In this document: positions 1 to 64,000 of the stretch, one piece after another
How positions within the stretch are numbered: position 1 is the first letter of the stretch
Layout: each line of letters begins with the position of its first letter
IMG/VR virus record: IMGVR_UViG_3300044796_000662
Location: 248,001 to 312,000 of that record
Length of the DNA stretch: 64,000 nt
Direction: 5' to 3' (one strand)
Position numbers and translations under genes: made by a program
Notes under the pieces: model-generated
Databases searched by the model: none
What the model was told of the DNA's origin: nothing
What the model saw: only the letters and a program-made list of their open reading frames with translations

Positions 1-420
1 ACGGTTCGCACTGTAAGGCACCCCGACCACTCGCACGCGCATCCCGCCGTCCTCGAAGACCGTGCTCCGCAAGTGCCGAAAGACCCCCGTCTCGTAGAGA
101 ACACCCAGAGGTTGACCGGCCACGCTGTCGAGTCGGTTGTAGGCGATGTCGTGGTTGCCCTCGACGCAATACGTGGGCACCCCATACGTGTTGTGCACGC
201 TAGCCGTTTCCACAACGATCGCGTGGGGGTTGCGACTGGCAGCCTTGATGTGGAAGTAGTCGCCCCCATCGAGGACGGCCTTGACCTCATGCTCCTTGGA
301 GAAAGCCCCGATCTGCCGGAGGTTGGACCAGATCTCCGCGGGGTAGTCCGCCTTCCAGGAGGAAGGGCTACGGTCGCAGAGATGGGTGTCTGTCCGGTAG
401 AGCAGAGAGACGCGCGGCAT
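1..420 (-). CDS. Mre11/SbcD-like metallophosphoesterase (runs off window edge)
   Basis: Hand translation from ATG at 420: MPRVSLLYRTDTHL...GGDYFH...EGNHD, with DxH, GD and GNHD motifs; directly downstream of the SbcC-like gene. Confidence 0.85.
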   Translation of the reverse strand, partial: MPRVSLLYRTDTHLCDRSPSSWKADYPAEIWSNLRQIGAFSKEHEVKAVLDGGDYFHIKAASRNPHAIVVETASVHNTYGVPTYCVEGNHDIAYNRLDSVAGQPLGVLYETGVFRHLRSTVFEDGGMRVRVVGVPYSANR

Positions 421-421
421 A

Positions 422-1666
422 TCAGGCCAGCTTCCTCTCCTCGTGGCTGTGCCCGATCTTGACGGGCTGTGCGCACGAAGGACAGAAAGGCAGGGACTTG
501 ATCTCTCCTACCAGTACCTTCTCGTCAGCGAGAGTCTTGTCGTAGTTGTTCTCCAGGTTCGAGATGGTCTCTTCGAGCGAGGCCATTCTCGACGCGAACG
601 ACGAGAGCTGGAGGAGTCGATCCCTGGCCACCTTGAGGCCCGTGGGGTCCGGCGTCGTGACGTTCTCGACCCCCTTGAACTTGACCCACTGATCCTGCAA
701 GCTCTGGAGCTTGTTCGTCCAGGTCGAGAGCTTCTCGAACTTGTCCGCGGCAGCGACGACAGGAGCGGCGATCGGCGTCGGGATGGTCTCGACACCCATG
801 AGCGACTTCACAGCCGTCGCGCGATCGATCACATCGGACTGGTAGCGGGAGAGCTTCTCGAACTCACTGCGCTTGGCCAGCACTGCGTCGATGGTGGGGA
901 CTGGCGTTTCGACAGCCTTCTTCAGGGTATCGACGCGGAAGCCGATCGCTCGCAGTTCCTCGATGTAGGAGTCGAGAGACTCGACTGCCTCCTGAACGAC
1001 GGTGATCTGCCCGAGCTTCTTCTCGACCGCGACGACTCCCGCCACGGCCTCGTCGAGGCCCTCGTACTCGTTGATCTGATGCGTTAGCTCGGTCATGTCC
1101 TTCTCCCGGACCTTCCTTGTGGAGACGGCCTCTTTGCGGTCCTTCTCGACGAACCTCATCGCGACGTTGATGCGGTCAAGATGGGCAACGTCGGAGAACA
1201 CGTCAGCGACAACTCCGCCCGACTGGTCGAGCAAGAAGATGTTGTCGAACTGGTCAGCGATCTGGAGCAGCTTGGCGTTGGGCCCGATCTGCACCATCCC
1301 GAAGTCCTTGGCGAGCTTGGGCCTCTCCAAGAAGTCCGGGGTCCCTCTGTTGGGGACCCCGTAGTCCTGACCGTTGAACGTGTAGCTGTTGCGCTTGTCC
1401 CCCTTCTCCCACTTGAGGTCGAAGCCCTCCGTGCGGAGGTGCACCGAGCAGTAGCATTCGCAGGTCTTGGACCCGCGCAGACGCCTATGACAGGCGACAC
1501 CATGACGGACGAACGAGGTCCCAGTCGCGCCCGTGAGGGCCGCGCGAACGGCCCTCACGATGGCGCTCTTGCCGATGTCGGACTTCCCGACGAGGGCGGT
1601 GAACCCGTCGATGTTGATCGAGACGTGCTCGATCGATTGGAAGTTCCGGACCTCTACGTCGATCAT
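422..1666 (-). CDS. SbcC/Rad50-like ATPase (N-terminal Walker A, coiled coil, CxxC hook)
   Basis: VRNFQSI...GKSDIGKS, coiled coil, terminal CPSC. Confidence 0.8.
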   Translation of the reverse strand: MIDVEVRNFQSIEHVSINIDGFTALVGKSDIGKSAIVRAVRAALTGATGTSFVRHGVACHRRLRGSKTCECYCSVHLRTEGFDLKWEKGDKRNSYTFNGQDYGVPNRGTPDFLERPKLAKDFGMVQIGPNAKLLQIADQFDNIFLLDQSGGVVADVFSDVAHLDRINVAMRFVEKDRKEAVSTRKVREKDMTELTHQINEYEGLDEAVAGVVAVEKKLGQITVVQEAVESLDSYIEELRAIGFRVDTLKKAVETPVPTIDAVLAKRSEFEKLSRYQSDVIDRATAVKSLMGVETIPTPIAAPVVAAADKFEKLSTWTNKLQSLQDQWVKFKGVENVTTPDPTGLKVARDRLLQLSSFASRMASLEETISNLENNYDKTLADEKVLVGEIKSLPFCPSCAQPVKIGHSHEERKLA

Positions 1667-1668
1667 GA

Positions 1669-3051
1669 TCAGGACTCGCCGGTTCCGCCGTCGATGTCCT
1701 CCGAACCGGGCACCTCATCGTCGCTGTCGAAGGCAGCGTCGTCGCCGAGGTCGGACTCGATCTCCGCGATGAGGGCGTCGTCCTCGCTCTGCTGCTCGGC
1801 AGGGTTGACCGCGGTCGCCGTCGAGAACATGGCCGCCGTGACCTTCGCTTGCAGCTCGGCCAGCAGCTTGGGGTTCTCCGTGAGAACCTTCTGGAAGGTC
1901 TCCTGACCGTGGTAGCGCTGACCGTCGTAGATCAACCAGCCAGCGGCCTCCTTCTTGATCTGCTTGAACCGGATGCCGTTCTCGATGATCGAGTACGTGT
2001 CATCGAGCCCCTGACCGAAGCGAATGAAGATGACCCCCTCCTGGCCCTGCTTCAGGTCGATCTTGGTCTTGACGATCTTGACCTTCGTCACGTTGCCGTA
2101 GGGCAAGCTGATGTCCTTGCCCGTGAGCGCGTCCTTCTTCTTGATGACCTTGCTCATGATGCGGGTCATCCGAAGACGCAGAGACGAGTAGAACTTGAGA
2201 GCCTTGCCGCCCGGCGTCTGATCCTCGTCGCTGGCCCCGTACCCCCCGCCGCCCGTGGAGATCTTGGCGCGCGTCTGGTTGATGAAGATGACCGCCGTCC
2301 CCTTCTTGGGGTTCTTCTCGGGGTCAGGATACTTCGCGAGCCAGATGACGAGCTTCTTGAGGTTGCGCGTCAGCGGTCCCGCGACCGATCCGATGCGCTC
2401 CGCGTCGCCCGCATCCTTCTCCAGTTCGTCCTTGGGCACCATCGAGGCGACGGAGTCCACGACGATGAGGTCCACGCCAGCGCGGATGAGGAGGTAGATG
2501 GCCGTCATGCCCTGTTCGAGGGTGTCCGGCTTGAGGTAGAGAAGCTTCTCCTCGGCGAAGCTCATGCCGCACGCCTTCGCGTACCCGTCGTGAAGTGAGT
2601 GCTCGAAGTCGAGGAACGCGGCCACGCCTCCGGCCTTCTGGCACTGGACGACCGCCGAGATGGCCAGCGTGGTCTTGCCGCACGACTCTGCGCCGTACAG
2701 CTCGATGATGCGCCGACGCGGGTAACCCGGGCAGACTGCGCCCTTGCCATCCGAGGCGGGCGAGCCGCCCATAAGGTTGTTGAGGACGATGGACCCGCTG
2801 GGGATGTGCGCCATCGTCGTGAAGCTCGGCTTCACGGTTTCCAGGCCACCTGCGTGCTTCTTGAGCAGCGCGCGAGCTACGGAGGCGATGGACTGACCCT
2901 TCTTCGGGGCCTCGTCCTTCTCAGGAGCCTTCTTCTTCGGGGTCTCCTTGGGCTCCTCCTTGGCTTCGGCCTTGGTCTCCTTGGGCGGCTCGGGCGGCGG
3001 TGCCTTGTTGTCCTTCTTGCTCATGGTCTCGCTCATGGTGGGGGTCGTCAT
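1669..3051 (-). CDS. recA: RecA recombinase
   Basis: IIELYGAESCGKTT, FLDFEH, VVDSVA, FINQ, PGGKALKFYSS. Confidence 0.93.
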   Translation of the reverse strand: MTTPTMSETMSKKDNKAPPPEPPKETKAEAKEEPKETPKKKAPEKDEAPKKGQSIASVARALLKKHAGGLETVKPSFTTMAHIPSGSIVLNNLMGGSPASDGKGAVCPGYPRRRIIELYGAESCGKTTLAISAVVQCQKAGGVAAFLDFEHSLHDGYAKACGMSFAEEKLLYLKPDTLEQGMTAIYLLIRAGVDLIVVDSVASMVPKDELEKDAGDAERIGSVAGPLTRNLKKLVIWLAKYPDPEKNPKKGTAVIFINQTRAKISTGGGGYGASDEDQTPGGKALKFYSSLRLRMTRIMSKVIKKKDALTGKDISLPYGNVTKVKIVKTKIDLKQGQEGVIFIRFGQGLDDTYSIIENGIRFKQIKKEAAGWLIYDGQRYHGQETFQKVLTENPKLLAELQAKVTAAMFSTATAVNPAEQQSEDDALIAEIESDLGDDAAFDSDDEVPGSEDIDGGTGES

Positions 3052-3703
3052 TGGGGTCTTGCTCCACTAGGGAAAATCGGAAGAAGCGGTCATCCTCTCG
3101 AAACACTGTCCCACTCTTCACCGTCTGACCGGCGCGCTTGCCCTTCACGTACGTGTGCGTACGGAGGAACGTGTGCTTCTCGGAGGGAACAAGATCGGCC
3201 TCGGTGAGCAGACCCTTGTCCAGCTCCCAGAAGCGCGCGGCGAAGCGGGCGACGTGATACGCGTCTGCCTCGTTGTGGTTGAAACGTCCCTTGATGCCCG
3301 TGTCTGCGCGTGCCGCTTCCACCATGTCGCTCTTGCGCATCTCGCCCTTGCGGACGCTGGGGTCGAGCTTCGTCAGCGACTTGACCGTGGAGGGGTCGAA
3401 GTAGACGACGTCCTTGCGGTGCTGGAAGACGGCTTCGTTGACCATCACAAAAAGCGCATACGCTCCCGGTGAGAAGGTCGCACCGAAGATCGGGGATTCG
3501 ACGCCCACCGCTTCGATCTGGGGGTACGTGTCTAGCAACCTGTTGACCAGGCTGCGCAACGACATGTACCGCGTGACGAAGACCTCTTTCGTCGTGGTCT
3601 TCTGCACGCCACGTGCGATGACCCTCGCGGTTCCGAACTGCGAGGAGTCATGCACGCACCAGCCGAAGCCAGTGAGCGACGGGTCAAGTCCGAGGGTAAT
3701 CAT
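2921..3703 (-). CDS. RuvC-like Holliday junction resolvase
   Basis: MITLGLDPSLTGFGW, VGVES, HNEADA; start set at ATG 3703; 3' end overlaps the start of recA. Confidence 0.8.
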   Translation of the reverse strand: MITLGLDPSLTGFGWCVHDSSQFGTARVIARGVQKTTTKEVFVTRYMSLRSLVNRLLDTYPQIEAVGVESPIFGATFSPGAYALFVMVNEAVFQHRKDVVYFDPSTVKSLTKLDPSVRKGEMRKSDMVEAARADTGIKGRFNHNEADAYHVARFAARFWELDKGLLTEADLVPSEKHTFLRTHTYVKGKRAGQTVKSGTVFREDDRFFRFSLVEQDPNDDPHHERDHEQEGQQGTAARAAQGDQGRSQGGAQGDPEEEGS

Positions 3704-3753
3704 GGGCGAGAGTAGAGAGAGCCTTGCGGCCCCCTCTACACCCGACCTCCCGC

Positions 3754-4620
3754 TCAGACGTTGTCGAGCAGCTCCGTGAAGTCGCCGCCTGCGGCCACGT
3801 CCGAAACGGCACTGCCGCCGGCCGAGCCGAGACCGAGCTTCTCGCGAAGCGTCGGGGTGCTCATCTCGCGGAACGGCACGAGCTTGTCGTAGAAGCCGAC
3901 CGCCTTCTCCAGGACGACCTGCTTGAACTTGTCGCTCTTGAGCCACGTCGCCGGACCGTCTGCGGCCGGCTCGATCTGCTGGTACTTCTCGTCCTTGCAC
4001 TCCAGGAGGAGATCCTGGTTGGCGATGCCGGCGCCGTTGCGCACGAGGCCCATGTTGACCTTCCAGATCAGGTCGTAGCGCTTCGAGCTGAAGCGCCAGG
4101 GCATGATGCGCCAGTTGGCGAAGTTCGCCTTGTCGATCTCACCCTTGCGGTTGGTCGGGTAGATGATCAGGAGCGTCGAGAAGTACGTCTTCGGCGCTTC
4201 CAGCTTCTTCCAGACCTCGTCCTCCTCTGCCGTGCCCTTGCCGAGCCGGGAGAGAACGAAGCCCAGTCCGTCGCCACCGTAGTGAGCGCTGAACTTTTTG
4301 AAGCGGACCTCGGTCAGGTCCAGCTTGTCCACCTGCGTGAGCTGATCGACCGTCTTGCCGAGGGCCGCCGCGCGATCCGCGAGGGCCTTGGCAGCGATCT
4401 TCGCTCGCTCTTCTGCGGGCATGCTCGGGCTCTTCTTCCGAGCCTTCGCGACGGTCGCCACATCCACCGGGTGGAAGTAGATGATGCTGGCGCGGTCCGT
4501 CTTGCCCTTCTGTCCCTTGTACCACTCGATGTCGGAGTCGGACTTTGCCGCCTTCCGGTCTTCCTCATCGAGGCCAAGGTCGCTCTCGTACTCCGAATCC
4601 ATCTCTTCTGTGCTCATCAC
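3754..4620 (-). CDS. Putative single-stranded DNA-binding protein (gp32-like)
   Basis: Recombination context, aromatic/basic core, Gly/Ser linker and acidic tail DFTELLDNV. Confidence 0.5.
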   Translation of the reverse strand: MMSTEEMDSEYESDLGLDEEDRKAAKSDSDIEWYKGQKGKTDRASIIYFHPVDVATVAKARKKSPSMPAEERAKIAAKALADRAAALGKTVDQLTQVDKLDLTEVRFKKFSAHYGGDGLGFVLSRLGKGTAEEDEVWKKLEAPKTYFSTLLIIYPTNRKGEIDKANFANWRIMPWRFSSKRYDLIWKVNMGLVRNGAGIANQDLLLECKDEKYQQIEPAADGPATWLKSDKFKQVVLEKAVGFYDKLVPFREMSTPTLREKLGLGSAGGSAVSDVAAGGDFTELLDNV

Positions 4621-4760
4621 TGTTCTCCGTTGTGGGAAACCCCGAGGCCGACAAGATGCCGATTAGGCTGGGTGGCTCAGAGTGACCAGTTGCGTTGCGG
4701 GGACGTCTGACACGTCAGAACGTCCGGTGGTGTGTCTCTACACCGCTAAGAAGGGCCCAA

Positions 4761-5603
4761 TCACAGATTATCGAAGAGGTCTGTGAAATCGTTGTCCGCG
4801 ACTGCGGACTGCATGGGCATAGCGGGCACGGAGACGGTCACCACGGGCGCGGGCGCACTGGGCTCTTCTGCTGGAACTGCAAGAAAGTCTCTGATTTCAT
4901 CCTCTTCCGAAGCCGGCTCTTTGGGCCCAGCGACGGGGGTAGCAGGAGCAGCCTTCACGGGCTCAGCCTTCTCGATGACGGGCTCCTCCGGAGCACCGTT
5001 CGCCTCCAACATCTTCTCGATGTCGTCCTCGTCGATGCCTTCCGGTCTCGCGTGAACCCCCGGGGTAAACGCAGCCTGCATCGCATCTGCACCGCCACCC
5101 ATGGCGGTCGGCCGCTCGTCGCCGTACATGGCGCCGGTCTCGTGTTCATCGCGAATCAGGCCGCGCTGCGTTTGGATCTCGCGCATCGTGTCCTTCAGCT
5201 CGCGGTGCCGCAGCTTCACGAAGTCCTCGACGTGCTCCAGATCGAGCGCGTCGTTCTTGAGGTTCATGATCTCGCGGTGCTCGTCCTTGAGGATGATGTT
5301 GATCTGCGACTCCCGGTCCTTGATGTTCGGGAGATTGCGGACGATGGGGTTCGTGGCCAAAAGACCGTCAGCCGCGATCTTGAAGGCCGTCTCCTTGCGA
5401 CGCAGCTCGAAGTCGATCTCCATCTTGGATCGCCGCACTTCGTTCAAGAGGAGCACCACTTGATTCGTGTGATTGCGGCACGTGGCGATCATGTCCTGAA
5501 GGTACTTGGGGCCCAACACAGTCGGGTCGTTGGCCAGACGGATCTGGTACTTGTCACACTCCGACATGACCCACTGCATACGGTCGTTCGTCATCCTGGC
5601 CAT
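4761..5603 (-). CDS. Hypothetical coiled-coil protein with acidic tail (possible recombination mediator)
   Basis: Helical N-half, Pro/Ala/Glu linker, tail DFTDLFDNL. Confidence 0.6.
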   Translation of the reverse strand: MARMTNDRMQWVMSECDKYQIRLANDPTVLGPKYLQDMIATCRNHTNQVVLLLNEVRRSKMEIDFELRRKETAFKIAADGLLATNPIVRNLPNIKDRESQINIILKDEHREIMNLKNDALDLEHVEDFVKLRHRELKDTMREIQTQRGLIRDEHETGAMYGDERPTAMGGGADAMQAAFTPGVHARPEGIDEDDIEKMLEANGAPEEPVIEKAEPVKAAPATPVAGPKEPASEEDEIRDFLAVPAEEPSAPAPVVTVSVPAMPMQSAVADNDFTDLFDNL

Positions 5604-5605
5604 CT

Positions 5606-5968
5606 TCAGGCTCCGTTCTTCAAGTGCTTGGCGATCTGCGCGTCGTAGCGGGCGAGGATCCCGAGCGCCTCTTCCTTGGCCTCCGCGGGCGGCAAGATGA
5701 GGCGCTTGACGGCGTCATCGTACGTTGCGGCAACCACATGCTTGCAAAGCAAGCAACGCACGATCTTGAGGTCGTCGATCCCCCAGGAGGCGCCCTCGCC
5801 CACCTGGGATGAACCGTCGTCCCGCGACGCCGTGACAGAGTAGAACGCCGACCGCTTGCCTGCTTCGACGCTGCACGAGACCGTGATGCGGTCGTGGCGG
5901 ATCTCAGTGGTCAGCTTTGACAGGCGTGCTCTCTGGTCGTCCGTCAGCTCCTCGTGCAGGCTCGACAT
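5606..5968 (-). CDS. Hypothetical protein
   Basis: 120 aa ORF, GGTGTA motif 10 nt upstream. Confidence 0.65.
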   Translation of the reverse strand: MSSLHEELTDDQRARLSKLTTEIRHDRITVSCSVEAGKRSAFYSVTASRDDGSSQVGEGASWGIDDLKIVRCLLCKHVVAATYDDAVKRLILPPAEAKEEALGILARYDAQIAKHLKNGA

Positions 5969-8177
5969 GTGCTCTCTCTACACCAGCACGAGCTGCCACC
6001 GCCTCGTTGACTGCTCGGGCGAAGACCGTGTTCCTTTGGATCACACGGTCGTTGCCGATAGCCTTGTGAACTGCCGACTGATCACCGATGAGCCACACCT
6101 TCTTCTTCGCTCGGGTCACGGCCGTGTAGAAGAGGTTGCGCTGAAGCATCCGGCCCTGTGCGCGCACCACGGGCAGGACAACCGTATCGAACTCAGACCC
6201 CTGGGACTTGTGGACCGTGATGCAGTAGGCGAGCCTCAGCATCCCCAAAACCGACGTCTTCGGGATCTCCACCTGCATGTCCGGAGCGGTACCCACGCTG
6301 TGGATGCGGACTGTGAAGTTGTCGCGCCCGATGGTGATGAGTTTCCCCATGTCCCCGTTGGACACGTTCAAGCCGTAGTCGTTCTTGATGACCATGACAC
6401 GGTCACCCTCACGAAAGTGCAGGCTCCCGACCTTGTGCTCCTTCTGCCCGTTGTTCAGAGGGTTGAGCTGCTCGCGAATGGCTTGGTTGAGGTTGTGTAC
6501 CCCCACCGGCCCCTCGTACTTGGGGGATAGCACCTGGAAATTCGCGTCCCGGGACTTGAGCTTGACCGCCATCTGGACGATGAGGTCCACGATGCGATCC
6601 TCGTCCTGTAGGTTGACGAACTGGAACTCCTCGGTTGGCTGACGGCCTTCGAGCTGCGGAGCCTGGCCCTTGTTGATCTTGTGGGCCGCGATGACGATCG
6701 CGCTCTGCTGTGACTGCCGGAAGATGTGCGTCAGACGCACGTGCGGGATACTCGGACACGAGAGCAGCTCACGCAGAACGTTGCCGGGACCGACCGAAGG
6801 GAGCTGCGCGTCATCGCCGACGAGCACGAGCATCGTCTCTGGATGCAGCGCGTCGAGGATGCGATAGAAAAGCTCCTGGTCCACCATGGACATCTCGTCC
6901 ACGATGACCGCCCCGATGCCGAACTTGTTGCGGGAGTTGAACTCCCAGGCGGTGCCCGTCCAGCCGAACGTCCTGTGGATGGTCGATGCCGGCTCCCCAG
7001 TGACCGCTGCAAGGCGTTTGGCTGCGATGCCGGTAGGTGCCATCAAGAGACAGGAAACCCCCGTCTGCTTGAAGAGGCGGACGATGGCACGGATCAGGGT
7101 CGTCTTGCCGGTGCCAGGTAGCCCCGTCAGGGCAAGCACCCGGTTCTCCACGAGCTTGCGTACGGCCTCTCGTTGGGCTTCTGAGAGGTCGATGGTGTTG
7201 CCCTTCTGGTACTGCCCGAGGAACCCTTCCAGGTCGATGTCGAGCTTCGAGGGCGTCACGAACTCGGCCAGCTTACGAGCCCCCTCGCGCTCATACATGT
7301 AGAGGTCCGGCAGGTACACGCCGACCTCGGGATCCACCCGGACAGCCCCACTGTCCACGAGGCGGTTGACCGACGCCATGAGACGGTCATGTAGGTCGGC
7401 CCCCTCGAATCCCTCGGACAGGTCGTTGACGAGCAGGCCCTTGAGCAGATCGCCGAAGGCCCCACGCCGGACGGCCAGATGGCCTTGCTGCGCCTCGGAC
7501 TTGAGGATCCAGAAGACTGCCCCGTCCATCCTGCGAGGGTCGTCCCGACCGATGCCGATACGTGAGGCAAGCTTGTCCGCCTTCGAGAAGACGAACCCGT
7601 CCACGGCCACGAGGCGGTACGGGTTGTCAGAGATGAGCGAGACCGCTTCTGTGCCGAACTTCGTGAAGACGTTCCGAACAACGTCTTCCGAGAGGTCGTA
7701 GTCCTGAAGGAAGATGGACAAGTTGCTCAAGGCGCGAGCCTCAGCCCACCGCAGGAGTGCAGACTCCGCGAGCACCCGCCTGGCCTCAGGGACCACGGCC
7801 ATGACCTCCTCGGGGTTGTCCGTGAGCTTGTCGAAGGTCAGCGTCCCGAAAGCATCAACGATGGACTCGACGAGCTGCTTGTCCTCGAAGCCGGAGACGC
7901 ATTCGTTCAAGAAGCGCTGAACCCCAAAGTCGTGCGTTGCCCAGGGGAACCACCCGTAGAGCGAGAACTGGCGCCCGTACTTCGGATGCCGGATCCAGTC
8001 CCCCACGAACTGCACGGAGATACCCGTCCGGATCTGTTGCAGACCGTAGAGGTGGCCCGTCAACGTGACGGTCTTCTCGTGGACGTGGGGCTCGGCGTGA
8101 TCCACCTCGAAGGCGAAGACGAAGAAGTCGTTGCCCTGATGGATGACCCGCGAGACGTGGCCGAATACGCTCGCCAT
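5904..8177 (-). CDS. recD2: RecD2-like SF1B helicase
   Basis: HPKYGRQF, GLPGTGKT, APTGIAAKRL, VDEMSM, GDDAQLPSVGPG, TVHKSQGSE, YTAVTRAK. Confidence 0.92.
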   Translation of the reverse strand: MASVFGHVSRVIHQGNDFFVFAFEVDHAEPHVHEKTVTLTGHLYGLQQIRTGISVQFVGDWIRHPKYGRQFSLYGWFPWATHDFGVQRFLNECVSGFEDKQLVESIVDAFGTLTFDKLTDNPEEVMAVVPEARRVLAESALLRWAEARALSNLSIFLQDYDLSEDVVRNVFTKFGTEAVSLISDNPYRLVAVDGFVFSKADKLASRIGIGRDDPRRMDGAVFWILKSEAQQGHLAVRRGAFGDLLKGLLVNDLSEGFEGADLHDRLMASVNRLVDSGAVRVDPEVGVYLPDLYMYEREGARKLAEFVTPSKLDIDLEGFLGQYQKGNTIDLSEAQREAVRKLVENRVLALTGLPGTGKTTLIRAIVRLFKQTGVSCLLMAPTGIAAKRLAAVTGEPASTIHRTFGWTGTAWEFNSRNKFGIGAVIVDEMSMVDQELFYRILDALHPETMLVLVGDDAQLPSVGPGNVLRELLSCPSIPHVRLTHIFRQSQQSAIVIAAHKINKGQAPQLEGRQPTEEFQFVNLQDEDRIVDLIVQMAVKLKSRDANFQVLSPKYEGPVGVHNLNQAIREQLNPLNNGQKEHKVGSLHFREGDRVMVIKNDYGLNVSNGDMGKLITIGRDNFTVRIHSVGTAPDMQVEIPKTSVLGMLRLAYCITVHKSQGSEFDTVVLPVVRAQGRMLQRNLFYTAVTRAKKKVWLIGDQSAVHKAIGNDRVIQRNTVFARAVNEAVAARAGVERAHVEPARGADGRPESTPVKADH

Positions 8178-8178
8178 A

Positions 8179-10068
8179 TCAGCCCGCCGCCATCTTGACG
8201 AAGTCGCTCTCCGAGATGGTCACCGTGCCGTGCTTCTTGGCTGCCTGCGCTTTCGTGCTCGCGGAGTTGGGATCGGCCATGACCAGATACGTGAGCCCCG
8301 CGCCCACGGAGCCCTTCACGGTCCCGCCGGCGTTGCGGACCATGTCTTCCAGGTCCGCCCTCTTGTGCTCGGACTTGCCCGTGAAGCAGAAGCTCTTGCC
8401 AGTCAGGCCACCCCTCACACGGTCCTTGAGCTTGAGCCCCGTCGAGAGGGTGTCCTTGACGACGTCCTTGCCGTGGGTCGAGAACCAATCGGAGAGCGTC
8501 TTCGATCGAACCGGCCCGAGGCCCTTGATGGCCATGAGTTGCTCAGTGCGAACGGCCAGGAGCTTCTCCACCGTATCGTAGCCGGCATCGACGATGAGCC
8601 GGATCATGGACTCCCCGCAACCCGGAATGGATAGCGCTCCGAAGAACGACTCGATCGGCAAGGGGTTCTTGGCCCAGAGCGTCTTCAGGAGGTTCTGCGC
8701 AGACTTCTCCCCCATGCGGTCGATGTCCGCGAGGTTGAGCTTCTCCAGCCTGTAGAGGTCCGCCACGTTCTTGACCATCCCTGCGGCCACGAGGCGCTCC
8801 ATGACCGCCTCGCCCCATTCGAGGATGTTGAGGGATTTGACGTACCGGATCAGACGGCCAAGCGTCTGCGCGGGACAATCGGCGGTGTCCGTGCAGACGA
8901 GGTACTCGCCGTCCCAATCGGTGGGCGCTCCGCACGACGGGCACTTCGAGGGTGGCTCTGCGACCGAGCCAGTTCCTTCCACGACTTCCGTGACCCTCGG
9001 GATCACGTCGTTGGCCCGTGCTACGAGGATGCGGGCTCCGACGTTGAGCTTGAGGTCCCGAATGTACTTCCAGTTGTACAGGCTCGCCCGCGTGACCTTC
9101 GTACCGAGGAGGTTCACCTCGTCGAAGATGGCCACGGGAGTGATGTGCCCAGCGCCGCCAGTCTGATTGTCGATCTGGCGAAGGGTAGACTCCCTAGAAG
9201 GAGCTGCGAACTTGAAGGCCCGTGCGCCGTTGGGGCAACCACTGCTCTCGCCCATGGCCTCCTGCTTGGCCACGTCGTTGATCTCGACCACCAGACCGTC
9301 GATCGCGTAGTCCAGCTTGTCGCGGGTGGTCTTCTGATACTCCTCCCAGATGGGCTCGGGATCGAGAGTCACGGAGCTGTTGGGTGTCTTGAACCCCAGC
9401 TTGCGGATCCAGGAAAGCTGCGCGCTCCGCGTCGGCAGGTTGTCCGCCCCCTCTGCGACCCGGTAGACGAGCACCGTCAGATGCTCGCTGCCCGTGCCAT
9501 CCAGACGGCTTGCGATACCGCTCGCCGTGTTGCGAGGGTTCGCGTATTCGGGGAAGTTCTTGGCGAGGGAGCTGAGGGTGCAGATGATCTCCCCTCGGAA
9601 CTGAGCCGTGATGTCCTTGGGAAGCTTTGCCGGCACGCCTGCCATCTTGGCGACGTTGCGGGTGATGTCCTCACCCTCCTGGCCATCACCGCGGGTGACA
9701 CCCTGAGTGAAGACCCCGTTCTCGTAGCGCAGGGCAACCGAGATACCGTCGAGTTTCTCGGTCACGAACAGCTCGCCCGTGTTGTTGTCCTTGATCCACT
9801 TGGCCATCTCGAAGGGGAAGTTGACCTTGTCCAGAGACCCCATGGGGATCTCGTGGGCGACTTTCTTCCACTCGGACTTGACCGCCGCACCTACGCCCGT
9901 GACCTGGGGGCTCTTGGGGCGTAGGCCGCGCAGCTCGTCTACCCACGCGTCGAAGGTCGCATCCGAGACCTTCGGCTTGTGCTTGACGTAGTAGTCCTCC
10001 CGGGCAGCGGAGATGAGCTTCTCCAACTCATCGGCCCTGGCCTCGTCCAGATCTTCGGGGTCGAGCAT
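8179..10068 (-). CDS. ligA: NAD-dependent DNA ligase
   Basis: EKLDG, TRGDG, RGE, NPRN, Zn finger, HhH, C-terminal BRCT (GKSFCFTG). Confidence 0.95.
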   Translation of the reverse strand: MLDPEDLDEARADELEKLISAAREDYYVKHKPKVSDATFDAWVDELRGLRPKSPQVTGVGAAVKSEWKKVAHEIPMGSLDKVNFPFEMAKWIKDNNTGELFVTEKLDGISVALRYENGVFTQGVTRGDGQEGEDITRNVAKMAGVPAKLPKDITAQFRGEIICTLSSLAKNFPEYANPRNTASGIASRLDGTGSEHLTVLVYRVAEGADNLPTRSAQLSWIRKLGFKTPNSSVTLDPEPIWEEYQKTTRDKLDYAIDGLVVEINDVAKQEAMGESSGCPNGARAFKFAAPSRESTLRQIDNQTGGAGHITPVAIFDEVNLLGTKVTRASLYNWKYIRDLKLNVGARILVARANDVIPRVTEVVEGTGSVAEPPSKCPSCGAPTDWDGEYLVCTDTADCPAQTLGRLIRYVKSLNILEWGEAVMERLVAAGMVKNVADLYRLEKLNLADIDRMGEKSAQNLLKTLWAKNPLPIESFFGALSIPGCGESMIRLIVDAGYDTVEKLLAVRTEQLMAIKGLGPVRSKTLSDWFSTHGKDVVKDTLSTGLKLKDRVRGGLTGKSFCFTGKSEHKRADLEDMVRNAGGTVKGSVGAGLTYLVMADPNSASTKAQAAKKHGTVTISESDFVKMAAG

Positions 10069-10091
10069 GGCCGACCCCTACACCGAAAGTG

Positions 10092-10358
10092 CTAGGAACT
10101 AGCCTTCGGTCCACCGATTCCATCGGCGATCTGGACGTCCCCCACGAGAGCTGTGAGACGGTTGATCGTCTCCATCGTGGCGAGTGTGAGACGGACCTCG
10201 TGACCCTCGTACTGGTGCAATACCTGTTCGAGAGGGAAGTAGGCCGGCGTCCCGTCGTCTTGCACCACCCGAAGGACCCAGGCCCCTCCTGTTGGGTGGC
10301 GCTCGACGACGCCGGTCACGAGGTAGCCGAGATCTCCCAGTTCTGATTCTGTGGCCAT
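10092..10358 (-). CDS. Hypothetical protein
   Basis: ORF between nrdJ and ligA, ATG at 10358. Confidence 0.6.
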   Translation of the reverse strand: MATESELGDLGYLVTGVVERHPTGGAWVLRVVQDDGTPAYFPLEQVLHQYEGHEVRLTLATMETINRLTALVGDVQIADGIGGPKASS

Positions 10359-10362
10359 GGAC

Positions 10363-12303
10363 TCACCTGACGGGGCAGACGCCCGACGCGCACTCGTCCA
10401 CCTCGAAGCTGCCCCCGCGAGCAAGCTGGTGGTCCGACTTGATGGCCGCCGAGCGACGGTTGAAGTCGTCTTCAGTGATGGTCTCGTACGGCGCCTGCGC
10501 GTAGGAGTGCGACTTCGCGAGCATGGAGGTGCTCTTGAGATGCGGCACGTGCTCCTTGAGCAGAGCGGCCATCTGCTCCTTCTCCGTCTCGACGTTGAAG
10601 GACAGCGTGGCCGAGACCGCGTTGTCGGCCCAGTTCTCCTGGACGCGACGCTGACGCTCGATCTGATCGCGGATGGTCTCGTTCTGGACCGTCATGTTCG
10701 TGTGCTTGGCCCGCATCGGGAACGAGAACACGTAGGTGCGACCCGTGTTGTCGTACTGGCACGGCTCGTAGGGGACACCGGCCTCGATGAGGACGGGCAC
10801 CATCGGGTCATTGACTGCCAGGCGAGCACGGCGGATGTAGAACGGAGCGAACGGCGCATGGATGCCGGGGCTCGAACCGTTGAGCAGACTGATCGTCCCG
10901 CTCGGCTTGACGGTGGTGACCGTGATGGGCGACGCGACGCCCAACTCGTCCGCGTAGTCGTTCGCTTCAGTGCGGCAGAGGCCGAACCACGACGAGAGCT
11001 GGCTGTCCTCCCACGGGAAGTCGCAGAGGCCGCCGAGACCCACGCCAACGCGCATGTTTCGCTGGCCGACCTCGTGACTCCGAGGATCGAGCAGTGGCGT
11101 GAGCCGCTGCCGCAGGCAGTAGCGGGTGACCAGGCGGAAGGTCATGCTCTCGTCGGTCATCTCGTCGAAGTTCGCAGGGAAGACCTCTGCGAGGTTGCAC
11201 GCCTCACGGTCATGGAGCGCCTGCTCACCGCAGGGGTTCACGCCACGAGCTGCGGGATCGGTCTTCCAGACGAGCGGCAGGTTGAGCAGACCAGGCTCGC
11301 CGAAGTTGATGTTGTCCTCGACGAGGCCCGCGTAGTCGAAGTTTGCGATCTCTTCCCACGAGCGGAAGACGACGCTGTTGTTGCTCGTGTGCCGGTGGCT
11401 CTGGACCTTCTCCCAATCCTTCTTCGCATCGCGGAACGGCTGATCGGTCGCCGCGCCGAGAACGATAAGGGCCGAGCGACGCACGTTGCCGCTCTTGACG
11501 CAGAAGCCGATGTAGTTCGTGATGTCGAGGCATTCGACCGACGTCAGACGACGACCTTCAGCCCCGCGGATGATGTCCCACGCCGAACGCAGGAGGTGTG
11601 TGAGCGGACCAGGGCCGCACGCGATGCCGCCGAAGGTCTTGATCGGCAGACCACGCTGACGGACGTCTGACACGTCCACGATGAGGTCTCGTCCCTCGTA
11701 CGCGGCCGCGAGGACCTGGTACAGGGCCTCGACCCAACCCTCACGCGAGTCGGCCACGCGGAACACGGGCGTCTGACCGTTCAGGAACGCCTTGTCGTTC
11801 GGCTTGACCTCTCCGATGTCCTGGTGGTCCGCCTTGCACCAAACGGCGAAGCGTGCACGAGCCGATGCAACGATCGGGAGCTGATCGATGTCGTGCAGAC
11901 CCACGCCGACCCCTCCCCCGAGCATGAGCTGGTTGGCAGTCCAGCACCAGTCGTCGATGCCGGAGAGAGTCGTGTACCAGCAGTTGTAACGGGCGTCGGC
12001 AGGGATCCCAGGAATGCCGCCCGTCCAGAGGCCGCGACCAGGGGGAAGAGCCTGACCAGTCCAGAAGAGGTGGAAGAGCTTCTCCGCCTCGCGCTCCTGC
12101 ACGGGCACATGCGCGAGAGCAGCGTTGCCCTCGACGACACGCCGAATCGTATCCGTCCACGTCTCGTTGTCGCGGCAGTACTTTGTCAAGTACGTGCTGC
12201 GGGCGAGCAAAGTCTGGAAGGGATCGACCTGCTTGCGGTACTGCGCAAGGAAGCTTTCCTTCAGACGGAACGATCTCGGTTGCGCGATCTGGACGATCTC
12301 CAT
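10363..12303 (-). CDS. nrdJ: Class II (B12-dependent) ribonucleotide reductase
   Basis: PPGRGLW, NC, GNVRRSA, NPCGE, CNL, TTVKPSGT, C-terminal CxxxxCP. Confidence 0.92.
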   Translation of the reverse strand: MEIVQIAQPRSFRLKESFLAQYRKQVDPFQTLLARSTYLTKYCRDNETWTDTIRRVVEGNAALAHVPVQEREAEKLFHLFWTGQALPPGRGLWTGGIPGIPADARYNCWYTTLSGIDDWCWTANQLMLGGGVGVGLHDIDQLPIVASARARFAVWCKADHQDIGEVKPNDKAFLNGQTPVFRVADSREGWVEALYQVLAAAYEGRDLIVDVSDVRQRGLPIKTFGGIACGPGPLTHLLRSAWDIIRGAEGRRLTSVECLDITNYIGFCVKSGNVRRSALIVLGAATDQPFRDAKKDWEKVQSHRHTSNNSVVFRSWEEIANFDYAGLVEDNINFGEPGLLNLPLVWKTDPAARGVNPCGEQALHDREACNLAEVFPANFDEMTDESMTFRLVTRYCLRQRLTPLLDPRSHEVGQRNMRVGVGLGGLCDFPWEDSQLSSWFGLCRTEANDYADELGVASPITVTTVKPSGTISLLNGSSPGIHAPFAPFYIRRARLAVNDPMVPVLIEAGVPYEPCQYDNTGRTYVFSFPMRAKHTNMTVQNETIRDQIERQRRVQENWADNAVSATLSFNVETEKEQMAALLKEHVPHLKSTSMLAKSHSYAQAPYETITEDDFNRRSAAIKSDHQLARGGSFEVDECASGVCPVR

Positions 12304-12316
12304 GGATCCCTACTCC

Positions 12317-13318
12317 TCATTGCCCAGCGATCGACAAGACCGCCAGCTCCACGAGCGTTCTCTTTGAACGCGACGGGCCCTTCACATCCGCATCTAGTCT
12401 GCACAGGCGAGTCATGAGACTCGCCAGCGTCTTCTCGTCATGCTTGCGTGCGTTCGGCAGAAGCGTGTCTCTACACCAGATGAAGGGCACGCCCAGCACA
12501 CCCGCGATGTCTTTCACGGGCATGTCCGACTTCAAGAGATGCTTCGCTACGATGGTCTTCTGTAGCTCACGCATCAACCCAGAGACGATAGGCACTGAGG
12601 CTTCCTCGCCCATGGTCCTGTAGACGCGCGACAAGGAGTTCATCGCCTCTTTTTGGTTCCGCGCAAAGGCTGCGCTCGCAACATCCCACGGCTCCGTCTT
12701 CGACGTGTTCGTGGTGATGAGCGCCAAGTGTTTGATCGTCACTTTGCCGCTGTTGCCAACGAGCAGGTGAAGCTTCCTCAGCTCGTTGCGGATCGCGTAG
12801 AGGTTGCCGCCCGTCAACTGGAAGAGCTGGCGATCCACGTCCTTGTCAAGGACGAGTCCCAAGCTGATCGCGTGCTTCGGGATGAAGTCCTTGATGACCT
12901 CGTTGTTGCTCTCGTAGGTCTTGAGCTTCTGCCGCTCTCGCAGCTTGCCCTTGGCCGCCAAGTGCGACCACATCTCGGGGAGCTTGCTGCCGCGCACGAT
13001 AGCGACGAGCACAACGCGTAGATCGCTCACGCTCTTGCTATCGGCGTACTCGCGGAGAGGCTTGCTCTTGCCCTTGCTCTCCTTGACCTTCTGCGCTTCT
13101 TCCACGATGACCGTCCGAGGGGAGTCGTCCTCGTTGGGCATCTCCAGGATCTTCACGAGGTCGTTGTCATCGAGAGCCTCGATGCTCGCGTCGATGACCA
13201 TGGGTACCCGTCCACCCCAAGTGCGAGCGAGTCCGAGATCCTGATCGAGGTAGTAGTCCTCTTCTCCGTACGAGACGAAAAAGGGCACGTTGGGGCCGGA
13301 GGTCACCTTCGCCGCCAT
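12317..13318 (-). CDS. holA: DNA polymerase III delta subunit-like
   Basis: YGEEDY, GGNLYAIRNELRKL, DADVKG; adjacent to holB. Confidence 0.75.
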   Translation of the reverse strand: MAAKVTSGPNVPFFVSYGEEDYYLDQDLGLARTWGGRVPMVIDASIEALDDNDLVKILEMPNEDDSPRTVIVEEAQKVKESKGKSKPLREYADSKSVSDLRVVLVAIVRGSKLPEMWSHLAAKGKLRERQKLKTYESNNEVIKDFIPKHAISLGLVLDKDVDRQLFQLTGGNLYAIRNELRKLHLLVGNSGKVTIKHLALITTNTSKTEPWDVASAAFARNQKEAMNSLSRVYRTMGEEASVPIVSGLMRELQKTIVAKHLLKSDMPVKDIAGVLGVPFIWCRDTLLPNARKHDEKTLASLMTRLCRLDADVKGPSRSKRTLVELAVLSIAGQ

Positions 13319-13319
13319 G

Positions 13320-14276
13320 TCAGACCCCGAACGCTTCGACGAAGAGCGCCTGCGTGTGGAACAGCAGGTTGATGTTGATGCTCTCGTACCGGGCGAGCAG
13401 TGCCCGCAGACCGTTCGAAAGCTTCGTCCAGGACTCGTCGCTCATCTTCTCGCGCGTGTTCTTGATGATCTCTTCGAGGTCGAGGTTGATCATGCGGGAA
13501 GGGTCGTGGCGGACGATCAGGAAGTCATGCACTAGGTGGTCAAGGAAACGAAGTCCCAGAGGCAGCTCCTTTTCCACTGACGAAGCGATAGAAAAAATGG
13601 ACGGAAGATCCCTGCGAACGCCAGCGGAGATGAGCGAGAGCATCTTGTCTCGCAGTCCGATCCTGCCGGCGCCCAAGTATTGGATGGCTCGTCCAACCGA
13701 GCCTTCACCCATGCGCGCATAGACAAGAGCCTTATTGCTGTCCTCTTCCAGCTCGCTGACCTTCTGAAGGACGAAGCTCTCTGGAAGTGGTTGGAATCTG
13801 ACGCGACCACAACGTGATCGAATCGTCGGAATCACGTGAGAGTCTCGCTCGGCGAGCAGGAAGAACCGCGCAACGCTTGACGGTTCTTCGAGAGTTTTCA
13901 GGAAGGCGTTCGCCGCCGGCAGCGTCATGTTGTCCGCCCCGTCCACGAGAAAGAGCCTCAGAGGGGCGATAGAAGGAAATTCGCTGGCCGTCTCGATGAT
14001 GGTCCGGATCTCGTCTACCTTGATCTCCTTGTCGGTCGGAGGCGCGACCGTGGTGAAGTCAGGGTGCGTGCCTTCGTTGATCTGGAGGCACTGGTAACAC
14101 TCACAAGAGGCTGTCCTCGTACCCGTGCAGAAGATCTCCTTCGCGAGCTGCGTGACCGCGAACCTACGACCGATCCCAGAGTCTCCCACGAGAAGCATGG
14201 GCGAGCTGTATTGACGGTCTGCGACTCGACGAAGGAATCGCACACCCTCGTCTTGTCCGTGAACGTCAGCCAGCAT
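13320..14276 (-). CDS. holB: DNA polymerase III delta' subunit
   Basis: GQ start, CxCxxC, HPDF, ANAFLKTLEEP, TIRSRC. Confidence 0.88.
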   Translation of the reverse strand: MLADVHGQDEGVRFLRRVADRQYSSPMLLVGDSGIGRRFAVTQLAKEIFCTGTRTASCECYQCLQINEGTHPDFTTVAPPTDKEIKVDEIRTIIETASEFPSIAPLRLFLVDGADNMTLPAANAFLKTLEEPSSVARFFLLAERDSHVIPTIRSRCGRVRFQPLPESFVLQKVSELEEDSNKALVYARMGEGSVGRAIQYLGAGRIGLRDKMLSLISAGVRRDLPSIFSIASSVEKELPLGLRFLDHLVHDFLIVRHDPSRMINLDLEEIIKNTREKMSDESWTKLSNGLRALLARYESININLLFHTQALFVEAFGV

Positions 14277-14427
14277 CGTTCTTCTCGGGAAGCATCGGCA
14301 GCCGCATGGGATCCACGGGCACGAGCTGCATCACCAGGAGGTAGTTCTGGCCGCAGCCCTTGCAGATGTGCCGATGGGGTTCAGAGCCGCTCGGTTCGAG
14401 CTGACTCTTACACCGTGCACAGAACAT
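14266..14427 (-). CDS. Small Zn-ribbon protein
   Basis: MFCARC...CKGC. Confidence 0.55.
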   Translation of the reverse strand: MFCARCKSQLEPSGSEPHRHICKGCGQNYLLVMQLVPVDPMRLPMLPEKNDAG

Positions 14428-14443
14428 CAGACTGGTGGGGTTC

Positions 14444-15253
14444 TCAGGGGGCATGGAGCAACTTGTTGCGGCGCATGAAGCTGTACACCACCGCGAAGGG
14501 TTGCTCCCTCTGTAGTTCGCCGCTCTGGGCTTTCTCGGCCACGGCATCAAGACGCTTGCGTGTATTTACGCCGCTCCAGTCCGTGTAATAGTGGCTGGAT
14601 CCCGTGAAGTAGAAGCCCACGCCTGAGCGGTAGATCGCAGGAACGCGACCGAGGGCCCAATGCGTGATGGCAACGTTCATCGAGTAGCCGCGCATCTCGA
14701 TGTTCGTCCTCCACGGCGAAGGCCACGGGCCCAGAAGGGCGAGACCGCTGAAGAGCAGTGCCGACCACCAGTGCGTGAGAAGCACCGCCAGAACCCCCGC
14801 GGCGACAACTCCCCCCAGGACCGTCACGTAGAAGGCCCCCAAGAACTTGCGGCCGACGATACAGCCGAGGAGGTAGCACGCGGCGACAATCGCCAAGGGC
14901 CACGCGTGTTCCCGCGTGTAGAAGACGTAGGCGGCGAGGGGGAAGATCGCCAAGAGCTGCGGCATCAAGTACGAGAGCCGGGCCAACGGCTTGCCCTTCA
15001 TGTCCACCAGGTGGACCATCTCGTGCGCAAGCACGAGGAAGGACGCCCAAGGGTGCGCCTCGTACTGCTTCTTCGAGGGGAAGTAGACGGTCGGGTAGAC
15101 CGTCGTCGCGCCCTTCGTCAGGTACGTCCGGTTCAAGGGTAGGAGAAACCCTAGAACCCTCTGGAAGAAGGTCTGGTCCTTGAACCCGAGCTTGAACTCG
15201 GGGCAGACCCGACGAACCTCAACTTCGAAGGCACGCAGTGTTCGAAGGTCCAT
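14444..15253 (-). CDS. Membrane protein with HExxH zincin-like motif
   Basis: LAHEMVH, hydrophobic segments, downstream EMRGY. Confidence 0.65.
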   Translation of the reverse strand: MDLRTLRAFEVEVRRVCPEFKLGFKDQTFFQRVLGFLLPLNRTYLTKGATTVYPTVYFPSKKQYEAHPWASFLVLAHEMVHLVDMKGKPLARLSYLMPQLLAIFPLAAYVFYTREHAWPLAIVAACYLLGCIVGRKFLGAFYVTVLGGVVAAGVLAVLLTHWWSALLFSGLALLGPWPSPWRTNIEMRGYSMNVAITHWALGRVPAIYRSGVGFYFTGSSHYYTDWSGVNTRKRLDAVAEKAQSGELQREQPFAVVYSFMRRNKLLHAP

Positions 15254-15289
15254 CGGGGTGCTCCTCGAACAGTGACCCCCAAAAGAGGT

Positions 15290-15508
15290 TTAGATGTCGA
15301 TGTGCCCGCCGACGTTGATCCCCCACTGGTGCCGGCACTTCACGCAGCGGTACATACGGATCTGCGGCTGGCTGGGGATGACCACCTTGAAAGCAGTGAT
15401 CGAGTCACACCCCTCGCGGCGGCACTTCATGCTCACCTCTTCGAGGGCTGGGGGTGCGGCCGGAAGGGGCTGGGGCTTGGTGCCCGTGGGGTCGATCGGC
15501 ATCTTCAT
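15290..15508 (-). CDS. Small Zn-ribbon protein
   Basis: CRREGC...CVKCRHQW. Confidence 0.6.
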   Translation of the reverse strand: MKMPIDPTGTKPQPLPAAPPALEEVSMKCRREGCDSITAFKVVIPSQPQIRMYRCVKCRHQWGINVGGHIDI

Positions 15509-15512
15509 CTCC

Positions 15513-15905
15513 TCAGATTTTGGATGTGGGGTACGGGGTGGGGAACAGCTCGGTCAGGATGCCTGACACGCGCCGGTAAAGGTCCGCGTCCTGGATGTCC
15601 ACGGTCGCAGGATTGAGCAGCGGGTCGCCCCTGGTGATGGCCACCGCGGTAGTGAGCGGGTTGAAGTCCCCGTTGACCAGGTAGGGGGCGATCTTGAGCC
15701 AGTCCTCGCTGCGTATGTACAGATCGATCCCGAGGCCGCTGATGTAGATCATCGCGACACGGTTGCGGGCGTAGATGACCTTCAACCCCGCGAAGCCACG
15801 GATGCACGAGACGAGGGCCTTCGCGACGTAAGGCACGTCGTTCCTCGTCAGGTTCGCGACCTGTTGACCTCCCTTGAGGCCGAAGAGCGGGAGTCGAGCG
15901 TCCAC
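15513..15905 (-). CDS. Hypothetical protein
   Basis: 130 aa ORF in the coding-biased frame. Confidence 0.55.
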   Translation of the reverse strand: MDARLPLFGLKGGQQVANLTRNDVPYVAKALVSCIRGFAGLKVIYARNRVAMIYISGLGIDLYIRSEDWLKIAPYLVNGDFNPLTTAVAITRGDPLLNPATVDIQDADLYRRVSGILTELFPTPYPTSKI

Positions 15906-15921
15906 CCCAGGGTGTGGGGCA

Positions 15922-15958
15922 CAAAAAGAAAGGGCGGCCCCGTTGAGGGACCGCCCTT
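15922..15958 (-). terminator. Intrinsic terminator after groEL
   Basis: AAGGGCGG...CCGCCCTT hairpin followed by TCTTTTT on the minus strand. Confidence 0.7.
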
Positions 15959-15978
15959 GTACGCACCCTAGTCAGGGT

Positions 15979-17655
<1,677 letters not shown>

Positions 17656-17668
17656 CTACACCGAAGCC

Positions 17669-17965
17669 ATGTCGATCTACGACCGTCGTATGACCGCGGA
17701 CGAGCATCTTGGGACGCTTGGCATCACGCACGAGCAAATCGCGAACGCTTTCCGCCACGGAATGGGGCTCGACGAGTCCACGCCCGTCAACATCCTCTTC
17801 GGACAGACGGGCACGACGTCAGACCGCGAGATGTACGTGGGCTTCACAGCCATGGGCGGCGGCAAGAGCAGCAACGGTCGAGTCGCCTTCCGAATCATCG
17901 AGGAGAGCACGCGCGCCTGGATGGGGGCTGCCATCGTCCTCGACACCCGGATCGAGCTGCTCTAG
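17669..17965 (+). CDS. Hypothetical protein with N-terminal YDRR tag
   Basis: [10 protein letters not shown]...; start set at ATG 17669. Confidence 0.65.
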
Positions 17966-18357
17966 TCCGACGTGTGCTTCTTCTCGACCATGTGGCGAAT
18001 CGCCGCAGGATTGAGGTCGTCAGGGTCAGGGACTTCCGGCCCGTAGCCGGTTGCAACCTTGCGGCCCGGTTGAGGTCGTAGACGAGGGTCTGGACGACGG
18101 TTCCAGATCGTTCGTCGCGTGCCCATCGAATTGCGAGTGAAGAGCCAGAAGTACACGTCGAGCATCGCCACCCGCTGGTCGGGGCCGGCACTCGCCTTGA
18201 CCACTGCCCCGCTGTCGTCCTTGACCTGGCAGGAGAAAGGCTGCGTGGATTGTGGGTCAGCCCCGTACGCAAGGGTCCAACCCGCAGGGAGCAAGATCTC
18301 GGCCTGGGCGTTGATCTCCTCAATCGTCCAGACCGTCATCTCTTCGATCGTGGCCAT
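17962..18357 (-). CDS. Hypothetical protein
   Basis: 131 aa ORF. Confidence 0.6.
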
Positions 18358-18397
18358 CTACCCAGGAAGGTAGTCCTCCCGGGACCTTCTCGCCAGG

Positions 18398-19051
18398 CTA
18401 CTTAAGCCTCGACCCATTCGGTACGGGACTGGTGACCCGCACAAGCTTGAGGCTATCAGGTTCACCGGTTGCGAGGATCATCCCGTGGGAGGTCAACCCC
18501 TTGCCGAAGTCTCGCGGCGCCAGGTTCGCGACCACCACAACTTGCAGCCCAACGAGCATCTCCGGTGGTTGGAACGTCAGCGCGAGCCCGGCCACAATCG
18601 TTCGTGGTGTCGGCTCCCCGAGGTCCACGGTGAGCTTGAGTAGCTTGTCCTTCTTGGGGATGCGATCGGCCGCTGTGATGGTCCCCGCAACCAGCTCCAC
18701 CTTCTGGAAGGTATCGTAGTCGAGGTACGTCGGCTCCGGCTTGGTCTCCGGAACGGCCTTGGGGTCTTCGGCGGGCATGTTCATCCAATCCTCCACGAGC
18801 GTCTTGTGCTTCTCGTACACCTCGTCCGAGATGACAGTGATCCAGGTCCCCTGGTCGAAAGACCACGGAGCGTGACGGACAGTGACCCCGACACCTTGGA
18901 GCTGTTCGATAACCTTCGTGACCTGGCGGAAGGTCCCGATCACCAGGAACCCGGGCCGATCCGTGCAGCGCTCGATGACGAGCTTCACGAGCCGACCCTC
19001 AAGCACCTGCTTCTGCTCCGCTGACGGGGGCACCGGAATGAGCCGCACCAT
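18398..19051 (-). CDS. tRNA-binding OB-fold protein (Trbp111/CsaA/MetRS C-terminal-like) with N-terminal extension
   Basis: DKLLKLTVDLGE, RTIVAGL, VANLAPR, SHGMILA; TGATG coupling to rtcB. Confidence 0.85.
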   Translation of the reverse strand: MVRLIPVPPSAEQKQVLEGRLVKLVIERCTDRPGFLVIGTFRQVTKVIEQLQGVGVTVRHAPWSFDQGTWITVISDEVYEKHKTLVEDWMNMPAEDPKAVPETKPEPTYLDYDTFQKVELVAGTITAADRIPKKDKLLKLTVDLGEPTPRTIVAGLALTFQPPEMLVGLQVVVVANLAPRDFGKGLTSHGMILATGEPDSLKLVRVTSPVPNGSRLK

Positions 19052-20454
19052 CAATCCGTGCCCTTCAAGTTCGCGATCGGGTAGAGGCGGTTCGCCACCC
19101 GTGCGATCTGCTCCTCTTCGAGGACAGCAAGCACGGTGTCGAGGTCCTTGTACACGTGAGCGCACTCGTCGAGCGGCACGTGCTTGTGGTTGCCCACGAT
19201 GCCCTCGATCTGCACACCGTTGAAGGTGCGCACGACATTGGCCATCTCCTCGTCGATGCGGAGCTGCTTGTGCTCCAGCTTCCGCTTCGCCTCCCCGCGA
19301 GCGAGGATGCGCCCCGACCCGTGGTTGACCGAGCAGGCCGTCTTGTACGCGCCCTGGAGCGGGAACAAGATGGCCGCACCCTCGTACATCGAGCCCGGGA
19401 TGAGACACGGGTGCCCCGTGGTCTCCCACTGCGTACCGACGAGATCCGGGTGACCGGCCGGGAAGGCGCGCGTTGCGCCCTTACGGTGGACGAAGCCCCT
19501 CTTCTGCGTGCCGTCCGGCAGGACGATCGTCTCCTCCTGAACCAGGTTGTGGCTGATCTCGTAGTAGACGTTCACGTCCGAGTTGAAGACCTCTTGGGTC
19601 GCCTCCCGGACGCCGTTGACGATGATGTGGCGGTTCGCCACGGCGAAGTTCGCCGCCGAGTTGTGGTAGGCCCAGTATTCCTTGCCGAGCGGCTCGTCAG
19701 CACGCAACCACGAGTCTTCACGGCGGTTCTTCGGCAGACCGCGGAGCTTCGCCCCCTCGTAGAAGAAGTAGTTGGCGAGCTGCCAGCCGTACCCACGGCT
19801 ACCGCAGTGGACCATGATGTAGACCTCGCCCGAGTCGCGGTCGCACTGCATCTCGATGAAGTGATTGCCGCCCCCGACGCTTCCGAGCTGCGGTCCGACC
19901 TTGTCGTAGGCCGCCGAGATCTTCTTCAGCTCCAGGTCGCGCGGAACCGGGATGTACTGGCGCTCACAGAGAGCCTCATCGACCCCGAGAGCCTTCGCGC
20001 CGAAGCGCAGGATCTCCTCGGTCTTGTCGGTCGGGAAGCGCTTCATGAACTTCGGGCGCTCACCACGGATGCCCGTTTGGATGCGCTTCTCGATCTCCGT
20101 GACCCACCGCTCACGGTTGTACTTGCTCTTGACCGAGCCAGCCGTGAGGTTCGCCTTCATGTAGATGACGCCACACGAGATGTCGTAACCGGAGCCGCCC
20201 TGGATGATGGTCCCGTCCGTGACGATGACCGAGCCCACCGGGACACCGTAGCCCGTGTGCGTGTCCGGCATGAGATACGCCCCCGTCACGCCCTCGAAGC
20301 TCGCGCCATGAGAGATCTGTTGCCAGACGTTCTCCTCGGACGCCTCGAAGAGAGACTCGGACAGGAAGGCGTGAGCCTCCACCTTCATCTCGCCTACCTT
20401 CGGCAGGACGTAGTGGTTGTCGGAGACCTTGGTGACGGCGTACTTGAGGGACAT
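19051..20454 (-). CDS. rtcB: RtcB RNA 3'-phosphate/5'-OH ligase
   Basis: MPDTHxG, GYDISCG, GGGNHFIE, HCGSRG, HN, HRKGAT, PGSM, HGSGR. Confidence 0.95.
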   Translation of the reverse strand: MSLKYAVTKVSDNHYVLPKVGEMKVEAHAFLSESLFEASEENVWQQISHGASFEGVTGAYLMPDTHTGYGVPVGSVIVTDGTIIQGGSGYDISCGVIYMKANLTAGSVKSKYNRERWVTEIEKRIQTGIRGERPKFMKRFPTDKTEEILRFGAKALGVDEALCERQYIPVPRDLELKKISAAYDKVGPQLGSVGGGNHFIEMQCDRDSGEVYIMVHCGSRGYGWQLANYFFYEGAKLRGLPKNRREDSWLRADEPLGKEYWAYHNSAANFAVANRHIIVNGVREATQEVFNSDVNVYYEISHNLVQEETIVLPDGTQKRGFVHRKGATRAFPAGHPDLVGTQWETTGHPCLIPGSMYEGAAILFPLQGAYKTACSVNHGSGRILARGEAKRKLEHKQLRIDEEMANVVRTFNGVQIEGIVGNHKHVPLDECAHVYKDLDTVLAVLEEEQIARVANRLYPIANLKGTD

Positions 20455-20470
20455 GGGTTCACGGGTGCCC

Positions 20471-21082
20471 TTAGGGGCGGAAAAGGGTGCGGAACTCAGC
20501 GAGCAGTTCGTTGTGCACTTGGGGAGTCAGCGGATTGAGTTTCGTGGTGGGGGACGGTGACCAACGGTTCCACGGCTTGCCCGTGACCATGATGCTGTAG
20601 ACGGGAGCGAGGGGACGGACGTCGTGCCAGCCGGCCGGGTCAATCATCTCATACTCGGAGCCCTCGCGGAGCACCAAAGTTGTGGCAGTTGGGGGTTCCT
20701 GGTTGCCAGCCCCGTACCCCACCCTCATCTCGTAAGTGCCCAAAAGGATGTGGATGGCACTCGGCCAAGGGTGGGGATGGTAGAGAGCCTTCTTGCAGGG
20801 GTGGATCCGGTGCAGATAGATCCGGTACTCCTCGTCGTACTGGAGCCAGAGCCGCTCTACGTGCGGCGGCTCGTAGTTCACGTCGAGGCTGGACCACAAC
20901 CTCGGCATCGAGAGCAAAGGCGCCAGCCCCCTCTCGATGTTGCGCATGGCGTGGAGGAGGGTGCCTTGAGTAAGTCCCCCGATTGGCCGCCAGTCCACGC
21001 GGCTGCCCGTCCAATGGGTGTTACACGCGTAGTCGGTCGCACGCTGAAGGGTCGCGAGCTGGCCGCAGGGACATGAGGGCAT
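20471..21082 (-). CDS. Cupin-like protein
   Basis: LHRI...HPHPW...GTYE...WH pattern. Confidence 0.6.
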   Translation of the reverse strand: MPSCPCGQLATLQRATDYACNTHWTGSRVDWRPIGGLTQGTLLHAMRNIERGLAPLLSMPRLWSSLDVNYEPPHVERLWLQYDEEYRIYLHRIHPCKKALYHPHPWPSAIHILLGTYEMRVGYGAGNQEPPTATTLVLREGSEYEMIDPAGWHDVRPLAPVYSIMVTGKPWNRWSPSPTTKLNPLTPQVHNELLAEFRTLFRP

Positions 21083-21102
21083 GGCCCACTAGTACACCAT
21101 AG

Positions 21103-21188
21103 CGGAGAGAGGGTGAGTCGAACACCATGCCCTTGCGAGCACGCACCGGGTAGCAACCGGCCGGGCGTCCACACGCCCTTCACTCTCC
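21103..21188 (-). tRNA. tRNA-Ser(GCT)
   Basis: Cloverleaf, loop TTGCTAC, long variable arm. Confidence 0.85.
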
Positions 21189-21194
21189 AAGTAG

Positions 21195-21279
21195 CGGAAG
21201 CCGAGGGACTCGAACCCCAGCGCCTTGCGACGCCCATCTGCTTTCGAAACAGCGCCGGATCCCATCCGGTTCGTCTTCC
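21195..21279 (-). tRNA. tRNA-Ser(CGA)
   Basis: Loop TTCGAAA, long variable arm, T arm GGTTCGAGTCC. Confidence 0.85.
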
Positions 21280-21381
21280 AGTGCATCGGGAGGCGTACCT
21301 CCCGGAAGTTTCCTACCGTTGGGTCTCGATAAGAACTCCTTCTGCTTCTCGTCGCGGTTTCAAGGACCGCCGCAACAATCG

Positions 21382-21469
21382 CGGAGCGTGAGGGACTCGA
21401 ACCCCCGAAACCCCTTGCGAGGTTCTGTCCGATTTCAAATCGGGTGCCTTACCACTCGGCCAACGCTCC
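21382..21469 (-). tRNA. tRNA-Ser(TGA)
   Basis: Canonical D arm, loop TTTGAAA. Confidence 0.92.
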
Positions 21470-21511
21470 AAGAAACGGGGGCCGCCTTCGCGACCCCCGG
21501 CGAAGTCCCGC

Positions 21512-23176
21512 TTACCAGCTCTTGTTGGAGCGGGTCTGCTTGAGGGACTTCTTGGACGACGCCTTGTCCTGTGACTTGGCGTCGCTCTTGCTCGTTTCGT
21601 GAGCGGGGACAGGTGCGGGAGGCGTAGGCGGTGCAGTGACACCGACCACGGCCGGAATGGCAGGCGAGGCCGTAACGCCCCCGAGGTCACCCGAGAAGGG
21701 TGAGCTGCCGCCAACCCATGCGGGGTTGCCCTGGAGGTTGATGCTGCTGTCAGCGATCCAGGTGACCGGCTGGACAGCCGGTGCCACCACCGCTCCCGTG
21801 AGGGAGGGCTGGACCACGGAGCCAGAGCCCGTGAAGGATGCCGAGGTCGTCGTCTGCGACGATGTGCTCGTCATGACGCCGAGTTCCTGGAGATCGTAGT
21901 CCGCGCCGGCCGAGTAGGACGCGACGCCGACGCCGCGGGTGACCCCGCGTTCGAAGCTCTTGAGGTAGCCATTGTTCTGCACGTAGAGCGACGCGCTGGC
22001 CATCTTGCCGCCGATGTTGGACGAAGCGGCTGCGAGCTTCTCACGTCCCCGGCGCTTGAAGTCGTTCGCCCGGTGCTCCATGACCGCCGCTGCGGCCGCG
22101 TAGTCGCCGCGCTTGGCCTGCGACTCGGCTTCGAGCTGCGAGCGTACGAGCTGCGCGAGACCCACGATGTCATCGAGGGTGGCGTCAAGCTTCTTGTCCT
22201 CGTCGCCCTCCTTGACGAACTGCACGCGGCCCTTGGACTCGACCGTGTGCGTCTCCTTCTTGCCCTGCGCGTCGAAGGTCTGGAAGGTTGCCTTGACGTC
22301 GAAGACGTTGACAGCGCGGGGACCGTGAGCCTTCTGCTTGGCCATCTTGACGGCGACCACAAGATGGCGCGTCTCCTCGGCGAGCAGGTCGGGCACGTTG
22401 ATGTAGACCTCACCCGTGTTCTCTTCGTCCACGTCCACGTCCGAGATGACCTTCTCGACGGAGTGACCGTTGAGCGGCTTCAACTCGATGCGGACGTCAG
22501 TCGCGTACGTCGAGATGAGCCCTCCCAGCTCGGTCCCGAACGCCTGGAGGGCCTTGTCCGGGTCCTCCACGTGTGCGTAGTTACCCTTGCCCTCCTTGGC
22601 GAATTCCGTCAGGAAGTCCGGCGAGAAGTCCGTGCCGCTGCCGTAGCCGAAGGCACTGGCAGTCACGTGCTCGGCGTTGGCCTTGAGCAGCTTGATGATC
22701 TCGGCGGGCTCCTTCGCGGGACCGACGTTCGCCTGACCGTCCGTGAACATGATCACGCGGTGGATGTAGCTGCCGTTGAGATCGAGGTTCTTGAGCAGGT
22801 CGATGCTCTTGAGCATCCCGCCCGAGAAGTTGGTCATCCCGCTCGTGGTGAGCCCCTGGACAGCCTTACGGAACTCGTCCTTGTGGCCTTCGAGGCGTTG
22901 AGGCGCCGCGACCACTCGAACCTGCGAGTCGAAGGTCACGACGCCGAAGACGTCGTCACCCTTCATGTGCTCGATCATCTTGAGCACGCTCTGCTTGGCG
23001 TACTCCAGCTTGGGGCCTGCCATCGACGAGCTGGTGTCGATGCACATGATGAGTGCGAGCTTGGGCCGGGTCTTCTCCGCGTTCACGGCGGGTGCGGTGA
23101 GCGTCAGAACGAGATGGGCGTCCGTCTCCTGATCGAAGCGGACCTTCTCTTGCGTGAGTCGAGTTACGAGCTTCAT
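21512..23176 (-). CDS. vWA (MIDAS) domain protein with low-complexity tail
   Basis: DTSSSM, GMTNF, FTDGQAN; start set at ATG 23176. Confidence 0.85.
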   Translation of the reverse strand: MKLVTRLTQEKVRFDQETDAHLVLTLTAPAVNAEKTRPKLALIMCIDTSSSMAGPKLEYAKQSVLKMIEHMKGDDVFGVVTFDSQVRVVAAPQRLEGHKDEFRKAVQGLTTSGMTNFSGGMLKSIDLLKNLDLNGSYIHRVIMFTDGQANVGPAKEPAEIIKLLKANAEHVTASAFGYGSGTDFSPDFLTEFAKEGKGNYAHVEDPDKALQAFGTELGGLISTYATDVRIELKPLNGHSVEKVISDVDVDEENTGEVYINVPDLLAEETRHLVVAVKMAKQKAHGPRAVNVFDVKATFQTFDAQGKKETHTVESKGRVQFVKEGDEDKKLDATLDDIVGLAQLVRSQLEAESQAKRGDYAAAAAVMEHRANDFKRRGREKLAAASSNIGGKMASASLYVQNNGYLKSFERGVTRGVGVASYSAGADYDLQELGVMTSTSSQTTTSASFTGSGSVVQPSLTGAVVAPAVQPVTWIADSSINLQGNPAWVGGSSPFSGDLGGVTASPAIPAVVGVTAPPTPPAPVPAHETSKSDAKSQDKASSKKSLKQTRSNKSW

Positions 23177-23403
23177 TGGTTGTCTCCGTACACGGTTTCG
23201 GTTCGGTCTCGCCGGATGCGGAGCTGGACGTGCTCCCAAATCACGACTGCCTTAGCGATCGTCCTCAGCTTCCCCAAACCCTTGCGGGCGCGGTCGGCTG
23301 TACAGAGACCGTCCCGGCGTGCCGGGCAAGTCCAAACCCTTTTGGGCGCGACTCGATCTCTTCGCACTTCTTACACCATTGGGCCCTTGTGCGCAAGAGC
23401 CAG

Positions 23404-23491
23404 CGGAAGGAGGAGGTCTCGAACCCCTGGCAGCTTACGCCGCCCGCGCTGCTTTCCAAGCAGGCCCCGCATCCCAGCGGGTTCACCTTCC
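23404..23491 (-). tRNA. tRNA-Ser(GGA)
   Basis: Loop TTGGAAA, long variable arm. Confidence 0.85.
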
Positions 23492-23497
23492 AATGAG

Positions 23498-23573
23498 TCG
23501 GGGTGACTGGATTCGAACCAGCGACCTCTCGTCCCCCAGACGAGCGCTCTTGACCAGGCTGAGCTACACCCCG
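23498..23573 (-). tRNA. tRNA-Pro(GGG)
   Basis: Canonical cloverleaf, loop CTGGGGG. Confidence 0.93.
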
Positions 23574-23598
23574 ATTGGCCCCCGTGAGGGGGCGCGTA

Positions 23599-23967
23599 TT
23601 ACTTGAGTTCGACCGTCGCGCCGAGCTTGACGAGCGTGTCTCGCAGCGCCTCGGCTTCCGCCTTGGGCAGCGATTCCTTCAGCGTCTTGGGCGCCTGCTC
23701 GCTCAAGTCCTTGGCCTCCTTGAGACCAAGACCCGTGACCTCTCGGATGGCCTTGATGACGCCGATCTTGTTCGAACCCGAGTGGACGAGGATGACGGAG
23801 AACTCCGTCTGCTCCACGGTATCCGGCTTCGTGTCAGGGACGGGCTTGACCGTCACTGCCTGAGGGACCGCCTGGACGTTCCACTTGACTTCGAGTTCCT
23901 TCGTGAGCTTGACCAGCTCGGGAGCCGTGAGGTTGCCGAGCGCCGTGACAATCTGTTCCGAGTTCAT
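23599..23967 (-). CDS. rplL: Ribosomal protein bL12 (L7/L12)
   Basis: [38 protein letters not shown]. Confidence 0.93.
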
Positions 23968-24054
23968 TTGGGCCTCCTTGAGGCTCTGTTCTGTGTCGTC
24001 GATCGGTGACATCCCCGTATGTCGTCGAGCGACGACATACGGGGATCACTGGGA

Positions 24055-24609
24055 CTAGCCGACTGCCGCGATGAACGTAGCAGCTTCGAGGTACGGCAGC
24101 ATCTTCGGGTGGGCCTTGTGGCCCATCGTGAAGATGGGAGCCGTCATCGGAAGTGTCTTCGGCTTGAAGGGCTTGCGCAGGAGCTTCATGCCTGCCTGCT
24201 CCGGCGTGCGACGGTCCTTGCGGCTGTTGCACGGGTAGCAAGAAGTCACGATGTTGTCCCACTCCGTCTTCCCTCCCTGAATGCGCGGGACCACATGGTC
24301 GTAGTTCAGCGCCTTCATGTCCAACTGACGGCCGCAATACTGGCAGCGGAACCCGTCGCGAGTGAACACGTTGATGCGCGAGAACTTGACGCCCTGCTTG
24401 TGCCGGCTGACCGCCCTCTTCAGACGCACGACGCACGGGAGTGCGATCGTGATCTTCGGGTTGGTCTCCGACCCCGCGGAGGAGATCGTCTCATCGTACT
24501 CTTCGAGGACATCGATCTTGCCCTGGAAGTAGTCGAGCACGGCGTCCTGCCACGGCACAAACCTGTGCGGTGACATCCACGGCGTGAGCACGAGAGTGGA
24601 GTGAGACAT
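24055..24609 (-). CDS. HNH endonuclease (McrA-like)
   Basis: RINVFTRDGFRCQYCG, DHVVPR, WDNIVTSCYPCN. Confidence 0.9.
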   Translation of the reverse strand: MSHSTLVLTPWMSPHRFVPWQDAVLDYFQGKIDVLEEYDETISSAGSETNPKITIALPCVVRLKRAVSRHKQGVKFSRINVFTRDGFRCQYCGRQLDMKALNYDHVVPRIQGGKTEWDNIVTSCYPCNSRKDRRTPEQAGMKLLRKPFKPKTLPMTAPIFTMGHKAHPKMLPYLEAATFIAAVG

Positions 24610-24616
24610 GACGCAC

Positions 24617-24649
24617 CTACCTTTTTCGCCTTCGTCTGAGCCTTTTCAT
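24617..24649 (-). CDS. Leader peptide MKRLRRRRKR
   Basis: SD AGGGAG 5 nt upstream; ATG AAA AGG CTC AGA CGA AGG CGA AAA AGG TAG. Confidence 0.6.
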   Translation of the reverse strand: MKRLRRRRKR

Positions 24650-24703
24650 TGGAACTCCCTTACTGGGGTTGGGCCTTAGCGGACCATTCCGCCAAGTCCC
24701 AGG

Positions 24704-24791
24704 TGCTCACGGAGGGATTCGAACCCCCACGTCCCTTGCGGAACGGCCGGGTTTGAGCCGGCTGCGTCTACCTACTTCCAGCCACGTGAGC
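24704..24791 (-). tRNA. tRNA-Leu(CAA)
   Basis: Loop CTCAAAC, long variable arm. Confidence 0.9.
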
Positions 24792-24907
24792 ATGTGTGTG
24801 CGAGAAAAAAGAACAGGGCGGGTACGTTGCCGTATCCGCCCTGCACAGGGGTGACCGGATGCCCGGCCGCCCTCCACCACTTCATCGGGCGCAAGGCCCG
24901 CGAAGAC

Positions 24908-25492
24908 CTACCGCGACTTGACGTGCCGAACACGGGGGATGGTGTCCAGCGTCGCGAGCACCGCCTCGTTGGCGGCACGAACCTCAGGCTTGAGGCTCTG
25001 GGAGACCTTGAGGTAGTGCGGGTGGCGCAGCCACTCGCCGTACGACAGGTTGCTCCGAACCTTGTTGTCCTTCTTGCAGCTCGACAAGAGGTTCTCCTCG
25101 ATGTTCGGGCCGCCGTCCTCGTGCACGACGAGATGGTCCACTGTCAGAGGCACGTCGTTCCTTCCGCAGTAGCGGCAGGCGTACCCGTCGCGCCGGAAGA
25201 CGTTCCACTGGATCGTGGGGTCGATGTTCCTGGCGCTCTTGCGGAAGATGGCCTTGGCCAGCTCTCCGTTCGAGGACTTCGTCAGGATCTCGGTCTCCAC
25301 GATGTCTGTCTGGCGCAGGAAGACCTTCCAGTCATCGAGCCCCATCTCCAGGAACGTGAGAGGGAGAGCCGCCGCCTTGTGGTCTTCCGGGAAGAGGGTC
25401 ACATAGGCGCGCTCCGAGTTCGCGTACACGGCACCGACCATCTGGATCGAGTTGCCGACCTCGTACAGGTTGATGTCCTTGAGCGTTGCCAT
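24908..25492 (-). CDS. HNH endonuclease-like protein
   Basis: VFRRDGYACRYCG, TVDH, ENLLSSC; the ORF extension through tmRNA is not accepted. Confidence 0.8.
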   Translation of the reverse strand: MATLKDINLYEVGNSIQMVGAVYANSERAYVTLFPEDHKAAALPLTFLEMGLDDWKVFLRQTDIVETEILTKSSNGELAKAIFRKSARNIDPTIQWNVFRRDGYACRYCGRNDVPLTVDHLVVHEDGGPNIEENLLSSCKKDNKVRSNLSYGEWLRHPHYLKVSQSLKPEVRAANEAVLATLDTIPRVRHVKSR

Positions 25493-25515
25493 GTTCATCC
25501 TCATCTGGGTTGTAG

Positions 25516-25899
25516 TGGAGCTGGGCGGAATCGAACCGCCGTCTCCAAGAACGTCCTGACCGTCGTTTACGATGCGTAGCCTGATCCTCAGGCGGGATCC
25601 CCTCTGAACCTCGGGGCGGGTTTGCAAGCCATCGCTCTTGCGAGCTGGGAGACGTGCGGCCCTAGACCCTCAGAATGCTCGCTCCCTCATTGGGTCAAAG
25701 GCGGGGAGCCCAGCCTCAAGGGGTTGACGATTCTAGTGATCAGGTTGAGGCGCCCTGATCGAATCGGCTCAGGCCGCGCGGGCCTGGGCGACGCCGTTGT
25801 CGTTGGCAGGTATTTCGCCTCGATTTATTTGAGCGGGTCGAGGAGCCCGCTTACACGTAGACGATCGTTCGGTTCCCGGATCGAAACCAGGGCAGCCCC
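25516..25899 (-). ncRNA. ssrA: tmRNA, tag (A)ANDNGVAQARAA at 25769-25807
   Basis: 5' GGGGCTG / 3' CAGCTCCA acceptor with G3.U70, T arm, internal ANDN...AA* tag. Confidence 0.95.
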
Positions 25900-25937
25900 T
25901 TTCAAAGAGTCCCTTACACCAAGCACAAAGAGAAGTT

Positions 25938-26747
25938 TCAGAGGATGTGTGAGATGCGGGCGAGCGCCTTCACGATCAGCTCCGCCGACTGCTTCAGGAA
26001 CGTGTAGTCGAGCGTCGCAGGGGTGTCGGTGGGCTTGTGGTAGTGTGGGTTGCGCAGGAACGCGGTGTCCGTTGCAAGCAGCGCCTTCCAGCCGGCGTCC
26101 CAGAAGGACCCATGGTCGCTCAGACGCGAGAGCATGGCCGCCTCGGTTCCGCTGGGAACCGTCACGGTCTCGTAAGGGAGCGGCGAGTCGATGCCCTCGA
26201 ACAGCTTCAGGAGCGAGGCACTCTTCGGATTCGACACGAGCGCGAGGAAGTCACCCTCCTTGCGCTGGATGCTGACGCCCTCCACATAGGTCTGCCCCTC
26301 GCTCTTGTAGCCGAGCATCTCCAGGGAGATCATGCCGAGGACGTCGTAGCCCTCCTTGCGCAGCCACTTGCAGTGGTGCCCGCTGCCGATGAGGCCGTCC
26401 TCCTCACGGTCGAAGGCGACGAACTGGATGCGGTGCGAGTCCGGCATGTGGAACCGATACTCGCGGGCAACCTCCAAGAGGGCCGCCACCCCGCTCGCGT
26501 TGTCGTCAGCGCCGGGAGACCCCGGAACGCTGTCGAAGTGCGCCCCGACGACGAAGGTTGGCACCTTCGACTTCTCGGCCACGATGTTCACCGAGCCGTC
26601 TTCGAAGACGTGCTTGACGCACCACAGCCCCATGTCGTTGAAGGCGTCTTCGATGTACTCGACCGCCCGCGCGTGCTCGGGTGTGCCAGGCACGCGCGGG
26701 GTGCCCGCTAGGGCTTCGACATGTTGGCGCAGGCGTGACTCGTCCAT
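25938..26747 (-). CDS. M28 family peptidase
   Basis: GAHFDS, GADDNASG, EEDGLIGS, SDH, YH. Confidence 0.9.
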   Translation of the reverse strand: MDESRLRQHVEALAGTPRVPGTPEHARAVEYIEDAFNDMGLWCVKHVFEDGSVNIVAEKSKVPTFVVGAHFDSVPGSPGADDNASGVAALLEVAREYRFHMPDSHRIQFVAFDREEDGLIGSGHHCKWLRKEGYDVLGMISLEMLGYKSEGQTYVEGVSIQRKEGDFLALVSNPKSASLLKLFEGIDSPLPYETVTVPSGTEAAMLSRLSDHGSFWDAGWKALLATDTAFLRNPHYHKPTDTPATLDYTFLKQSAELIVKALARISHIL

Positions 26748-26769
26748 GGGGTCACTCTACACCGGGTAG

Positions 26770-26855
<86 letters not shown>

Positions 26856-26859
26856 AAAA

Positions 26860-27065
26860 GAACGAGAGAAACAGGAGCGAGAAGGGCATATACGGACCGA
26901 AAACGGGAAAGTGGCTAACCCCTGGGTCTGGACGGTGCCGTACGGGGTATCAGAGTCGCCGAAGGGGCGTTCCCGGTCATGTGTATGAGCGTTCCAACCT
27001 ATCTCTAGGTCAACTGATAGCGCTCTCTCGTTCAACGGTGACCCGGTTTCGAACCAGGTCACCGC
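26860..27065 (-). ncRNA. Unidentified structured RNA downstream of coiled-coil gene
   Basis: 10-bp closing stem GAACGAGAGA/TCTCTCGTTC (27024-27033 with 26860-26869), preceded by a 14-bp hairpin. Confidence 0.5.
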
Positions 27066-27074
27066 TCGGCCCGG

Positions 27075-27590
27075 CTACTCGAAGAGCGCCGAGTCCAAGT
27101 CTTCGATCTCGACCTCGCGTGCGTTGCCCAGGGCGATAGCCGCCCTGAAGGCCCCTGCGCGCTTGGCCGAATGGGAGGCAAGCTTGGCCGCCTCGTTCAG
27201 CGTGATCGTCGCCACGGCGCGGACCTGGTTCGGGTCACGCACGTCGTCGTTGTTGTAGCCGTAGCGCTCCTGGTTCGGAGCCGCTGCCGACCGCCACATC
27301 TTCTCGGCCCGAGCATCCGCGCCGATGCGCTTGATAGCCTCGGCCAGAGTCATCTTCTCACCGTGCACCTCGACCTGGACGGCCAGGTTGTAGCGCATCT
27401 GCGCCGTCTGGAGCTTGGCGACGGCCTTCTCCGCCGTGAGGAACTGCTGGACGACCTCTTGCGGCTTGTCCTTCTTGTCCTCCGGGAACGTCTTGAGGGT
27501 CCCGTTGAAGGCACGGGCAGCGGTGTCCCGGCGAAGCTCGTGCTGCTTGATGGCCTCGCGGAGGCCGTACCCTGTGGTCTTCATCTTCAT
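27075..27590 (-). CDS. Uncharacterised coiled-coil protein
   Basis: All-helical; YNLAVQVEVHGEKMTLAEAI segment. Confidence 0.75.
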   Translation of the reverse strand: MKMKTTGYGLREAIKQHELRRDTAARAFNGTLKTFPEDKKDKPQEVVQQFLTAEKAVAKLQTAQMRYNLAVQVEVHGEKMTLAEAIKRIGADARAEKMWRSAAAPNQERYGYNNDDVRDPNQVRAVATITLNEAAKLASHSAKRAGAFRAAIALGNAREVEIEDLDSALFE

Positions 27591-27695
27591 CTCTCCGTGT
27601 GTATGCCTGTACACCGCTCGCGCGGGCCAAGGTCCCTTAAAAGCGAAGGGCCTCGTCGCCGAGGCCCTCCACCACCAAAAACTCCTCCTTCAGGG

Positions 27696-27926
27696 TCAGG
27701 ATGCCTTGAGGTGCACTTCGCTCTCCATTGGAGGCGGCGGTTGGGGTTCACCCGCGTACCGCGTCCGCCAATCCGGACCGTGCATCATCTCCATCATCTC
27801 GTCTTCCAGAACCCGATCCTTCTCTCTCTTCTCCGCCGTGATCTTGTCGCGTCGGATTTCGGCCATCGTCTTGATGCGCTCTTCCATTGCCTCTGCGAGC
27901 GTCTTCTTGGGCTTCGCTTGCTTCAT
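27696..27926 (-). CDS. Hypothetical protein
   Basis: Charged helical ORF. Confidence 0.5.
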   Translation of the reverse strand: MKQAKPKKTLAEAMEERIKTMAEIRRDKITAEKREKDRVLEDEMMEMMHGPDWRTRYAGEPQPPPPMESEVHLKAS

Positions 27927-28033
27927 GGGCTCTCGGTCCTGTGGTTGCTTTGAGGATCGCTGAAACCGTGGCATCCACACCTCCCTGAGGGTTCCGCCTA
28001 AGCGATCCGATAAAAGGACCGTGAGGGCACTGC

Positions 28034-28381
28034 TCAGGCGAAAGCGTGTGCCAGTGGCGCACCCCCAACAACGTGCATGTGCAGATGTTGGACCGTCTGT
28101 TTCGCATCGGAGCCCGTGTTGAACACGACACGGTAGCCGGTCTTGTCCAACCCGTGCGATGTCACGAACATGTGCGCGAGCTGGAAGAGCATCGGCAAGG
28201 TGTTGTCATCCCGGGCACCCGTCCCCAACTCCGTGAGACTGGCAACGTGCTTGCGAGGAATGACGAGAGCGTGCACGGGGGCGGCGAGTTCGATCGGCTT
28301 GATGATGACCCCGCCGTAGCCCTGGAGAAGGAACGTGGCCGGCGCGTCACCCGCGATGATCTTGCAGAAGATGCAGTCCAT
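28034..28381 (-). CDS. HIT family hydrolase
   Basis: DCIFCKI, HALVIPRKH, QTVQHLHMH. Confidence 0.92.
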   Translation of the reverse strand: MDCIFCKIIAGDAPATFLLQGYGGVIIKPIELAAPVHALVIPRKHVASLTELGTGARDDNTLPMLFQLAHMFVTSHGLDKTGYRVVFNTGSDAKQTVQHLHMHVVGGAPLAHAFA

Positions 28382-28421
28382 GCTGGCACCTACACCGCCA
28401 CGATCTCGTAGCCTTTCACAC

Positions 28422-28506
28422 TGGTAGGCCGCTGAGGAGTCGAACCCCTGAGGAACACCCGCTCATAAGACGAGCGCCAGCGACCGGCTGGCTTATCCAA
28501 CGGCCC
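28422..28506 (-). tRNA. Atypical tRNA-Ile(TAT)
   Basis: Loop CTTATGA, encoded CCA, extra bases before the D arm. Confidence 0.65.
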
Positions 28507-28536
28507 GAAGGATGCTCTTGTACGACCGTATCGGGC

Positions 28537-29187
28537 ATGAGCTACGTCTACGATCGTCGCACCATGTCGGCCGAGCAGACCCCGACGATGGACTTTAGCC
28601 AGGTGACGCGCTTCTTCGGGAAGAACAAGAAGGCGTACGCGAAGTTCCTGTCCGACAAGTCGGGCTTCGAGTTCGAGGCGTCCGACCACATCGGCCGGTC
28701 CTTCAGCGGCGTCGAGTACCGCTTCTGGCAGAAGACCAACGGCGACGTGCAGCCAGCCTCGCGCGTGGTCATCGAGCTGTCCATCCAACCCTCTCGCGAA
28801 GAAGGTAAGGCGGACATCCGAGCCGGCGCGACCCGCAACAATCGGTCCCTCGCCTGGAACTATATGGCGTCTGTTCCGATTGACACCATCAAGCGTCCGC
28901 ACGAGATCTTCAACGACAAGTTCTTTGGCGACCTCGTGCCCAGCATGCGTGGGTCCTACGACCGCGAGCTGGGAGAGGTCCAGAAGGCCATGGTGGAGAT
29001 CATGGCCACGCACAGGGAACTCGACCCCATGCTCATCGAGGTCGAGAAGCTCGTGAAGGCCGATCCCGTCCGGAACTACGAGGCCATCGAAAAGGCCGCG
29101 CGAGAAGCGTCCTACAAGGCCGACAGCGTGGGCCGCTCTCTCAAGAGCCTCACCGACGCCATCGAAACGGTCGTCAACAAGAAGTAA
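28537..29187 (+). CDS. Hypothetical protein with N-terminal YDRR tag
   Basis: MSYVYDRRTMSA... Confidence 0.75.
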   Translation: MSYVYDRRTMSAEQTPTMDFSQVTRFFGKNKKAYAKFLSDKSGFEFEASDHIGRSFSGVEYRFWQKTNGDVQPASRVVIELSIQPSREEGKADIRAGATRNNRSLAWNYMASVPIDTIKRPHEIFNDKFFGDLVPSMRGSYDRELGEVQKAMVEIMATHRELDPMLIEVEKLVKADPVRNYEAIEKAAREASYKADSVGRSLKSLTDAIETVVNKK

Positions 29188-29190
29188 CGG

Positions 29191-29264
29191 TGCTCACGGA
29201 GGGATTCGAACCCTCACTGCTCCGTTTCTAAAACGGATGACTCCTGCCGTTGGTCTACGTGAGC
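29191..29264 (-). tRNA. tRNA-Leu(TAG), short variable loop
   Basis: Loop TTTAGAA. Confidence 0.85.
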
Positions 29265-29265
29265 G

Positions 29266-29337
29266 TGGTACGGGAGGAGGGAGTCGAACCCACTCATCCG
29301 GCTTGTAGGGCCAGTGCCTCGCCTTGAGGTCCCCCGC
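29266..29337 (-). tRNA. Atypical tRNA-Val(TAC)
   Basis: Loop CCTACAA (C33), short connector, CCA. Confidence 0.65.
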
Positions 29338-29351
29338 GCATGAAGTGAAGT

Positions 29352-29425
29352 TGGCTGGGGAGGAAGGAATCGAACCCTCATAGGCAGAGCCAGAATCTGC
29401 TGTCCTACCGTTGGACGACTCCCCA
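29352..29425 (-). tRNA. tRNA-Gln(CTG)
   Basis: Canonical, loop TTCTGGC. Confidence 0.9.
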
Positions 29426-29442
29426 GTGACGTAAGCGTAAGC

Positions 29443-30072
29443 TCAGCGAAAGAACTTGGTCGGAGCAGGGCGGTCATGTTCTTCGACCTGCCCGAGAGGC
29501 TCGTTCCACATCTGCGTGCCCTTCACAAGGTAACAGTTGCCGTGATCCCTGGCCACTTGCTCGGCCTTCGACTTGGACGAGAAGACTTCAACGTCCGCCG
29601 CGTACCCGTGGTCCACGCCCAGGGTGACGACAGACCAGGCTTCACTCGACTCTTCCCCCGAGTCCTTGAGCTGGCGCTTGAGATCCGCCAAGACAGCATC
29701 CGCAGCGTCGAGCATCGCGCCAGGCATCTTGTCGAGCGGGAGCTTCTCGTGGTCCTTGACCGGCCAGACCAGGTTAGAAGTGCCGACCGACCCCGACTCC
29801 TTGTACAGGTCCCAGTAGAACTTGATCCCAGGGTGGTACGCGGGGTTGATCTTGTCGTGAACGAACCGGAGAAAGAAGGTGGTGTGGATACCCCGGTGAT
29901 CCTCGTCGATCGACTCTTGAGGGTTGTATTTGACGACCGAACCGAAGCCCATGGCCCGGACTCCGTCACCTACCCGCTTGATAGCCTTGATGATGGAGGT
30001 GCGAAACTCCTCGATCAAGGCATCGTTCTTGGCCTGCAAAAACCGATGTGCGACCCGCTCCGCCAAGCTCAT
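29443..30072 (-). CDS. Hypothetical protein with N-terminal RVAxRF tag
   Basis: MSLAERVAHRFLQA... Confidence 0.75.
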   Translation of the reverse strand: MSLAERVAHRFLQAKNDALIEEFRTSIIKAIKRVGDGVRAMGFGSVVKYNPQESIDEDHRGIHTTFFLRFVHDKINPAYHPGIKFYWDLYKESGSVGTSNLVWPVKDHEKLPLDKMPGAMLDAADAVLADLKRQLKDSGEESSEAWSVVTLGVDHGYAADVEVFSSKSKAEQVARDHGNCYLVKGTQMWNEPLGQVEEHDRPAPTKFFR

Positions 30073-30100
30073 GGCGTTGCAGAACTACAAGTAGATCCGG

Positions 30101-30169
30101 TCGCGGCGAAGGGACTCGAACCCTAGCGCAAGGGCGTATGAAACCCCGCTCCCACCATGGGACACCGCG
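30101..30169 (-). tRNA. Atypical tRNA(CAT) Met/Ile2, minimal D arm
   Basis: Loop TTCATAC. Confidence 0.6.
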
Positions 30170-30175
30170 AGATAG

Positions 30176-30670
30176 TCAGCGCGGGGGAGGCCGAAACGTC
30201 CCGAGGACGCGGTCCCACCCGAACCAGTAAATGCCGAGATTCCGGCGCATGTTGATGTGGTGATAGAAGTGAAGCGCGATGAGCGAACAGAACCAGCGGG
30301 ACTTCAAGAGCCGAGTCGTCCGCAAGTGCATCAACGTGTGAAGCCAGTCGTGCGCCACGCCGAGCACAAGGGCCTCAAAGCAGGCCCAGAGAAGCAAGGG
30401 CACCGAGATGCCCAGGACGTGGAGCACGCCAACGAAGCCTACGAAGGCAAGCACTATGGCCGGCGTGAAGAAGAGCAGCCCGTTGTCCGTGCCCGGTGAT
30501 CGATACCTGTCCGAGACCAGGTCGGACGGCGGGTACTGCTTCAAGTGGTGGTTCATGTGGGCGATGTGGATGAACCCACTCCACCGTTGGTGAAGGGTCC
30601 AGTGCACCACCCATCCGGCGAACGTTCCGTACAGAAACGTCGCGATGGTCACGAGAACGAAGGCGACCAT
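30176..30670 (-). CDS. Fatty acid hydroxylase/sterol desaturase family membrane protein
   Basis: HWTLH, HMNHH, HDWLH, HFYHH His boxes. Confidence 0.8.
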   Translation of the reverse strand: MVAFVLVTIATFLYGTFAGWVVHWTLHQRWSGFIHIAHMNHHLKQYPPSDLVSDRYRSPGTDNGLLFFTPAIVLAFVGFVGVLHVLGISVPLLLWACFEALVLGVAHDWLHTLMHLRTTRLLKSRWFCSLIALHFYHHINMRRNLGIYWFGWDRVLGTFRPPPR

Positions 30671-30750
30671 ACCAAGACCCGTCCAGAAGTAGATTCTGGG
30701 GGTCTCAGGGCACCGAACTAGAAAGGCCAGCTCGACGCCGGCCCTTCACT

Positions 30751-30827
30751 TGGTAACGGAGGCAGGATTTGAACCTGCGGCCTTCAGGTTATGAGCCTGA
30801 CGAGCTACCAGACTGCTCTACTCCGCG
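30751..30827 (-). tRNA. Initiator tRNA-fMet(CAT)
   Basis: CGCGGAG 5' end with 1:72 mismatch, loop CTCATAA, CCA. Confidence 0.92.
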
Positions 30828-30872
30828 ACCCCTCTTATGACCCGATTCGGCGAAGTCGTCAAGGAAAAGTAG

Positions 30873-30943
30873 TACCCCTGTCCGGAGTCGAACCGGACCA
30901 AGCGGCTTCGAAGGCCGCAGCGTGAATCCATCACGTCAGGGGC
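30873..30943 (-). tRNA. tRNA-Arg(TCG)
   Basis: Loop CTTCGAA. Confidence 0.8.
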
Positions 30944-31004
30944 GAGCGCGGCGTTCAGGCACGGTCGCCGCAACCGTTCCAACCTCGGGCGTCCCCGAGT
31001 GACC

Positions 31005-31079
31005 TGGTCCCCCTGCCGTGAGTCGAACACGGTGCAATCAGGTTCGCAACCTGAAGCCTGGATCCGCCAGGACAGGGGG
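31005..31079 (-). tRNA. tRNA-Arg(GCG)
   Basis: Loop TTGCGAA, CCA. Confidence 0.8.
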
Positions 31080-31110
31080 AGGCGGCCCCAAGATGGGGCC
31101 TGTGTACGTC

Positions 31111-31299
31111 TTAGAGAGCATCCCAGAGGATGTTCCTCGGGTGCTTGTCCTGGCAGTCGTCGTAGCGCTCATGGGCGAGAAGATGTCGCTCACGGGCGCG
31201 TTCGCGCTGCCAGTAGTTCCGCTTCCAGGGACCGAGGTCCGTGTACCAGCGCCCGCGGGCGCAGCGGTACTTGATCTTGCGTCGATGATTGACGTGCAT
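31111..31299 (-). CDS. Small basic hypothetical protein
   Basis: SD AAGGAG upstream, 62 aa. Confidence 0.6.
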   Translation of the reverse strand: MHVNHRRKIKYRCARGRWYTDLGPWKRNYWQRERARERHLLAHERYDDCQDKHPRNILWDAL

Positions 31300-31362
31300 G
31301 GCCGCTCCTTGGGTCGATGACCCTAGAGCGGCGCCCCCTTGCCGACCTGCATGCAGCCTCCT

Positions 31363-31692
31363 TTACGAGTCGCTGTGGTACCTCTGGACGGCAGCGGAGC
31401 AGATGCCCCCTTCGTCCTCCCACTCGATGATCGCGACCACCTGGGCGTGGTTGCCCATGGGGTCTCTGCGGGTGTATGCCTCGACCGCAGCGTTGCCATC
31501 CCTGAGGGCGGCTTCGGCGCTGACGTTGGCCTCAGTGACCTCGATGTGGCCCCCGTAGATAGGCAACCGCACGCCTCGACGTTCGAGGTCCCGTGCCTGC
31601 ACCCTGTCGTAAGGATGCGGCATCTCCATGGGGATCTTCACGGTCGGCACGTGCGCAGCGACCTTCCAGCGAGCATCCTTGGACGGGATCAT
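31363..31692 (-). CDS. Hypothetical protein
   Basis: Start moved downstream of the tRNA. Confidence 0.5.
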   Translation of the reverse strand: MIPSKDARWKVAAHVPTVKIPMEMPHPYDRVQARDLERRGVRLPIYGGHIEVTEANVSAEAALRDGNAAVEAYTRRDPMGNHAQVVAIIEWEDEGGICSAAVQRYHSDS

Positions 31693-31720
31693 CACCCTGA
31701 CGGGTCGATGAAAGAAGTAG

Positions 31721-31794
31721 TACCCCCGGCAGGACTCGAACCTACGCGGGCCCAGCTTCGTAGGCTGGCGCTCTTCCAACTGAGCTACGGGGGC
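31721..31794 (-). tRNA. tRNA-Arg(ACG)
   Basis: Canonical, loop CTACGAA. Confidence 0.92.
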
Positions 31795-31806
31795 GTTTCG
31801 TTGCAG

Positions 31807-31879
31807 TACCCCCGGCAGGACTCGAACCTGCGCAAACCTGCCTTCGGAGGGCAGTGCTCTTCCTCTGAGCTACGGGGGC
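31807..31879 (-). tRNA. tRNA-Arg(CCG)
   Basis: Canonical, loop CTCCGAA. Confidence 0.92.
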
Positions 31880-31974
31880 GTAACGCTGACAAGTAGGGGC
31901 CGTGACGAACGTAAGCTACGGGACAGCGTTACCTTTACCGTCCGCATCCTTCCCGTGCCGTTCGTTTAGGCCAG

Positions 31975-32046
31975 TACCCTGGGCAGGAGTCGAACCCGTT
32001 CGTAGAGCTTAGAAGGCTCCCGCCTGCATCCAGCAGGTCCCAGGGC
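31975..32046 (-). tRNA. tRNA-Arg(TCT)
   Basis: Loop CTTCTAA. Confidence 0.8.
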
Positions 32047-32050
32047 ATAG

Positions 32051-32131
32051 AGGTGAGAACTGGAATCGAACCAGCGTTGGCTTGCGCCACCAGGGTTGCA
32101 ATCTGGCCCCTTACCACTCGGGCATCTCACC
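32051..32131 (-). tRNA. tRNA-Cys(GCA) with long variable arm
   Basis: Loop TTGCAAC, U73, TGGC-GCAA-GCCA arm. Confidence 0.87.
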
Positions 32132-32136
32132 GTAGT

Positions 32137-32394
32137 TCAGTTCATTCTAGCAGGGTCCCAGCCCTGCCGCTTGCGATACTCCCAGAGGCGTGACATCTCC
32201 TTCTGGTAGTCCTCCTCCGCGAAGGGCACGCAGGTCGTCATCGGCAGACCCGGATGCACCTGATCCCGAAGCTTGCGACGCGCGAGGCGTTCGGCCTCCT
32301 GCACGTCCTCTGCGTCAACCCACGTGCTGGGGGAGATGTGCCACACATCTCCTTCCGGCGCCCATGCTTCGAACGATACCCACCAGTGGGTCAC
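32137..32394 (-). CDS. Hypothetical protein
   Basis: 85 aa ORF. Confidence 0.55.
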   Translation of the reverse strand: MTHWWVSFEAWAPEGDVWHISPSTWVDAEDVQEAERLARRKLRDQVHPGLPMTTCVPFAEEDYQKEMSRLWEYRKRQGWDPARMN

Positions 32395-32434
32395 TTACTG
32401 CACCCCCGACACCCAAGGTCGGGGGATAGAAGGG

Positions 32435-33166
32435 TTACGAGGCCAACTCGTGCCAGCGTGCTGCCAGCATCCTTGCGTGACTCACGACCGGCAGGCCGTA
32501 TCCTCCGAAGGACATCCCGTCGTTGGCCTCGACCAAGAGGGTCCGGCCGTCCGCCGTGACCCCCCAATCGAGGCAGCACGCAGCCGGCGCGACCTTCTTG
32601 TACTGCTTCCAGGCGGCCTCAACGACCTTGCGGTCCGGGGCCACCCCCCAGTCGCCCTTGTACTTGCGGCAGTCGATGATGGTCTCGTAAAGCTGAAAGG
32701 CTCTGTACTCGACCACGAACTCGACCGGATCCGAGACCCACACGGGCATCTCGTCGGTCTGCGTGACGACCCGCATGCGTGACTCGCGGTCGGCTCTCCA
32801 GACGAACCCCGTGAACGCCTTGTGCTCCTGCGGCTTGACGAAGATGGGCTCGACCATGTTGCGGACCTCGCCGAGCGTCGCCTGACGGACGTTGCGGCCG
32901 AGGAACTCGCGCAGCTCCTCCGGGTAGTCGAGAGGCGGCGGGATGGGCTTGCCGAGCTTCCTGAGACCGTTCCAAACGTCCCCGAGCCATCCGGCCACAC
33001 CGACCTCAGGTCCAAGGTCTTCCACCTTGTCGATGTCGTCAGGCCAGTAGAAGGGCACCGTCTCGACGTTGAGCTTGTCCATCCCGAGCCAGGCCGAGTA
33101 CAGCACCTCTGTCTCCGGATGCTGCTCACGGTAGCGGATGTAGAACTTCCGCGCCTTGATGTCCAT
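32435..33166 (-). CDS. ATP-grasp fold protein
   Basis: DYPEEL, FVKP, EYRAF, LDWG, LVEANDG. Confidence 0.75.
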   Translation of the reverse strand: MDIKARKFYIRYREQHPETEVLYSAWLGMDKLNVETVPFYWPDDIDKVEDLGPEVGVAGWLGDVWNGLRKLGKPIPPPLDYPEELREFLGRNVRQATLGEVRNMVEPIFVKPQEHKAFTGFVWRADRESRMRVVTQTDEMPVWVSDPVEFVVEYRAFQLYETIIDCRKYKGDWGVAPDRKVVEAAWKQYKKVAPAACCLDWGVTADGRTLLVEANDGMSFGGYGLPVVSHARMLAARWHELAS

Positions 33167-33184
33167 GAACCGAGGCTACACCAC

Positions 33185-33814
33185 CTAGAGCGAGTTGGAC
33201 AGAAGCCCGACCAGTTCCGGCAAGTCCCTCAGATCCTTGTCCTCGATCTGGAAGCCGGGATGCTTGTCACCCGTGTTCGGAATCTCCCCACGAACGCCCG
33301 TCTCCCATTCGGGGGACCCGCGACGAACCCACCCGAGAACGTAGAGGTGAGGAGGCTCCGGCCGCATGTCCCGATCGAGGCTCGGGATGAGGACACGGGG
33401 CTTGTCCGGATCGATGCGCCCCACGCGCATGATGCACTGGATGTACAGTTCGGGGTGCTTCTTCTTCAGCTCCTCGCCCTTGATGATGAGGTGCAGCCCC
33501 GAGCGCATGTGCGTGTTGCTCGTCTTGACGTTGATCGTCAAAGCCCGCTCTGTGGCCTTCTCCCAGACCTGCATGTCCACGCCATCGTCCCCGCGGCCGC
33601 TGACGAGAAGAGAAGCGACTTGCTTCCCCTTGTCGCGGAAGAAGTCGAAGAGGACATCGGTCGCCACGAAGTCCAGAAAGTCCCCTTGCCCCTTACCGAC
33701 GCCCTCGGCATCCGGGATGCCCGAGCGACGCCCATGCAGTGGACGGAGCTTCTCGTACTTGTTGAGGGCGTAGTCGATGATGTACGCCGGTACATCGAGG
33801 CGAACAGGCTCCAT
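33185..33814 (-). CDS. Hypothetical protein, possible restriction-endonuclease fold
   Basis: GDDGVD...INVKT; GGTGTA 10 nt upstream. Confidence 0.55.
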   Translation of the reverse strand: MEPVRLDVPAYIIDYALNKYEKLRPLHGRRSGIPDAEGVGKGQGDFLDFVATDVLFDFFRDKGKQVASLLVSGRGDDGVDMQVWEKATERALTINVKTSNTHMRSGLHLIIKGEELKKKHPELYIQCIMRVGRIDPDKPRVLIPSLDRDMRPEPPHLYVLGWVRRGSPEWETGVRGEIPNTGDKHPGFQIEDKDLRDLPELVGLLSNSL

Positions 33815-33835
33815 ACCCCCAAGATACACCGTCAG

Positions 33836-33907
33836 AGCGGGCGGCGGGAATCGAACCCGCGACATCCAGCTTGGGAAGCTAGCGGTCTACCACTGACCTA
33901 CGCCCGC
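33836..33907 (-). tRNA. tRNA-Gly(CCC)
   Basis: Canonical, loop TTCCCAA. Confidence 0.92.
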
Positions 33908-33913
33908 GTGCTG

Positions 33914-34213
33914 TTACTTCCGCGCCTCGACCTTGAGCTTGGTCACGCACGAAAACGTCTTGCCGTCCCAACCCGTGGCGTGAAGCTCAATCTCACCTGG
34001 GCGGTGCTGCTTCGCCTTCCCGTCCTTGTGGTGCTTCTCCAGGTACTTCACCACGGCCTGCTCAGGAACCTCCCCCTTGCGAAGGTCGAGCGACTCCGGG
34101 TCCAACTCGTCGCAGTCCCCACCGAAGTACACGACCGCGTTGCCCTCAAGGGGCTTGGACGGGTCAAGAAGTGCTCGCGGTGCGGCAGTGCGACGGTCGT
34201 ACGAGTAGCGCAT
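33914..34213 (-). CDS. Hypothetical protein with N-terminal YDRR tag
   Basis: MRYSYDRRTAA... Confidence 0.7.
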   Translation of the reverse strand: MRYSYDRRTAAPRALLDPSKPLEGNAVVYFGGDCDELDPESLDLRKGEVPEQAVVKYLEKHHKDGKAKQHRPGEIELHATGWDGKTFSCVTKLKVEARK

Positions 34214-34272
34214 GACCTACACCCCCGACAAAAGGAGTAGAGCGGGGCCGCCGAAGCGACCCCGCTCTCCGA

Positions 34273-34545
34273 TCACTGCGCTTGTGCCTGCAACGGGGTG
34301 CGGAGGTTGTACAGGGTCGGGTTGCAGTGCTTGCACCCGATGTTCCCGCACGGACCCGCCGTGTGTCTCGCGAGCCTGATCGTCTTCTTGCGAAGACGCT
34401 GAGCCCGGAGCTTCACCCTCTTGCTCTTGCTGTTCCGGCCTTCCCGCATCCACTGCTGGTAGAGGGCCTTCTGAGCTGCCTTGCGTGCGATCTTCTTCGC
34501 TCGACGACGCTTACGCTGGTCGAGACGCTTTGCTTTTCCTGCCAT
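34273..34545 (-). CDS. Small basic protein with His/Cys Zn site
   Basis: K/R-rich; H..CGNIGCKHC. Confidence 0.65.
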   Translation of the reverse strand: MAGKAKRLDQRKRRRAKKIARKAAQKALYQQWMREGRNSKSKRVKLRAQRLRKKTIRLARHTAGPCGNIGCKHCNPTLYNLRTPLQAQAQ

Positions 34546-34576
34546 GTGACCACTCAGCCGCTTCGAGAGTCGGCGG

Positions 34577-34631
34577 AGCGGGCGGTGGGGGCGAACCCTA
34601 CGGCTTGGCGAACGTCCCCGAGCCCACCCGC
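34577..34631 (-). pseudogene. Degenerate tRNA-Gly-like remnant
   Basis: GCGGGTG/CGCCCGC acceptor, damaged T arm, GCCAA. Confidence 0.35.
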
Positions 34632-34754
34632 ATAACGGGCCTACTCGACGACGCGCGTGACGTTGGTCTCCGCGTGAACAACGTCACGCGCAAGCGGCGA
34701 TGGTGATCTTCATGGGGAGCCCTCCTGTCAGGTACACTGTACACCGTTTCGGTG

Positions 34755-34829
34755 TGGAGCAGGCGAGGGGAATCGAACCCCCACATCATCGTTGGCAACG
34801 ACAAGCCGGGAAGCCACCCGGACGCCTGC
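34755..34829 (-). tRNA. tRNA-Gly(GCC), atypical D arm
   Basis: Loop TTGCCAA, CCA. Confidence 0.8.
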
Positions 34830-34840
34830 GATAGAGTCAG

Positions 34841-34912
34841 AGCGGGAGAAGGGACTCGAACCCTCGATCTTCGCGTTGGCAACGCGCTGCTCTACCACTG
34901 AGCTACTCCCGC
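34841..34912 (-). tRNA. tRNA-Gly(GCC)
   Basis: Canonical. Confidence 0.92.
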
Positions 34913-34939
34913 ATTTCGTTCGATGAAGCCGCTTTGTGC

Positions 34940-35416
34940 ATGGGTGACGAGCAGCAAAAGAAGTTCGATCTGAAGGGGTGGGCGGCCATTATCGCCGCCC
35001 TGGCCGCCATGTTGACGTCCGTGGGCTCCTGGTACAAGCCTCAAGACACGTCCGTGGAGAAGACGGCCTACGAGACCTTGAGCACGAGCATCTCCAAGCT
35101 GTCGGACTCGGAGCAGAAGAACCACGAGGACATCTCGAACCTGCGCGGCTACCTCGACGGCATCTCCCGGGCTCCACTGCTTGTGCCCGCGGACACGGCC
35201 ACCTCGTCCCCGGCCCCTACGCCTTTGCCAGCCGATGCTCCCCACCCTGCCCCGCATGCGGCAGCGACGTCCCCTTCCACCTCGGGTCCAATCTCCTTCG
35301 CCCTCAGCGCGCCCCCGGTTCCTGCCGTCCACGCTGCGCCGGCGCCGGTTGCCCCTCCCGCCTTCTCGGCAGTTGCGGCCGCCGCTGCGGCTCCCGCAGC
35401 CGGCAACGTGCCGTGA
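34940..35416 (+). CDS. Membrane-anchored Pro/Ala-rich protein
   Basis: TM segment, short coil, Pro/Ala tail. Confidence 0.65.
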   Translation: MGDEQQKKFDLKGWAAIIAALAAMLTSVGSWYKPQDTSVEKTAYETLSTSISKLSDSEQKNHEDISNLRGYLDGISRAPLLVPADTATSSPAPTPLPADAPHPAPHAAATSPSTSGPISFALSAPPVPAVHAAPAPVAPPAFSAVAAAAAAPAAGNVP

Positions 35417-35838
35417 CGTACCTCTACGACCGCCGCGCCTCGAAGGGCATCGTCATCCGTCCCGAAGGCTGGCGCGCTCAGAACGACGAGCCGGGCAAGT
35501 GGACCCGCTCGGGCCACCTCTACCGGGGCATGACCGAGGCCGAGTACCATTACGTCCAGTCACACGGCCACATCAAGAGCAACGAGTCCTACTCGGCCCA
35601 CGGCGAGGGTACGAACTTCAGCGAGAGCGCGGAAGACGCCGAAGGCTACGTGAACTTCGGTCGTGACGACCCACGCACCACTGGCAAGCCGACCTACATC
35701 GTCGAGGTGAAGAAGACCGACCTCTTCAAGCGCTGGCCGGACGGCTACTGGAAGGCGCCCGAGGTTCCGAAGTCCCTCATCACGCGCGTGTGGAAGTGCG
35801 TCGGCTCGGACGGTCAAGTCGTCGCCTACGAGCTGTAG
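35413..35838 (+). CDS. YDRR-tagged protein, possible ADP-ribosyltransferase-like fold
   Basis: GTG start coupled to previous stop; TYLYDRRAS; LYRG...TNFS...A..Y...YIVEV. Confidence 0.6.
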   Translation: MTYLYDRRASKGIVIRPEGWRAQNDEPGKWTRSGHLYRGMTEAEYHYVQSHGHIKSNESYSAHGEGTNFSESAEDAEGYVNFGRDDPRTTGKPTYIVEVKKTDLFKRWPDGYWKAPEVPKSLITRVWKCVGSDGQVVAYEL

Positions 35839-35911
35839 AGCGGGCGGGGGGAATCGAACCCCAATTTGACAGCTTGGAAGGCTGTTGTCAGACCACCTGA
35901 CGGCCACCCGC
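35839..35911 (-). tRNA. tRNA-Gly(TCC)
   Basis: Loop CTTCCAA. Confidence 0.85.
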
Positions 35912-36055
35912 ATGAAGAGGCGCTAAAGGGGCGTGAGCATCTCAGCTCCCCGACCAGCACTGTGTTGACCCCGTCCGTGGCTGGCCGTGTCACAGCCCTT
36001 TGGACTCGAACGGGAACAGTACCTTTTCCCCCTTGTGGGGCTTTAGTTACCTCAG

Positions 36056-36134
36056 AGCCGGTAGAGGGAATCGAACCCCCGATGGTTGCCCGACTGTTTA
36101 CAAAACAGTTGCTCTACCACTGAGCGATACCGGC
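36056..36134 (-). tRNA. tRNA-Thr(TGT), enlarged variable loop
   Basis: Loop TTTGTAA. Confidence 0.88.
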
Positions 36135-36145
36135 AAAAGTGCCAG

Positions 36146-36218
36146 AGCCGGTGATGGGAGTCGAACCCACTTAAGCCTCCTTACCATGGAGGTGCTCGTC
36201 CACACGAGCATCACCGGC
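36146..36218 (-). tRNA. tRNA-Thr(GGT)
   Basis: Loop ATGGTAA. Confidence 0.85.
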
Positions 36219-36462
36219 AAACGTTCGTGAACACATACCAGACGAGGAGTGCCGTAACGAGCACGAAGCCCATGGCAGCCTTGTCGAGTTCCTTACCCTC
36301 CATGATGAACCTCCCCATTAAGCTGGCGCAATAGGGGATCTTCAACGCCAGATCCACCTATCCCGGGTGTATTGGGGGTAGACGATGGGCGAGGAGGTTG
36401 ATCACCGGACACTTCGGTTGGTCGCCCTCGCTGTGATCGTCGCTCTGCTTCTCTGGCGCTAG

Positions 36463-36534
36463 TGGACCAACGGGGATTCGAACCCGCGATTTACCCCGTG
36501 CGAGGGGGTCGTACTGCCGTTGTACTATCAGCCC
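36463..36534 (-). tRNA. tRNA-Ala(CGC)
   Basis: G3.U70, loop CTCGCAC. Confidence 0.85.
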
Positions 36535-36612
36535 ATTGGCTTTTGAGAAGCGGAGCCGCAACCGCTATCACGACACCGTGTCACCCGTGATCAGGATCGC
36601 AGTGTCTACCCG

Positions 36613-36684
36613 TGGAGCTGAGAGGTATCGAACCTCCTGCCTTCCCCGTGTCAGGGGGACGCTCTACCAGTGAGCTACAGCTCC
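36613..36684 (-). tRNA. tRNA-Val(GAC)
   Basis: Loop CTGACAC. Confidence 0.9.
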
Positions 36685-36772
36685 GGAAGGCGGTTTCAGG
36701 TTGGGGCGCCTAGCCCAAGATCCACCCCGCTGCCCTATCCCCGTGGACTGGGGGTAATGGCTTGCGGAATCC

Positions 36773-36846
36773 TGGTAGGCGCGAAGGGAATCGAACCCCC
36801 ATGTCCTCCACGTCAAGGAGGTGTTCTACCACTGAACTACGCGCCT
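36773..36846 (-). tRNA. tRNA-Val(GAC)
   Basis: Loop TTGACGT, CCA. Confidence 0.9.
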
Positions 36847-36862
36847 ATGCTTCGTTGACTAG

Positions 36863-36934
36863 TAGGCGCGAAGGGGATTGAACCCATGACCCTCCCCGTG
36901 TGAAGGGGATGCTCTACCACTGAGCTACGCGCCT
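36863..36934 (-). tRNA. tRNA-Val(CAC)
   Basis: Loop TTCACAC. Confidence 0.9.
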
Positions 36935-36950
36935 GTTTCTGTGAAGGTAG

Positions 36951-37021
36951 TGGACCTGTAGGGAGTCGAACCCTCACGCGCGACCTTGCAAAGGTCGGCC
37001 CCGAAGCCCTCGGACAAGCCC
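36951..37021 (-). tRNA. tRNA-Ala(TGC), atypical D arm
   Basis: G3.U70, loop TTTGCAA. Confidence 0.75.
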
Positions 37022-37117
37022 ATGAGGAGCCCCTGCCGTCCCCTTGGCGTGGGGGCGAACAGGAACCCCGAGGGGTTTCACCCCTGCCTCATCAGACCTT
37101 CATTGGAGCACCTCTAG

Positions 37118-37190
<73 letters not shown>

Positions 37191-37191
37191 G

Positions 37192-38532
37192 TCACGACCA
37201 CTTGCTCTCTGCCATCTCTAGCAGAAGGCTTTCCTTCTCACCGTACTGGTCCACGGCCTTGCGCACTCGGCGCTCCTTCGCGGCCAGCACCTTCACCTGG
37301 ATCAAGTTCTGGGTGACCTTGATGTAGTCACCTTCCTTCACGACGCCAGGGAGACCGTTGATCTCTACCAGATCGTGGTAGCCATCGCCATCGTAGAGTT
37401 CCTCACCGTTGTCCCTCGCCATCTGGAGGGCGACCCTCGTTGTCAGATCCGCGAACGGACGGTCGTACTCGATGCGGTAGAGGAAGACGCCCTTGTCTGG
37501 GGCGTCGCGGAAGAACCCGAACCCGTGGATGAACTTCTCGTCGGGCTCCTGGAGGAACGCCCGGTCGTAGACGATGAAGGTGATGTCCCCGTCCGAGTAG
37601 ACGAGGATGTCGCCGGTCGCCTTGACGGCCTCGGGCGTCTGCTCCCGCTCGATGTGCTCTGGCTTTTCCCCCGCTTCAGCAAGGATCTGCTTCACCTTGC
37701 TGAGGCTCAACTTCCCCTCACGTACCAGGTCTGAGTACCAACCCTGAGCACTGAACTCGTGCACGCGGTCCCGCCAGAGAGCGAGGGCGTTGCGCTCCCC
37801 TGCCGGCGTGAACCCTCCCGACGTGAACGACGGGTTCAGCTCATACCAGAACTGCCCGATGATCTTGCCGAGGCCCTTGCCGCGGTACTCTTGCGCCACC
37901 GCAAGGAGGGTGGCTCCCCACTCGTTCGAAGCTTGTGCGACGACCAGGCCGTCCGCGTTGAAGATGGCGAGGGTCACGCCTGAGTCGGTCTTGGGCTGCT
38001 TCTCAGCCCGCACGCTCATGGCCTCGCCCTTGACGATGATGTGCTGGAGGACAACCGGGTACTTCGCCTCGTTCAGCTTGGCGATGGGGCTGATGAGCGG
38101 CATGACCTCGGAGAGGTACTTGACCTGCTTGTAGGACGTGACCCCGAGGTCCGTCTGCTTGCCCATGTGGTCGAGCACATACTTCGGGATGCGCCCCTTG
38201 AGATGCGGCTTGTCGAAGTAGGCGACGCCGTTGTGGATGACGCCGATGATGGCGCCCTCCTTCATGACCTCGTAGCCGCCGCTCAACTGGTAGACCGTCA
38301 CCATGTCGCTGCCGTGCGAGCCCTGCGTGCCCACTTGGCGAGGATGGTCCTCGTTCAGGTGGAAGACGTCGAAGTCGTACGACTCGCTGTTGTGGTGCTT
38401 GTCCTCCGGGTTGCGGAACGCGAGGAACTCCTCCTTCGTCATGAGCCCGATCTCGGTCTTGGGGAACGAGGTCGGGAGCGGATTTGCTCGCGCTTGAAGG
38501 TACCGGGCAGCCACCCGTACTGCGATCATCAT
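37192..38532 (-). CDS. RVAARY-tagged protein with GNAT-like acetyl-CoA motif
   Basis: MMIAVRVAARYLQA; LAVAQEYRGKGLG. Confidence 0.75.
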   Translation of the reverse strand: MMIAVRVAARYLQARANPLPTSFPKTEIGLMTKEEFLAFRNPEDKHHNSESYDFDVFHLNEDHPRQVGTQGSHGSDMVTVYQLSGGYEVMKEGAIIGVIHNGVAYFDKPHLKGRIPKYVLDHMGKQTDLGVTSYKQVKYLSEVMPLISPIAKLNEAKYPVVLQHIIVKGEAMSVRAEKQPKTDSGVTLAIFNADGLVVAQASNEWGATLLAVAQEYRGKGLGKIIGQFWYELNPSFTSGGFTPAGERNALALWRDRVHEFSAQGWYSDLVREGKLSLSKVKQILAEAGEKPEHIEREQTPEAVKATGDILVYSDGDITFIVYDRAFLQEPDEKFIHGFGFFRDAPDKGVFLYRIEYDRPFADLTTRVALQMARDNGEELYDGDGYHDLVEINGLPGVVKEGDYIKVTQNLIQVKVLAAKERRVRKAVDQYGEKESLLLEMAESKWS

Positions 38533-39038
38533 GCGACGCGAGCCAGGAGGGACCTCGCGAGGCGCATCATGGTCATGCCGGCGAGGTCCGGGTTGCCGAC
38601 GATCGTGTGGTACTGGATGGCCTTCGAGTAGTCCATCCGGTCCTTCGCCACGTTGTACGGCACGTAGCCGACGACCAGGTACAGCTCGCCCTGGTGCATG
38701 ATGATGTTGACCGCGAAGGCGTCGATGGGGTCGTGCGCCTGGAAGAAGTAGTAGATGCGCGTGCCCGACTTGCTGACGGCCGCATGGTAGTGCTCGTGCA
38801 GCTTCGAGTACAGGAGTCCTAGAAAGTTCGGCAGGAGCGCCTCGACGCTGTCACGAGCGTCCTGGAACAGTTCGGCGTCCGTGTGGTGGACTGGCGTGAC
38901 CGAGTAATCGTCCAGCTCGCCGATGAAGGCGAAGCGGTTCGCCCACGCGATGGCCTCTGCGGGGACCGAATGCCTGGCCCCGGCCGTGGCGACCTTCAGG
39001 CCCCATCGGGCCGCTACTGTACGCGCAAGGCGATCCAT
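38529..39038 (-). CDS. Hypothetical protein with VAARW tag
   Basis: MDRLARTVAARWGLKVA. Confidence 0.7.
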   Translation of the reverse strand: MDRLARTVAARWGLKVATAGARHSVPAEAIAWANRFAFIGELDDYSVTPVHHTDAELFQDARDSVEALLPNFLGLLYSKLHEHYHAAVSKSGTRIYYFFQAHDPIDAFAVNIIMHQGELYLVVGYVPYNVAKDRMDYSKAIQYHTIVGNPDLAGMTMMRLARSLLARVA

Positions 39039-39194
39039 CGCCCATGTCGGGCGATAAAAGGAAGGCGCGGACGTTGCCGCCCGCGCCTCAACCCAAACGT
39101 CCCGGGGGTACGTTCACTCTACCCCGGCTCCCTCTCTCCCTGAACGCTATGCCAGGGACTCAACCCTGGCTACCTGGAGAGGCTTCGATCTTCG

Positions 39195-39293
39195 TCACGT
39201 CCTCCGCTTGTTTCTGTACTGACGCCGCCAACAGGGCCGGCATAGGTACAGGTACCCAAGAATACCTTGGGCAATCTGGCACCACTTGCACAT
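39195..39293 (-). CDS. 32-aa CxxC..CxxC peptide
   Basis: MCKWCQ...LCRPCWRRQYRNKRRT; strong SD GAAAGGAGG inside a hairpin. Confidence 0.5.
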   Translation of the reverse strand: MCKWCQIAQGILGYLYLCRPCWRRQYRNKRRT

Positions 39294-39362
39294 GTGGAAC
39301 CTCCTTTCTGCGATGAAAGGAGGCTGCTACGGCGGGCGAATGACGTTCTCCATGGGAGTCCT

Positions 39363-39587
39363 TCAGGAGGGGCGGATGCGACGTTCGAGTTCGGTGACGA
39401 CGGCCTGGTACACCATCTTGGGGTCCGCCGTGCTGAGTTTGTGAGTCACCTGACCGAAAAGGAACCCCACGCAGGACTTGCCCGACGCGTAGAGCTGGAC
39501 CTGATCGGGGTGCCGGTCGATGACCCTCTGGACGCACTCTTCGACGCTCAGGATCGCAGGCGGAACGGAAGAAGACGACGTGATCAC
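39363..39587 (-). CDS. Stand-alone GatB/YqeY tail-like tRNA-binding domain
   Basis: VIDRHPDQVQLYASGK..GFLFGQV...ADPK. Confidence 0.65.
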   Translation of the reverse strand: MITSSSSVPPAILSVEECVQRVIDRHPDQVQLYASGKSCVGFLFGQVTHKLSTADPKMVYQAVVTELERRIRPS

Positions 39588-39648
39588 GGGATGATTCCTA
39601 CACCGGGGAGTGACGTTAGGCTACCGGGACAAGTAGGTTCTGCAACGC

Positions 39649-39900
39649 CTACAAGAACTCCCGGTATGCCCCGAGCTGCGCCGCTCTGGTCTCGTCCACC
39701 TCGAACTTGTCGGTGCACGACCCACCCTTGAAGATGGAGAGCTGACGCTTCGGACCCGTATGTTTCCGATGTTCGTACTGACGTACGTCACATCCCCCGA
39801 ATTCTTTAGCCCCGACGAAGACACCGTGAACGCAGAGCCCGCACGTGCGCGGGATGCGGTAGCCGATGCTGCGAAGCTCCGTGAGCTTGTTCTGGTCCAT
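39649..39900 (-). CDS. Small Cys-rich protein
   Basis: CGLCVH...C...C. Confidence 0.6.
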   Translation of the reverse strand: MDQNKLTELRSIGYRIPRTCGLCVHGVFVGAKEFGGCDVRQYEHRKHTGPKRQLSIFKGGSCTDKFEVDETRAAQLGAYREFL

Positions 39901-39922
39901 GACAGACCCCCAAAAGTAGCAT

Positions 39923-39995
39923 TGGTGGAGAGGATGAGGAATCGAACCCACCGGCTTGGCGGGGAAGCAAGTTCCCAGGCCGCGCCCCAGCACCC
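39923..39995 (-). pseudogene. Degenerate tRNA-like element
   Basis: T arm and ACCA end, poorly paired acceptor. Confidence 0.35.
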
Positions 39996-40013
39996 ATGGC
40001 TCCCCGAGTTAGT

Positions 40014-40374
40014 GAAGTGAGCGTATAAGCCGAGTTCTGTTCCCCGTTACCGGGTGATGATCATTCCTCTAGGCCCACCGTTGCCGATGGGCTCAAGCAG
40101 TCAACCCGGGGGTATCGGCCGGACGCGCCACCCCCTGCATGACCTTGCTCCCGGTGAGGTTTGCCTTGCGACCGATGTTACCACCGGCCCGGTGGGCTCT
40201 TACTCCACCCTTGCACCCTTACCTGATCCCCTTGCGGGGCCATCGGCGGTCTTCTCTCTGTTGCACTTTCTGTCGGGTCACCCCGCCCGGCCGTTAGCCG
40301 GCACCGTGTCCAGTGGAGCCCGGACTTTCCTCCCGCTGTCGTACTGACCAGCCGGCGACCATCTCACTCACTTC
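40014..40374 (-). ncRNA. rnpB: RNase P RNA (bacterial type A)
   Basis: GAGGAAAGTCCGGGCTC, GAAAGTGCAACAGA, GGCAAACC, ACAGAACTCGGCTTA; P1 GAAGTGAG/CTCACTTC. Confidence 0.95.
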
Positions 40375-40375
40375 G

Positions 40376-40446
40376 CAGGGGCAGCAGGAATCGAACCCGC
40401 GTAGTCCGTTTTGGAGGCGGACGTCTTACCACTAGACGATACCCCT
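40376..40446 (-). tRNA. tRNA-Trp(CCA)
   Basis: Loop CTCCAAA. Confidence 0.9.
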
Positions 40447-40468
40447 GAAAAGAGCCCGAAGGCTCTAG

Positions 40469-40539
40469 CAGATCGGAAGGGAATCGAACCCTCTTGACGC
40501 GGGTTTTGGAGGCCCGCCGCTTACCATCAGCACCGACCT
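40469..40539 (-). tRNA. tRNA-Trp(CCA)
   Basis: Loop CTCCAAA, short D arm. Confidence 0.8.
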
Positions 40540-40668
40540 AAGCGCTGCTTTTCGTGTCACGTACTCCGCTGGGTTCGGCGCCGACAGTCTTGCGGGTGGA
40601 GCAGCAACCCGCAGCAAGACCAGCAAACGCTATCCGTTGCAGAGCAGCTACGTCATGAAGCCGTAGCT

Positions 40669-40748
40669 TGGCGGGGCTAGCGGGATTTGAACCCTGCGAT
40701 CTCCTCCGTGACAGGGAGGCGAGGACGGCCGGACTCCTCTATAACCCC
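40669..40748 (-). tRNA. tRNA-Asp(GTC)
   Basis: Loop CTGTCAC, CCA. Confidence 0.88.
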
Positions 40749-40760
40749 AAACACACTTCG

Positions 40761-40832
40761 CGGCCCCAAGGGGAATCGAACCCCTACTTACGGCGTGACA
40801 AGCCGTCGTCCTAGCCGTTGGACTATGAGGCC
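40761..40832 (-). tRNA. tRNA-Asp(GTC)
   Basis: Loop TTGTCAC. Confidence 0.9.
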
Positions 40833-40872
40833 GTTCTATCGTCACTATCTGGCGTATCCATGACCTGTCCTT

Positions 40873-41418
40873 TCAGTATTCGTAGTGGACTCTCTCGCGC
40901 GGCGCTTTCAGCTTGTACTGTTTGAGCCAGGCGACGTTCTGGGACTTCTTCGCGAACTTCATGCAGAGGTCCCATGCGTCATCGCGGACGCCGCCTGGGA
41001 GCTTCTGACGGCCCGCGTAGCTCTCTCCGAGCAGCTTGCGGTGCCAAGAGGTGGTGGAGGTCTCCGGCAAGTGCTTGTCCACGATGGTAAGCAAGTGCTC
41101 GGGACCCGTCCCGATGAACTGCTCGTGCTCGTAGACACGAAGGCCGACGCCTCCGAACATCCCGTGACTGATTGGCTCGATGACCAAGTCTGCATCGGCC
41201 AGGATCGTGAAGAGCCTCACAACCTCTGCGTTCTTGAGTCGCTCACGCGGCTTCTTGGGTAGCGGTGGAAGGCTCGCCTTGCGCGCCTTCCAGATGGGAT
41301 CCTTGGACTTCCGGATGATGCCGTCCAGGCGTTGCTCCATCGGAGACCTCTTGTCCGGAGGCGGCCAGAGGTCCTCTTGGAGTTCCTTCATCCAGGAGCG
41401 GTCTGTTGCAGAGAGCAT
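40873..41418 (-). CDS. Hypothetical protein
   Basis: Start MLSATD, GGTGTA 9 nt upstream. Confidence 0.6.
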   Translation of the reverse strand: MLSATDRSWMKELQEDLWPPPDKRSPMEQRLDGIIRKSKDPIWKARKASLPPLPKKPRERLKNAEVVRLFTILADADLVIEPISHGMFGGVGLRVYEHEQFIGTGPEHLLTIVDKHLPETSTTSWHRKLLGESYAGRQKLPGGVRDDAWDLCMKFAKKSQNVAWLKQYKLKAPRERVHYEY

Positions 41419-41434
41419 AGTGACTGGTACACCG

Positions 41435-41510
41435 TGGTACCCCCGGCAGGGATCGAACCTGCGCTGGCCCGCTTTAGGAAAGCGGCGCTCTTCCGCTGAG
41501 CTACGGGGGC
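41435..41510 (-). tRNA. tRNA-Arg(CCT)
   Basis: Loop TTCCTAA, CCA. Confidence 0.92.
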
Positions 41511-41842
41511 ATGTGGGACGGCGCGGTACCGTCCGAAAGCATCTGTGCGAGTTGGACTCGGTCTTTGGAGACCATGAGATACTGGCGGAACACCACAAGT
41601 CGTCGCTCAGGGTCCATGGCGGGCATGAGGCTCTTCTGAAGCTCCGAGATCGTGATGCGCCATCCGTAGAAGCCGCTGCCGTCCAACATACGGGCCGGAG
41701 CGTTCTCCGTGGAGATGAACCCGATCGTGCGCGTCTTCGCGTCGTCGTGGGACGATACCTTATGGCCTGTCTCGGCGACATAGCGCTTGATGCTGTCGAT
41801 CATCGACCAGAATCGGTTGGTCCTGTAGTCGAACTCAGGCAT
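41501..41842 (-). CDS. Hypothetical protein
   Basis: SD GAGGAG, start MPEFDY. Confidence 0.55.
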   Translation of the reverse strand: MPEFDYRTNRFWSMIDSIKRYVAETGHKVSSHDDAKTRTIGFISTENAPARMLDGSGFYGWRITISELQKSLMPAMDPERRLVVFRQYLMVSKDRVQLAQMLSDGTAPSHMPP

Positions 41843-41880
41843 TTGGATTTGATCTCCTCTACAGAGATCCGATAGGAAGA

Positions 41881-42471
41881 CTACTTCTGCACGTCGTCGA
41901 TCCAGTAGGCGTCGAGGTCGGGCAGCTCCCAGCGAAGGCCGGTGCTGAGCGCGTACTTCCATGCGTAGTCCTTGGTCCAACCGAAGAGCTTCATCCCGAC
42001 AAGGGCCGAGATCATCCCGCCGCGGTCACGGTCGTGGACACACCCCCAAACGACCACATCTCCTCGGGCATGAGCGTCGAGGATGGCGTTGACGGCCTTG
42101 TCCACGTCGCTCTTCTTGGGCTTCACGAAGACAGTGAGAGGCTTGTCGTCCTCGGGGGTCAGCGGGACCTTGATGACGTTCCAACCGAACGCGTAGGCGG
42201 GCGACTCGTCTCCTTCCGCGTCGTCGTGCAGGACAACCTTGGTCACCCTCCTGTTGGGCTCCTCTACGATGTTCCGCAGAGCGTTCCAGGCCGCCTGATC
42301 GGACGGGATGCCCGTGCGCCACATCCCCGGAGCAAAGTTGTGCAGGTTGGGGATCCCCTGCGTGTTCGTGTCTGCGTACGAGGCAGGCAGGCAGCCTACC
42401 AAGAAGCAGGCGACCAGAAGTCCGACGATGAGTACCAGGACGATGGGGAGGGCCAAGATGAAACGGGCCAT
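41881..42471 (-). CDS. Secreted/membrane Cys-based phosphatase-like protein
   Basis: Signal-like N-terminus; CVHDRDRGG (Cx5R P-loop). Confidence 0.7.
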   Translation of the reverse strand: MARFILALPIVLVLIVGLLVACFLVGCLPASYADTNTQGIPNLHNFAPGMWRTGIPSDQAAWNALRNIVEEPNRRVTKVVLHDDAEGDESPAYAFGWNVIKVPLTPEDDKPLTVFVKPKKSDVDKAVNAILDAHARGDVVVWGCVHDRDRGGMISALVGMKLFGWTKDYAWKYALSTGLRWELPDLDAYWIDDVQK

Positions 42472-42499
42472 GCCCCATGCGCCCTCACGAAAGGACTAG

Positions 42500-42573
42500 G
42501 GTGAGCGGCGGGAATCGAACCCAGCGTAGACAGGGCCACAACCTGTTGCCTGAACCACTCGGCTACGCCCACC
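42500..42573 (-). tRNA. tRNA-His(GTG)
   Basis: G-1:C73, loop TTGTGGC. Confidence 0.92.
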
Positions 42574-42851
42574 ATACAGACAGAGAAAGGCGCACGCCGC
42601 CTACCGCGCGAACGTGCAACCCCACATGACCTTAGAGACGGTAGCTCGGTCCGGCGGATTGCCAGACCCATACACCGTCGAAGAGTTGGGGTTGGAGACG
42701 CGCTGGCCTAGCGCGCACTTACCGCTCCGGCGATCTGACCGAAGCCCCTCGGTATTCGTCCCCGGTCCCCCTTGCAAGGACCAGGTCCGCGCATCCCGAC
42801 GTGTAGAGCGGTGGTCAAGGGCCAGAGCACTACACTTTTGTCGGGGATTTG

Positions 42852-42982
42852 TGCCGCTCCCAGGAATCGAACCTGGAACTTGTATGCACGCCGGATGGTC
42901 CCCTCTCACAGGGACGAGATGGCAGGCAGGTTGCTTTTTGTTCGCGTTAAAGGTGCGAGTGGACAACCTTGTCCAGAGCGGC
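42852..42982 (-). ncRNA. tRNA-module chimera F (module in variable loop)
   Basis: Acceptor GCCGCTC/GAGCGGC, T arm, insert ...ATCTC-GTCCC..GGGAC-CATCC...TACAAG. Confidence 0.75.
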
Positions 42983-42990
42983 AGAAACTA

Positions 42991-43091
42991 GACCACATCC
43001 GAGGTGACGGAGCTGGGGGTGACCGACGCCCACTCCGGGGCGTCGGTCTGTCCTTTCCAGGGCTTGTGAGATCCGTCGAGAGGATGCGGTC
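42991..43091 (-). ncRNA. Module-only Y-like RNA H (no tRNA body)
   Basis: GACCGCATCC/GGATGTGGTC stem, TCTC/ACCTC loop, GACGGA/TCCGTC stem, CACAAGC. Confidence 0.7.
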
Positions 43092-43093
43092 GG

Positions 43094-43230
43094 AGCCGGG
43101 TCTCGGAGTCGAACCGAGAATGCTTGTGCGGACTGCGGGGAGCTTCCTTGCGGAAGCGAGGGGCAGACCTGGGTTGAGCTTGCGCTCCTCCGTGGAAGGG
43201 AGGTGACGGACCGACCGTCTGTAACCCGGC
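43094..43230 (-). ncRNA. tRNA-module chimera E (anticodon TCC)
   Basis: Acceptor GCCGGGT/ACCCGGC, D, anticodon and T arms, insert CTC-GCTTCC-GCAA-GGAAGC...CACAAGC. Confidence 0.75.
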
Positions 43231-43247
43231 ATGTGACAGTGAAGTTA

Positions 43248-43379
43248 GGAAGCGTCCGAGGTGTAGTGCGGGGTTTTGGCGCAATAGGCGGGAGTTGAAC
43301 CCGCAACTGTCAGCTTCGAAGGCTGATGCTCAACCATTGAGCATCTCTTGCATGTGCGCGCTACGGGTTGGACGTTTCC
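43248..43379 (-). ncRNA. Module D wrapped around tRNA-Arg(TCG)
   Basis: GGAAACGTCC/GGACGCTTCC, AACCC/ACCTC loop, GTAGCGCG/CGCACTAC, CACAT. Confidence 0.65.
43277..43351 (-). tRNA. tRNA-Arg(TCG) embedded in module D
   Basis: Loop CTTCGAA, GCCA end. Confidence 0.8.
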
Positions 43380-43381
43380 AG

Positions 43382-43490
43382 AGGGGCTTGCCGGAATCGA
43401 ACCGGCGAAGATCTTGTAGGCACTCAAGATGCCTCCTTGCGGAGGCGAGTGCGAGAGCCGTTCAGTTTGGGCGCCATGCCCAAAAGCCCC
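43382..43490 (-). ncRNA. tRNA-module chimera C (no anticodon arm)
   Basis: Acceptor GGGGCTT/AAGCCCC, T arm, CTC-GCCTCC-GCAA-GGAGGC...TACAAG. Confidence 0.72.
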
Positions 43491-43519
43491 AGAGGACAGT
43501 GACAGAAGATAAGTAGCAG

Positions 43520-43644
43520 AGACGGGTGAAGGAGTCGAACCTTCCAAGCTTGTAGACGCACGTGGCGGCTCCCTTGCGGGAGCGAGAGTGAGCGTCGGAT
43601 GTATCTCTTATGAGGAGAAGCGGGACCCACGTCCCTTACCCGTC
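43520..43644 (-). ncRNA. tRNA-module chimera B (anticodon CAT)
   Basis: Acceptor GACGGGT/ACCCGTC, loop CTCATAA, CTC-GCTCCC-GCAA-GGGAGC...TACAAGC. Confidence 0.75.
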
Positions 43645-43652
43645 ATGATTTC

Positions 43653-43791
43653 CCCCGCGTTCGAGTGACTGAGGCTTGTGCGTTGTGATCGTCCTTCAAA
43701 CGATTGCCTTACCATTTGGCTACGGTTCCCGAAGGAATCGACGGGATTCGAACCCGCATTGCTTGTGAGCCTCAACCTGATGAGCGCGAGG
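43653..43791 (-). ncRNA. Circularly permuted YrlA-like RNA G
   Basis: Order: module stem, CACAAGC, T arm, acceptor closed by TTCG, D arm, anticodon arm (GAA), module stem with CTCG. Confidence 0.8.
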
Positions 43792-43794
43792 TAG

Positions 43795-43923
43795 GGGGCA
43801 TTCCAGGAATCGAACCTGGGCTTGTAAGAACCGCGGGGGCTCCCTTTCGGGAGCGAGTTGCGGTGCTGATTCACGTGACCTGTTTTTCAGACAGATTGAG
43901 GAACCAACCTCGGTGAATGCCCC
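43795..43923 (-). ncRNA. tRNA-module chimera A (anticodon GAA)
   Basis: Acceptor GGGCATT/AATGCCC, loop CTGAAAA, CTC-GCTCCC-GAAA-GGGAGC...TACAAGC. Confidence 0.75.
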
Positions 43924-43959
43924 GTGCGCGGGATGAACACATCCCGTATTGCGTGTGAG

Positions 43960-43992
43960 AAGTTACGTGAAGTGGTCTTGACTGTCAAGACC
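43960..43992 (-). promoter_or_regulatory. Sigma70-type promoter with palindromic operator over -35, driving the ncRNA array
   Basis: TTGACA-N17-TAACTT; perfect palindrome GGTCTTGAC-A-GTCAAGACC at 43974-43992. Confidence 0.7.
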
Positions 43993-44003
43993 GTTTATGG
44001 GGG

Positions 44004-44579
44004 TCAGATGCGGATTGTGCCCGCTGGGGACACACTGAAGCCGATCTTCTGCCCGGTTGCGAAGTAGACCTTGATCGCGTGCGCGATGTACGCGCTCGTG
44101 ATGGCAAGGAACGGAAGATGCTCCCCGTTCTCGCAGGTCGCCGCGCTCGTGTTGGACTCGTCGTCGATGACGAAGTCCTCGTCCCAGACGACGCGTCCGA
44201 ACTGCCCGTCCGGCGCCACAGCCCCGTGCAGGCACGGGAGCTTGTTGGCTCGAACGAAGGTCTGGATGACCCGGCGCGAGGCGCCGTTGTCGAGGCAGTC
44301 GAGCACGAGGTCGCTCTTGCCGAGCAGCTCCTTGACGTTGTCGGCGACGAGCTTGTTGCCGTTCGTCTCGATCTTCGTGCCGAAGAGGAAGTTCATCGTC
44401 TGCTTCACGGCCTCGACCTTCGCCTTGCGGAGATGAGTCTTGCCGTGGAACTGGCTCTGCGTGTTCTTCTGCTCGACGTGATCGAAGTCGATGACCTTGA
44501 TGGCCACCTCGACGTTGCGGATGAACTGCACGACGTGGGAGCCGAGCGCTCCGACGCCGACGATGGTGATGTTCTTCAT
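44004..44579 (-). CDS. ThiF/E1-like adenylating enzyme
   Basis: GVGALGS, IDFDHVEQKN, K..K, DCLDN..SR, candidate catalytic Cys ATCE. Confidence 0.9.
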   Translation of the reverse strand: MKNITIVGVGALGSHVVQFIRNVEVAIKVIDFDHVEQKNTQSQFHGKTHLRKAKVEAVKQTMNFLFGTKIETNGNKLVADNVKELLGKSDLVLDCLDNGASRRVIQTFVRANKLPCLHGAVAPDGQFGRVVWDEDFVIDDESNTSAATCENGEHLPFLAITSAYIAHAIKVYFATGQKIGFSVSPAGTIRI

Positions 44580-44636
44580 CTGGATGCCTCCGTGTACCGT
44601 GGCCATGATACGTACCATGACCACGGTACTTGGTGG

Positions 44637-44909
44637 TCAGCTACCGAACGGCGTCTTCGGCCTGATCTGGATCAGGTTGAACGGACGCTGCTCGTTCGGA
44701 CGGAAGCGGTCCACCACGAAGTCGGTGAAGTCCACGTCCGCGTCAGCGCGGATGCCGGGCACGCTGCCGTTGGTGACAGCCTCCGTGATCCACTGCTTGA
44801 TGTCACCCTCGGTCGCGTCGAACGGCGCCGGGTTCGGGAGGTCGCCGTTCTGGCCCCTCCAGGTGATGTTGACACGTGCCTCGTGAGCGAGGATGTCGTT
44901 CTGGTTCAT
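44637..44909 (-). CDS. Ubiquitin-like (beta-grasp) protein, C-terminus PKTPFG-S
   Basis: 90 aa, SD AGGAGG, beta-grasp-like pattern, near-terminal Gly, between JAB and E1. Confidence 0.7.
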   Translation of the reverse strand: MNQNDILAHEARVNITWRGQNGDLPNPAPFDATEGDIKQWITEAVTNGSVPGIRADADVDFTDFVVDRFRPNEQRPFNLIQIRPKTPFGS

Positions 44910-45319
44910 GACGTTGCCTCCTTCTGATCTGATCGCGCGGTTTGAATCATGAGCGAGTGGGCGCGCAGCTCCACAAGCCATCCAGGCTCGTCCTGAACGA
45001 CGAAGCGTTGGTAGTCGTACTTTCCAGGCCCCGACCAGCGGGCCACGATGATGCGGTCGGAGCTGGTGATCCACCACTCCAAGCGCCGGTCGAGTGCCTG
45101 CTCCACTGCGTGGAAGGTTGTCACATCCGTCCACGACGGCCTGGGCATGCCCGAGCCGGGGTGGCTGTGTGCGAACCCGAGCAGGTTGTCTCGGTTGTCC
45201 CAGAGGACGTCCCACAGCTTGCGGCTGTCAGGAAGAGAACCGCCCGTGCGGTCTTCCGGAAGGTGCCAGTAGATGGGCTCCCCCTTAAGGTTGACCACCA
45301 CTCCTGCTTCGATCGTCAT
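44906..45319 (-). CDS. JAB/MPN+ metallopeptidase
   Basis: N-terminal E, HSHP...PSWTD (JAMM motif). Confidence 0.88.
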   Translation of the reverse strand: MTIEAGVVVNLKGEPIYWHLPEDRTGGSLPDSRKLWDVLWDNRDNLLGFAHSHPGSGMPRPSWTDVTTFHAVEQALDRRLEWWITSSDRIIVARWSGPGKYDYQRFVVQDEPGWLVELRAHSLMIQTARSDQKEATS

Positions 45320-45489
45320 GGGCGTCCCCGCTTCTGTTCGAGCCAGGCTTGGGCAGCGTCGCCGACGAGCGCGTTCTTCTGAGCCCACTGCTTCAGGCTC
45401 AGACCACTGCCCTCTTCCTTCCAACGTCGGATGAGGCGTTGACGCTCGCGGCGACCCAGACCCTTGCTCTTCTCTTCGTCAGTCCTCAT
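45316..45489 (-). CDS. 57-aa hypothetical protein (not in ORF track)
   Basis: MRTDEEKSKG...LKQWAQKN...GRP*; ATGA-coupled to JAB. Confidence 0.55.
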   Translation of the reverse strand: MRTDEEKSKGLGRRERQRLIRRWKEEGSGLSLKQWAQKNALVGDAAQAWLEQKRGRP

Positions 45490-46426
45490 CGACGTGCCGG
45501 AAGACGACGAGGCGTCTTTCCTTATCTGCTTGGTGGATTACACCGGGCAGAGACTCCAACGTGAAGTAGTTGTCTCCGCGCTCTCCGGTGCCGTGATCGA
45601 TCAGACAGATCCCAGCGTCGATGATCCTGAGGGTCTGAGCGTCACATACGCACTCGAAACGGCGCCGCAGCATGCGGTAGACCACCACCATCTCGTTGCG
45701 CTTACCTGCACGCCTGTGGTCAAGGTACTCGGCACCGCCAACGGCCAGAGCCGCACGCGCTGCCTCTCCGAAGTCTTCCTTGGCCATGTCGCGACGGCCC
45801 TGTGCGTTGCCGAGCTGCTCGAAGAGCTTCAGGCGACGTTCTTCACGTGCCAGGCGCTCCTCTTCCTCTCGACGCTGCCGCTCAAGCTCCTCACGCCGGC
45901 GCTGAGCCTCGATGCGCTGGTAGGCTTCCATGCGGAAAGCCGCGTCCAGAGCAGGCGCAACGCCCGCGATCATGTTCACCGACTCCTTCTGGTCGAAGAA
46001 CGACTTGAGCACCTCCTCTTCGGGGCCGAGCGGCATCTCCTGCCGCGCGTACACGAGAGGGCCGCCCTCATGCGTCCGTCCCGCGCTGACGCGAGCGAAC
46101 CTGTCGAGTCCCGGTTCGACGAGGAAGACAGGCTCCGAAGAGGCTGCGATCTTCGCCGGATTGGGATCGACTCGAACATCGTCTGCGATGAAGCGGTCTC
46201 CGACGAGGTACCCGCTCTTGAGATGGCGGAGCGACTCGACGGCGGCTTCGGCTTCCTTGCCGAAGGTCGCCTCACGGCTCTTCAGGTGGAAGGTGTACCA
46301 CCCGTGCTCGGGCGGCCTCTTCCCCTTGACCCGCCACGTACGCTCCCCGGCTCGGAGTTCGTTGTCTCCGACCCACGGCGCGACGAGGGTCTCGTCCGCC
46401 GCTTGAAGCAGATCCCTCCAGCCCAT
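45479..46426 (-). CDS. Putative divergent E2-like protein
   Basis: Coiled-coil linker, then DAGICL...FTLESLPGVI resembling the UBC GxICL...TL..VL core; operon context. Confidence 0.5.
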   Translation of the reverse strand: MGWRDLLQAADETLVAPWVGDNELRAGERTWRVKGKRPPEHGWYTFHLKSREATFGKEAEAAVESLRHLKSGYLVGDRFIADDVRVDPNPAKIAASSEPVFLVEPGLDRFARVSAGRTHEGGPLVYARQEMPLGPEEEVLKSFFDQKESVNMIAGVAPALDAAFRMEAYQRIEAQRRREELERQRREEEERLAREERRLKLFEQLGNAQGRRDMAKEDFGEAARAALAVGGAEYLDHRRAGKRNEMVVVYRMLRRRFECVCDAQTLRIIDAGICLIDHGTGERGDNYFTLESLPGVIHQADKERRLVVFRHVDED

Positions 46427-46503
46427 GGTCATCCTCATGTGGCAGGACAGAGGCGCACCGCCTTGCGAGCGATGCGCCCCGTCTCTGCTAGTAAGGAAGC
46501 GGC

Positions 46504-48399
46504 TCAGGCAGCCCAGGCGGGCTTGACGAGCAGCTTCGTGTTGACGATCTCGTCCACGAGCGAGACGCGCTGCGGAGCAACGGCCACGTTCGTGATGCCA
46601 ACCGGCGTCGCTGCGATGAGGTTGCGGATCGCACGCGGAATCGCGTACGGGTCCACGCGCCCATCCTGCGCGAGGTTGGCGAAGATCCGGTCGTCGATCG
46701 GCAGGCACGGGATGCCGAGCTGCGCCGCCGTATCACGGACAGCGCGGTCGCCTTCCCCACCGCCGACCTTCAGAAGACCGAACGCGATCGGGTTGATGCC
46801 CGAGTTGCGAACGTGCGGCATGAAGGCAGGAGCCTGCTCGTCGCCGACGAAGATCATGATGGCATCTTCACCCGGCCCCGGCTTGCGATCCTGGAGAGCA
46901 CGGACACCCTCACCGTACGAGGTACCACCGTTCGCGGCGATGCCGCGGAAGGCGTTCTCGATGCCGGCAGCCGATGCGTGCTTGATCTCGATGCGGCGCC
47001 CCGCCGTGTTGAAGACGGACACGTGCAGCTTGTCCAGCGGGAATGCCTGGAGGAACTGCGCGATGTACTTCTTCGCGGTCGGGATGCTGTTCACCATCGA
47101 GCCCGAGATGTCCAGGATGAAGTAGATGACGAGGCCCTTCATGACCTCGACGACCGCCTTCTGGAGCGCCTTGTCCGCGCCCTCCTGGAGCTTCTCCTTC
47201 ACTTCCTTGGACTTGACGCGCGTCGCGATGTTCGCCGCACGCATGTCCTCGGAAGCCGCATTCGCCTTCTCCCACCGCTCACGGACGTCCTGGACCTGCA
47301 TGAGGCCCAGCTCCTCGATGGTGGGAGTCAGGATGACGAGGTCCTTGTTCGAGAGCGAACCGGCCTCGATTGCGGCCGTCAGGATGGCCCGCGTCACACC
47401 GTTCGGCAGCATACCGACGATGCGCTTGTAGTTCGGGCGGTCCTTGACGATCCTCTCGCAGATCTGCTCCTCGGAGAGACCGACCCACGTTTCGGCTGCC
47501 TCGACGGCCTGGCCGATGGCCAGGGTCCTGCGACCATCCTTCGCCTGCGCCTGCTTCCAGCGCAACGTTTCGAAGAACTTCGTCGTGGTCGGCTTGTACC
47601 CGACGCGACGCGCGAGGTCCATGACGGTCTGACGGAAGCCAGCCTTCACGAGCCCTTCGAGCAGCTTCGGGTTCTCCTCACGGAAGAGGAGCCACTTCTC
47701 GACCGCCTTCTCCCAGCGACCGAGGAACGGCCTACGAGCCGACTTGCCGAACCCAAGCTCGCGGTTGATGGCCGCGACGCCAGGGAGCATGAGCACGTCG
47801 TACACGCGGAGCAGGAGCTTCGGGTTGAAGTCCTTGCCGTCCTTCGTGTGGAGCAGCATCATCGCCTCGCCGATGTCCCTGTAGTCCTCGTCGTGGAAGG
47901 CGACCTTCTTGCCGCCGTTCTCGGTATCGAGGACCGGGTCACCCTTGCGCGTCTGGACGAGCATGAGGGCGGCCAGGATCACCTTGAGGTCGCGGTGCTC
48001 CTGCTTGAACGCGTAGCTCGCCCAGTGGGCAGCGAACTCGTTGTCCTTCGCGTAGACGTCCGCAGCCTGCCGGTACATCCAGGTCGCGACCTCCGGGAAG
48101 ATGCCGGCCGAGCGGTACTCGCCGATGATGTTCCCGTTGTCCGCCTTGATCTGGTAGCCGTTGTCGGCCAGCGTGCCGACCTTGACCTTCGTGGTCTTCC
48201 GGCCGACCTTGTTGACCTGGTAGACGACCTTCTTCTTGTCGTCACCCTCGACCTTGTGGGTCACGGGGGTCCAGCGGACCCCGATCCTTGCGGACGGGTC
48301 GCGCACGACCATGCCAGGACGGTTGTGGACCATGTGGTCCGTGTAGCCGATGAGGGTCTGGATGATCCCCTCGGCAGCGCTCAGGTTTTCCTTGTCCAT
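46504..48399 (-). CDS. Ro60/TROVE-like helical domain plus C-terminal vWA protein
   Basis: 631 aa; helical N-part (KDNEFAAHWASYA), MIDAS DISGS...GGTS...GDEQ; start set at ATG 48399 because upstream is tRNA. Confidence 0.7.
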   Translation of the reverse strand: MDKENLSAAEGIIQTLIGYTDHMVHNRPGMVVRDPSARIGVRWTPVTHKVEGDDKKKVVYQVNKVGRKTTKVKVGTLADNGYQIKADNGNIIGEYRSAGIFPEVATWMYRQAADVYAKDNEFAAHWASYAFKQEHRDLKVILAALMLVQTRKGDPVLDTENGGKKVAFHDEDYRDIGEAMMLLHTKDGKDFNPKLLLRVYDVLMLPGVAAINRELGFGKSARRPFLGRWEKAVEKWLLFREENPKLLEGLVKAGFRQTVMDLARRVGYKPTTTKFFETLRWKQAQAKDGRRTLAIGQAVEAAETWVGLSEEQICERIVKDRPNYKRIVGMLPNGVTRAILTAAIEAGSLSNKDLVILTPTIEELGLMQVQDVRERWEKANAASEDMRAANIATRVKSKEVKEKLQEGADKALQKAVVEVMKGLVIYFILDISGSMVNSIPTAKKYIAQFLQAFPLDKLHVSVFNTAGRRIEIKHASAAGIENAFRGIAANGGTSYGEGVRALQDRKPGPGEDAIMIFVGDEQAPAFMPHVRNSGINPIAFGLLKVGGGEGDRAVRDTAAQLGIPCLPIDDRIFANLAQDGRVDPYAIPRAIRNLIAATPVGITNVAVAPQRVSLVDEIVNTKLLVKPAWAA

Positions 48400-48520
48400 C
48401 TTCGATCCGATCTCGGCCCCCGCACATGGGGCCGCGTCGCTACATACACCGCTCGGTGTGCGGACCCCCAGATTGAGGGTCGAGTTTCCGAACGGTGGTT
48501 GAGCGCGACGATGCGCTCGG

Positions 48521-48593
48521 GGTGACGTACGGGAATCGAACCCGCCAGAGACCGATTCACAGTCGGCCGTGTTCGCCAGCTCACTCACGCCAC
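48521..48593 (-). tRNA. tRNA-His(GTG)
   Basis: Loop CTGTGAA, C73. Confidence 0.82.
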
Positions 48594-48595
48594 AG

Positions 48596-48669
48596 TCGGG
48601 GTGACAGGACTCGAACCTGCGAAAAACGTGCACCCAAAGCACGCGCACTAGCCGCTATGCGACACCCCG
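48596..48669 (-). tRNA. tRNA-Pro(TGG)
   Basis: Loop TTTGGGT. Confidence 0.9.
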
Positions 48670-48694
48670 AAGTACCTATCGACCCCCTTACACC

Positions 48695-48955
48695 ATGGGG
48701 TCTGTCATCCACCGAGTCGCTGCACGGTTCGCCTTCAAGTACGAGCCGAAGGAGACCAAGCAGCACAGGGCAGAAAAGCTGCGCGACGCCATCCGCGAGG
48801 CCACCGGGCTCTCCAGGGGGATGAGCGAGGCCATCGCAGATGCCGTCGTTCGTGGACGCGAGGTCGAACGCCTCGCGCTTCAGAAGAGCTGGCCCATCGA
48901 GGACGGGGTCATCATCGGACCGTCCGGGCAGTTGCCTCTTCAGAACTTGACCTAA
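48695..48955 (+). CDS. Hypothetical protein with RVAARF tag
   Basis: MGSVIHRVAARFAFKY. Confidence 0.7.
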   Translation: MGSVIHRVAARFAFKYEPKETKQHRAEKLRDAIREATGLSRGMSEAIADAVVRGREVERLALQKSWPIEDGVIIGPSGQLPLQNLT

Positions 48956-48960
48956 GGGTT

Positions 48961-49136
48961 TGTCGCGCCCGAGTGGAAGGAGCCGGATGCCTTTCGGCTG
49001 GATTCCATTTCCAGTGCGTCTACCATTTCGCCACTCGCCCAGGTTGTAGAGCCTTGCGGCTCAGTGGGCGAGGCAGGATTCGAACCTGCATATCCCTTGC
49101 GGGATGCTTGTGGGATCCCTCGATGAGGGCGCGACA
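48961..49136 (-). ncRNA. Circularly permuted YrlA-like RNA I
   Basis: TGTCGCGCCC/GGGCGCGACA, TCATC/CACTC loop, CACAAGC, T arm, closed acceptor, Leu-type D arm, anticodon arm. Confidence 0.8.
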
Positions 49137-49137
49137 G

Positions 49138-49210
49138 TCGGAGCGGGGAGAATCGAACTCCCGATGTGCCTGTACCCGAAACAGGTGCCCTACCACTAGG
49201 CGACGCTCCG
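49138..49210 (-). tRNA. tRNA-Pro(CGG)
   Basis: Loop TTCGGGT. Confidence 0.88.
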
Positions 49211-49294
49211 ATTGCCCCTGTAAGACCGGGGCGGGCCATGGGTGCCCAATAGGGCGGTGATGAAAGAACCGGCACTAAGGCGACCGGCGACCAG

Positions 49295-49369
49295 TTGGGG
49301 CGGGGGGAATCGAACCCTAATCCGTAGCGGGATCCAAAGGCCCGCGTCCTACCATTGGACGACGCCCCA
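49295..49369 (-). tRNA. tRNA-Gln(TTG)
   Basis: Loop CTTTGGA, 31:39 mismatch. Confidence 0.78.
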
Positions 49370-49402
49370 GCAACTTCCAAAGCAAGCAGACAAGAGGAAC
49401 AG

Positions 49403-49486
49403 TGGGCTGTCAGAGAATCGAACTCTGCGGACCTTTCGGTCCCCGCTTATCAGGCGGGTGGGTTCTACCAGCTCCACTCACAGCCC
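49403..49486 (-). tRNA. tRNA-Ile(GAT) with long variable arm
   Basis: Loop CTGATAA, GACC-GAAA-GGTC arm. Confidence 0.8.
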
Positions 49487-49493
49487 AGAACAG

Positions 49494-49567
49494 TGGGACA
49501 CCGGGGACTCGAACCCACGCGCAGAGACTTTATCAGAGTCTCCAGGGCAACCCGCCCGTCGTATCCC
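49494..49567 (-). tRNA. tRNA-Ile(GAT), atypical
   Basis: Loop CTGATAA. Confidence 0.72.
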
Positions 49568-49626
49568 AGCAAGATAGTGGCTTTCCATTACCATCGGCCC
49601 GAATCGAACGGACTCCCTACCCTTCG

Positions 49627-49712
49627 TGCACACGAGAGGACTCGAACCTCCACGACCCTTTCGGGCCACATGCACCTCAAGCATGCGCGTCTACCAGCTC
49701 CGCCACGTGTGC
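49627..49712 (-). tRNA. tRNA-Leu(GAG)
   Basis: Canonical, loop TTGAGGT. Confidence 0.93.
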
Positions 49713-49718
49713 GTTTCG

Positions 49719-49994
49719 TTACTCGTTCGCGAGCCGTGCCAGGACATGTCCATGACACGCTTTCGGGTCGCACCAGCAACCCAAAACCTTGCCTCGGAGG
49801 ACCCGCTTCGCCATCGCCACGAGGGCGGGCTGCGTCTTGATCCACTCCGTGTACCGCGCGATGGCCTCTTCGCGCGTCTCGACCTTGTACTTAGCCTTCG
49901 TGCCCTCCTTGTGCGAGAAGGGGTTGCCCCAGATCGTCGTGCGGTCGATGAGCACGTCGTAGGGCTCGCGCTTGCAGTGGACGACGAGCTTCAC
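49719..49994 (-). CDS. DUF4326-like protein
   Basis: VVHCK..YDVLIDR..WGNPF...LRGKVLGCWC.PKACHG. Confidence 0.8.
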   Translation of the reverse strand: MKLVVHCKREPYDVLIDRTTIWGNPFSHKEGTKAKYKVETREEAIARYTEWIKTQPALVAMAKRVLRGKVLGCWCDPKACHGHVLARLANE

Positions 49995-50980
49995 TCCGCA
50001 GCGACGTCCGCGGTGCGGTCCTTGGCTGTCAGGCTCAGAATCTTGCACGTCACCGCTGAACGCGTCCGATTCATCTGAGCGGCGATCACCCCACGGTCGA
50101 TGCCCTCTGCATGGAGCTGCGCAAGCTTCTGGAGGTCCACTTCTGTCCAGGGGTTCGCTTCACGCCGCTGAAGCGACGAGGCGATGCGATCAATGTCCAG
50201 GCGTTTGACGCCCCAACGACCGTGCGGAATGCCGAGCCTCTTCAAGTGCACCGTGAGGGTCTTCGGCTTGTAACCGAGGCGCTCAGCGGCGGACCGGATG
50301 GTCTCGTTGACCTGTGAGCGCTTGGCCTTGGCTTCCGCGCTCTTCTTGATGGCGTCGTCGATGTCCTTCGAGGGGATGCGCCAGACCGCGTGCTTCTTGG
50401 CCGGCGGCTGAAGCCCGCTCTCGATGAGCTGCGACTTCAACGTGTCCACGCACATGCCGCGCCGGCAAGCTGCGTCGAAGAGGGTCTCCGAGTCGCACCA
50501 TACGGACACGGCGTAGTCCACGTCCCCCGGCCGTACGATGAACACGTGGTACTTGGCCTTGCGTTCGACGAGGGAGTAGCTCGGCGAGGGCTTGATGCCC
50601 GCGTGCGCCAAGATGTTCTTCAAGGTCTCGACCATGTAGCCCGTGCGCTTTGCCGCATGGGCCATGCGCTCCCAACCGTTTGGGCAGCCGACCTTCAAGC
50701 CAAGAGTGTGCTTCGCGTACTGGTAGACGCCCGCCTTCGTGCGGTCAAGCAACTTGGCGATACGGTCAAGAGGCTCGGCGCCCCACAAGACCCGAAGACG
50801 ATCCGCCTCTTCCTGCGACCAGTGCGAGCGCTTGGTCAGACCAAGCTTGCGGGCCATCTGGTAGATGCTGCGCCTCGAACGATGAGGCAACGCCTTCTTG
50901 ATAGCCCTGTAACCCCGGCGGTACTTGAACTTGCTCTGGAGGAGTGTCTTCTCCTCCTCGGTCCAGAACGTGTAGGCCAT
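49991..50980 (-). CDS. Multi-HTH/Myb-like DNA-binding protein
   Basis: Repeated WT/SxEE...L...IA..L.RT..V units. Confidence 0.7.
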   Translation of the reverse strand: MAYTFWTEEEKTLLQSKFKYRRGYRAIKKALPHRSRRSIYQMARKLGLTKRSHWSQEEADRLRVLWGAEPLDRIAKLLDRTKAGVYQYAKHTLGLKVGCPNGWERMAHAAKRTGYMVETLKNILAHAGIKPSPSYSLVERKAKYHVFIVRPGDVDYAVSVWCDSETLFDAACRRGMCVDTLKSQLIESGLQPPAKKHAVWRIPSKDIDDAIKKSAEAKAKRSQVNETIRSAAERLGYKPKTLTVHLKRLGIPHGRWGVKRLDIDRIASSLQRREANPWTEVDLQKLAQLHAEGIDRGVIAAQMNRTRSAVTCKILSLTAKDRTADVAAE

Positions 50981-51002
50981 CGACTAGAAGCCGTACACCA
51001 TG

Positions 51003-51257
51003 TCACTCGTCGGGATGAGAGGATTCGAACCTCCGACCCCCTGGTCCCGAACCAGGTGCGCTACCAGACTGCGCTACATCCCGTTGCTTCAGCATCTTCG
51101 CGTACCGCTTCTCGCGGTCCCTCACCGTAACCTTGCCAACCCCAAGCGCGTTGGCGATGAACCAGGTCTGCGAACCGTCCGCCCGCATCTGCGCCACCTG
51201 CTTGCAGAAGCGCTCCAGTTCCTCGTCCGACAGGTTGCGGTTGTCAATCGACGCCAT
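51003..51257 (-). CDS. Small HTH protein (3' end overlaps tRNA-Pro)
   Basis: G.SQTWFIANALGVGKVTVR. Confidence 0.5.
   Translation of the reverse strand: MASIDNRNLSDEELERFCKQVAQMRADGSQTWFIANALGVGKVTVRDREKRYAKMLKQRDVAQSGSAPGSGPGGRRFESSHPDE
51010..51083 (-). tRNA. tRNA-Pro(CGG)
   Basis: Canonical, loop TTCGGGA. Confidence 0.93.
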
Positions 51258-51279
51258 GACCCCCTAGCCTATCACACAG

Positions 51280-51352
51280 TGCGGCCTTCCGGAATCGAAC
51301 CGGCATGGTCCGTGTTTCAAACGGATGCAATCACCAGACTTGCTCAGGCCGC
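51280..51352 (-). tRNA. tRNA-Phe(GAA)
   Basis: Loop TTGAAAC. Confidence 0.82.
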
Positions 51353-51353
51353 G

Positions 51354-51424
51354 TTGCGGGCCGGGGAGTCGCGCCCCGTCAGGCTGGCTTATGAGACCGA
51401 CCCAGCATCTCCGCTTGCCCCGCG
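51354..51424 (-). pseudogene. Degenerate tRNA(CAT)
   Basis: Loop CTCATAA, non-canonical T loop CGCGACT. Confidence 0.45.
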
Positions 51425-51425
51425 G

Positions 51426-51498
51426 TGGTCACGGAGGGACTCGAACCCCCGACGCACTGCTCTTCAGGCAGTCGCTCTACCAACTGAGCTACGCGACC
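51426..51498 (-). tRNA. tRNA-Phe(GAA)
   Basis: Canonical, loop CTGAAGA. Confidence 0.92.
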
Positions 51499-51514
51499 AT
51501 GTTTTTCGTGAACG

Positions 51515-52018
51515 TCAGGTTGTCGGTGGCTCCTCGGGAGGAGGCAACGACAGCGTGTGAACTTGCTCTACCGGAACCCCGAGCATCGCTGCGATCTGCT
51601 CTCGTTCGCTCTGACCCACGGCGGGCTCGGCCACCTTGGGCGGCTCCTCTTCCTCCCACTTGATGTCCCCGGTCTCGTTGACCTTGACGATGCAGGCCCA
51701 GCATCCCCGCATGTCCTTGTCGAAGATGTAGCCGGGCGCTTCAGTCGAGTGCGTGTGCAGCTTGCGCCAGGCTTCCCACTGCCCGCCCGCCTCAACCATC
51801 TCGTGGTGGTCGAAGCCGTCGATGCCCTTGAGCAGGAAGCGGTTGTTCATGCCGAGGATACGGGCGAAGTCCCTGTTCTTCGCCTTGACGCGCACCGTAC
51901 CAGCGCGGGGGTCAAGCCACCGTGCCTGCGTGTTGCCGCAGCGGCAGACCGTCCAACCGCACTCGGGGTCAAGGGCTCGGATGTCGAGGCACTTCGCGCA
52001 GAGCAGAGCTTTCGTCAT
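51515..52018 (-). CDS. Hypothetical Zn-binding protein
   Basis: CAKC...CRCG; GGTGTA 10 nt upstream. Confidence 0.65.
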   Translation of the reverse strand: MTKALLCAKCLDIRALDPECGWTVCRCGNTQARWLDPRAGTVRVKAKNRDFARILGMNNRFLLKGIDGFDHHEMVEAGGQWEAWRKLHTHSTEAPGYIFDKDMRGCWACIVKVNETGDIKWEEEEPPKVAEPAVGQSEREQIAAMLGVPVEQVHTLSLPPPEEPPTT

Positions 52019-52035
52019 GCCCTCGCTCTACACCA

Positions 52036-52485
52036 AAAGCGGAACCCCGGAGAGTAGCCTTCCCCGGGGTCCCTTTGTGCGACTTGCGCCGCTCGTCTTT
52101 TTAGGGTGACCACTGGCGTTTAAGGTCGGCAGTGAGTCCTGAGCCTCTAGTGTCCTGTCGCTAGACGACCGCCCTGTAGGTGTTGCGTAGCTGCGCGAGG
52201 CAGCAGCAGGGTGGGCGGGATTCAAACCCGCGTCCTAGAGAATTGTTGCCTTCCGTTCGATTGGCCTCCCGACGATGTTGCTGAGTCTGGAGTAGTAGTC
52301 TCAGGCTGAGCCGCGCTACGGGTTGCGTCTGCCAATTTCGCCACCCCCGTGTTGTCAGGTCCAGCCTTTACGGCCGGGCCTTGCACCCTGCGGTGCAGTA
52401 CGGGGGGAAGGATTCGAACCTTCAGCTTTCGCCGTCGCGCTAGATGAGTCTGAATCTGAGTCTGAGCTTGAACTCCACTCTTGTC
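52036..52485 (-). ncRNA. ~450-nt RNA with two tandem permuted tRNA-like domains
   Basis: Two T arm > acceptor > D arm units, (A/G)CTCAG repeats, own GGTGTA at 52487-52492, terminal hairpin plus T tract. Confidence 0.72.
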
Positions 52486-52499
52486 TTACACCGCCGAGG

Positions 52500-53252
52500 T
52501 CACGGCGCGAAGACGAAATCGAAGATGGGCTTGCCGGCGGACAGATCCTTCGGCACGTCGTGGCTGTTGGCGGTCTCCTTGGCCTGCTTGACCGCGTGCT
52601 GGAGCTTCTCGATCCGAGCGAGCAGGAGATCCTTCTGGTCCATCGGCATCGCCCCGGAATACTTGATGGTCTTCCAGGTGCCGGTGATCTTGTCCTCCGT
52701 AATGAGCTGGACCTGCGCCGGGTGCTCCTTCGAGCCCGGGTGCATCACGAGAGGCACCTGGAGCTTCTTCGTGCGGACCGTCTCGGTCGGCTGCGTCGCG
52801 TAGAGGCTCTGCTCCTTGTCGAGCGTCCACTTCTCGGCCGGGTCGAGCGTCGGCATCTTCTTGACCTCCGTGTAGAGGTCGTCGAGCTGGTGCCCGAGCC
52901 AGAGCAGGTACGTGACCGGGGCATCCTTCAGGATCGTCTTGCCCTCCACGACCACGTCCGCCTTCGCGGAGCAGTTCGTGACGTCGCGCTGGAAGGTCAT
53001 GTCGAACAGCTCGGTCTGCTCCTTCTGAATGGTCTTCAGGAGGACGGCCGTGTTCTGCTGGACGTTCTGGCGCTCGTCCGGCAGCATCTCGTGCAGGTTC
53101 GACTCCGGGTTCGCGTCGCGAGCCGACCACGTCTTCACGTGGCCGCTGAAAAGCGCCGGCTTCTGGAACGTGTGGTAGATGGCGGTCAGCTTCTCGGCCA
53201 CCTTCGTCTTGAGGCCCGACTCGATGGCAAGAACGTGATGCAGCTTCGACAT
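52500..53252 (-). CDS. Uncharacterised coiled-coil protein
   Basis: MSKLHHVLAIE...TNCSAKADVVVEG...LLARIEKLQHAVKQAKETAN. Confidence 0.8.
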   Translation of the reverse strand: MSKLHHVLAIESGLKTKVAEKLTAIYHTFQKPALFSGHVKTWSARDANPESNLHEMLPDERQNVQQNTAVLLKTIQKEQTELFDMTFQRDVTNCSAKADVVVEGKTILKDAPVTYLLWLGHQLDDLYTEVKKMPTLDPAEKWTLDKEQSLYATQPTETVRTKKLQVPLVMHPGSKEHPAQVQLITEDKITGTWKTIKYSGAMPMDQKDLLLARIEKLQHAVKQAKETANSHDVPKDLSAGKPIFDFVFAP

Positions 53253-53325
53253 GGTGGTCTCCGATCCGATTTGGGTCTGTGGGTCAGTAGTACACCGGAC
53301 CCCCACCCCTTCAGGACCGTCAACG

Positions 53326-53400
53326 TGGTACCCCGTGCGAGAATCGAACTCGCGTTCCGAGATTGAAAGTCTCGTAGCCTGCCACTAGCGTGAACGGGGC
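53326..53400 (-). tRNA. tRNA-Glu(TTC)
   Basis: Loop CTTTCAA, CCA. Confidence 0.85.
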
Positions 53401-53448
53401 GAAAATAGCTGGCCTGAAGCGGTTGGGGTTCGGTGTTCAATAAGGGTA

Positions 53449-53847
53449 ATGTCCGTCCTGCTCCGGTTGCCCCTCTACATCGAGCCCGCCCTTGCACTCG
53501 TTCCCACGCCGACCCCCGAGCCGGCCGAGGAAGACCTCACGTGGCCCGAGGGTGAGGAACCCGTGCGGCCAAGGACCCGCGGCGAGTGCGAGGATGCCCC
53601 GCGCCCGTGCCCGTGGGTCTCGTGCAAGCAGCACCTCTTCTGGGAATACCTGAAGCACCATCCGGAGGCGACGGTCGAAACGATGAAGCACTCGTGCGTG
53701 CTGGACATCGCCGACGAGGGCGGCATGACCCTGGAAGATGTCGGCGAGATCTTCGGGCTCACCCGAGAGCGCATCCGACAGCTCGAAACCGATGCCCTGC
53801 GGAAGCTCAAGAAGCGCCCGCAGTTGATGCAGTACCGGGCCGAGTAG
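53449..53847 (+). CDS. Sigma70 region-4 HTH protein with Cys cluster
   Basis: RPCPWVSCKQHL...TLEDVGEIFGLTRERIRQLE..ALRKL. Confidence 0.82.
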   Translation: MSVLLRLPLYIEPALALVPTPTPEPAEEDLTWPEGEEPVRPRTRGECEDAPRPCPWVSCKQHLFWEYLKHHPEATVETMKHSCVLDIADEGGMTLEDVGEIFGLTRERIRQLETDALRKLKKRPQLMQYRAE

Positions 53848-53920
53848 TGCTCTCACGGGGGGTCGAACCCGCGTTTTCCTGGTTGAGAACCAAGCGTCCT
53901 AGCCGGTAGACGATGAGAGC
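53848..53920 (-). tRNA. tRNA-Glu(CTC)
   Basis: Loop TTCTCAA. Confidence 0.88.
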
Positions 53921-53927
53921 ATGTGCA

Positions 53928-54066
53928 CGGTTGTGAGCTTCACACCGGGGGACGGACTCGAACCGCCCACCAGAAGCCCGTGCAACTCGGTCCCTAACGC
54001 CAGGGTCCTACTATGCACGGGGCGTTACCCTCTGGCGCCCAAGCCCCAGTGGGAAGCCCACAACCG
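53928..54066 (-). ncRNA. tRNA-like RNA with ~22-bp extended acceptor and long central arm
   Basis: CGGTTGTGGGCTTC/GAAGCTCACAACCG plus CACTGGGG/CCCCGGTG; T arm GGCGG-TTCGAGT-CCGTC. Confidence 0.6.
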
Positions 54067-54070
54067 TCAG

Positions 54071-54142
54071 AGCCGGAGAAGGGAATCGAACCCTCTGCGA
54101 CCTCCTTACGAAAGAGGTGCCCCGCCATGGGGCCTCACCGGC
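54071..54142 (-). tRNA. tRNA-Thr(CGT)
   Basis: Loop TTCGTAA. Confidence 0.82.
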
Positions 54143-54416
54143 AGAAGCAGACCACCGTCGTCACAACGACGGCAAAGAGACCGACGACCAACCGCCAGTC
54201 CGGAGGGAGCGGCGCCTGATATGCGGCAGGCAAGAGAGCGAAGTTGAAGTCGAGGGTCACGTTTCCACGTCCTTGCAGTTGCGGCCGTTCTCGGCCGTGA
54301 TCTCGTCCCACTCCTCGTCGAGGGACTTGATCCAGTTCTTGATGGTCGTCCAGAGCTTGGCGAAGATGTTCATGCCCTGGGGCATCAACTGAAACGTCAA
54401 GATGACGACCACGTAG

Positions 54417-54500
54417 CGTACGGGGCAGGATTCGAACCTGCGATGGGTGTTACCCCGGTCGGTTAACGGCCGACTGCCTTGGCCTCTAGGCTACCCGCAC
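54417..54500 (-). tRNA. tRNA-Asn(GTT), C33 and long variable arm
   Basis: Loop CCGTTAA. Confidence 0.8.
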
Positions 54501-54501
54501 A

Positions 54502-54576
54502 TGGCTGCACCCGCAGGACTCGAACCTGCATCTTATCCGTTAACAGCGGAGCGCACGGCCATTGTGCTAGGGTGCA
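54502..54576 (-). tRNA. tRNA-Asn(GTT)
   Basis: Loop CTGTTAA, GCCA. Confidence 0.87.
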
Positions 54577-54922
54577 AAAATGAGATGGGTGCGCCTCCCC
54601 TTGCGGTTTGGCGCACCCGTCCCCGAAACGACCAAGCCTTGACCCCGAAGGGCCTCAGCTCGCCCGTTTCCACGAAACGAACAGGAGCGGATGTCATGCC
54701 TGCGGATGCGGATTGGTGGTCCACACTCTTGAGCACCACTTGACCCCACCTGTCTTATCGGTGGTAGAGAGCCAGTAAGGCGCCGCTTTTCCACGCATTA
54801 GGCTCAAAACTTCTGGGCCCAACCGTGGTGGAGATGAGGGGCTCTCGGTGCGAACCGGGGCCTTTCATCAGTCCCTGCTAAATTGTCAATGAACGGAGAC
54901 GCCCCGAAGGGCGGCTCGTTAG

Positions 54923-54994
54923 ATCCAGGAGGGGGAGTTGAACCCACCGTAGCGAGTTTCAGAGTCTCGCGTCCTACCGTTGGACGATCCTGGA
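54923..54994 (-). tRNA. tRNA-Gln(CTG)
   Basis: Loop CTCTGAA. Confidence 0.8.
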
Positions 54995-55045
54995 ACAGCG
55001 ATGCCGTCTTCTGATTCGATCTGATCTGGGTACTGCTTGACCTAG

Positions 55046-55117
55046 TGCGCCCGGAGGGACTTGAACCCTCACTTCAACGGGTAAGAGCCGCGTATGCTGC
55101 ATTGACATCACAGGCGC
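55046..55117 (-). tRNA. tRNA-Lys(CTT)
   Basis: Loop CTCTTAC. Confidence 0.78.
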
Positions 55118-55125
55118 ATTGACTG

Positions 55126-55198
55126 TGGGAGGCACGGGAGTTGAACCCGCATCTTGGGACTTAAAAGGAACCTGCTCTACCGATTGAGCTAACCTCCC
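55126..55198 (-). tRNA. tRNA-Lys(TTT), weak anticodon stem
   Basis: Loop CTTTTAA. Confidence 0.78.
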
Positions 55199-55249
55199 AG
55201 CGACGTGGTAGGGCAGGTCTGTTTGAGTTGAGTGTGCATGGTCTTGTGT

Positions 55250-55336
55250 TGGTGGAGCCGTGCGGAATCGAACCGCCTAGCGCAGAGGCCCGACGTTTAC
55301 AGCGTCAGTCGCCTTCCAAGGACGAACCCCGACTCC
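55250..55336 (-). tRNA. tRNA-Tyr(GTA)
   Basis: Loop CTGTAAA, long variable arm, CCA. Confidence 0.82.
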
Positions 55337-55473
55337 AGAGGGGATATGGAGGATCGGAGTTCTGATAGCTCTCTCGGTTCATCATCGGATACACGTCTCC
55401 TGTGATTCCAAGGAACACGCCGGGCAGATCCCGAGCGTCGGATTCCTCAGATTCGCGAATTTTTCGAGCCCTG

Positions 55474-55667
55474 AAACGACGAAGGCCGCCACCGGGGTTC
55501 CCGGGGCGGCCTTTTGCACGAGCACTTGCTCGGCTTCGGACCGCCCCTTACTCTCCCACCTCCGGCTTGGCTTGATTCAAGGAGGTGGGATATGCGGGCG
55601 TGTGGAGAATCTGGGCGAACTGGAGGGTCTGATCGACGCTACCGCGCAGAACGCAAGATCCCGCCAT
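55474..55667 (-). promoter_or_regulatory. Putative leader-peptide attenuator ahead of tRNA array
   Basis: 39-aa uORF 55548-55667; GGGGCGGTC immediately after the stop is complementary to the terminator 5' arm; terminator 55474-55513. Confidence 0.55.
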
Positions 55668-55827
55668 CGCCTTGAGCGATTTGGCAGACCTTGATTCGAG
55701 CGACCAGCGTGTAGACACAGCGTTCTCCGTTGCACCGTGATGGTGCGTTGACTCTTGCTTGTATACGGGCACCACGAAAAGCGCGCAAGGACTTTTCTTG
55801 ACCCTCGCGCATTTTCTCCCGCACCTT

Positions 55828-56493
55828 TCACGCGGGGGTCGGGAAGACGGGCGCGACGGGCGACCCGGCCGCGAGCTGCACGATGGTGATCCCGGTCACG
55901 TTCGGGAACGGCGAGAGTGCGGCGAGGCTGATGCCCACGCCGAGTTCGAGAGCCACTGGCAGGAACGGCGTCCACGCCGTGGTCGGGCTGGTGGTGAACG
56001 GCACGCTGGTTCCGTTGACCGTGAGCGACACGTACGGCTTCCGCGCGTCCCACGAGAACACAATGATCGCCGGGGTACCCGCGACGCCGGCGGCACCGCT
56101 CGGAACGGCCGCTGCGACCAAGTTGCCATAGATGTCCGTGATCTTCGCGCCGACGCGGTTCGAAGAGTCGAGGTAGATGCCGCAGTACCCGAGCGGCGTC
56201 GAGGCGTTGTCCACCGAGAACGCGAGCGAGTACGCCGTGCCCGCGGTCGGCAGAATGACCTGCGCGTTCATGATCCCGCAGACGCCACCGTAGGCTTGGG
56301 GGACATTGAGCGAGGTGAGGTCTGTCTCACCAAGACCTCGGCGGATCAGCGAACCGCCCATGTTCTTCTGAACCGGGGCCACGGTGTAGGGGGTGGCTGC
56401 CTGTCCAACACCGCGCAGAGTCGGACCTGCCGAAACCGTGGGCCAGTTGGGCAGCGCGAGGAACCCTGCCGGGGAGATGATGAAATCGGACAT
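55828..56493 (-). CDS. Beta-rich (LamG-like) possible virion protein
   Basis: G/A/T/V-rich, IVFSWD...LTVNG; SD GAGGAG. Confidence 0.55.
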   Translation of the reverse strand: MSDFIISPAGFLALPNWPTVSAGPTLRGVGQAATPYTVAPVQKNMGGSLIRRGLGETDLTSLNVPQAYGGVCGIMNAQVILPTAGTAYSLAFSVDNASTPLGYCGIYLDSSNRVGAKITDIYGNLVAAAVPSGAAGVAGTPAIIVFSWDARKPYVSLTVNGTSVPFTTSPTTAWTPFLPVALELGVGISLAALSPFPNVTGITIVQLAAGSPVAPVFPTPA

Positions 56494-56545
56494 GTCGGTC
56501 TCCTCTACCTGGGAGGACATAAGGTTCTTTTGCGGCGCACGAGGT

Positions 56546-57196
56546 GTGAACCCCTACGACGTTCCGGCGCCTGACTCGGTGGAGGAGGTGCGCAAGCTCC
56601 TCATCGAAGCCTCGCAACCCTCCTCCACCAAGACCGCCGCCGAAGCTCCGCGCTTCACGTGCCGCGTGTTCAACAGCCCGTGGGATCAGTTCGTCGAGCT
56701 GTGGGCTCCCCGCATCTACGCGTTCGTCGGCCACGCCCTCGGACCCTACGGCAAGACCCCCTTGCCCGAGATCAAGCGGATGCCCGACGCGGAGCACACC
56801 TCCGGCGCAACCGCCAGCTTCCAACCGGACACCGGCCAAGTCCGACTCTCAACCTCCGTTGAGGGCAAGGCAGGCCAAACGTTGGAGAAGCTCACCCACG
56901 AGTTCACGCACGGCTCCCTCGCCCTGTTCCCCGAGGGCGACGCCTTCTACGAGGAAGGCTTCGTGGACTACAGCGTGTGGGTCATGGCACACGCTCCCGC
57001 CTGGGAGCCCTACCGCGATCAGATGATCGAGGCCGCTGCCTTCAACATCACCATGCGCCGCGAGCGCGCGATGATGGACATGTCGGACTGGGATCGCAAG
57101 CGTTGGGCTGGCGGGCTCTACGCTAGCCTCTCGCGTGGCCCGCTCGTGATCGCGAGCCTCAAGCAGCGCAAGATGGAAGGCACGCTCTACTGGTAA
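56546..57196 (+). CDS. HExxH zinc metallopeptidase-like
   Basis: LTHEFTHG...YEEGF. Confidence 0.7.
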   Translation: MNPYDVPAPDSVEEVRKLLIEASQPSSTKTAAEAPRFTCRVFNSPWDQFVELWAPRIYAFVGHALGPYGKTPLPEIKRMPDAEHTSGATASFQPDTGQVRLSTSVEGKAGQTLEKLTHEFTHGSLALFPEGDAFYEEGFVDYSVWVMAHAPAWEPYRDQMIEAAAFNITMRRERAMMDMSDWDRKRWAGGLYASLSRGPLVIASLKQRKMEGTLYW

Positions 57197-57270
57197 CCCT
57201 CACGGACGATCTCTGGCGTGAGATCGAAGCACACACCGCCGAGCGCGTCCTCGCGCACACGGGCTGGTGT

Positions 57271-57519
57271 GTGTATATACTGCACGGCGTCGAGAAGGAC
57301 ACCCTCTACACGGGGATCTCGAACCGTATCGCCTTCCGCGTGCGTGCTCACAACACCGGCAAGGGCGCGCGGTATACACGCACAGGCGGACCCTGGAAGG
57401 TCGTCTTCCTCCTGCCGGTCGCCTCGAAGAGCGAGGCACTCAAGACCGAGTGGCGCATCAAGCAGATGCCCCGAACTGAGAAGCTCAGGATCATTCAGCA
57501 ACGCGCCGTGGACGGGTGA
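57271..57519 (+). CDS. GIY-YIG nuclease
   Basis: YIL...LYTG...R..HN.GKGARYT...EALKTE..IK. Confidence 0.85.
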   Translation: MYILHGVEKDTLYTGISNRIAFRVRAHNTGKGARYTRTGGPWKVVFLLPVASKSEALKTEWRIKQMPRTEKLRIIQQRAVDG

Positions 57520-57520
57520 C

Positions 57521-60331
57521 CTACTCGGGCAGGTCGGCCATCTCGTCGAAGAGGTCCTTCTGACTGCGCTCTGCTTCGGCCTGCGCGTGCTTCGTCAATA
57601 CACGCTTGGACGCGATGTCGTGGAAGTGCTCGTCCTTCTCGATGCCGACGAAGGACAGGCCCGCCTCGGTCGCAGCCGCGCACGTCGTCCCTGATCCGCA
57701 GTAAGGGTCGAGCACGATGCCATCCTTGGGGGTCACGAGGCGCACGAGAAAGCTCATGAGCGCAATGGGCTTGACCGTGGGATGGTCGTTGCCGCCCGCC
57801 ATGTCGTCCACCTCGAAGTGCTCCCGCAGGCTCTCCGGGATGATCCGCTCGAAGATGGTCGCCTCCAAGCTCTCTGTCTCCGGGTCGAAGGAGCCGAGCA
57901 CCTCCGTGACCGTCTCCTGGATGCGCATGGTGACGTCTGTATCGACGCCCTCCTTGATCTTGAAGTAGACGAGCTTGGGCTGGTTTTTGGACTTCGTCTT
58001 CGGCGGCTTGGGCTTCTCGAACGCGCTGTTGCGCTCCGACCTCGACGCCTTCGCCGAGTAGTAGAATGGTGCCTCCGGGACGAACTGACCGAAGAAGCGG
58101 CTCGCTCCGCCCGAGTCCCCGTAGTGGAACGGCAGGTGCTCGCCCTTCGACCAGGACGCACCCGCAGCGTCACTCGTGGCCCTCGGCTGTACATACGGAC
58201 CGCGACCATCGACGCGACCGCTCTGCTCGTCCATCGCCTTGACCGGGCACCCCTCGACGCACTCGAAGACCGCGACCTCTTCGTTGCCCTCTGTGTCGCC
58301 CGTCTGCGTGCTCGTGAAAGGGTGGCGTGCGCCACCCCCGAACGGCTTCATACCGTCGTCGAAGCGGTTGATGACGGGCGCCGGGACCTTCTTCGTGCCG
58401 ACCTTCTCGCAGCCCGCTGCGTGGACCATGACCACGTTCGCGGGCCAGCGGCCGCCTTCCTTGACGTCGTTGGCACCCGAGAGGTCGGACGAGTTCTTCC
58501 AGGAGTTGCCGAGCTTGCCGCCCTTGGCCTTGAGCGCGGCCACCATCGCCTTGTGGGCTTCGAGATCTGCGGCGTTGGCGTGCTTGATGCGCGTGCCGTC
58601 GATGTTCAGACCGCCCGTGCCGGTCGTGACCACCTGCTCCGCGATGGACGACTCCTCGACCGGCTTGCGGAAACAGAGGACAGGCTCCCATGCGGGCTTG
58701 AGGGCGGTGCCCCACCCGTCCCACTTCTTGGCCAGCTCCGCGATCTCTGCTCGACGGCGCTCCACCTCGTCTTCCGACAAGCCTTCCGCGATTTCGAGCT
58801 TCGCGATGGCCTTGCCGATGTTGAGGCTCTTGGGGAAGCCCTGCCCATGAACCCACTGGAGCACGCTGGGCCCGAACATCGTCGCCACCGTGTCGCGGTT
58901 CTCGAAGCCTGCGGCCCGGATGCCGATCGACATGATGTCCCATGTGCGGGTATTCCCACACCACACGGCCTTGCCGTTGCGTCGAACGTAGAGAGTATGG
59001 TGCCTCTCCAGCTCGACGCAGTAGACCGTCCGTCCCTGCCACTCTTCCGCCGGGACAAGGGTGCGAACGGGATTCTTCAAGCCGGATCGGTCATAAACCT
59101 CAGGCTGGTTCTGTACATGGTTAAACGTCACCGCGTAGGACGGTCGCCGCGCATGAATCTCGCGCCCGTTGATCTTCGGGACACGCTTCTTGGGCTTCGT
59201 AACCACCCAGTCGGCAGAGATCCCCATGTACATCGCAACCTCTTGCCAATCGTCCCGAAGGCGACTGGAGGTTGTGTACCCCACACGGTGGTCGTGACCG
59301 TCACCGCGCATGTACCAATCCCACAGAACCTTCAGACGAGAGGAAGGCAGGGTCTTGATCCAGTCGGGAATAAACTTCTCCCAAGACTTGCCGAACTGGC
59401 GCAAGTACAGGGTGAGCTGCTTGTCATTGATACGGAGCTTCCCGATGCTCTCGTAGACCTTCACGTCGAACCAGTCCGACAGACGACGCTGTACTTCTCG
59501 AAGATTCTCGGTGTCGAAGTGTGCGATCGAGACGTTGTACCCGAATCCCTGTTCGTGGCCATCTCGCGGCTTGTTCTTGACGATGCTGGCGCTTCCTTCG
59601 GCCAGATACAACCCAAAAAAAGGCAGCCAAGCGTCAAGTGGGATCACCTTCTCCGGTAGCTCGACTTGATGCCCGTGACTCGTCGTCTGCATGACGGCTG
59701 GCAGTTTGAAAGAGTCAGGGTTCTGGAGGTCCATCCGCCCCCGACTCGTCTTGGTCATCTTGATCGCTCGCCCATGTTCGTCTGCCCTGACGAGGCTGAA
59801 CTTGGCAGGTGAGCCGAGCGTAGCGACAAACATGTTGTGGTTTGGCGTGACCAGCAGATCGACCTTGTTGGTCTTGTACCGCACCATCTCGCCAGGATTC
59901 GGCTGACGGACAACTTCCTTAGCCCGCTGCCAACCCACCTTGTGGGTCTCCGGGTCTAGGGACGCAAACTCTTCGTCCCCGGTCACGTCAGGGAAGCGGA
60001 CCCAGCCCTTGCGCGTGAGCACCTCCGTGTGCTCGTCGTAGCACCCCGCGAACGCCAAGAGGTGCCCACCTGGCTTCAGGATGCGGTAACACTCCTGCCA
60101 GACGGCGACGGGCGGGATCTCCCACTCCTTGCCCATGAAGTCACCCCCAGTGTCGAGGCGCTCGCCCTTGAGATAGTGCGCGATGTCTTCGCCCGTTGGC
60201 TCGCGATTGCCGATGCCATAGGGGGGATCCGTGACGACGCTGTCCATACAGGCGTCCGGCATCGTCTTGAGGACTTCCAGGCAGTCGCCGTTGAGGATCC
60301 GATTCCGGAACGCCGCGTCGAGGGTCTTCAC
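57521..60331 (-). CDS. N6/N4 DNA methyltransferase (beta order) with intein
   Basis: VTDPPYG, HPTVKP, VLDPYCGSGTT, GIE. Confidence 0.9.
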   Translation of the reverse strand: MKTLDAAFRNRILNGDCLEVLKTMPDACMDSVVTDPPYGIGNREPTGEDIAHYLKGERLDTGGDFMGKEWEIPPVAVWQECYRILKPGGHLLAFAGCYDEHTEVLTRKGWVRFPDVTGDEEFASLDPETHKVGWQRAKEVVRQPNPGEMVRYKTNKVDLLVTPNHNMFVATLGSPAKFSLVRADEHGRAIKMTKTSRGRMDLQNPDSFKLPAVMQTTSHGHQVELPEKVIPLDAWLPFFGLYLAEGSASIVKNKPRDGHEQGFGYNVSIAHFDTENLREVQRRLSDWFDVKVYESIGKLRINDKQLTLYLRQFGKSWEKFIPDWIKTLPSSRLKVLWDWYMRGDGHDHRVGYTTSSRLRDDWQEVAMYMGISADWVVTKPKKRVPKINGREIHARRPSYAVTFNHVQNQPEVYDRSGLKNPVRTLVPAEEWQGRTVYCVELERHHTLYVRRNGKAVWCGNTRTWDIMSIGIRAAGFENRDTVATMFGPSVLQWVHGQGFPKSLNIGKAIAKLEIAEGLSEDEVERRRAEIAELAKKWDGWGTALKPAWEPVLCFRKPVEESSIAEQVVTTGTGGLNIDGTRIKHANAADLEAHKAMVAALKAKGGKLGNSWKNSSDLSGANDVKEGGRWPANVVMVHAAGCEKVGTKKVPAPVINRFDDGMKPFGGGARHPFTSTQTGDTEGNEEVAVFECVEGCPVKAMDEQSGRVDGRGPYVQPRATSDAAGASWSKGEHLPFHYGDSGGASRFFGQFVPEAPFYYSAKASRSERNSAFEKPKPPKTKSKNQPKLVYFKIKEGVDTDVTMRIQETVTEVLGSFDPETESLEATIFERIIPESLREHFEVDDMAGGNDHPTVKPIALMSFLVRLVTPKDGIVLDPYCGSGTTCAAATEAGLSFVGIEKDEHFHDIASKRVLTKHAQAEAERSQKDLFDEMADLPE
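58952..60043 (-). mobile_element. Intein with LAGLIDADG homing endonuclease (364 aa)
   Basis: AG|CYDEHTEVLT...TPNH...GLYLAEGS...MRGDG...VYC...WCGN|T. Confidence 0.9.
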
Positions 60332-60339
60332 GCCCGCCC

Positions 60340-61101
60340 TTACACCGCCGATACGACCTCTGACCCGAGCAACCCGTTGGGCGCAAGGGGATCCAAAACT
60401 TTTCCTCCAAGGGGACTGACGAGCCGAAGAAGCCAGTCCACAAGCTCTGTCTCAGTCATGAACTGCGGGATGAATCTACCAGCCGCACCGTCATCCGCAT
60501 GCAAGCCCCCCTCGACCCTGGAACCCATGACACCCGCTGCCTTGCTCTGACGCTCCAGGAAAGGCAAGGGGCACTCTGCCGTGCAGTCTATCACCGGGAT
60601 CTCGACCCCGTGCTGCTTCTTCACACCACGGTGGACGCACCCTGCCGTATGCCGGATGAGCATGTTCGTGGGCCAACGGCCGAGTTGGTTGGGTGGGGGT
60701 GGGGCCACAAGCTTCGGAAGGTCCCCTTTCGTATCGAACCGTCTATACTCTCGCACGGTAGTGGGTGCTGGGACGACGCCCTGGATGCGTACACGGTCGA
60801 TGTTGTAGGCCCCGGTATCTGTAGCAAGAACCTGTTCGAGAGCGCTGGATCCCGACAGGGGCTTACGAAAGACAAGAATGGGCACCCACCGCAGGCCCCC
60901 ATCGAAGTAAAGAATAGTGTCGCGGTTCTCGAACCCTGCTCCGCGCAGAGCTATGGACGTATCAACCCAGGAGCCGTCAGCGATAACGAGCACGGGCGAA
61001 CCAGGCTTCAATACCCGCCAACTCGGCCCCGCATCAAACGGACGGCCACACCTAGTGATGAGAGCGTGTGCACTCGTGGGGGGTAGACTGGCGATGCGCA
61101 C
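60340..61101 (-). CDS. Degenerate methyltransferase paralog
   Basis: Shares VLKPG, AGFENRDT, FRKP, GRWP.N, VLDP with its neighbour but lacks DPPY and GSG. Confidence 0.65.
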   Translation of the reverse strand: MRIASLPPTSAHALITRCGRPFDAGPSWRVLKPGSPVLVIADGSWVDTSIALRGAGFENRDTILYFDGGLRWVPILVFRKPLSGSSALEQVLATDTGAYNIDRVRIQGVVPAPTTVREYRRFDTKGDLPKLVAPPPPNQLGRWPTNMLIRHTAGCVHRGVKKQHGVEIPVIDCTAECPLPFLERQSKAAGVMGSRVEGGLHADDGAAGRFIPQFMTETELVDWLLRLVSPLGGKVLDPLAPNGLLGSEVVSAV

Positions 61102-61110
61102 AAGCGCTGA

Positions 61111-62037
61111 TTACACCGGGCCGTTCTTCTTGTACCACTCCGGCCCCTTCTTGAGGACACCCTTCTCACCGCGGAGTCGCGGGGACATCTTCTCCGGATC
61201 CCCAAGATACTCCGGGGCATGCCGCTGGAAAACGCGCAGGATCTTTGGCAGAATTCTGTAACCCCAGAGCTGTGGGACGGCCTTGTAGTGCGGGAGCATG
61301 GACGGGAGATCCTTCCTGGGGTCCCCCAGGATCTCATTCGACGTGTACCCTTGCATGAGCAGGTCCAACCACAACGGAGCATCAGGATGTGCGCCAGTCT
61401 CCAGTTCCCGTTTGATATGGGGGTCGTTCCAGATGTGCCCCCTTCCTTCAAGCATATGGCGAAGGGCCTTCGGGTCATCCGGAGTGAAGAGGGGTGTTCC
61501 CTCCTCGTCCGTCCTGTCAATACTGATGTCTCTGTGCTGGCGCTTGTCGCCACGAAGTTGGTTGATGGTGGCGTTCTCCAAGCTACGGAGCACGAAGCTA
61601 CGTGCCTCCGTAAGAGAGATACCAGACCGCATCTGCTCCCACTTGTTATCCAGGATGAACGTGAAGAGCCACGCGCTAATCGCGCGGTCTACAGCATCAT
61701 CATTGTGATACTTGCGGTGCAGAAGTTCCTGAAGGCTCTCGGCGAAACCTTCGAGGTAGTTCGGGGGCAGGAACCGCGAAGGATCCTTGCCCTCGGCTCG
61801 AAGCTGCTTGACGGGGAAGTCAAGGGCCGGACCCGCGTACTTACCCGAGGAGATGTCGGGGAGCCCGTGCACCTCCTTCTCGATGAAGACGACCCCCAAC
61901 GTGCGGCCGAGAGACCGTACGTCGGTCCCGGCAAGGATCGAAAACACGTACGCCAGGCGCACGCTTGGGGGTAGAGACGCAAAAAGCGCGCGACCAAGGA
62001 AGGCCGCGCGCTTCTGGAGTGCCGAGATCTTGACCAT
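61111..62037 (-). CDS. Sigma-factor-like protein
   Basis: SFVLRSLENATINQLR..KR...ISID (region 2-like); QGYTSNEI (region 4-like). Confidence 0.45.
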   Translation of the reverse strand: MVKISALQKRAAFLGRALFASLPPSVRLAYVFSILAGTDVRSLGRTLGVVFIEKEVHGLPDISSGKYAGPALDFPVKQLRAEGKDPSRFLPPNYLEGFAESLQELLHRKYHNDDAVDRAISAWLFTFILDNKWEQMRSGISLTEARSFVLRSLENATINQLRGDKRQHRDISIDRTDEEGTPLFTPDDPKALRHMLEGRGHIWNDPHIKRELETGAHPDAPLWLDLLMQGYTSNEILGDPRKDLPSMLPHYKAVPQLWGYRILPKILRVFQRHAPEYLGDPEKMSPRLRGEKGVLKKGPEWYKKNGPV

Positions 62038-62064
62038 CCTACGCAGGTGCGCAGGATGAATGGA

Positions 62065-63066
62065 TTAGGACGCCATGGCCTGTTGCAGGAGACGGCGGTT
62101 TCCGCAGACCTCACGCTTGGTTGCGCGCTTGGCCTCGGTCGCCAGGTCCAGCTTGTCGATGGCCTCCTCCATGGAGTAACCATCTTCGAGCAGCTCGAAC
62201 AGCTCGTTCTTGAGCGGAGCTGCGGGGGTGCGGTCGATACGGCGGATGAGGAGCCCAAGCTCGGCGTGCACTTCGGCCGAAGCAGAGGACACGTCCGGCA
62301 GGCGCGTCTCCCACGGCGTCGGATCGTCCACCGCGGGGCGAAGCTCGGCGAACGTGTCGTGGAGGCGCTCCTTGTGGTGCCGGTCCTCGGTGCGGCAGAA
62401 GTTGGCGAAGCGGTTGTGCACACACTTCGACAGGTAGTGTTGGAAGTGCTTGCGGGTCGGCTTGGGGATGATGTCGGCGTGGTCCTTGTGGCCCACCTTC
62501 TTGAAGTACTCCATCGCGTCGAGCTGCATGATCTCGGACGTCTTGTAGATGGCCTTCTTGCTCTGGTAGCTGCCCTCGATCGGGAGGGGCATCCAGGCGG
62601 TCTTGCGGCGCTTAATGTCGGCTGGAGCGGCCTTGACCATACCGCGCGCCCCGCTCGCCTTCTCGGGGTAGCCCTTGGCGAAGTGCCAGATGGCGACGCG
62701 GAACTGGTCCCACCCCACACCTAGCACGCGATGTGCTTGTTCCGCGGTGATGGTCTCCGGCATCGAGTCACGCGCCTGGTCGAAGAACTTCTCGATGAGG
62801 CGCGCCTCCATGAGCTGCTTGAACAACTCCTGGACGATCTCGCGCGAATTGCGCGTGACTTTGTTGCGCTTTGACACGAGGTGGACCACGAACGGCCCGA
62901 ACTGCTCGAAGAACGCCGAGTACACCTCGGCACGGTTCAGGGTCGTGATCCCGAACACGGCCTCGATGAACGAAGCGTAGAAATCATCAAACGTGTCCGG
63001 CACCTTTGGTGCCGCTGGTCCCGCGATCTCGACCGACTTGCCCGCTACGATTTGACCTTCCGCCAT
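62065..63066 (-). CDS. Sigma-factor-like protein with insertion
   Basis: EIVQELF..L; FQHYL..CVHNRFANFCR; EDGYSMEEAI..L; start uncertain (ORF opens at 63120). Confidence 0.5.
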   Translation of the reverse strand: MAEGQIVAGKSVEIAGPAAPKVPDTFDDFYASFIEAVFGITTLNRAEVYSAFFEQFGPFVVHLVSKRNKVTRNSREIVQELFKQLMEARLIEKFFDQARDSMPETITAEQAHRVLGVGWDQFRVAIWHFAKGYPEKASGARGMVKAAPADIKRRKTAWMPLPIEGSYQSKKAIYKTSEIMQLDAMEYFKKVGHKDHADIIPKPTRKHFQHYLSKCVHNRFANFCRTEDRHHKERLHDTFAELRPAVDDPTPWETRLPDVSSASAEVHAELGLLIRRIDRTPAAPLKNELFELLEDGYSMEEAIDKLDLATEAKRATKREVCGNRRLLQQAMAS

Positions 63067-63235
63067 CTGCCGCACCGCCCCTTCGATTTGATTGCGCGCT
63101 CCGATCAGCGCTCCGCACATTGGAAAAGTTACGTGAAATCAGAGAGTTAGGTATGAATCTGAAAAGTGAAGCGTTCCTTCAGGGCTCACGGTGTAAGATT
63201 GATGGTAGACAAGGTCGATCCCTTCGGCCCAAACC

Positions 63236-63898
63236 GTGCATCGTGAGACCGCCGTGACCATCGACTCCATCCCCTCGTTGCGGGCCATGCCCGCAGTTCC
63301 CTCGACGAGTGAACTCGATAGCGCCATCGACGACTTCGACGAACGCCGTACCGTCGATGACATCGTCGCCGAGATGAACGCCCTCAACGCTGCGGGTCGC
63401 GCCGTTCGGAACCAGGAACGACCTGAAGAAGCAAAGCGTATGGTGGCTGAGGTCTTCACCGTTCGTCAAGACCTGCCGCCGTTCCTCGCCGAGGACTACG
63501 CCATCCACTGCGCCATGGCCAAGATCGTTGGAGCCGACGTGACCCCCTTCCTCGTTCCTGCGGCCCCCGATGATGAGGCGACCTGGACCACGTTCACCGT
63601 CCGCACGGTGCTCAACGCATGGACGCTTTGGGCTGCCGGTTCCATCCCGGAAGCTCTGAGCAGCCTCCAGCGGTTCCGGGATCGGCAGTACAGGGAGGAG
63701 ACCGTCACCACCCGCAAGGGCGGTGTCAACCTCATGTCGCTCTACTTCTGGGCTGGCGGCATCGAAGCGCTTGCTCGCGGAGAACGCAGCGAGGCCATGC
63801 GTCTGTGGAACCGCTCGCTCGAACTCGCGGCGACGCACGGAACGAGCAGCAGTCCGCTCATTCAGTGGACGTTCGTGGCGAGCTTCTTCCCGGTCTGA
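63236..63898 (+). CDS. Hypothetical helical protein
   Basis: 220 aa ORF; GGTGTA upstream at about 63190. Confidence 0.6.
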   Translation: MHRETAVTIDSIPSLRAMPAVPSTSELDSAIDDFDERRTVDDIVAEMNALNAAGRAVRNQERPEEAKRMVAEVFTVRQDLPPFLAEDYAIHCAMAKIVGADVTPFLVPAAPDDEATWTTFTVRTVLNAWTLWAAGSIPEALSSLQRFRDRQYREETVTTRKGGVNLMSLYFWAGGIEALARGERSEAMRLWNRSLELAATHGTSSSPLIQWTFVASFFPV

Positions 63899-64000
63899 CC
63901 GGCCGGTCTGAAGAAGGCTGTTCTTCTGTGCGAGGAGAATGGTCACGACGCTCCCTCACCACGGCCCCGAGTTCACCCTGCTAGTGAACTACAAGAGCCC

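What the first reader, a model, noticed from the sequence alone, without database searches (positions are those of the whole stretch)
42852..43923. One conserved RNA module grafted onto tRNA in four topologies
Seen: module = outer helix, asymmetric loop whose 3' strand is (A/C)CUC-G, inner helix, then (C/U)ACAAG, usually just 5' of a T arm. (i) Inserted in the variable loop of linear tRNA bodies, mostly capped by a GNRA tetraloop: A (GAA), B (CAT), E (TCC), F, and C (no anticodon arm). (ii) As the terminal stem of circularly permuted tRNAs with a closed acceptor: G 43653-43791 and I 48961-49136. (iii) Wrapped around an intact tRNA-Arg(TCG): D, which has ACAUG in place of ACAAG. (iv) With no tRNA: H. 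Helix sequences differ while pairing and the loop motifs are kept, which suggests selection on structure. It does not match the canonical Ro-binding GGUCCGA/UUGACC bulged helix, and unlike YrlA the anticodon arm is usually retained.
Basis: seen in the sequence. Interest (0 to 1): 0.9.

Follow-up and report, generated by a model that had tools for sequence, protein, structure and literature searches.

The report
Phage tRNA mimics sharing one handle
A huge uncultured phage, and dozens of its relatives, encode a previously undescribed family of tRNA-like RNAs that all carry the same conserved two-helix "handle", attached to the tRNA shape in several different ways. They most resemble bacterial Y RNAs and probably dock onto a protein encoded next to them.

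Summary
All nine copies exist on the minus strand. The module is helix X, an internal loop with invariant CUC(G) opposite A-N-C-A, a second helix, then YACA(A/C)GC.

It occurs in four arrangements:
- as the variable arm of five linear tRNA-like RNAs (A, B, C, E, F);
- as the terminal stem of two circularly permuted, closed-acceptor tRNA mimics (G, I);
- wrapped round a real tRNA-Arg (D);
- on a plain hairpin (H).

A covariance model finds 119 linear copies in 48 of 64 related jumbo-phage loci. I also found 36 permuted and 30 wrapped copies. Covariation is strong: 91-93% of cells pair, against 60-65% when shuffled.

No Rfam family reaches threshold. Copy G scores 23.9 bits against YrlA, whose cut-off is 69. 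The canonical Ro-binding motifs are absent.

The RNAs lie beside a conserved gene cassette: a helical-plus-vWA protein, a 409-aa unknown, JAB, a small ORF and a ThiF-like E1. The same phage encodes RtcB. The vWA protein has the domain order of Ro60 and weak whole-length fold matches to it, but no TROVE signal by sequence or in its N-terminal part alone.

Best reading: a Y-RNA-like set of tRNA mimics with a protein-docking handle. The partner and the function are inferred. Main rival: a processing or splicing signal. It is a new variant of a known kind.

The parts
43796..43922 (-). Copy A. Linear tRNA-like RNA with acceptor, D arm and anticodon loop CUGAAAA (GAA). The module forms the variable arm, capped by GAAA, followed by the T arm.
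   Evidence: Fold (z -3.9). CM R1 hit 43803-43868 at 71.7 bits. Rfam gives only tRNA-Sec at 32.6 bits, below its cut-off of 47.
43652..43792 (-). Copy G. Circularly permuted tRNA mimic. A terminal stem made by the 5' and 3' ends leads through a loop (CAUCA / ACUC) to helix X, then CACAAGC, T arm, acceptor closed by UUCG, D arm and an anticodon-like arm.
   Evidence: Fold. It is a member of the 36-sequence permuted alignment A5 with covariation. Weak Rfam YrlA hit, 23.9 bits against a cut-off of 69.
43520..43645 (-). Copy B. Linear tRNA-like RNA with anticodon loop CUCAUAA (CAU). The module forms the variable arm, capped by GCAA.
   Evidence: Fold. CM R1 73.2 bits. With the module deleted, ARAGORN calls tRNA-Met(cat).
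43383..43490 (-). Copy C. Linear tRNA-like RNA with no anticodon arm: acceptor, D-like hairpin, module capped by GCAA, T arm.
   Evidence: Fold (z -4.1). CM R1 61.8 bits.
43251..43376 (-). Copy D. The module is wrapped round an intact tRNA-Arg(UCG) at 43277-43351. Order: outer helix 5' strand, loop, helix X strand, ACAU|G (G is tRNA +1), tRNA with encoded CCA, helix X strand, ACCUCG, outer helix 3' strand.
   Evidence: tRNA found (59.4 bits). Flanking helices read. The same arrangement occurs 30 times in 60 sources.
43095..43230 (-). Copy E. Linear tRNA-like RNA with anticodon loop CUUCCAC (UCC) and an extra AGC-GCAA-GCU mini-hairpin. The module forms the variable arm, capped by GCAA.
   Evidence: Fold (z -4.7). 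CM R1 77.1 bits. Counterparts with the same UCC loop occur in L003, L007 and L009 and in L005, L012 and L041.
42992..43090 (-). Copy H. The module with no tRNA: terminal stem, loop (UCUC / ACCUC), helix X, CUCACAAGC, then a long plain hairpin.
   Evidence: Fold (z -3.2).
42853..42982 (-). Copy F. Linear tRNA-like RNA with an atypical anticodon region. The module forms the variable arm, capped by a 6-nt loop.
   Evidence: Fold. CM R1 62.4 bits.
48961..49136 (-). Copy I. A second permuted tRNA mimic. It has a 10-bp terminal stem, loop UCAUC / ACUC and helix X. An extra hairpin lies between CACAAGC and the T arm. An 8-bp acceptor is closed by an inserted hairpin, followed by a D arm and an anticodon-like arm.
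   Evidence: Fold (z -4.7, none of the shuffles as stable). Sequence.
46504..48399 (-). Candidate protein partner, 631 aa: a small beta domain, a helical-repeat region and a C-terminal vWA domain with an intact MIDAS motif (DxSxS...T...D invariant).
   Evidence: Pfam VWA_2 only, no TROVE. The full-length AF2 model has Ro60/TROVE entries as its top PDB hits at E 2e-7 to 1e-5, but with TM 0.2-0.35. The BFVD top seven are all full-length matches; only two of them carry a family name (TROVE, DUF2828), both with low TM-scores. The N-terminal 420 aa alone gives no significant match. At least 1780 homologues exist, many on contigs of hundreds of kb.
44004..46708 (-). Conserved cassette between the vWA gene and the RNA cluster: a 409-aa unknown (45479-46708, start uncertain), a JAB-domain protein (44906-45424), a 90-aa ORF (44637-44909) and a ThiF/E1-like protein (44004-44624).
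   Evidence: Pfam. PADLOC E1-E2 similarity for the ThiF-like protein. Synteny with the RNAs in other contigs.
19051..20454 (-). RtcB RNA ligase, encoded at the edge of the same tRNA array.
   Evidence: Pfam RtcB, E 1.3e-86.

Best explanation
These are phage-encoded tRNA-mimic non-coding RNAs of the Y-RNA/YrlA kind, built from two parts.

The first part is a conserved handle: helix X, an internal loop with invariant CUC opposite A-N-C-A, a second helix, and a YACA(A/C)GC linker. I propose it is the docking site for a phage protein. The most likely partner is the neighbouring helical-repeat plus vWA protein, which has the domain order of Ro60.

The second part is a tRNA-shaped body that is presented to tRNA-recognising factors. 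These could be tRNA-cleaving defence nucleases, repair enzymes such as the phage's own RtcB, or processing and modification enzymes.

Because the handle is autonomous, it can sit where a class II variable arm would be (linear copies). It can also form the 5'/3' terminal stem (permuted copies and H) or clamp the leader and trailer of a real tRNA (D).

Shown: the structure, its conservation, the topologies and the gene neighbourhood. Inferred: protein binding, the identity of the partner, and a role in tRNA surveillance or repair or as a decoy.
For: - Structure. Linear copies: 90.6% of cells pair against 60.4% when shuffled and at most 49% when slid, and 18 of 19 pairs show compensatory change. 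Permuted copies: 93.0% against 65.2% shuffled and at most 41% slid, and 25 of 30 pairs are compensatory. In 37 of the 38 candidates folded, including the 36 kept as genuine permuted copies, the unconstrained fold gives the terminal stem.
- Invariant unpaired bases sit in the loop and linker, as expected of a recognition site: CUC in 105-106 of 106, and A, C, A, G of ACA(A/C)G in 109 of 109.
- Resemblance to YrlA. Permuted copies have a terminal stem made by the two ends, an internal loop, and a tRNA-like domain with T arm, closed acceptor and D arm. G gives a weak YrlA hit of 23.9 bits, and the YrlA-like RNA beside the Ro gene of phage Bxz1 scores only 32.5 bits with the same model. YrlA features are taken from PMC4201824 and bioRxiv 10.1101/312249.
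- The tRNA bodies are eroded. With the module deleted, ARAGORN accepts only about half of them, and some have odd loops. U33 is not conserved in the permuted copies (A5). Yet the anticodon triplet is kept among counterparts: UCC in seven phages and CAU in several.
- Neighbourhood. 48 of 64 loci chosen for the vWA gene carry at least one linear copy within about 10 kb. In several MAG contigs the RNAs lie next to the cassette, with no ordinary tRNA in the 4-8 kb held. In L165, L174 and L209 they abut the vWA gene itself, though L209 also holds one ordinary tRNA.
- RtcB is encoded in the same array, as in the bacterial rsr-yrlA-rtcBA operon (PMC7790460).
- The full-length fold search puts Ro60/TROVE first.
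Against: - There is no direct evidence of expression or of protein binding.
- The protein is not a TROVE protein by sequence. Pfam finds no TROVE in 42 family members or in 10 remote relatives. hhalign against Bxz1 Ro matches only the MIDAS segment. The N-terminal region alone has no Ro60 fold match. The TM-scores of the full-length matches are low.
- The conserved RNA motif differs from the Ro-binding motifs. GGUCCGA and GNCGAA are absent, and the conserved strand here is the 3' one. The model R1 finds nothing near Bxz1 Ro.
- The loci were mostly chosen through the vWA gene, so the co-occurrence is partly built in. The RNAs are even closer to the ThiF-like gene, so another cassette protein could be the partner.
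- The wrapped form D contains an apparently ordinary tRNA with encoded CCA, which fits a processing role at least as well.
Confidence: 0.42

Rival explanations
1. The module is a processing or splicing signal. An endonuclease cuts both strands of the conserved internal loop and RtcB rejoins the ends. Linear copies would lose the capped hairpin as a variable-arm intron. Permuted copies and D would become circular intermediates that RNase P and 3' trimming then open. This would be a bacterial-phage analogue of archaeal and algal intron-containing and permuted tRNA genes.
For: - One motif in intron-like, permuted and leader/trailer positions is exactly the pattern known for the bulge-helix-bulge (BHB) motif (PMC3978253, PMC4090602).
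- The phage encodes RtcB and its own RNase P RNA.
- D holds a canonical tRNA whose +1 G is the G of ACA(A/U/C)G, and many wrapped tRNAs encode CCA.
- M. smegmatis YrlA is cut by RNase P and receives CCA (bioRxiv 10.1101/312249).
Against: - The motif is not a BHB. The two loop strands face each other rather than being 3-nt bulges offset by 4 bp.
- No splicing endonuclease was seen in the proteins I scanned.
- After removal of the module many bodies are still not acceptable tRNAs. C has no anticodon arm, the permuted copies lack U33 and a discriminator, and G's acceptor is closed by only UUCG.
- The anticodons of A, B and E duplicate ordinary tRNAs already in the array.
- H has no tRNA at all.
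Confidence: 0.2
2. The linear copies are working tRNAs with an oversized class II-type variable arm. They are charged and used in translation. The arm serves as an identity element or as a shield or marker that distinguishes phage tRNAs from host tRNAs, for example against anticodon nucleases.
For: - 105 of 106 linear copies have a 7-nt acceptor pairing.
- The T loop is invariant (GGUUCGANUCC) and D loops often keep GG.
- Anticodon loops of A, B and E are canonical, with U33 and a purine at position 37.
- Anticodons are conserved among counterparts in different phages.
Against:
- C lacks an anticodon arm.
- Several D arms are plain hairpins.
- Ten or so extra conserved bases lie between the arm and the T stem, where tRNAs have one or two.
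- This reading does not explain the permuted, wrapped and tRNA-free forms.
Confidence: 0.15
3. The module is a generic RNase III-type processing stem or terminator of the tRNA array, that is two helices with an internal loop as in phage T7 early-RNA sites, with no dedicated partner.
For: - The two-helix-plus-internal-loop shape resembles T7 RNase III sites (my own knowledge).
- 34 of 77 permuted copies (a redundant set) have a run of at least four T within 15 nt after the terminal stem.
- D looks like a leader-trailer processing stem.
Against: - Invariant single-stranded bases (CUC, ACAAGC) conserved across phages whose vWA proteins are only 42-69% identical to the window's are not expected of an RNase III site.
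- Placing such a site inside the variable arm of a tRNA-like body would destroy it.
- The consensus scan found no terminator on the minus strand within the cluster.
Confidence: 0.08

Closest known systems
YrlA (Rfam RF02553), the bacterial and phage Y RNA-like tRNA mimics that bind Ro60/Rsr
   Same: The permuted copies G and I and 36 relatives share its outline. The 5' and 3' ends pair into a terminal stem with a conserved internal loop. The rest folds as a tRNA-like domain with T arm, closed acceptor and D arm. The genes lie near a helical-plus-vWA protein gene, and RtcB is encoded in the same genome, as with rsr-yrlA-rtcBA.
   Different: - The stem leaves the tRNA core at the variable-arm position, not the anticodon-stem position, and an anticodon-like arm is kept.
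- The GNCGAA motif is absent, and CUC/ANCA plus ACAAGC are conserved instead.
- The score is far below the Rfam cut-off.
- The neighbouring protein has no recognisable TROVE domain.
- The same stem also occurs closed, inside linear tRNA-like RNAs, and round a real tRNA. Neither arrangement is described for YrlA.
Metazoan and Deinococcus Y RNAs with Ro60
   Same: A modular design: a protein-binding terminal stem plus an effector-binding domain. H has the simple stem-loop-stem shape of a Y RNA.
   Different: The GGUCCGA/UUGACC bulged helix is absent. No Ro60 orthologue was shown here.
Class II tRNAs (Ser, Leu, Tyr, Sec) with long variable arms
   Same: In A, B, C, E and F the module emerges between the anticodon arm and the T arm, where the long variable arm sits. 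Rfam tRNA-Sec gives the best, though sub-threshold, hit to A.
   Different: The arm is about 45 nt, with two helices and an invariant internal loop, followed by a conserved linker of about 10 nt. The bodies are often non-canonical.
Intron-containing, split and circularly permuted tRNA genes of archaea and red algae (bulge-helix-bulge motif, splicing endonuclease and RtcB)
   Same: One structural motif is found at several topological positions of tRNA genes, including permuted genes, and an RtcB ligase is encoded nearby.
   Different: The motif is not a bulge-helix-bulge. No splicing endonuclease was found. Many bodies would not be functional tRNAs after removal of the module. The setting is a phage of bacteria, which encodes a tmRNA and a bacterial-type RNase P RNA.

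Membership tests
YrlA (RF02553) | Reaches the Rfam gathering score (69 bits) | tested here: not met
   G scores 23.9 bits and no other copy is reported. As a yardstick, the YrlA-like RNA next to the Ro gene of phage Bxz1 also reaches only 32.5 bits, so the model is insensitive for phage versions.
YrlA (RF02553) | Terminal stem formed by the 5' and 3' ends, plus a tRNA-like domain with T arm, closed acceptor and D arm | tested here: met
   Met for G, I and 36 relatives. Not applicable to the linear copies A, B, C, E and F, whose acceptor is open and whose stem is capped.
YrlA (RF02553) | The protein-binding stem continues from the position of the anticodon stem | tested here: not met
   Here the stem leaves at the variable-arm position and a separate anticodon-like arm is present. 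YrlA geometry is taken from bioRxiv 10.1101/312249.
YrlA (RF02553) | Conserved 5'-strand motif GNCGAA(N)G | tested here: not met
   The 5' strands read for example CUCGCGCUCAUCA and CCCGUAUCCAACA. The conserved bases are A-N-C-A and, on the 3' strand, CUCG. Both Bxz1 RNAs do carry GCCGA(G/A).
YrlA (RF02553) | Encoded next to a TROVE-domain Ro60/Rsr gene | tested here: inconclusive
   A helical-plus-vWA gene is adjacent, but Pfam finds no TROVE domain in it. The fold evidence is weak. The rest of the 363-kb genome could not be scanned for a canonical Ro.
Ro60/TROVE protein family (for the 631-aa protein) | TROVE (HEAT-repeat ring) domain detectable | tested here: not met
   No Pfam TROVE hit at E up to 10, none in 42 members and none in 10 remote relatives. 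hhalign against Bxz1 Ro matches only the MIDAS segment, probability 7%. The N-terminal model alone has a best PDB E-value of 0.08, to unrelated helical repeats.
Ro60/TROVE protein family (for the 631-aa protein) | C-terminal vWA domain with MIDAS, following a helical-repeat region of about 400 aa | tested here: met
   VWA_2 at residues 426-520. D430, S432, S434, T493 and D520 are invariant. Helical region at residues 100-420. Full-length Foldseek top hits are Ro60/TROVE entries over 511-580 columns, though with TM only 0.2-0.35.
tRNA (RF00005) | Reaches the Rfam gathering score, or is called by ARAGORN | tested here: not met
   None of A, B, C, E, F, G, H or I is called. Only the tRNA-Arg core of D is, at 59.4 bits. 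With the module removed in silico, ARAGORN accepts about half of 105 linear copies.
Bulge-helix-bulge introns and permuted tRNA genes | Two 3-nt bulges on opposite strands separated by a 4-bp helix | tested here: not met
   The loop strands (4-5 nt and 4-7 nt) face each other between an 8-bp helix and a 6-10-bp helix.
Metazoan Y RNA | GGUCCGA / UUGACC bulged helix | tested here: not met
   It is absent from all nine copies as read. No Y_RNA hit appears in the permissive Rfam scan.

The most novel reading that the evidence does not exclude
The module is the recognition element of a phage-encoded tRNA rearrangement or repair pathway that has no BHB motif. In that reading linear, permuted and leader/trailer-clamped precursors are all cut in the conserved loop and resealed by the phage RtcB. 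Alternatively, chargeable tRNAs are physically tethered to a vWA protein through their variable arm. Either would be a new way for a virus to make or police its own tRNA pool.
Probability: 0.2. Interest if true: 0.9.

Novelty: new variant of a known kind. Interest (0 to 1): 0.74.

Why it matters
Huge phages carry near-complete tRNA sets. Here these come with a tmRNA, an RNase P RNA and RtcB, and such sets are thought to keep translation going while host defences cut tRNAs.

This family adds several conserved, structured, tRNA-shaped RNAs per genome that standard annotation misses. They are unannotated even in GenBank record KX853510.

It shows that a Y-RNA-like handle can be moved between topological positions of the tRNA fold. 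If the partner is a very divergent Ro60-like protein, the Ro/Y RNA system would extend to many uncultured jumbo phages, with a different recognition code. If the module is instead a processing signal, it would be a bacterial-virus counterpart of archaeal permuted and intron-containing tRNA genes.

Either way it gives a defined, testable RNA-protein pair and a covariance model for annotating these genomes.

Tried and rejected
- blastn of the 1.7-kb cluster against 50,697 phage genomes found no match.
- tblastn of the vWA protein found only Virus Rctr197k.
- Sequence searches of the vWA protein, as single sequence and as profile, against PDB gave only vWA hits. PHROGs, NCBIfam and PADLOC gave nothing.
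- The Pfam scans, the N-terminal fold search and hhalign against Bxz1 Ro did not establish TROVE homology. I therefore do not call the protein Ro60.
- The plain MAFFT/RNAalifold consensus missed helix X because of misalignment. I replaced it with a structure-guided covariance model.
- A mutual-information scan of the unpaired conserved columns gave no candidate tertiary pair; the maximum was 0.26 bits.
- The candidate copy at 29277-29336 scores only 18 bits. It is a small tRNA-like element with encoded CCA, not a module copy.
The loci that passed all came from MAG contigs; the vWA or ThiF-like genes were found in six of the twelve I checked.
- The 409-aa neighbour has no PDB or Pfam match.
- I considered known small ribozymes and group I introns and rejected them. 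The permissive Rfam scan found none, and the module is too small for a group I intron.
Full report
**Source and setting.** The window is part of IMG/VR contig IMGVR_UViG_3300044796_000662, 363 kb long (L002 is 100% identical). It is a jumbo phage. One neighbouring gene matches a PHROG family shared with Agrobacterium phage Atu_ph07 and Salicola phage SCTP-2. On the minus strand lie 51 ARAGORN tRNAs, a tmRNA (25513-25899) and a bacterial class A RNase P RNA (40010-40374, 299.5 bits). RtcB is at 19051-20454.

**The observation.** I read the minus strand and folded each element without constraints.

- Five are linear tRNA-like RNAs in which the module sits between the anticodon arm and the T arm: A, B, C, E and F.
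- Two are circularly permuted mimics whose 5' and 3' ends form the second helix of the module and whose acceptor is closed by a loop: G and I.
- One has the module round an intact tRNA-Arg(UCG): D. The G of its ACAUG is tRNA position +1.
- One has the module on a plain hairpin: H.

In the linear orientation the module reads: C, helix X 5' strand (about 8 bp), N-N-CUC, a 6-bp hairpin whose first pair is G:C and whose cap is usually GNRA, A-N-C-N-N, helix X 3' strand, (U/C)ACA(A/C)GC, 2-6 nt, T arm.

**More than chance, and conserved.** A covariance model (R1) was built from 21 linear copies of six related contigs. It scores the five window copies at 62-77 bits. There is a clear gap to the permuted copies (20-35 bits, partial matches) and to ordinary tRNAs (below 25 bits).

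I fetched 67 IMG/VR loci through the neighbouring vWA protein. In those loci R1 finds 119 copies at E <= 1e-7 in 48 of 64 sources, one to six per locus.

On that alignment 90.6% of cells form standard pairs. The figures are 60.4% after shuffling the partners and at most 49% after sliding them. Eighteen of 19 pairs show changes on both sides. The alignment is fitted to the model, so it leans towards the structure. However, the independent single-sequence folds show the same helices.

The unpaired invariant bases are C before helix X, CUC, A after the hairpin, and ACA(A/C)GC.

**The other topologies recur.** A pattern-plus-pairing search found 38 permuted candidates, of which 36 have the consistent architecture. 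In 37 of those 38 the unconstrained minimum-energy fold forms a 9-11-bp terminal stem.

On a plain MAFFT alignment of 36 of them (A5), I counted pairs on a structure taken from G's fold. It gives 93.0% paired, against 65.2% shuffled and at most 41% slid. Twenty-five of 30 pairs are compensatory, including nine of ten in the terminal stem. The terminal-stem register was itself a selection criterion (at least 8 of 9 pairs). The informative controls are therefore the shuffle and the diversity of pair types.

The wrapped form occurs 30 times in 60 sources. It always has ACA(A/C/U) immediately before tRNA +1, and often an encoded CCA before helix X.

The only GenBank relative, Virus Rctr197k (KX853510), has a permuted and a wrapped copy in stretches annotated only with tRNAs.

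An exact-pattern scan of IMG/VR found 81 stretches in 71 contigs. Of these, 37 were already in the vWA list, and at least four more carry a vWA-gene match in the DNA held; one of them, L089, is only a weak partial hit at 29% identity. In genome contigs, only MAG contigs passed the model among the 80 loci I could list and test, and the cassette genes were found in six of the twelve I checked.

**What it is not.**
- No Rfam family reaches its threshold on any module RNA, in the window or in six other loci.
- The best hits are tRNA-Sec on A (32.6 bits, cut-off 47) and YrlA on G (23.9 bits, cut-off 69).
- The GGUCCGA/UUGACC helix and the bacterial GNCGAA motif (PMC4201824, PMC12135203) are absent.
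- As a control I took the canonical Ro locus of mycobacteriophage Bxz1 (gp220). Its upstream RNA gets 32.5 bits with the YrlA model. It and its neighbour carry GCCGA(G/A). R1 finds nothing there.
- The loop is not a bulge-helix-bulge.

**The tRNA bodies.** Of 106 linear copies, 105 have a 7-nt acceptor pairing. With the module deleted in silico, ARAGORN accepts about half, with assorted and sometimes odd anticodon loops. Copy C has no anticodon arm, and several D arms are plain hairpins. In the permuted copies position 33 of the anticodon-like loop is not conserved as U.

Even so, counterparts in different phages keep the same triplet, for example UCC in E-type and CAU in B-type copies. A, B and E duplicate anticodons already served by ordinary tRNAs in the array. 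This pattern fits mimicry of particular tRNAs better than decoding.

**Neighbourhood and candidate partner.** A conserved cassette lies between I and the main cluster:
- a 631-aa protein (46504-48399);
- a 409-aa unknown;
- a JAB protein;
- a 90-aa ORF;
- a ThiF/E1-like protein.

In several MAG contigs the RNAs lie next to the cassette, with no ordinary tRNA in the 4-8 kb held. In L165, L174 and L209 they abut the vWA gene itself, though L209 also holds one ordinary tRNA. The linkage is therefore not merely shared residence in a tRNA array.

The 631-aa protein belongs to a family of at least 1780 sequences, many of them on contigs of hundreds of kb. It has a C-terminal vWA domain with an invariant MIDAS motif.

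- The full-length AlphaFold model (pLDDT 80.7, pTM 0.49) has Ro60/TROVE structures as its five best PDB matches. These include the Thermus phage phiLo Ro60. E-values are 2e-7 to 1e-5 over 511-580 columns, but TM-scores are only 0.18-0.35.
- In BFVD the best matches are again full-length proteins of about 500-550 aa. The only named ones are a TROVE protein and a DUF2828 protein.
- Against this, Pfam sees no TROVE in any member or remote relative.
- hhalign against Bxz1 Ro aligns only the MIDAS segment.
- The N-terminal 420 residues modelled alone (pLDDT 82.9, pTM 0.70) have no significant match.

I therefore treat "Ro60-like" as an architectural resemblance, not as membership.

**Mechanism.** The most economical reading is a Y-RNA-like ribonucleoprotein. 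The module is a protein-docking handle, and the tRNA-shaped part is what is presented to tRNA-recognising factors. Three things favour it:
- the close parallel of the permuted copies with YrlA, including a tRNA-free member (H) like simple Y RNAs;
- the invariant single-stranded bases;
- the conserved gene neighbourhood, together with RtcB in the same phage, as in the bacterial rsr-yrlA-rtcBA operon (PMC7790460; jumbo-phage TROVE/RtcB context in PMC7824862).

Binding, the partner and the biological role (tRNA repair platform, decoy for anticodon nucleases, or tether to a nuclease as in RYPER) are all inferred.

**Main rival.** The module could mark sites of cleavage and RtcB ligation, which would turn all the topologies into ordinary or circular tRNA precursors. 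The wrapped form, the phage RNase P RNA and RtcB speak for it. The non-BHB geometry, the defective bodies, the redundant anticodons and H speak against it.

**Lesser rivals.** These are working class II-like tRNAs, and generic RNase III or terminator stems.

**Novelty.** I found no description of this family in Rfam 15 or in the searchable literature. A large catalogue of candidate viral RNAs (PMC10690425) could not be checked by sequence. I rate it a new variant of a known kind: tRNA-mimicking Y-like RNAs. The new features are a different recognition motif, attachment at the variable-arm position, and the same handle used in closed, terminal and tRNA-clamping forms.

Noticed in passing
window 40010-40374 (-): The phage encodes a full-length bacterial class A RNase P RNA (299.5 bits, model positions 1-367) inside its tRNA array, directly next to tRNA-Trp.
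   Followed up: no
window 25513-25899 (-): A phage-encoded tmRNA with tag peptide ANDNGVAQARAA. A tmRNA is also present in related locus L039 at 19469-19831.
   Followed up: no
window 19051-20454 (-): An RtcB RNA ligase gene (Pfam E 1.3e-86) lies at the edge of the tRNA array. It is relevant to both the repair reading and the splicing reading.
   Followed up: partly
window 44004-46708 (-): A conserved cassette of a ThiF/E1-like protein (similar to the E1 part of CBASS Cap2-type E1-E2 proteins), a 90-aa ORF ending ...TPFGS, a JAB peptidase and a 409-aa protein with no detectable family. It is syntenic with the vWA gene and the RNAs in many contigs. Its function is unknown; it might be a ubiquitin-like conjugation or sulfur-transfer system.
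   Followed up: partly
window 42573-42852 (-): The 280-nt gene-free stretch between copy F and tRNA-His folds much better than shuffles (-133 kcal/mol, z -4.3). It matches no Rfam family and may be another structured RNA.
   Followed up: partly
L027 15913-16005 (+): A bacterial small SRP (4.5S) RNA, 57.7 bits against a cut-off of 40, is encoded in a related phage immediately after a permuted module copy.
   Followed up: no
window 29265-29351 (-): A small tRNA-like element lies between tRNA-Gln and tRNA-Leu. It has a T arm, a roughly 6-bp acceptor and an encoded ACCA end, but no normal D arm. Neither ARAGORN nor Rfam calls it, and it scores 18 bits with R1.
   Followed up: partly
loci L033, L036, L044, L048, L049, L052, L055: Several of the tRNAs clamped by the module are called with A34 anticodons (AAA, ATT, ATC, ATG, AAT), which are unusual for bacterial decoding.
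   Followed up: no
window 21512-23239 (-): A second, unrelated vWA-domain protein (575 aa, vWA at the N-terminus) is encoded within the tRNA array. Homologues occur in L083 and L137.
   Followed up: no
L001 (KX853510) 21480-21680 and 21825-21945: The deposited genome of Virus Rctr197k contains a permuted and a wrapped copy of the module. In the record, the stretch holding them is annotated with tRNA genes only.
   Followed up: yes

What the first reader, a model, noticed from the sequence alone, without database searches (positions are those of the whole stretch)
44637..46426. Ubl needs JAB maturation, and a cryptic E2 completes the cascade
Seen: the Ubl ends ...PKTPFG-S-stop, so a single Gly is masked by one residue. 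The adjacent JAB has an intact HxH..S..D motif, the E1 keeps a Cys (ATCE), and 45479-46426 has DAGICL followed by TLESL..VI. Established: JABs trim Ubl precursors, and UBC domains carry GxICL. Inference: protein conjugation rather than a ThiS/MoaD sulfur relay, since no cofactor-biosynthesis genes are nearby. An Urm1-like tRNA thiolation role remains the alternative, given the tRNA island.
Basis: partly seen in the sequence, partly recalled or inferred. Interest (0 to 1): 0.7.

Follow-up and report, generated by a model that had tools for sequence, protein, structure and literature searches.

The report
Huge-phage ubiquitin-like modifier cassette
A giant phage carries a tightly packed, widely conserved gene set for a ubiquitin-like tag, its activating enzyme and its trimming protease, but the neighbouring protein proposed as the missing "E2" does not look like any known E2, although it keeps one invariant cysteine.

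Summary
On the minus strand lie a vWA protein, a 315-aa protein "X" (45479-46426), a JAB peptidase, a 90-aa protein ending PKTPFG-S-stop, and a minimal 191-aa ThiF-type E1.

All five genes are present, collinear and on one strand in 63 of 76 related huge-phage loci, including two distant, compact versions. In the small-protein family the motif RPKTPFG is nearly invariant. The protein stops at that Gly, or carries 1-5 variable residues, or in one case 52. This is the signature of a C-terminal Gly that must be exposed. The JAB (E, HxH, S, D) and E1 (GxGxxG, DxxD, Cys149) catalytic residues are conserved.

The E2 claim is not supported as family membership. Two confident AlphaFold models of X gave no significant UBC match in seven structure searches. 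No Pfam, PADLOC or NCBIfam E2 model matched, and there is no HPN motif. One 98-kb phage has X without the other four genes. However, Cys274 is invariant in 78 diverse homologues.

The beta-grasp fold of the small protein was not tested by structure. Conjugation versus sulfur carrier remains open. The cassette sits inside tRNA arrays in most relatives, yet the 363-kb phage record encodes no sulfur-relay enzymes.

The parts
46504..48399 (-). vWA-domain protein (631 aa). It has an unassigned N-terminal region of about 415 aa and a C-terminal vWA domain with a D-I-S-G-S MIDAS motif. It is the first gene of the cassette.
   Evidence: PF13519 VWA_2 at 1.5e-6. A profile of the family matches BatA/BatB vWA structures. 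Found upstream of X in 74 of 76 loci. A Ro60/TROVE-like reading is only a lead: ESM features and hhalign probability 16%.
45479..46426 (-). It has an N-terminal double beta-barrel (OB/S1-like, residues 1-145), a long Glu/Arg-rich helix (158-204), and a C-terminal alpha/beta domain (208-315) with invariant Cys274 in the motif A-G-I-C-L.
   Evidence: AlphaFold2 models with pLDDT 92.7 and 86.2. Invariant residues G72, A226, G272, C274, E291 and L306 in 78 sequences. The family has 388 representatives at 50% clustering. No Pfam, NCBIfam, PHROG or PADLOC match.
45605..45607 (-). Codon of Cys274 of X, the invariant cysteine.
45316..45489 (-). Small 57-aa ORF between X and JAB. Its ends overlap both neighbours. 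It is a variable, non-core insert.
   Evidence: ORF list. tblastn finds it in only 5 of the 76 related huge-phage loci and in none of the five others searched. No family match.
44906..45319 (-). JAB/JAMM metallopeptidase (137 aa) with E4, H51-x-H53, S62 and D65. Its stop overlaps the Ubl start (ATGA).
   Evidence: PF14464 at 6e-6, above the cut-off. Motif residues are at least 97% conserved. Present in 75 of 76 loci between X and the Ubl.
44637..44909 (-). Candidate ubiquitin-like modifier (90 aa) from a new family. It ends R-P-K-T-P-F-G89 plus Ser90.
   Evidence: No Pfam or PDB sequence match. hhalign against ThiS/MoaD gives probability at most 0.5%. The fold was not tested by structure.
44640..44645 (-). 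Codons of Gly89 (the conserved end) and Ser90 (the masking residue).
44004..44579 (-). Minimal E1-like adenylyltransferase (191 aa) of the ThiF/MoeB type. It has G8-x-G10-x-x-G13, D94-x-x-D97 and invariant Cys149. It has no rhodanese domain and no CxxC zinc site.
   Evidence: PF00899 at 1.3e-22. NCBIfam ThiF, MoeB and UbaA matches. PADLOC matches to the E1 part of E1-E2 fusions. Invariant columns. The start at M-K-N-I-T-I-V is fixed by homologues.

Best explanation
The five core genes vWA, X, JAB, Ubl and E1 form one operon-like cassette of a huge tRNA-rich phage and encode a self-contained ubiquitin-like modifier system.

Proposed mechanism:
1. The JAB metallopeptidase removes Ser90, or longer tails in relatives, to expose Gly89 of the small protein (inferred).
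2. The minimal ThiF-type E1 adenylates that Gly and probably takes it onto its invariant Cys149 (inferred from family chemistry).
3. The activated modifier is then attached to protein targets. JAB also serves as the deconjugase, because it is retained even where the modifier already ends in Gly (inferred).

X is not a recognisable UBC-family E2. Its invariant Cys274 and its near-obligate linkage to the triad make it the best candidate for the next acceptor, either a non-canonical E2 analogue or a first substrate. The upstream vWA protein would then be an adaptor or target.

My sub-probabilities:
- E1, Ubl and JAB work together: about 0.85.
- The output is protein conjugation: about 0.5.
- X carries the modifier on Cys274: about 0.3.
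For: - Gene packing: the X/57-aa ORF, 57-aa ORF/JAB and JAB/Ubl junctions overlap. There are no promoter-like or terminator-like sites on the minus strand within the cassette.
- Synteny: all five genes are present in 63 of 76 IMG/VR loci, and all 63 are collinear on one strand. Of 40 loci found with the Ubl as query, 39 lie on contigs also found with X.
- Distant relatives: L080, whose matched X C-terminal domain is 36% identical, keeps a compact cassette with overlapping genes and a Ubl that ends exactly at ...A-F-G. L079 has the Ubl with ...K-V-P-F-G followed by a 52-aa acidic tail.
- C-terminal pattern across 120 homologues: about 22 end at the Gly, about 50 have one variable residue, and the others have 2-5.
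- Catalytic residues of JAB and E1 are conserved.
- Cys274 of X is invariant in 78 sequences.
- The 363-kb phage record has no rhodanese, cysteine desulfurase or PP-loop ATPase. The E1 has no rhodanese domain.
Against: - The beta-grasp fold of the small protein was never tested by structure. It has no sequence or profile similarity to ThiS/MoaD or to any Pfam or PDB entry.
- X shows no significant structural or sequence similarity to E2/UBC.
- One 98-kb phage record, 95% complete by CheckV, has X and no match to the E1 or Ubl profiles in the whole record; no vWA or JAB match lies within 7 kb of X.
- All the loci come from one related phage lineage, so conserved order could partly reflect shared ancestry rather than function. 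The gaps between genes vary from 0 to several kb.
- The E1's best matches are sulfur-carrier activators.
- The cassette sits inside tRNA arrays.
Confidence: 0.5

Rival explanations
1. Sulfur-carrier system. The E1 adenylates the small protein, which becomes a C-terminal thiocarboxylate and donates sulfur for thiolation of the phage's many tRNAs or for a small molecule. JAB trims the precursor or releases an adduct. X, with its OB-like RNA-binding-type N-terminus and single invariant Cys, acts as a persulfide relay or RNA-docking factor.
For: - The E1's best family matches are ThiF, MoeB, MoeZ and UbaA.
- The cassette lies inside a 52-tRNA plus tmRNA island and is flanked by tRNA arrays in 26 of 31 relatives.
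- JAB plus Ubl plus E1 clusters exist in sulfur-assimilation contexts (PMC1779556).
- Urm1 has both a sulfur-carrier and a conjugation role (PMC5349211 abstract).
- The N-terminal domain of X gives weak S1/OB-type matches: exosome caps, RNase R/II, IF1 and ribosomal protein S1.
Against: - No rhodanese, cysteine desulfurase or PP-loop ATPase is present in the 363-kb record. The record is 76% complete, and the host could supply these enzymes.
- The E1 lacks a rhodanese domain.
- The modifier ends in a single F-G rather than the G-G that I recall for ThiS, MoaD, Urm1, SAMP and TtuB. This is from memory.
- No profile similarity to ThiS/MoaD.
Confidence: 0.22
2. Two separate modules that are only syntenic. 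JAB, Ubl and E1 form an E2-independent modifier system, as in archaeal SAMP/UbaA. vWA and X form an unrelated pair, possibly a Ro60-like RNA-quality-control particle linked to the tRNA island. Cys274 of X then has a role unrelated to the modifier.
For: - X occurs without the other four genes in record G305.
- In Virus Rctr197k the vWA-X pair and the Ubl are about 4 kb apart, with the E1 a further 1.5 kb on, and several other genes lie between.
- The gaps between X and JAB reach 5.7 kb.
- X has no E2 similarity.
- vWA protein: 64 of the 100 listed hits in the feature search fall in the TROVE/Ro60 family set. A collinear hhalign alignment of 273 columns has E 0.0016 but probability of only 16%.
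- RtcB lies near the cassette in L002.
- Archaeal SAMP conjugation works with an E1 and a JAMM protease (PMC4443979). That no E2 is known for it is from memory.
Against: - The same order and strand hold in all 63 complete loci.
- The most divergent relative, L080, packs all five genes with overlaps. This is hard to explain without selection for co-expression.
- TROVE membership is not established: no Pfam or PDB profile match.
Confidence: 0.23

Closest known systems
Bacterial Bil-type operons (Ubl + JAB + E1-like + E2-like; class 6d of Iyer, Burroughs and Aravind 2006, PMC1779556)
   Same: They share a small protein with a conserved C-terminal Gly, a JAB peptidase and a ThiF-type E1 in one operon. 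They also share a further protein with a conserved Cys that is proposed as the transfer step.
   Different: - Here the genes are phage-encoded, not host defence genes.
- The Cys protein is not detectably UBC-like and has an OB-like N-terminus and an ER-rich helix.
- A vWA protein replaces the alpha-helical partner.
- The modifier family has no profile similarity to known Ubls.
- The E1 is a bare 191-aa adenylation domain.
CBASS Cap2 (E2-E1 fusion) and Cap3 (JAB) (PMC10097602)
   Same: The E1 domain gives PADLOC matches to the E1 part of E1-E2 fusions (4e-14). A JAB is the antagonist or processing enzyme.
   Different: - There is no fused E2 and no CD-NTase.
- A separate Ubl is present, rather than the cyclase C-terminus.
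Archaeal SAMP/UbaA/HvJAMM1 and yeast Urm1/Uba4 (E2-independent, dual sulfur-carrier and conjugation systems; PMC4443979, PMC5349211)
   Same: They combine an E1, a Ubl and a JAMM protease without a canonical E2. They have a possible link to tRNA thiolation. NCBIfam matches the SAMP-activating E1 model at 1.8e-16.
   Different: - No sequence similarity to ThiS/MoaD, the fold family of those modifiers.
- A single-Gly F-G end.
- No rhodanese domain.
- Two additional conserved partners (vWA and X).
JAB-processed sulfur carriers CysO/Mec+ and QbsE/QbsD (from memory, not checked here)
   Same: A JAB removes C-terminal residues or adducts from a Ubl activated by a MoeB-like E1. This shows that trimming alone does not prove conjugation.
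   Different: Those clusters carry the biosynthetic enzymes (CysM or the quinolobactin genes) and E1s with rhodanese domains. None is present here.
Bub pathways (Ye et al. 2024, PMC11601596)
   Same: A diverged bacterial Ubl/E1/E2 system shows that the chemistry and folds of these cascades can depart from the canon.
   Different: Bub works through oxyester intermediates and uses a serine protease. Here both the E1 and X keep invariant cysteines, and the protease is a JAB.
Atg8/Atg4 (resemblance from memory)
   Same: The modifier ends ...F-G followed by one removable residue.
   Different: Atg8 is cut by a cysteine protease and attached to lipid through a UBC-like E2. No homology is shown here.

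Membership tests
E2 / UBC superfamily (for X, 45479-46426) | Sequence-profile match to UQ_con or the prokaryotic E2 families | tested here: not met
   No Pfam hit for X or for any of 78 family members at E up to 1. No PADLOC E1-E2 model hits X. PF00179 is not found in the phage record, but that model also rang in no control genome.
E2 / UBC superfamily (for X) | UBC fold (N-terminal helix, four-stranded meander, active-site loop, crossover helix) recognised by structure comparison | tested here: inconclusive
E2 / UBC superfamily (for X) | H-P-N motif upstream of the catalytic Cys and G-x-[LIVP]-C-[LIV] spacing (signature recalled from memory) | tested here: not met
   The sequence reads T-L-R-I-I-D-A-G-I-C-L. 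There is no H-P-N, and the Gly is one residue, not two, before the Cys. Some prokaryotic E2-like proteins also lack the His (PMC1779556).
E2 / UBC superfamily (for X) | Conserved catalytic cysteine | tested here: met
   Cys274 is invariant in 78 sequences down to 31% identity.
E2 / UBC superfamily (for X) | Forms a thioester with the modifier; binds the E1 | not testable with these tools
   The single complex-prediction job gave no verdict and is not used as evidence.
E1-like adenylyltransferase (ThiF/MoeB/Uba) | PF00899 above its gathering score, with G-x-G-x-x-G and the Asp motif of the adenylation site | tested here: met
   80.6 bits against a cut-off of 28.1. G8, G10, G13, D94 and D97 are invariant.
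E1-like adenylyltransferase (ThiF/MoeB/Uba) | Cysteine in the crossover-loop position | tested here: met
   Cys149 (A-T-C-E) is invariant in 55 sequences. Its equivalence to MoeB Cys187 and ThiF Cys184 is judged from motif similarity recalled from memory.
MoeB/ThiF/MoeZ sulfur-carrier activators specifically | CxxC zinc site and/or C-terminal rhodanese domain | tested here: not met
   The protein has 191 aa, no CxxC pair and no rhodanese match. All equivalog NCBIfam scores are far below their cut-offs.
JAB/JAMM metallopeptidase | E ... H-x-H ... S-x-x-D metal site and a Pfam match | tested here: met
   PF14464 scores 26.5 bits against a cut-off of 25. E4, H51, H53, S62 and D65 are at least 97% conserved. 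The spacer between the second His and the Ser is 8 residues rather than the usual 7.
Ubiquitin-like beta-grasp modifier (ThiS/MoaD/Ub) | Beta-grasp fold | not tested
Only the residue pattern strand-strand-helix-strand-strand, read by eye from the alignments, suggests the fold.
Ubiquitin-like beta-grasp modifier (ThiS/MoaD/Ub) | Sequence or profile similarity to a known Ubl family | tested here: not met
   No Pfam hit in 49 members. No PDB profile hit. hhalign against 30 ThiS/MoaD sequences gives probability 0.3-0.5%.
Ubiquitin-like beta-grasp modifier (ThiS/MoaD/Ub) | Conserved C-terminal Gly that is terminal or followed by a variable removable tail; gene adjacent to an E1 | tested here: met
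Ro60 / TROVE-vWA (for the vWA protein) | TROVE module N-terminal to a vWA domain with a MIDAS motif | tested here: inconclusive
   The vWA domain and the D-x-S-x-S motif are present. PF05731 is not matched. The PDB profile search hits only vWA domains. ESM features point to TROVE clusters at 0.90-0.93. hhalign against 16 TROVE proteins gives probability 16% and E 0.0016.

The most novel reading that the evidence does not exclude
Huge phages encode their own protein-tagging cascade. A previously unrecognised modifier family is trimmed by a JAB and activated by a minimal E1. It then passes to Cys274 of X, the founder of a non-UBC class of modifier carrier. X's OB-like domain and rigid ER-rich helix would position it on an RNA-protein target, perhaps the adjacent Ro60-like vWA protein, within the phage's translation and tRNA programme.
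Probability: 0.18. Interest if true: 0.85.

Novelty: new variant of a known kind. Interest (0 to 1): 0.6.

Why it matters
Ubiquitin-like conjugation in bacteria (CBASS Cap2/Cap3, Bil, Bub) has so far been described as host defence against phages. Here the machinery is on the phage side.

- It is conserved in well over a thousand huge-phage sequences.
- Its modifier family and its Cys-bearing partner escape all current profiles.
- It sits in the tRNA island that defines these phages' translation take-over.

If the system conjugates, it would show that phages also tag proteins, and it might reveal a new carrier fold. If it is a sulfur carrier, it would point to phage-directed tRNA thiolation.

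Either way, four unannotated or barely annotated protein families (the vWA protein, X, the Ubl and the minimal E1) gain a testable functional context.

Tried and rejected
- **Complex prediction.** A job with E1, Ubl(1-89) and the X C-terminal domain gave score 0.02 and no verdict. It is no evidence either way.
- **Zinc site in X.** A CxC...C...H zinc site looked plausible in close homologues. I rejected it because C261 and H278 are not conserved in diverse homologues.
- **Cys-His protease reading of X.** Rejected because X has no invariant His.
- **Reference set of prokaryotic E2 sequences.** I searched 301 Myxococcota genomes for PF14461, hoping to build a set for profile-profile comparison. 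Only one sub-threshold hit came back, so I abandoned this.
- **Modifier against ThiS/MoaD.** hhalign found nothing, even after I added divergent members.
- **Atlas structure look-ups for the modifier.** No model is held.
- **Nucleotide search of the phage collection.** No match. Only Virus Rctr197k is found, at protein level.
- **Literature.** Searches for this cassette in jumbo or huge phages found nothing specific. One further search failed on a term that was too short.
- **Promoter and terminator scan.** Nothing informative.
Full report
**Setting**

The window is part of a 362,937-bp virus record. IMG/VR classes it as a provirus, and CheckV puts it at 76% complete. GC content is about 62%. 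The window's long open frames with a plausible gene reading lie on the minus strand, and it holds 52 tRNA genes and a tmRNA. It has no nucleotide-level relative in the phage collection. At protein level the only deposited relative is Virus Rctr197k, a 197-kb partial genome from an enrichment culture.

**Observation check**

Reading the minus strand gives six tightly packed genes:

| Gene | Coordinates | Size |
|---|---|---|
| vWA protein | 46504-48399 | 631 aa |
| X | 45479-46426 | 315 aa |
| small ORF | 45316-45489 | 57 aa |
| JAB | 44906-45319 | 137 aa |
| small protein (candidate Ubl) | 44637-44909 | 90 aa |
| E1 | 44004-44579 | 191 aa |

- The X/57-aa ORF, 57-aa ORF/JAB and JAB/Ubl junctions overlap. 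The other gaps are 77 and 57 nt.
- No promoter-like or terminator-like site lies on the minus strand within the cassette.
T-L-E-S-L-P-G-V-I in X.
- I corrected the JAB and E1 starts, using homologues that all begin M-K-x-[IV]-T-I-V-G-V-G-A-L.

**The recognisable parts**

- *E1.* It matches PF00899 at 1.3e-22. It also matches the ThiF, MoeB, MoeZ and SAMP-E1 NCBIfam models well below their equivalog cut-offs, and the E1 half of PADLOC E1-E2 fusions. In 55 homologues G8, G10, G13, D31, K54, D94, D97, R102 and Cys149 are invariant. It has no rhodanese domain and no CxxC pair.
- *JAB.* It passes PF14464. E4, H51, H53, S62 and D65 are at least 97% conserved.

**The small protein**

It has no Pfam, NCBIfam, PHROG or PADLOC match, alone or across 49 family members. 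It has no PDB profile match. It shows no profile similarity to 30 ThiS/MoaD sequences (hhalign probability 0.3-0.5%).

What speaks for an E1 substrate is its C-terminus. Among 120 homologues of 62-100% identity, R-P-K-T-P-F-G is almost invariant:
- About 22 proteins stop exactly at the Gly.
- About 50 carry one extra residue of almost any kind (G, R, S, A, V, N, K, E, C, Q, F, H).
- The rest mostly carry 2-5 variable residues.

In a distant relative (L079) the motif K-V-P-F-G is followed by a 52-residue acidic tail. In another (L080) the protein ends ...A-F-G-stop. A conserved Gly with a disposable tail, next to a JAB and an E1, is the classical signature of a modifier that must be C-terminally matured.

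The beta-grasp fold itself was not tested. The fold is inferred only from the residue pattern strand-strand-helix-strand-strand, read by eye from the alignments, and from the genomic context.

**Is it one cassette?**

- X has more than 1,282 homologues in the 90% clusters and 388 representatives at 50% clustering. Many lie on contigs of 200-660 kb.
- In 76 IMG/VR loci found with X, tblastn detects the vWA gene in 74, JAB in 75, the small protein in 71 and the E1 in 68, all within 7 kb. All five are present in 63, and all 63 are collinear on one strand.
- Searching with the small protein instead returns the same contigs in 39 of 40 cases.
- The gaps vary from 0 to several kb and contain inserts such as HNH/AP2 genes.
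- All loci belong to one phage lineage, so shared ancestry explains part of the synteny. However, the most divergent relative (L080, whose matched X C-terminal domain is 36% identical) has the five genes packed with overlaps. This argues for selection on co-expression.
- Against obligate linkage: a 98-kb record, 95% complete, has an X homologue and no match to the E1 or Ubl profiles in the whole record, and no vWA or JAB match within 7 kb of X. In Rctr197k the vWA-X pair lies about 4 kb from the Ubl, with the E1 a further 1.5 kb on.

**Is X an E2?**

AlphaFold2 on a 78-sequence alignment gave a confident model (pLDDT 92.7) with three parts:
- a double beta-barrel (residues 1-145);
- a 47-residue Glu/Arg-rich helix (158-204);
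- a C-terminal alpha/beta domain (208-315) with two helices, a four-stranded meander, Cys274 four residues after the last strand, a loop and a helix.

A domain-only model reproduced the last part (pLDDT 86.2). That order of elements is compatible with a minimal UBC/UEV/RWD-like sandwich, but the comparisons do not support membership:
- Foldseek against the PDB with both models, AFDB clusters, Swiss-Prot AFDB, ESM Atlas and BFVD returned no E2, and nothing at E below 0.001 other than unnamed relatives of X itself.
- The nearest shapes are DsbC N-terminal dimerisation domains (TM 0.44).
- No E2 profile matches X or any of 78 relatives.
- There is no H-P-N, and the Gly-Cys spacing differs from the UBC signature.

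On the other side, Cys274 is invariant, together with G272, E291 and L306, while the neighbouring C261 and H278 are not conserved. This rules out the zinc-site and Cys-His protease readings I considered. A single invariant cysteine in a cytoplasmic protein suggests a nucleophile or carrier. So 'works like an E2' remains possible, at about 0.3 in my estimate. 'Is a UBC-family E2' is not supported.

**Conjugation or sulfur relay?**

For a sulfur or tRNA role:
- The E1's nearest families are sulfur-carrier activators.
- The cassette lies in tRNA arrays in 26 of 31 relatives examined.
- The N-terminal domain of X gives weak S1/OB-type matches.
- The vWA protein resembles Ro60/TROVE proteins by language-model features, and there is a weak collinear hhalign alignment (probability 16%).
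- JAB plus Ubl plus E1 triads exist in sulfur-assimilation clusters (PMC1779556).

Against a sulfur or tRNA role:
- The phage record has no rhodanese, cysteine desulfurase or PP-loop ATPase.
- The E1 has no rhodanese domain.
- No cofactor genes are nearby.
- The modifier ends in F-G rather than G-G.
- JAB is retained in lineages whose modifier already ends at Gly, which suggests a deconjugating role beyond maturation. That also fits adduct release in the sulfur-carrier pathways I recall from memory, so it does not decide between the two readings.

I put protein conjugation at about 0.5, a sulfur carrier at about 0.22, and 'the triad conjugates without X, and vWA-X is a separate RNA-linked module' at about 0.23.

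**Comparison with known systems and novelty**

Ubl plus JAB plus E1 (with or without E2) operons have been known in prokaryotes since Iyer et al. 2006. They have since been characterised as the CBASS Cap2/Cap3, Bil and Bub defence pathways (PMC1779556, PMC10097602, PMC11601596). The differences here are:
- the phage origin;
- a modifier family invisible to current profiles;
- a bare 191-aa E1;
- two conserved extra partners, a vWA protein and a Cys protein of unassigned fold.

Four full-text searches found no description of this cassette. I rate it a new variant of a known kind.

**Verdict**

The masked-Gly modifier, the JAB and the E1 hold up, and the Cys of X is invariant. The UBC identity of X fails the sequence and signature tests, and the structure test is inconclusive at best. 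The choice between conjugation and sulfur transfer is unresolved.

Noticed in passing
window 21102-55336: There are 52 tRNA genes and a tmRNA (25515-25899, tag ANDNGVAQARAA), all on the minus strand. Protein-coding genes, including the cassette, are interspersed among them.
   Followed up: partly
window 46504-48399: The vWA protein may be a distant Ro60/TROVE-vWA relative. In the language-model feature search, 64 of the 100 listed hits fall in the TROVE/Ro60 family set, and a collinear hhalign alignment of 273 columns to TROVE proteins has only 16% probability. Pfam and the PDB profile search see only the vWA domain.
   Followed up: partly
L065 6866-8011 (record G305, 98 kb, 95% complete): An X homologue with the A/S-G-I-C-L motif occurs with no match to the E1 or Ubl profiles anywhere in the record. 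No vWA or JAB match lies within 7 kb of it.
   Followed up: yes
L079 8922-9275: This homologue of the small protein has its ...K-V-P-F-G motif followed by a 52-residue tail made almost entirely of Asp and Glu. Many X homologues also end in acidic tails, often finishing with Trp or Tyr.
   Followed up: no
L083-L091: Eight of the nine hits to X in the species-representative genome collection lie in MAGs labelled Myxococcota (Polyangiaceae, Kofleriaceae, Sandaracinaceae); the ninth, a partial hit, is in a Gemmatimonadota MAG. This points either to the host range or to phage contigs binned with their hosts.
   Followed up: no
window 45316-45489: A 57-aa basic ORF overlaps the end of X and the start of JAB. 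tblastn detects it in only 5 of the 76 related huge-phage loci. It has no family match.
   Followed up: partly
window 41881-42471: This 196-aa ORF has a hydrophobic N-terminus and the stretch G-C-V-H-D-R-D-R-G-G, which reads like a C-x5-R phosphatase loop. It has no Pfam or NCBIfam match.
   Followed up: no
L002 1-1458 and 7419-7955: In one relative an RtcB RNA ligase gene lies about 4 kb upstream of the vWA gene. An AP2/HNH-type gene is inserted on the opposite strand between vWA and X.
   Followed up: no
window 49719-53306: Neighbouring genes include a DUF4326 protein (49719-50048), a 329-aa protein with several Myb/GcrA-like HTH repeats (49991-50980), and a DUF7873 protein (52500-53306, E 2e-84).
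   Followed up: no

Follow-up and report, generated by a model that had tools for sequence, protein, structure and literature searches.

A putative ribosome-coupled attenuator with a leader open reading frame encoding all 20 amino acids precedes the tRNA gene array of a huge phage

Introduction

Bacterial operons for amino-acid biosynthesis, such as trp, his, leu, thr, pheA and ilv, are typically controlled by leader-peptide attenuators (for pheL, see PMC3082878), in which a short translated leader is followed by a terminator and an overlapping antiterminator, and a ribosome at the stop codon masks the 5' strand of the antiterminator. Such leaders generally span 14-32 codons and carry a cluster of codons for the cognate amino acid at a fixed place relative to region 1, together with a 1:2 anti-antiterminator that gives termination when the leader is not translated. 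A related logic exists in uORF attenuators that sense ribosome inhibition in front of resistance or stress genes, including B. subtilis vmlR (PMC9226507) and E. coli toiL-topAI (PMC12121999), as well as candidates from a prediction survey (PMC5314783). In these systems, a stalled or slowed ribosome in a uORF allows the antiterminator to form and gives read-through, making them general translation-stress sensors rather than sensors of one amino acid, although the uORFs are very short and stall at particular codons with particular drugs, and toiL works through Rho. In the pyrBI/pyrE attenuators, the outcome appears to depend on how closely the ribosome follows RNA polymerase, with close coupling preventing the terminator, while T-box riboswitches, which as a rule control synthetase or amino-acid genes, link a terminator/antiterminator leader to tRNA status by binding uncharged tRNA directly, without a leader ORF.

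Phage tRNA arrays are usually discussed as codon-usage aids or as decoys against tRNA-cleaving defences, whereas the control of their expression is essentially unknown. In this article, a locus at the head of the tRNA array of a huge peat-soil phage is analysed, in which a leader ORF containing all 20 amino acids and a predicted terminator/antiterminator RNA switch lie in front of the tRNA genes. The comparative evidence supports a ribosome-mediated transcription attenuator that probably raises tRNA transcription whenever translation slows down, although this mechanism is inferred from sequence rather than from expression data. Full-text literature searches found no description of an attenuator before tRNA genes or of an all-amino-acid leader, and within the scope of these searches this element would be the first of either.

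Genomic context and related loci

The analysed stretch of 64,000 nucleotides, referred to as the window, comprises bases 248001-312000 of a single 362,937-bp contig with 62.6% G+C, whose DNA occurs in peat metagenomes. It holds 52 tRNA genes and a tmRNA gene, all on the minus strand between 55336 and 21102 and all downstream of the leader, which together supply tRNAs for all 20 amino acids. The first cluster under the leader (54922-55336, minus strand) consists of Tyr(gta), Lys(ttt), Lys(ctt) and Gln(ctg). The element is single-copy in the genome.

Public phage records gave no DNA or protein match for the leader or the upstream gene, and the upstream 230-aa protein found no relatives in IMG/VR. 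In contrast, the divergently transcribed neighbour gene (56477-57196, plus strand), which encodes a conserved HExxH (THEFTHG) protein without a Pfam or PHROG family, found 32 IMG/VR loci (denoted here by L numbers) from contigs of up to 529 kb, in which the tRNA array starts next to the same gene with the same order, Tyr-Lys-Lys-Gln-Asn. A profile of the 3' part of the leader found the element in 24 distinct relatives, a protein word search added a close relative (L040, 86% identical DNA) and an NCBI assembly contig (L041), and L028 has a divergent copy, giving 27 related contigs. A pattern scan of IMG/VR found the element only on contigs already known, and it was absent from 120 pattern hits in bacterial genomes, although the latter scan was incomplete.

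Eight of the 32 anchored relatives show no element in the 3-kb flank. Five of these have no tRNA in the flank, among them L019, the shorter-flank copy of the contig of L006, where the element lies further from the anchor gene. L020 has only a tRNA-Gln about 1.7 kb away with no leader-like ORF upstream of it, and L028 carries the divergent copy mentioned above. In L023 (reverse strand, about 3665-3864), a 53-aa uORF with 19 amino acids (no Trp) is followed by tRNA-Lys about 40 nt after its stop, with no terminator hairpin, and it may be a decayed or simplified form of the leader.

Architecture of the leader

The features described in the earlier note, namely a possible promoter, a uORF whose TAA is immediately followed by a segment complementary to the 5' arm of a strong hairpin, and that hairpin itself, are all present on the minus strand. 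The promoter-like site consists of a -35 element, TTGCGC (55788-55783), and a -10 element, TATACA (55765-55760), separated by 17 nt. Although a simple sigma-70 scan does not call this promoter, a CTTGAC/CTTGCx motif preceded by an A/T-rich stretch, a spacing of 17-18 nt and a TA-start -10 hexamer are conserved in relatives. L001 has TTGCGC-17-TATAAA, while L040 has an identical -35 element and keeps CCGTATA. The -35 element lies in the 3' arm of a hairpin (55811-55782) just after the upstream 230-aa gene. In L040, the 5' arm of this hairpin has changed, but an inverted repeat with the unchanged -35 arm remains, and the terminator-like hairpin could also occlude the promoter. A 5'UTR hairpin (55732-55746), GCACC-atcac-GGTGC, shows a compensatory change to GCATC/GATGC in L040.

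The leader ORF extends from GTG 55718 to TAA 55548 and encodes 56 aa, with a Shine-Dalgarno GGAG at 55728-55725, six nt upstream. The earlier note had assigned a 39-aa uORF, but the ATG at 55667 is an internal Met, and the conserved start is GTG 55718. The last third of the uORF contains a hairpin, Ha (55554-55590; TCCCACCTCC / GGAGGTGGGA), whose 3' arm is Shine-Dalgarno-like. Among relatives, Ha spans 7-14 bp, ends 3-7 nt before the stop and is mostly CCCACCTCC/GGAGGTGGG, the codons for PTS and PEVG, whereas L002, L003 and L035 have other sequences that still pair. GAGG lies exactly 8 nt before the stop in 21 of 24.

The stop codon TAA (55550-55548) is followed at once by region 2, GGGGCGGTC (55547-55539), and together (55539-55550) they form the 5' strand of the proposed antiterminator. 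Region 2 is complementary, with one G-U, to GGCCGCCCC (55511-55503) within region 3 (55500-55513), the 5' arm of the predicted terminator hairpin, whose 3' arm is region 4 (55482-55496). A small hairpin, Hb (55519-55532; CGAGC-AAGT-GCTCG), is enclosed by the 2:3 helix. Its stem is kept and its loop changed in L040, and the L001 equivalent is GAGTC-TTT-GACTC. The predicted terminator hairpin (55513-55482) is GC-rich, with 12 bp and -28 kcal/mol, and is followed by the T-rich tail CGTCGTTTCAGG (55470-55481), conserved as (A/C)GTCGTTT(C/T)AGG. The T-tract is, however, interrupted, and a simple terminator scan did not call this hairpin. The 139-nt 3' part of the leader folds with z = -5.6.

A spacer (55337-55469) separates the predicted terminator from tRNA-Tyr. 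It is about 80% identical in L040, and blocks of it recur in L002 (GAATCYGACGC, GATCTGCCC, CACAGGAGACGTGTA, GAGAGAGCTATC), while it is absent in L001, L021 and L037. It has no conserved ORF, no promoter-like motif and no Rfam match; a possible ORF (GGAG-N4-GTG at about 55418) was rejected because L040 has an early stop in that frame. Across the 26 relatives' leaders scanned, tRNA-Tyr or Lys follows after 17-414 nt, the first genes called by ARAGORN are Tyr-Lys-Lys or Lys-Lys, with Gln next in 23, and no spacer has a promoter-like motif. In L001, L021 and L037, the spacer is only 17-22 nt, so that, as inferred from sequence only, the first tRNA can only be reached by transcription through the hairpin.

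Evidence for translation of the leader

All 24 aligned relatives keep an open frame of 49-76 codons, mostly 50-59, with a GTG or ATG start, ending in a stop that abuts region 2, except in L003, where the stop is 11 nt later and still covers region 2. The frame is open in all 27 leaders, while the other two frames are broken. A GGAG/AGGA-type site lies about 2-7 nt before the start in about 18 of 24 relatives, further away in two, and is absent in three. Indels between close pairs are multiples of three, with one of 3 nt in L004/L024, indels of 3, 12, 3, 3, 3 and 3 nt in L032/L033, and one of 6 nt between the window and L040. The pN/pS ratio is 0.29 for the window versus L040 and 0.45-0.9 for other pairs. 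Codon-position counts on distant pairs were alignment noise, and only close pairs were used.

Outside a few motifs the peptide is poorly conserved, with a mean column identity of 24% and substitutions spread evenly over codon positions, and its GC3 (0.69) is well below that of the phage's genes (0.82-0.93). No family was found in Pfam for the 75-aa version or in PHROGs for the 54-56-aa versions, and relatives occur only as hypothetical proteins on huge-phage contigs. The pattern is of a frame that must be read and a product that matters little, although translation itself is inferred.

Amino-acid completeness of the leader peptide

With the conserved start, the window peptide contains all 20 amino acids rather than the 19 counted in the earlier note. 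The same applies to 22 of the 24 aligned relatives as well as L028, L040 and L041, making 25 of 27, while the other two contain 19. Counting internal residues only, so that an elongator Met is required, 21 of 24 are complete. The probability of completeness is 0.024 for equal-length pieces of this phage's long genes and 0.028 for stop-free nucleotide shuffles of each leader, and the observed frequency is 30-40 times above chance per sequence. Neutral replacement at the observed divergence, starting from a complete ancestor, predicts about 1 of 23 relatives remaining complete.

Trp, internal Met and Tyr each occur exactly once in 23 of 24 leaders (twice or not at all in the rest), and His, Phe, Asp, Asn and Cys occur mostly once. 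Their positions differ between lineages, the single Met sitting at 19 different distances from the C-terminus, indicating that selection acts on presence, not on place. The window has 38 distinct codons, far above the phage's biased genes (28.1 +/- 3.1) but not above a compositional shuffle (36.1 +/- 2.3, P = 0.25), whereas half of the relatives exceed that null at P < 0.05. The view of the earlier note that diversity is not clearly above chance holds only for codon counts in the window alone, not for amino-acid completeness across the family. In the window, 54 of 55 internal codons can be read by a phage-encoded tRNA, which is not discriminating.

The predicted RNA switch

Across relatives, the predicted terminator hairpins have dG of -14 to -33 kcal/mol, mostly GAAA loops and the conserved T-rich tail. 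Compensatory changes are found in nine of 14 consensus pairs, counting Ha and the terminator together.

The alternative 2:3 helix is supported by duplex energies, as cognate duplexes average -19.3 kcal/mol, against -16.8 for region 2 of one phage with region 3 of another (0 of 20,000 permutations as low) and -9.05 +/- 0.59 for shuffled region 2. RNAalifold on a MAFFT alignment of region 2 to region 3 gave no structure, because a 1-bp helix-length polymorphism (TAGGGCGG vs TAGGCGG) puts the columns out of register, and pairs were instead counted per position, anchored on the invariant GGCGG:CCGCC core. Covariation appears at the flanking positions (offset -3: GC 14, AT 7; offset -4: five pair types; offset +2: GC 23, AT 1 in L027), and in the core 88% of cells are paired, against 26-52% when the partner is slid by 1-3 nt, with no column shuffle reaching the observed value. 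The stop codon is itself part of the helix. The families TAGGGCGG/CCGCCCTG and TAGGCGG/CCGCCTRG differ by one G:C pair removed from both strands, and the stop codon stays paired in both. Although these tests are not phylogeny-corrected, at least five independent compensatory events are visible.

At equilibrium with the whole RNA, the terminator wins in most leaders whatever the ribosome position, P(3:4) being about 1 for the window, so that equilibrium folding with ribosome masks does not discriminate between states. In the co-transcriptional model, with the RNA ending before region 4, the 2:3 helix is predicted to form with P of about 1 in 23 of 24 leaders when region 2 is free, and with P of 0 when a ribosome footprint is placed on the stop. 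Read-through therefore rests on an assumed kinetic trap. A trp-like 1:2 state is not supported, since in the truncated RNA region 2 pairs upstream with a mean probability of 0.04 and with region 3 at 0.96.

Proposed mechanism and comparison with described attenuators

The favoured explanation, held with reasonable though not complete confidence, is a ribosome-mediated transcription attenuator whose leader ORF reports overall decoding speed rather than the supply of one amino acid, consistent with the general translation-stress sensor inferred in the earlier note. Transcription would start at the conserved promoter-like site, and the 56-codon uORF would be translated. As RNA polymerase moves on, region 2 would pair with region 3 unless covered by a ribosome, and this default helix would prevent the terminator, giving read-through into tRNA-Tyr-Lys-Lys-Gln and perhaps beyond. 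If the ribosome reaches the stop codon in time, it would occupy or melt region 2, the terminator would form, and transcription would end at about 55474-55481. A shortage of any charged tRNA, or any general slowing of ribosomes, would thus delay arrival at the stop and raise tRNA gene transcription, which explains why the sensing residues need no fixed position and why all 20 are kept. More tRNA would not, however, cure amino-acid starvation. Ha may act as a pause hairpin synchronising polymerase and ribosome, and its Shine-Dalgarno-like arm could help hold the terminating ribosome. The only RNA library with this DNA gives a 16.9-kb contig, most likely DNA carry-over or a long assembly, which is uninformative on transcript starts, ends or strand. 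A GC-rich hairpin directly after tRNA-Gln (about 54915-54893, minus strand; GAGCCGCCC-TTCG-GGGCGTCTC), which may end the first tRNA transcription unit, and the 34-kb length of the array, with protein genes in between, suggest that the leader may control only the first tRNA cluster.

The element shares with the amino-acid operon attenuators the translated leader (here inferred), the predicted terminator with an overlapping antiterminator, the predicted masking of the antiterminator by a ribosome at the stop codon, a stop-to-terminator distance of about 70-80 nt and a hairpin at the end of the leader where a pause hairpin would be. It differs from them in having no run of regulatory codons, no supported 1:2 state, a predicted default of read-through rather than super-attenuation without translation, a leader of 50-60 codons, tRNAs as the regulated genes and a phage as carrier. 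Compared with the vmlR and toiL uORFs, the logic is the same, but the uORF is long and compositionally complete, the predicted terminator is of the intrinsic type, and the output is tRNA genes. In contrast to pyrBI/pyrE, timely arrival of the ribosome would favour termination. No T-box match was found in Rfam 15, where the only matches at E <= 10 between 55337 and 55830 are three far below their gathering scores, namely two miRNA models and RcsR1. If the mechanism holds, the element offers a compact natural sensor of global translation speed that could be reused in synthetic biology.

A more speculative and rather doubtful possibility is that the leader is a purpose-built probe with one of each amino acid, which lets the phage detect depletion or cleavage of any host tRNA, for instance by anticodon-nuclease defence systems or host shut-off, and answer by switching on its own tRNA set. 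This set begins with Tyr, Lys, Gln and Asn, which are classic nuclease targets, and the element would then be a cis-acting counter-defence and homeostasis circuit for translation capacity.

Alternative explanations

An attenuator responding to a specific event at the end of the leader, rather than to general decoding speed, is possible but unlikely. In this reading, the conserved C-terminus (..PTS-x3-4-AN-PEVG-T-stop) and the GAGG before the stop would make the ribosome arrest or linger at termination, depending on release/recycling factors, free 30S subunits or a small molecule, in the manner of TnaC or the prfB site. The C-terminal motif and the fixed GAGG-to-stop spacing are indeed the best conserved parts of the peptide and RNA, the stop codon sits inside the 2:3 helix, and the 5' arm of Ha resembles the anti-Shine-Dalgarno sequence, CACCTCC occurring in 10 of 24. 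The conserved codons are, however, also the two arms of Ha, so RNA pairing alone can explain their conservation, and L002, L003, L006, L021 and L035 have different end sequences but keep a hairpin. Moreover, this reading does not explain why all 20 amino acids are kept, with movable singletons.

It is somewhat less likely that the locus is an ordinary small protein gene with its own terminator, with the downstream tRNAs expressed by leaky read-through or RNA processing and with the complementarity to region 2 and the amino-acid completeness as side effects of an unknown protein function. Gene callers list the ORF as a hypothetical protein in several contigs, pN/pS is below 1, and the terminator is thermodynamically dominant, but the low conservation of the peptide, the lack of a Pfam or PHROG match, the low GC3, the covariation of the 2:3 helix with the stop codon in register and the fixed position in front of the tRNAs weigh against this view. 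An untranslated structured RNA or DNA element with an accidental open frame, for example a processing or stability hairpin for the tRNA precursor, appears very unlikely. The RNA folds far better than shuffles and translation is not experimentally proven, yet the frame is open in all 27 leaders, indels are in frame, start codons have Shine-Dalgarno sites, no Rfam family matches, and completeness would be meaningless for a non-coding RNA.

Neighbouring genes and additional tRNA genes

A 132-aa ORF with a sigma-70 region 4 domain (E = 8e-12) and gene-like GC3 (0.87) lies inside the tRNA array on the opposite strand (53449-53847, plus strand) and may be a phage sigma or anti-sigma-type factor. A DUF7873 protein inside the array (52500-53306, minus strand) has 37-43% identical relatives in Gordonia, Arthrobacter and Pseudanabaena phages, and a stand-alone 82-aa GIY-YIG nuclease ORF (57271-57519, plus strand) lies beside a 936-aa ORF. 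The whole genome has only two further tRNA-like genes, far from the array and outside the window (L120:552-704; genome C1:21351-21503; Rfam 54-57 bits). One has an odd anticodon loop, and the other has anticodon CTA, an amber-suppressor type labelled 'Pyl' by ARAGORN, while most relatives end the leader in TAG and the window uses TAA.
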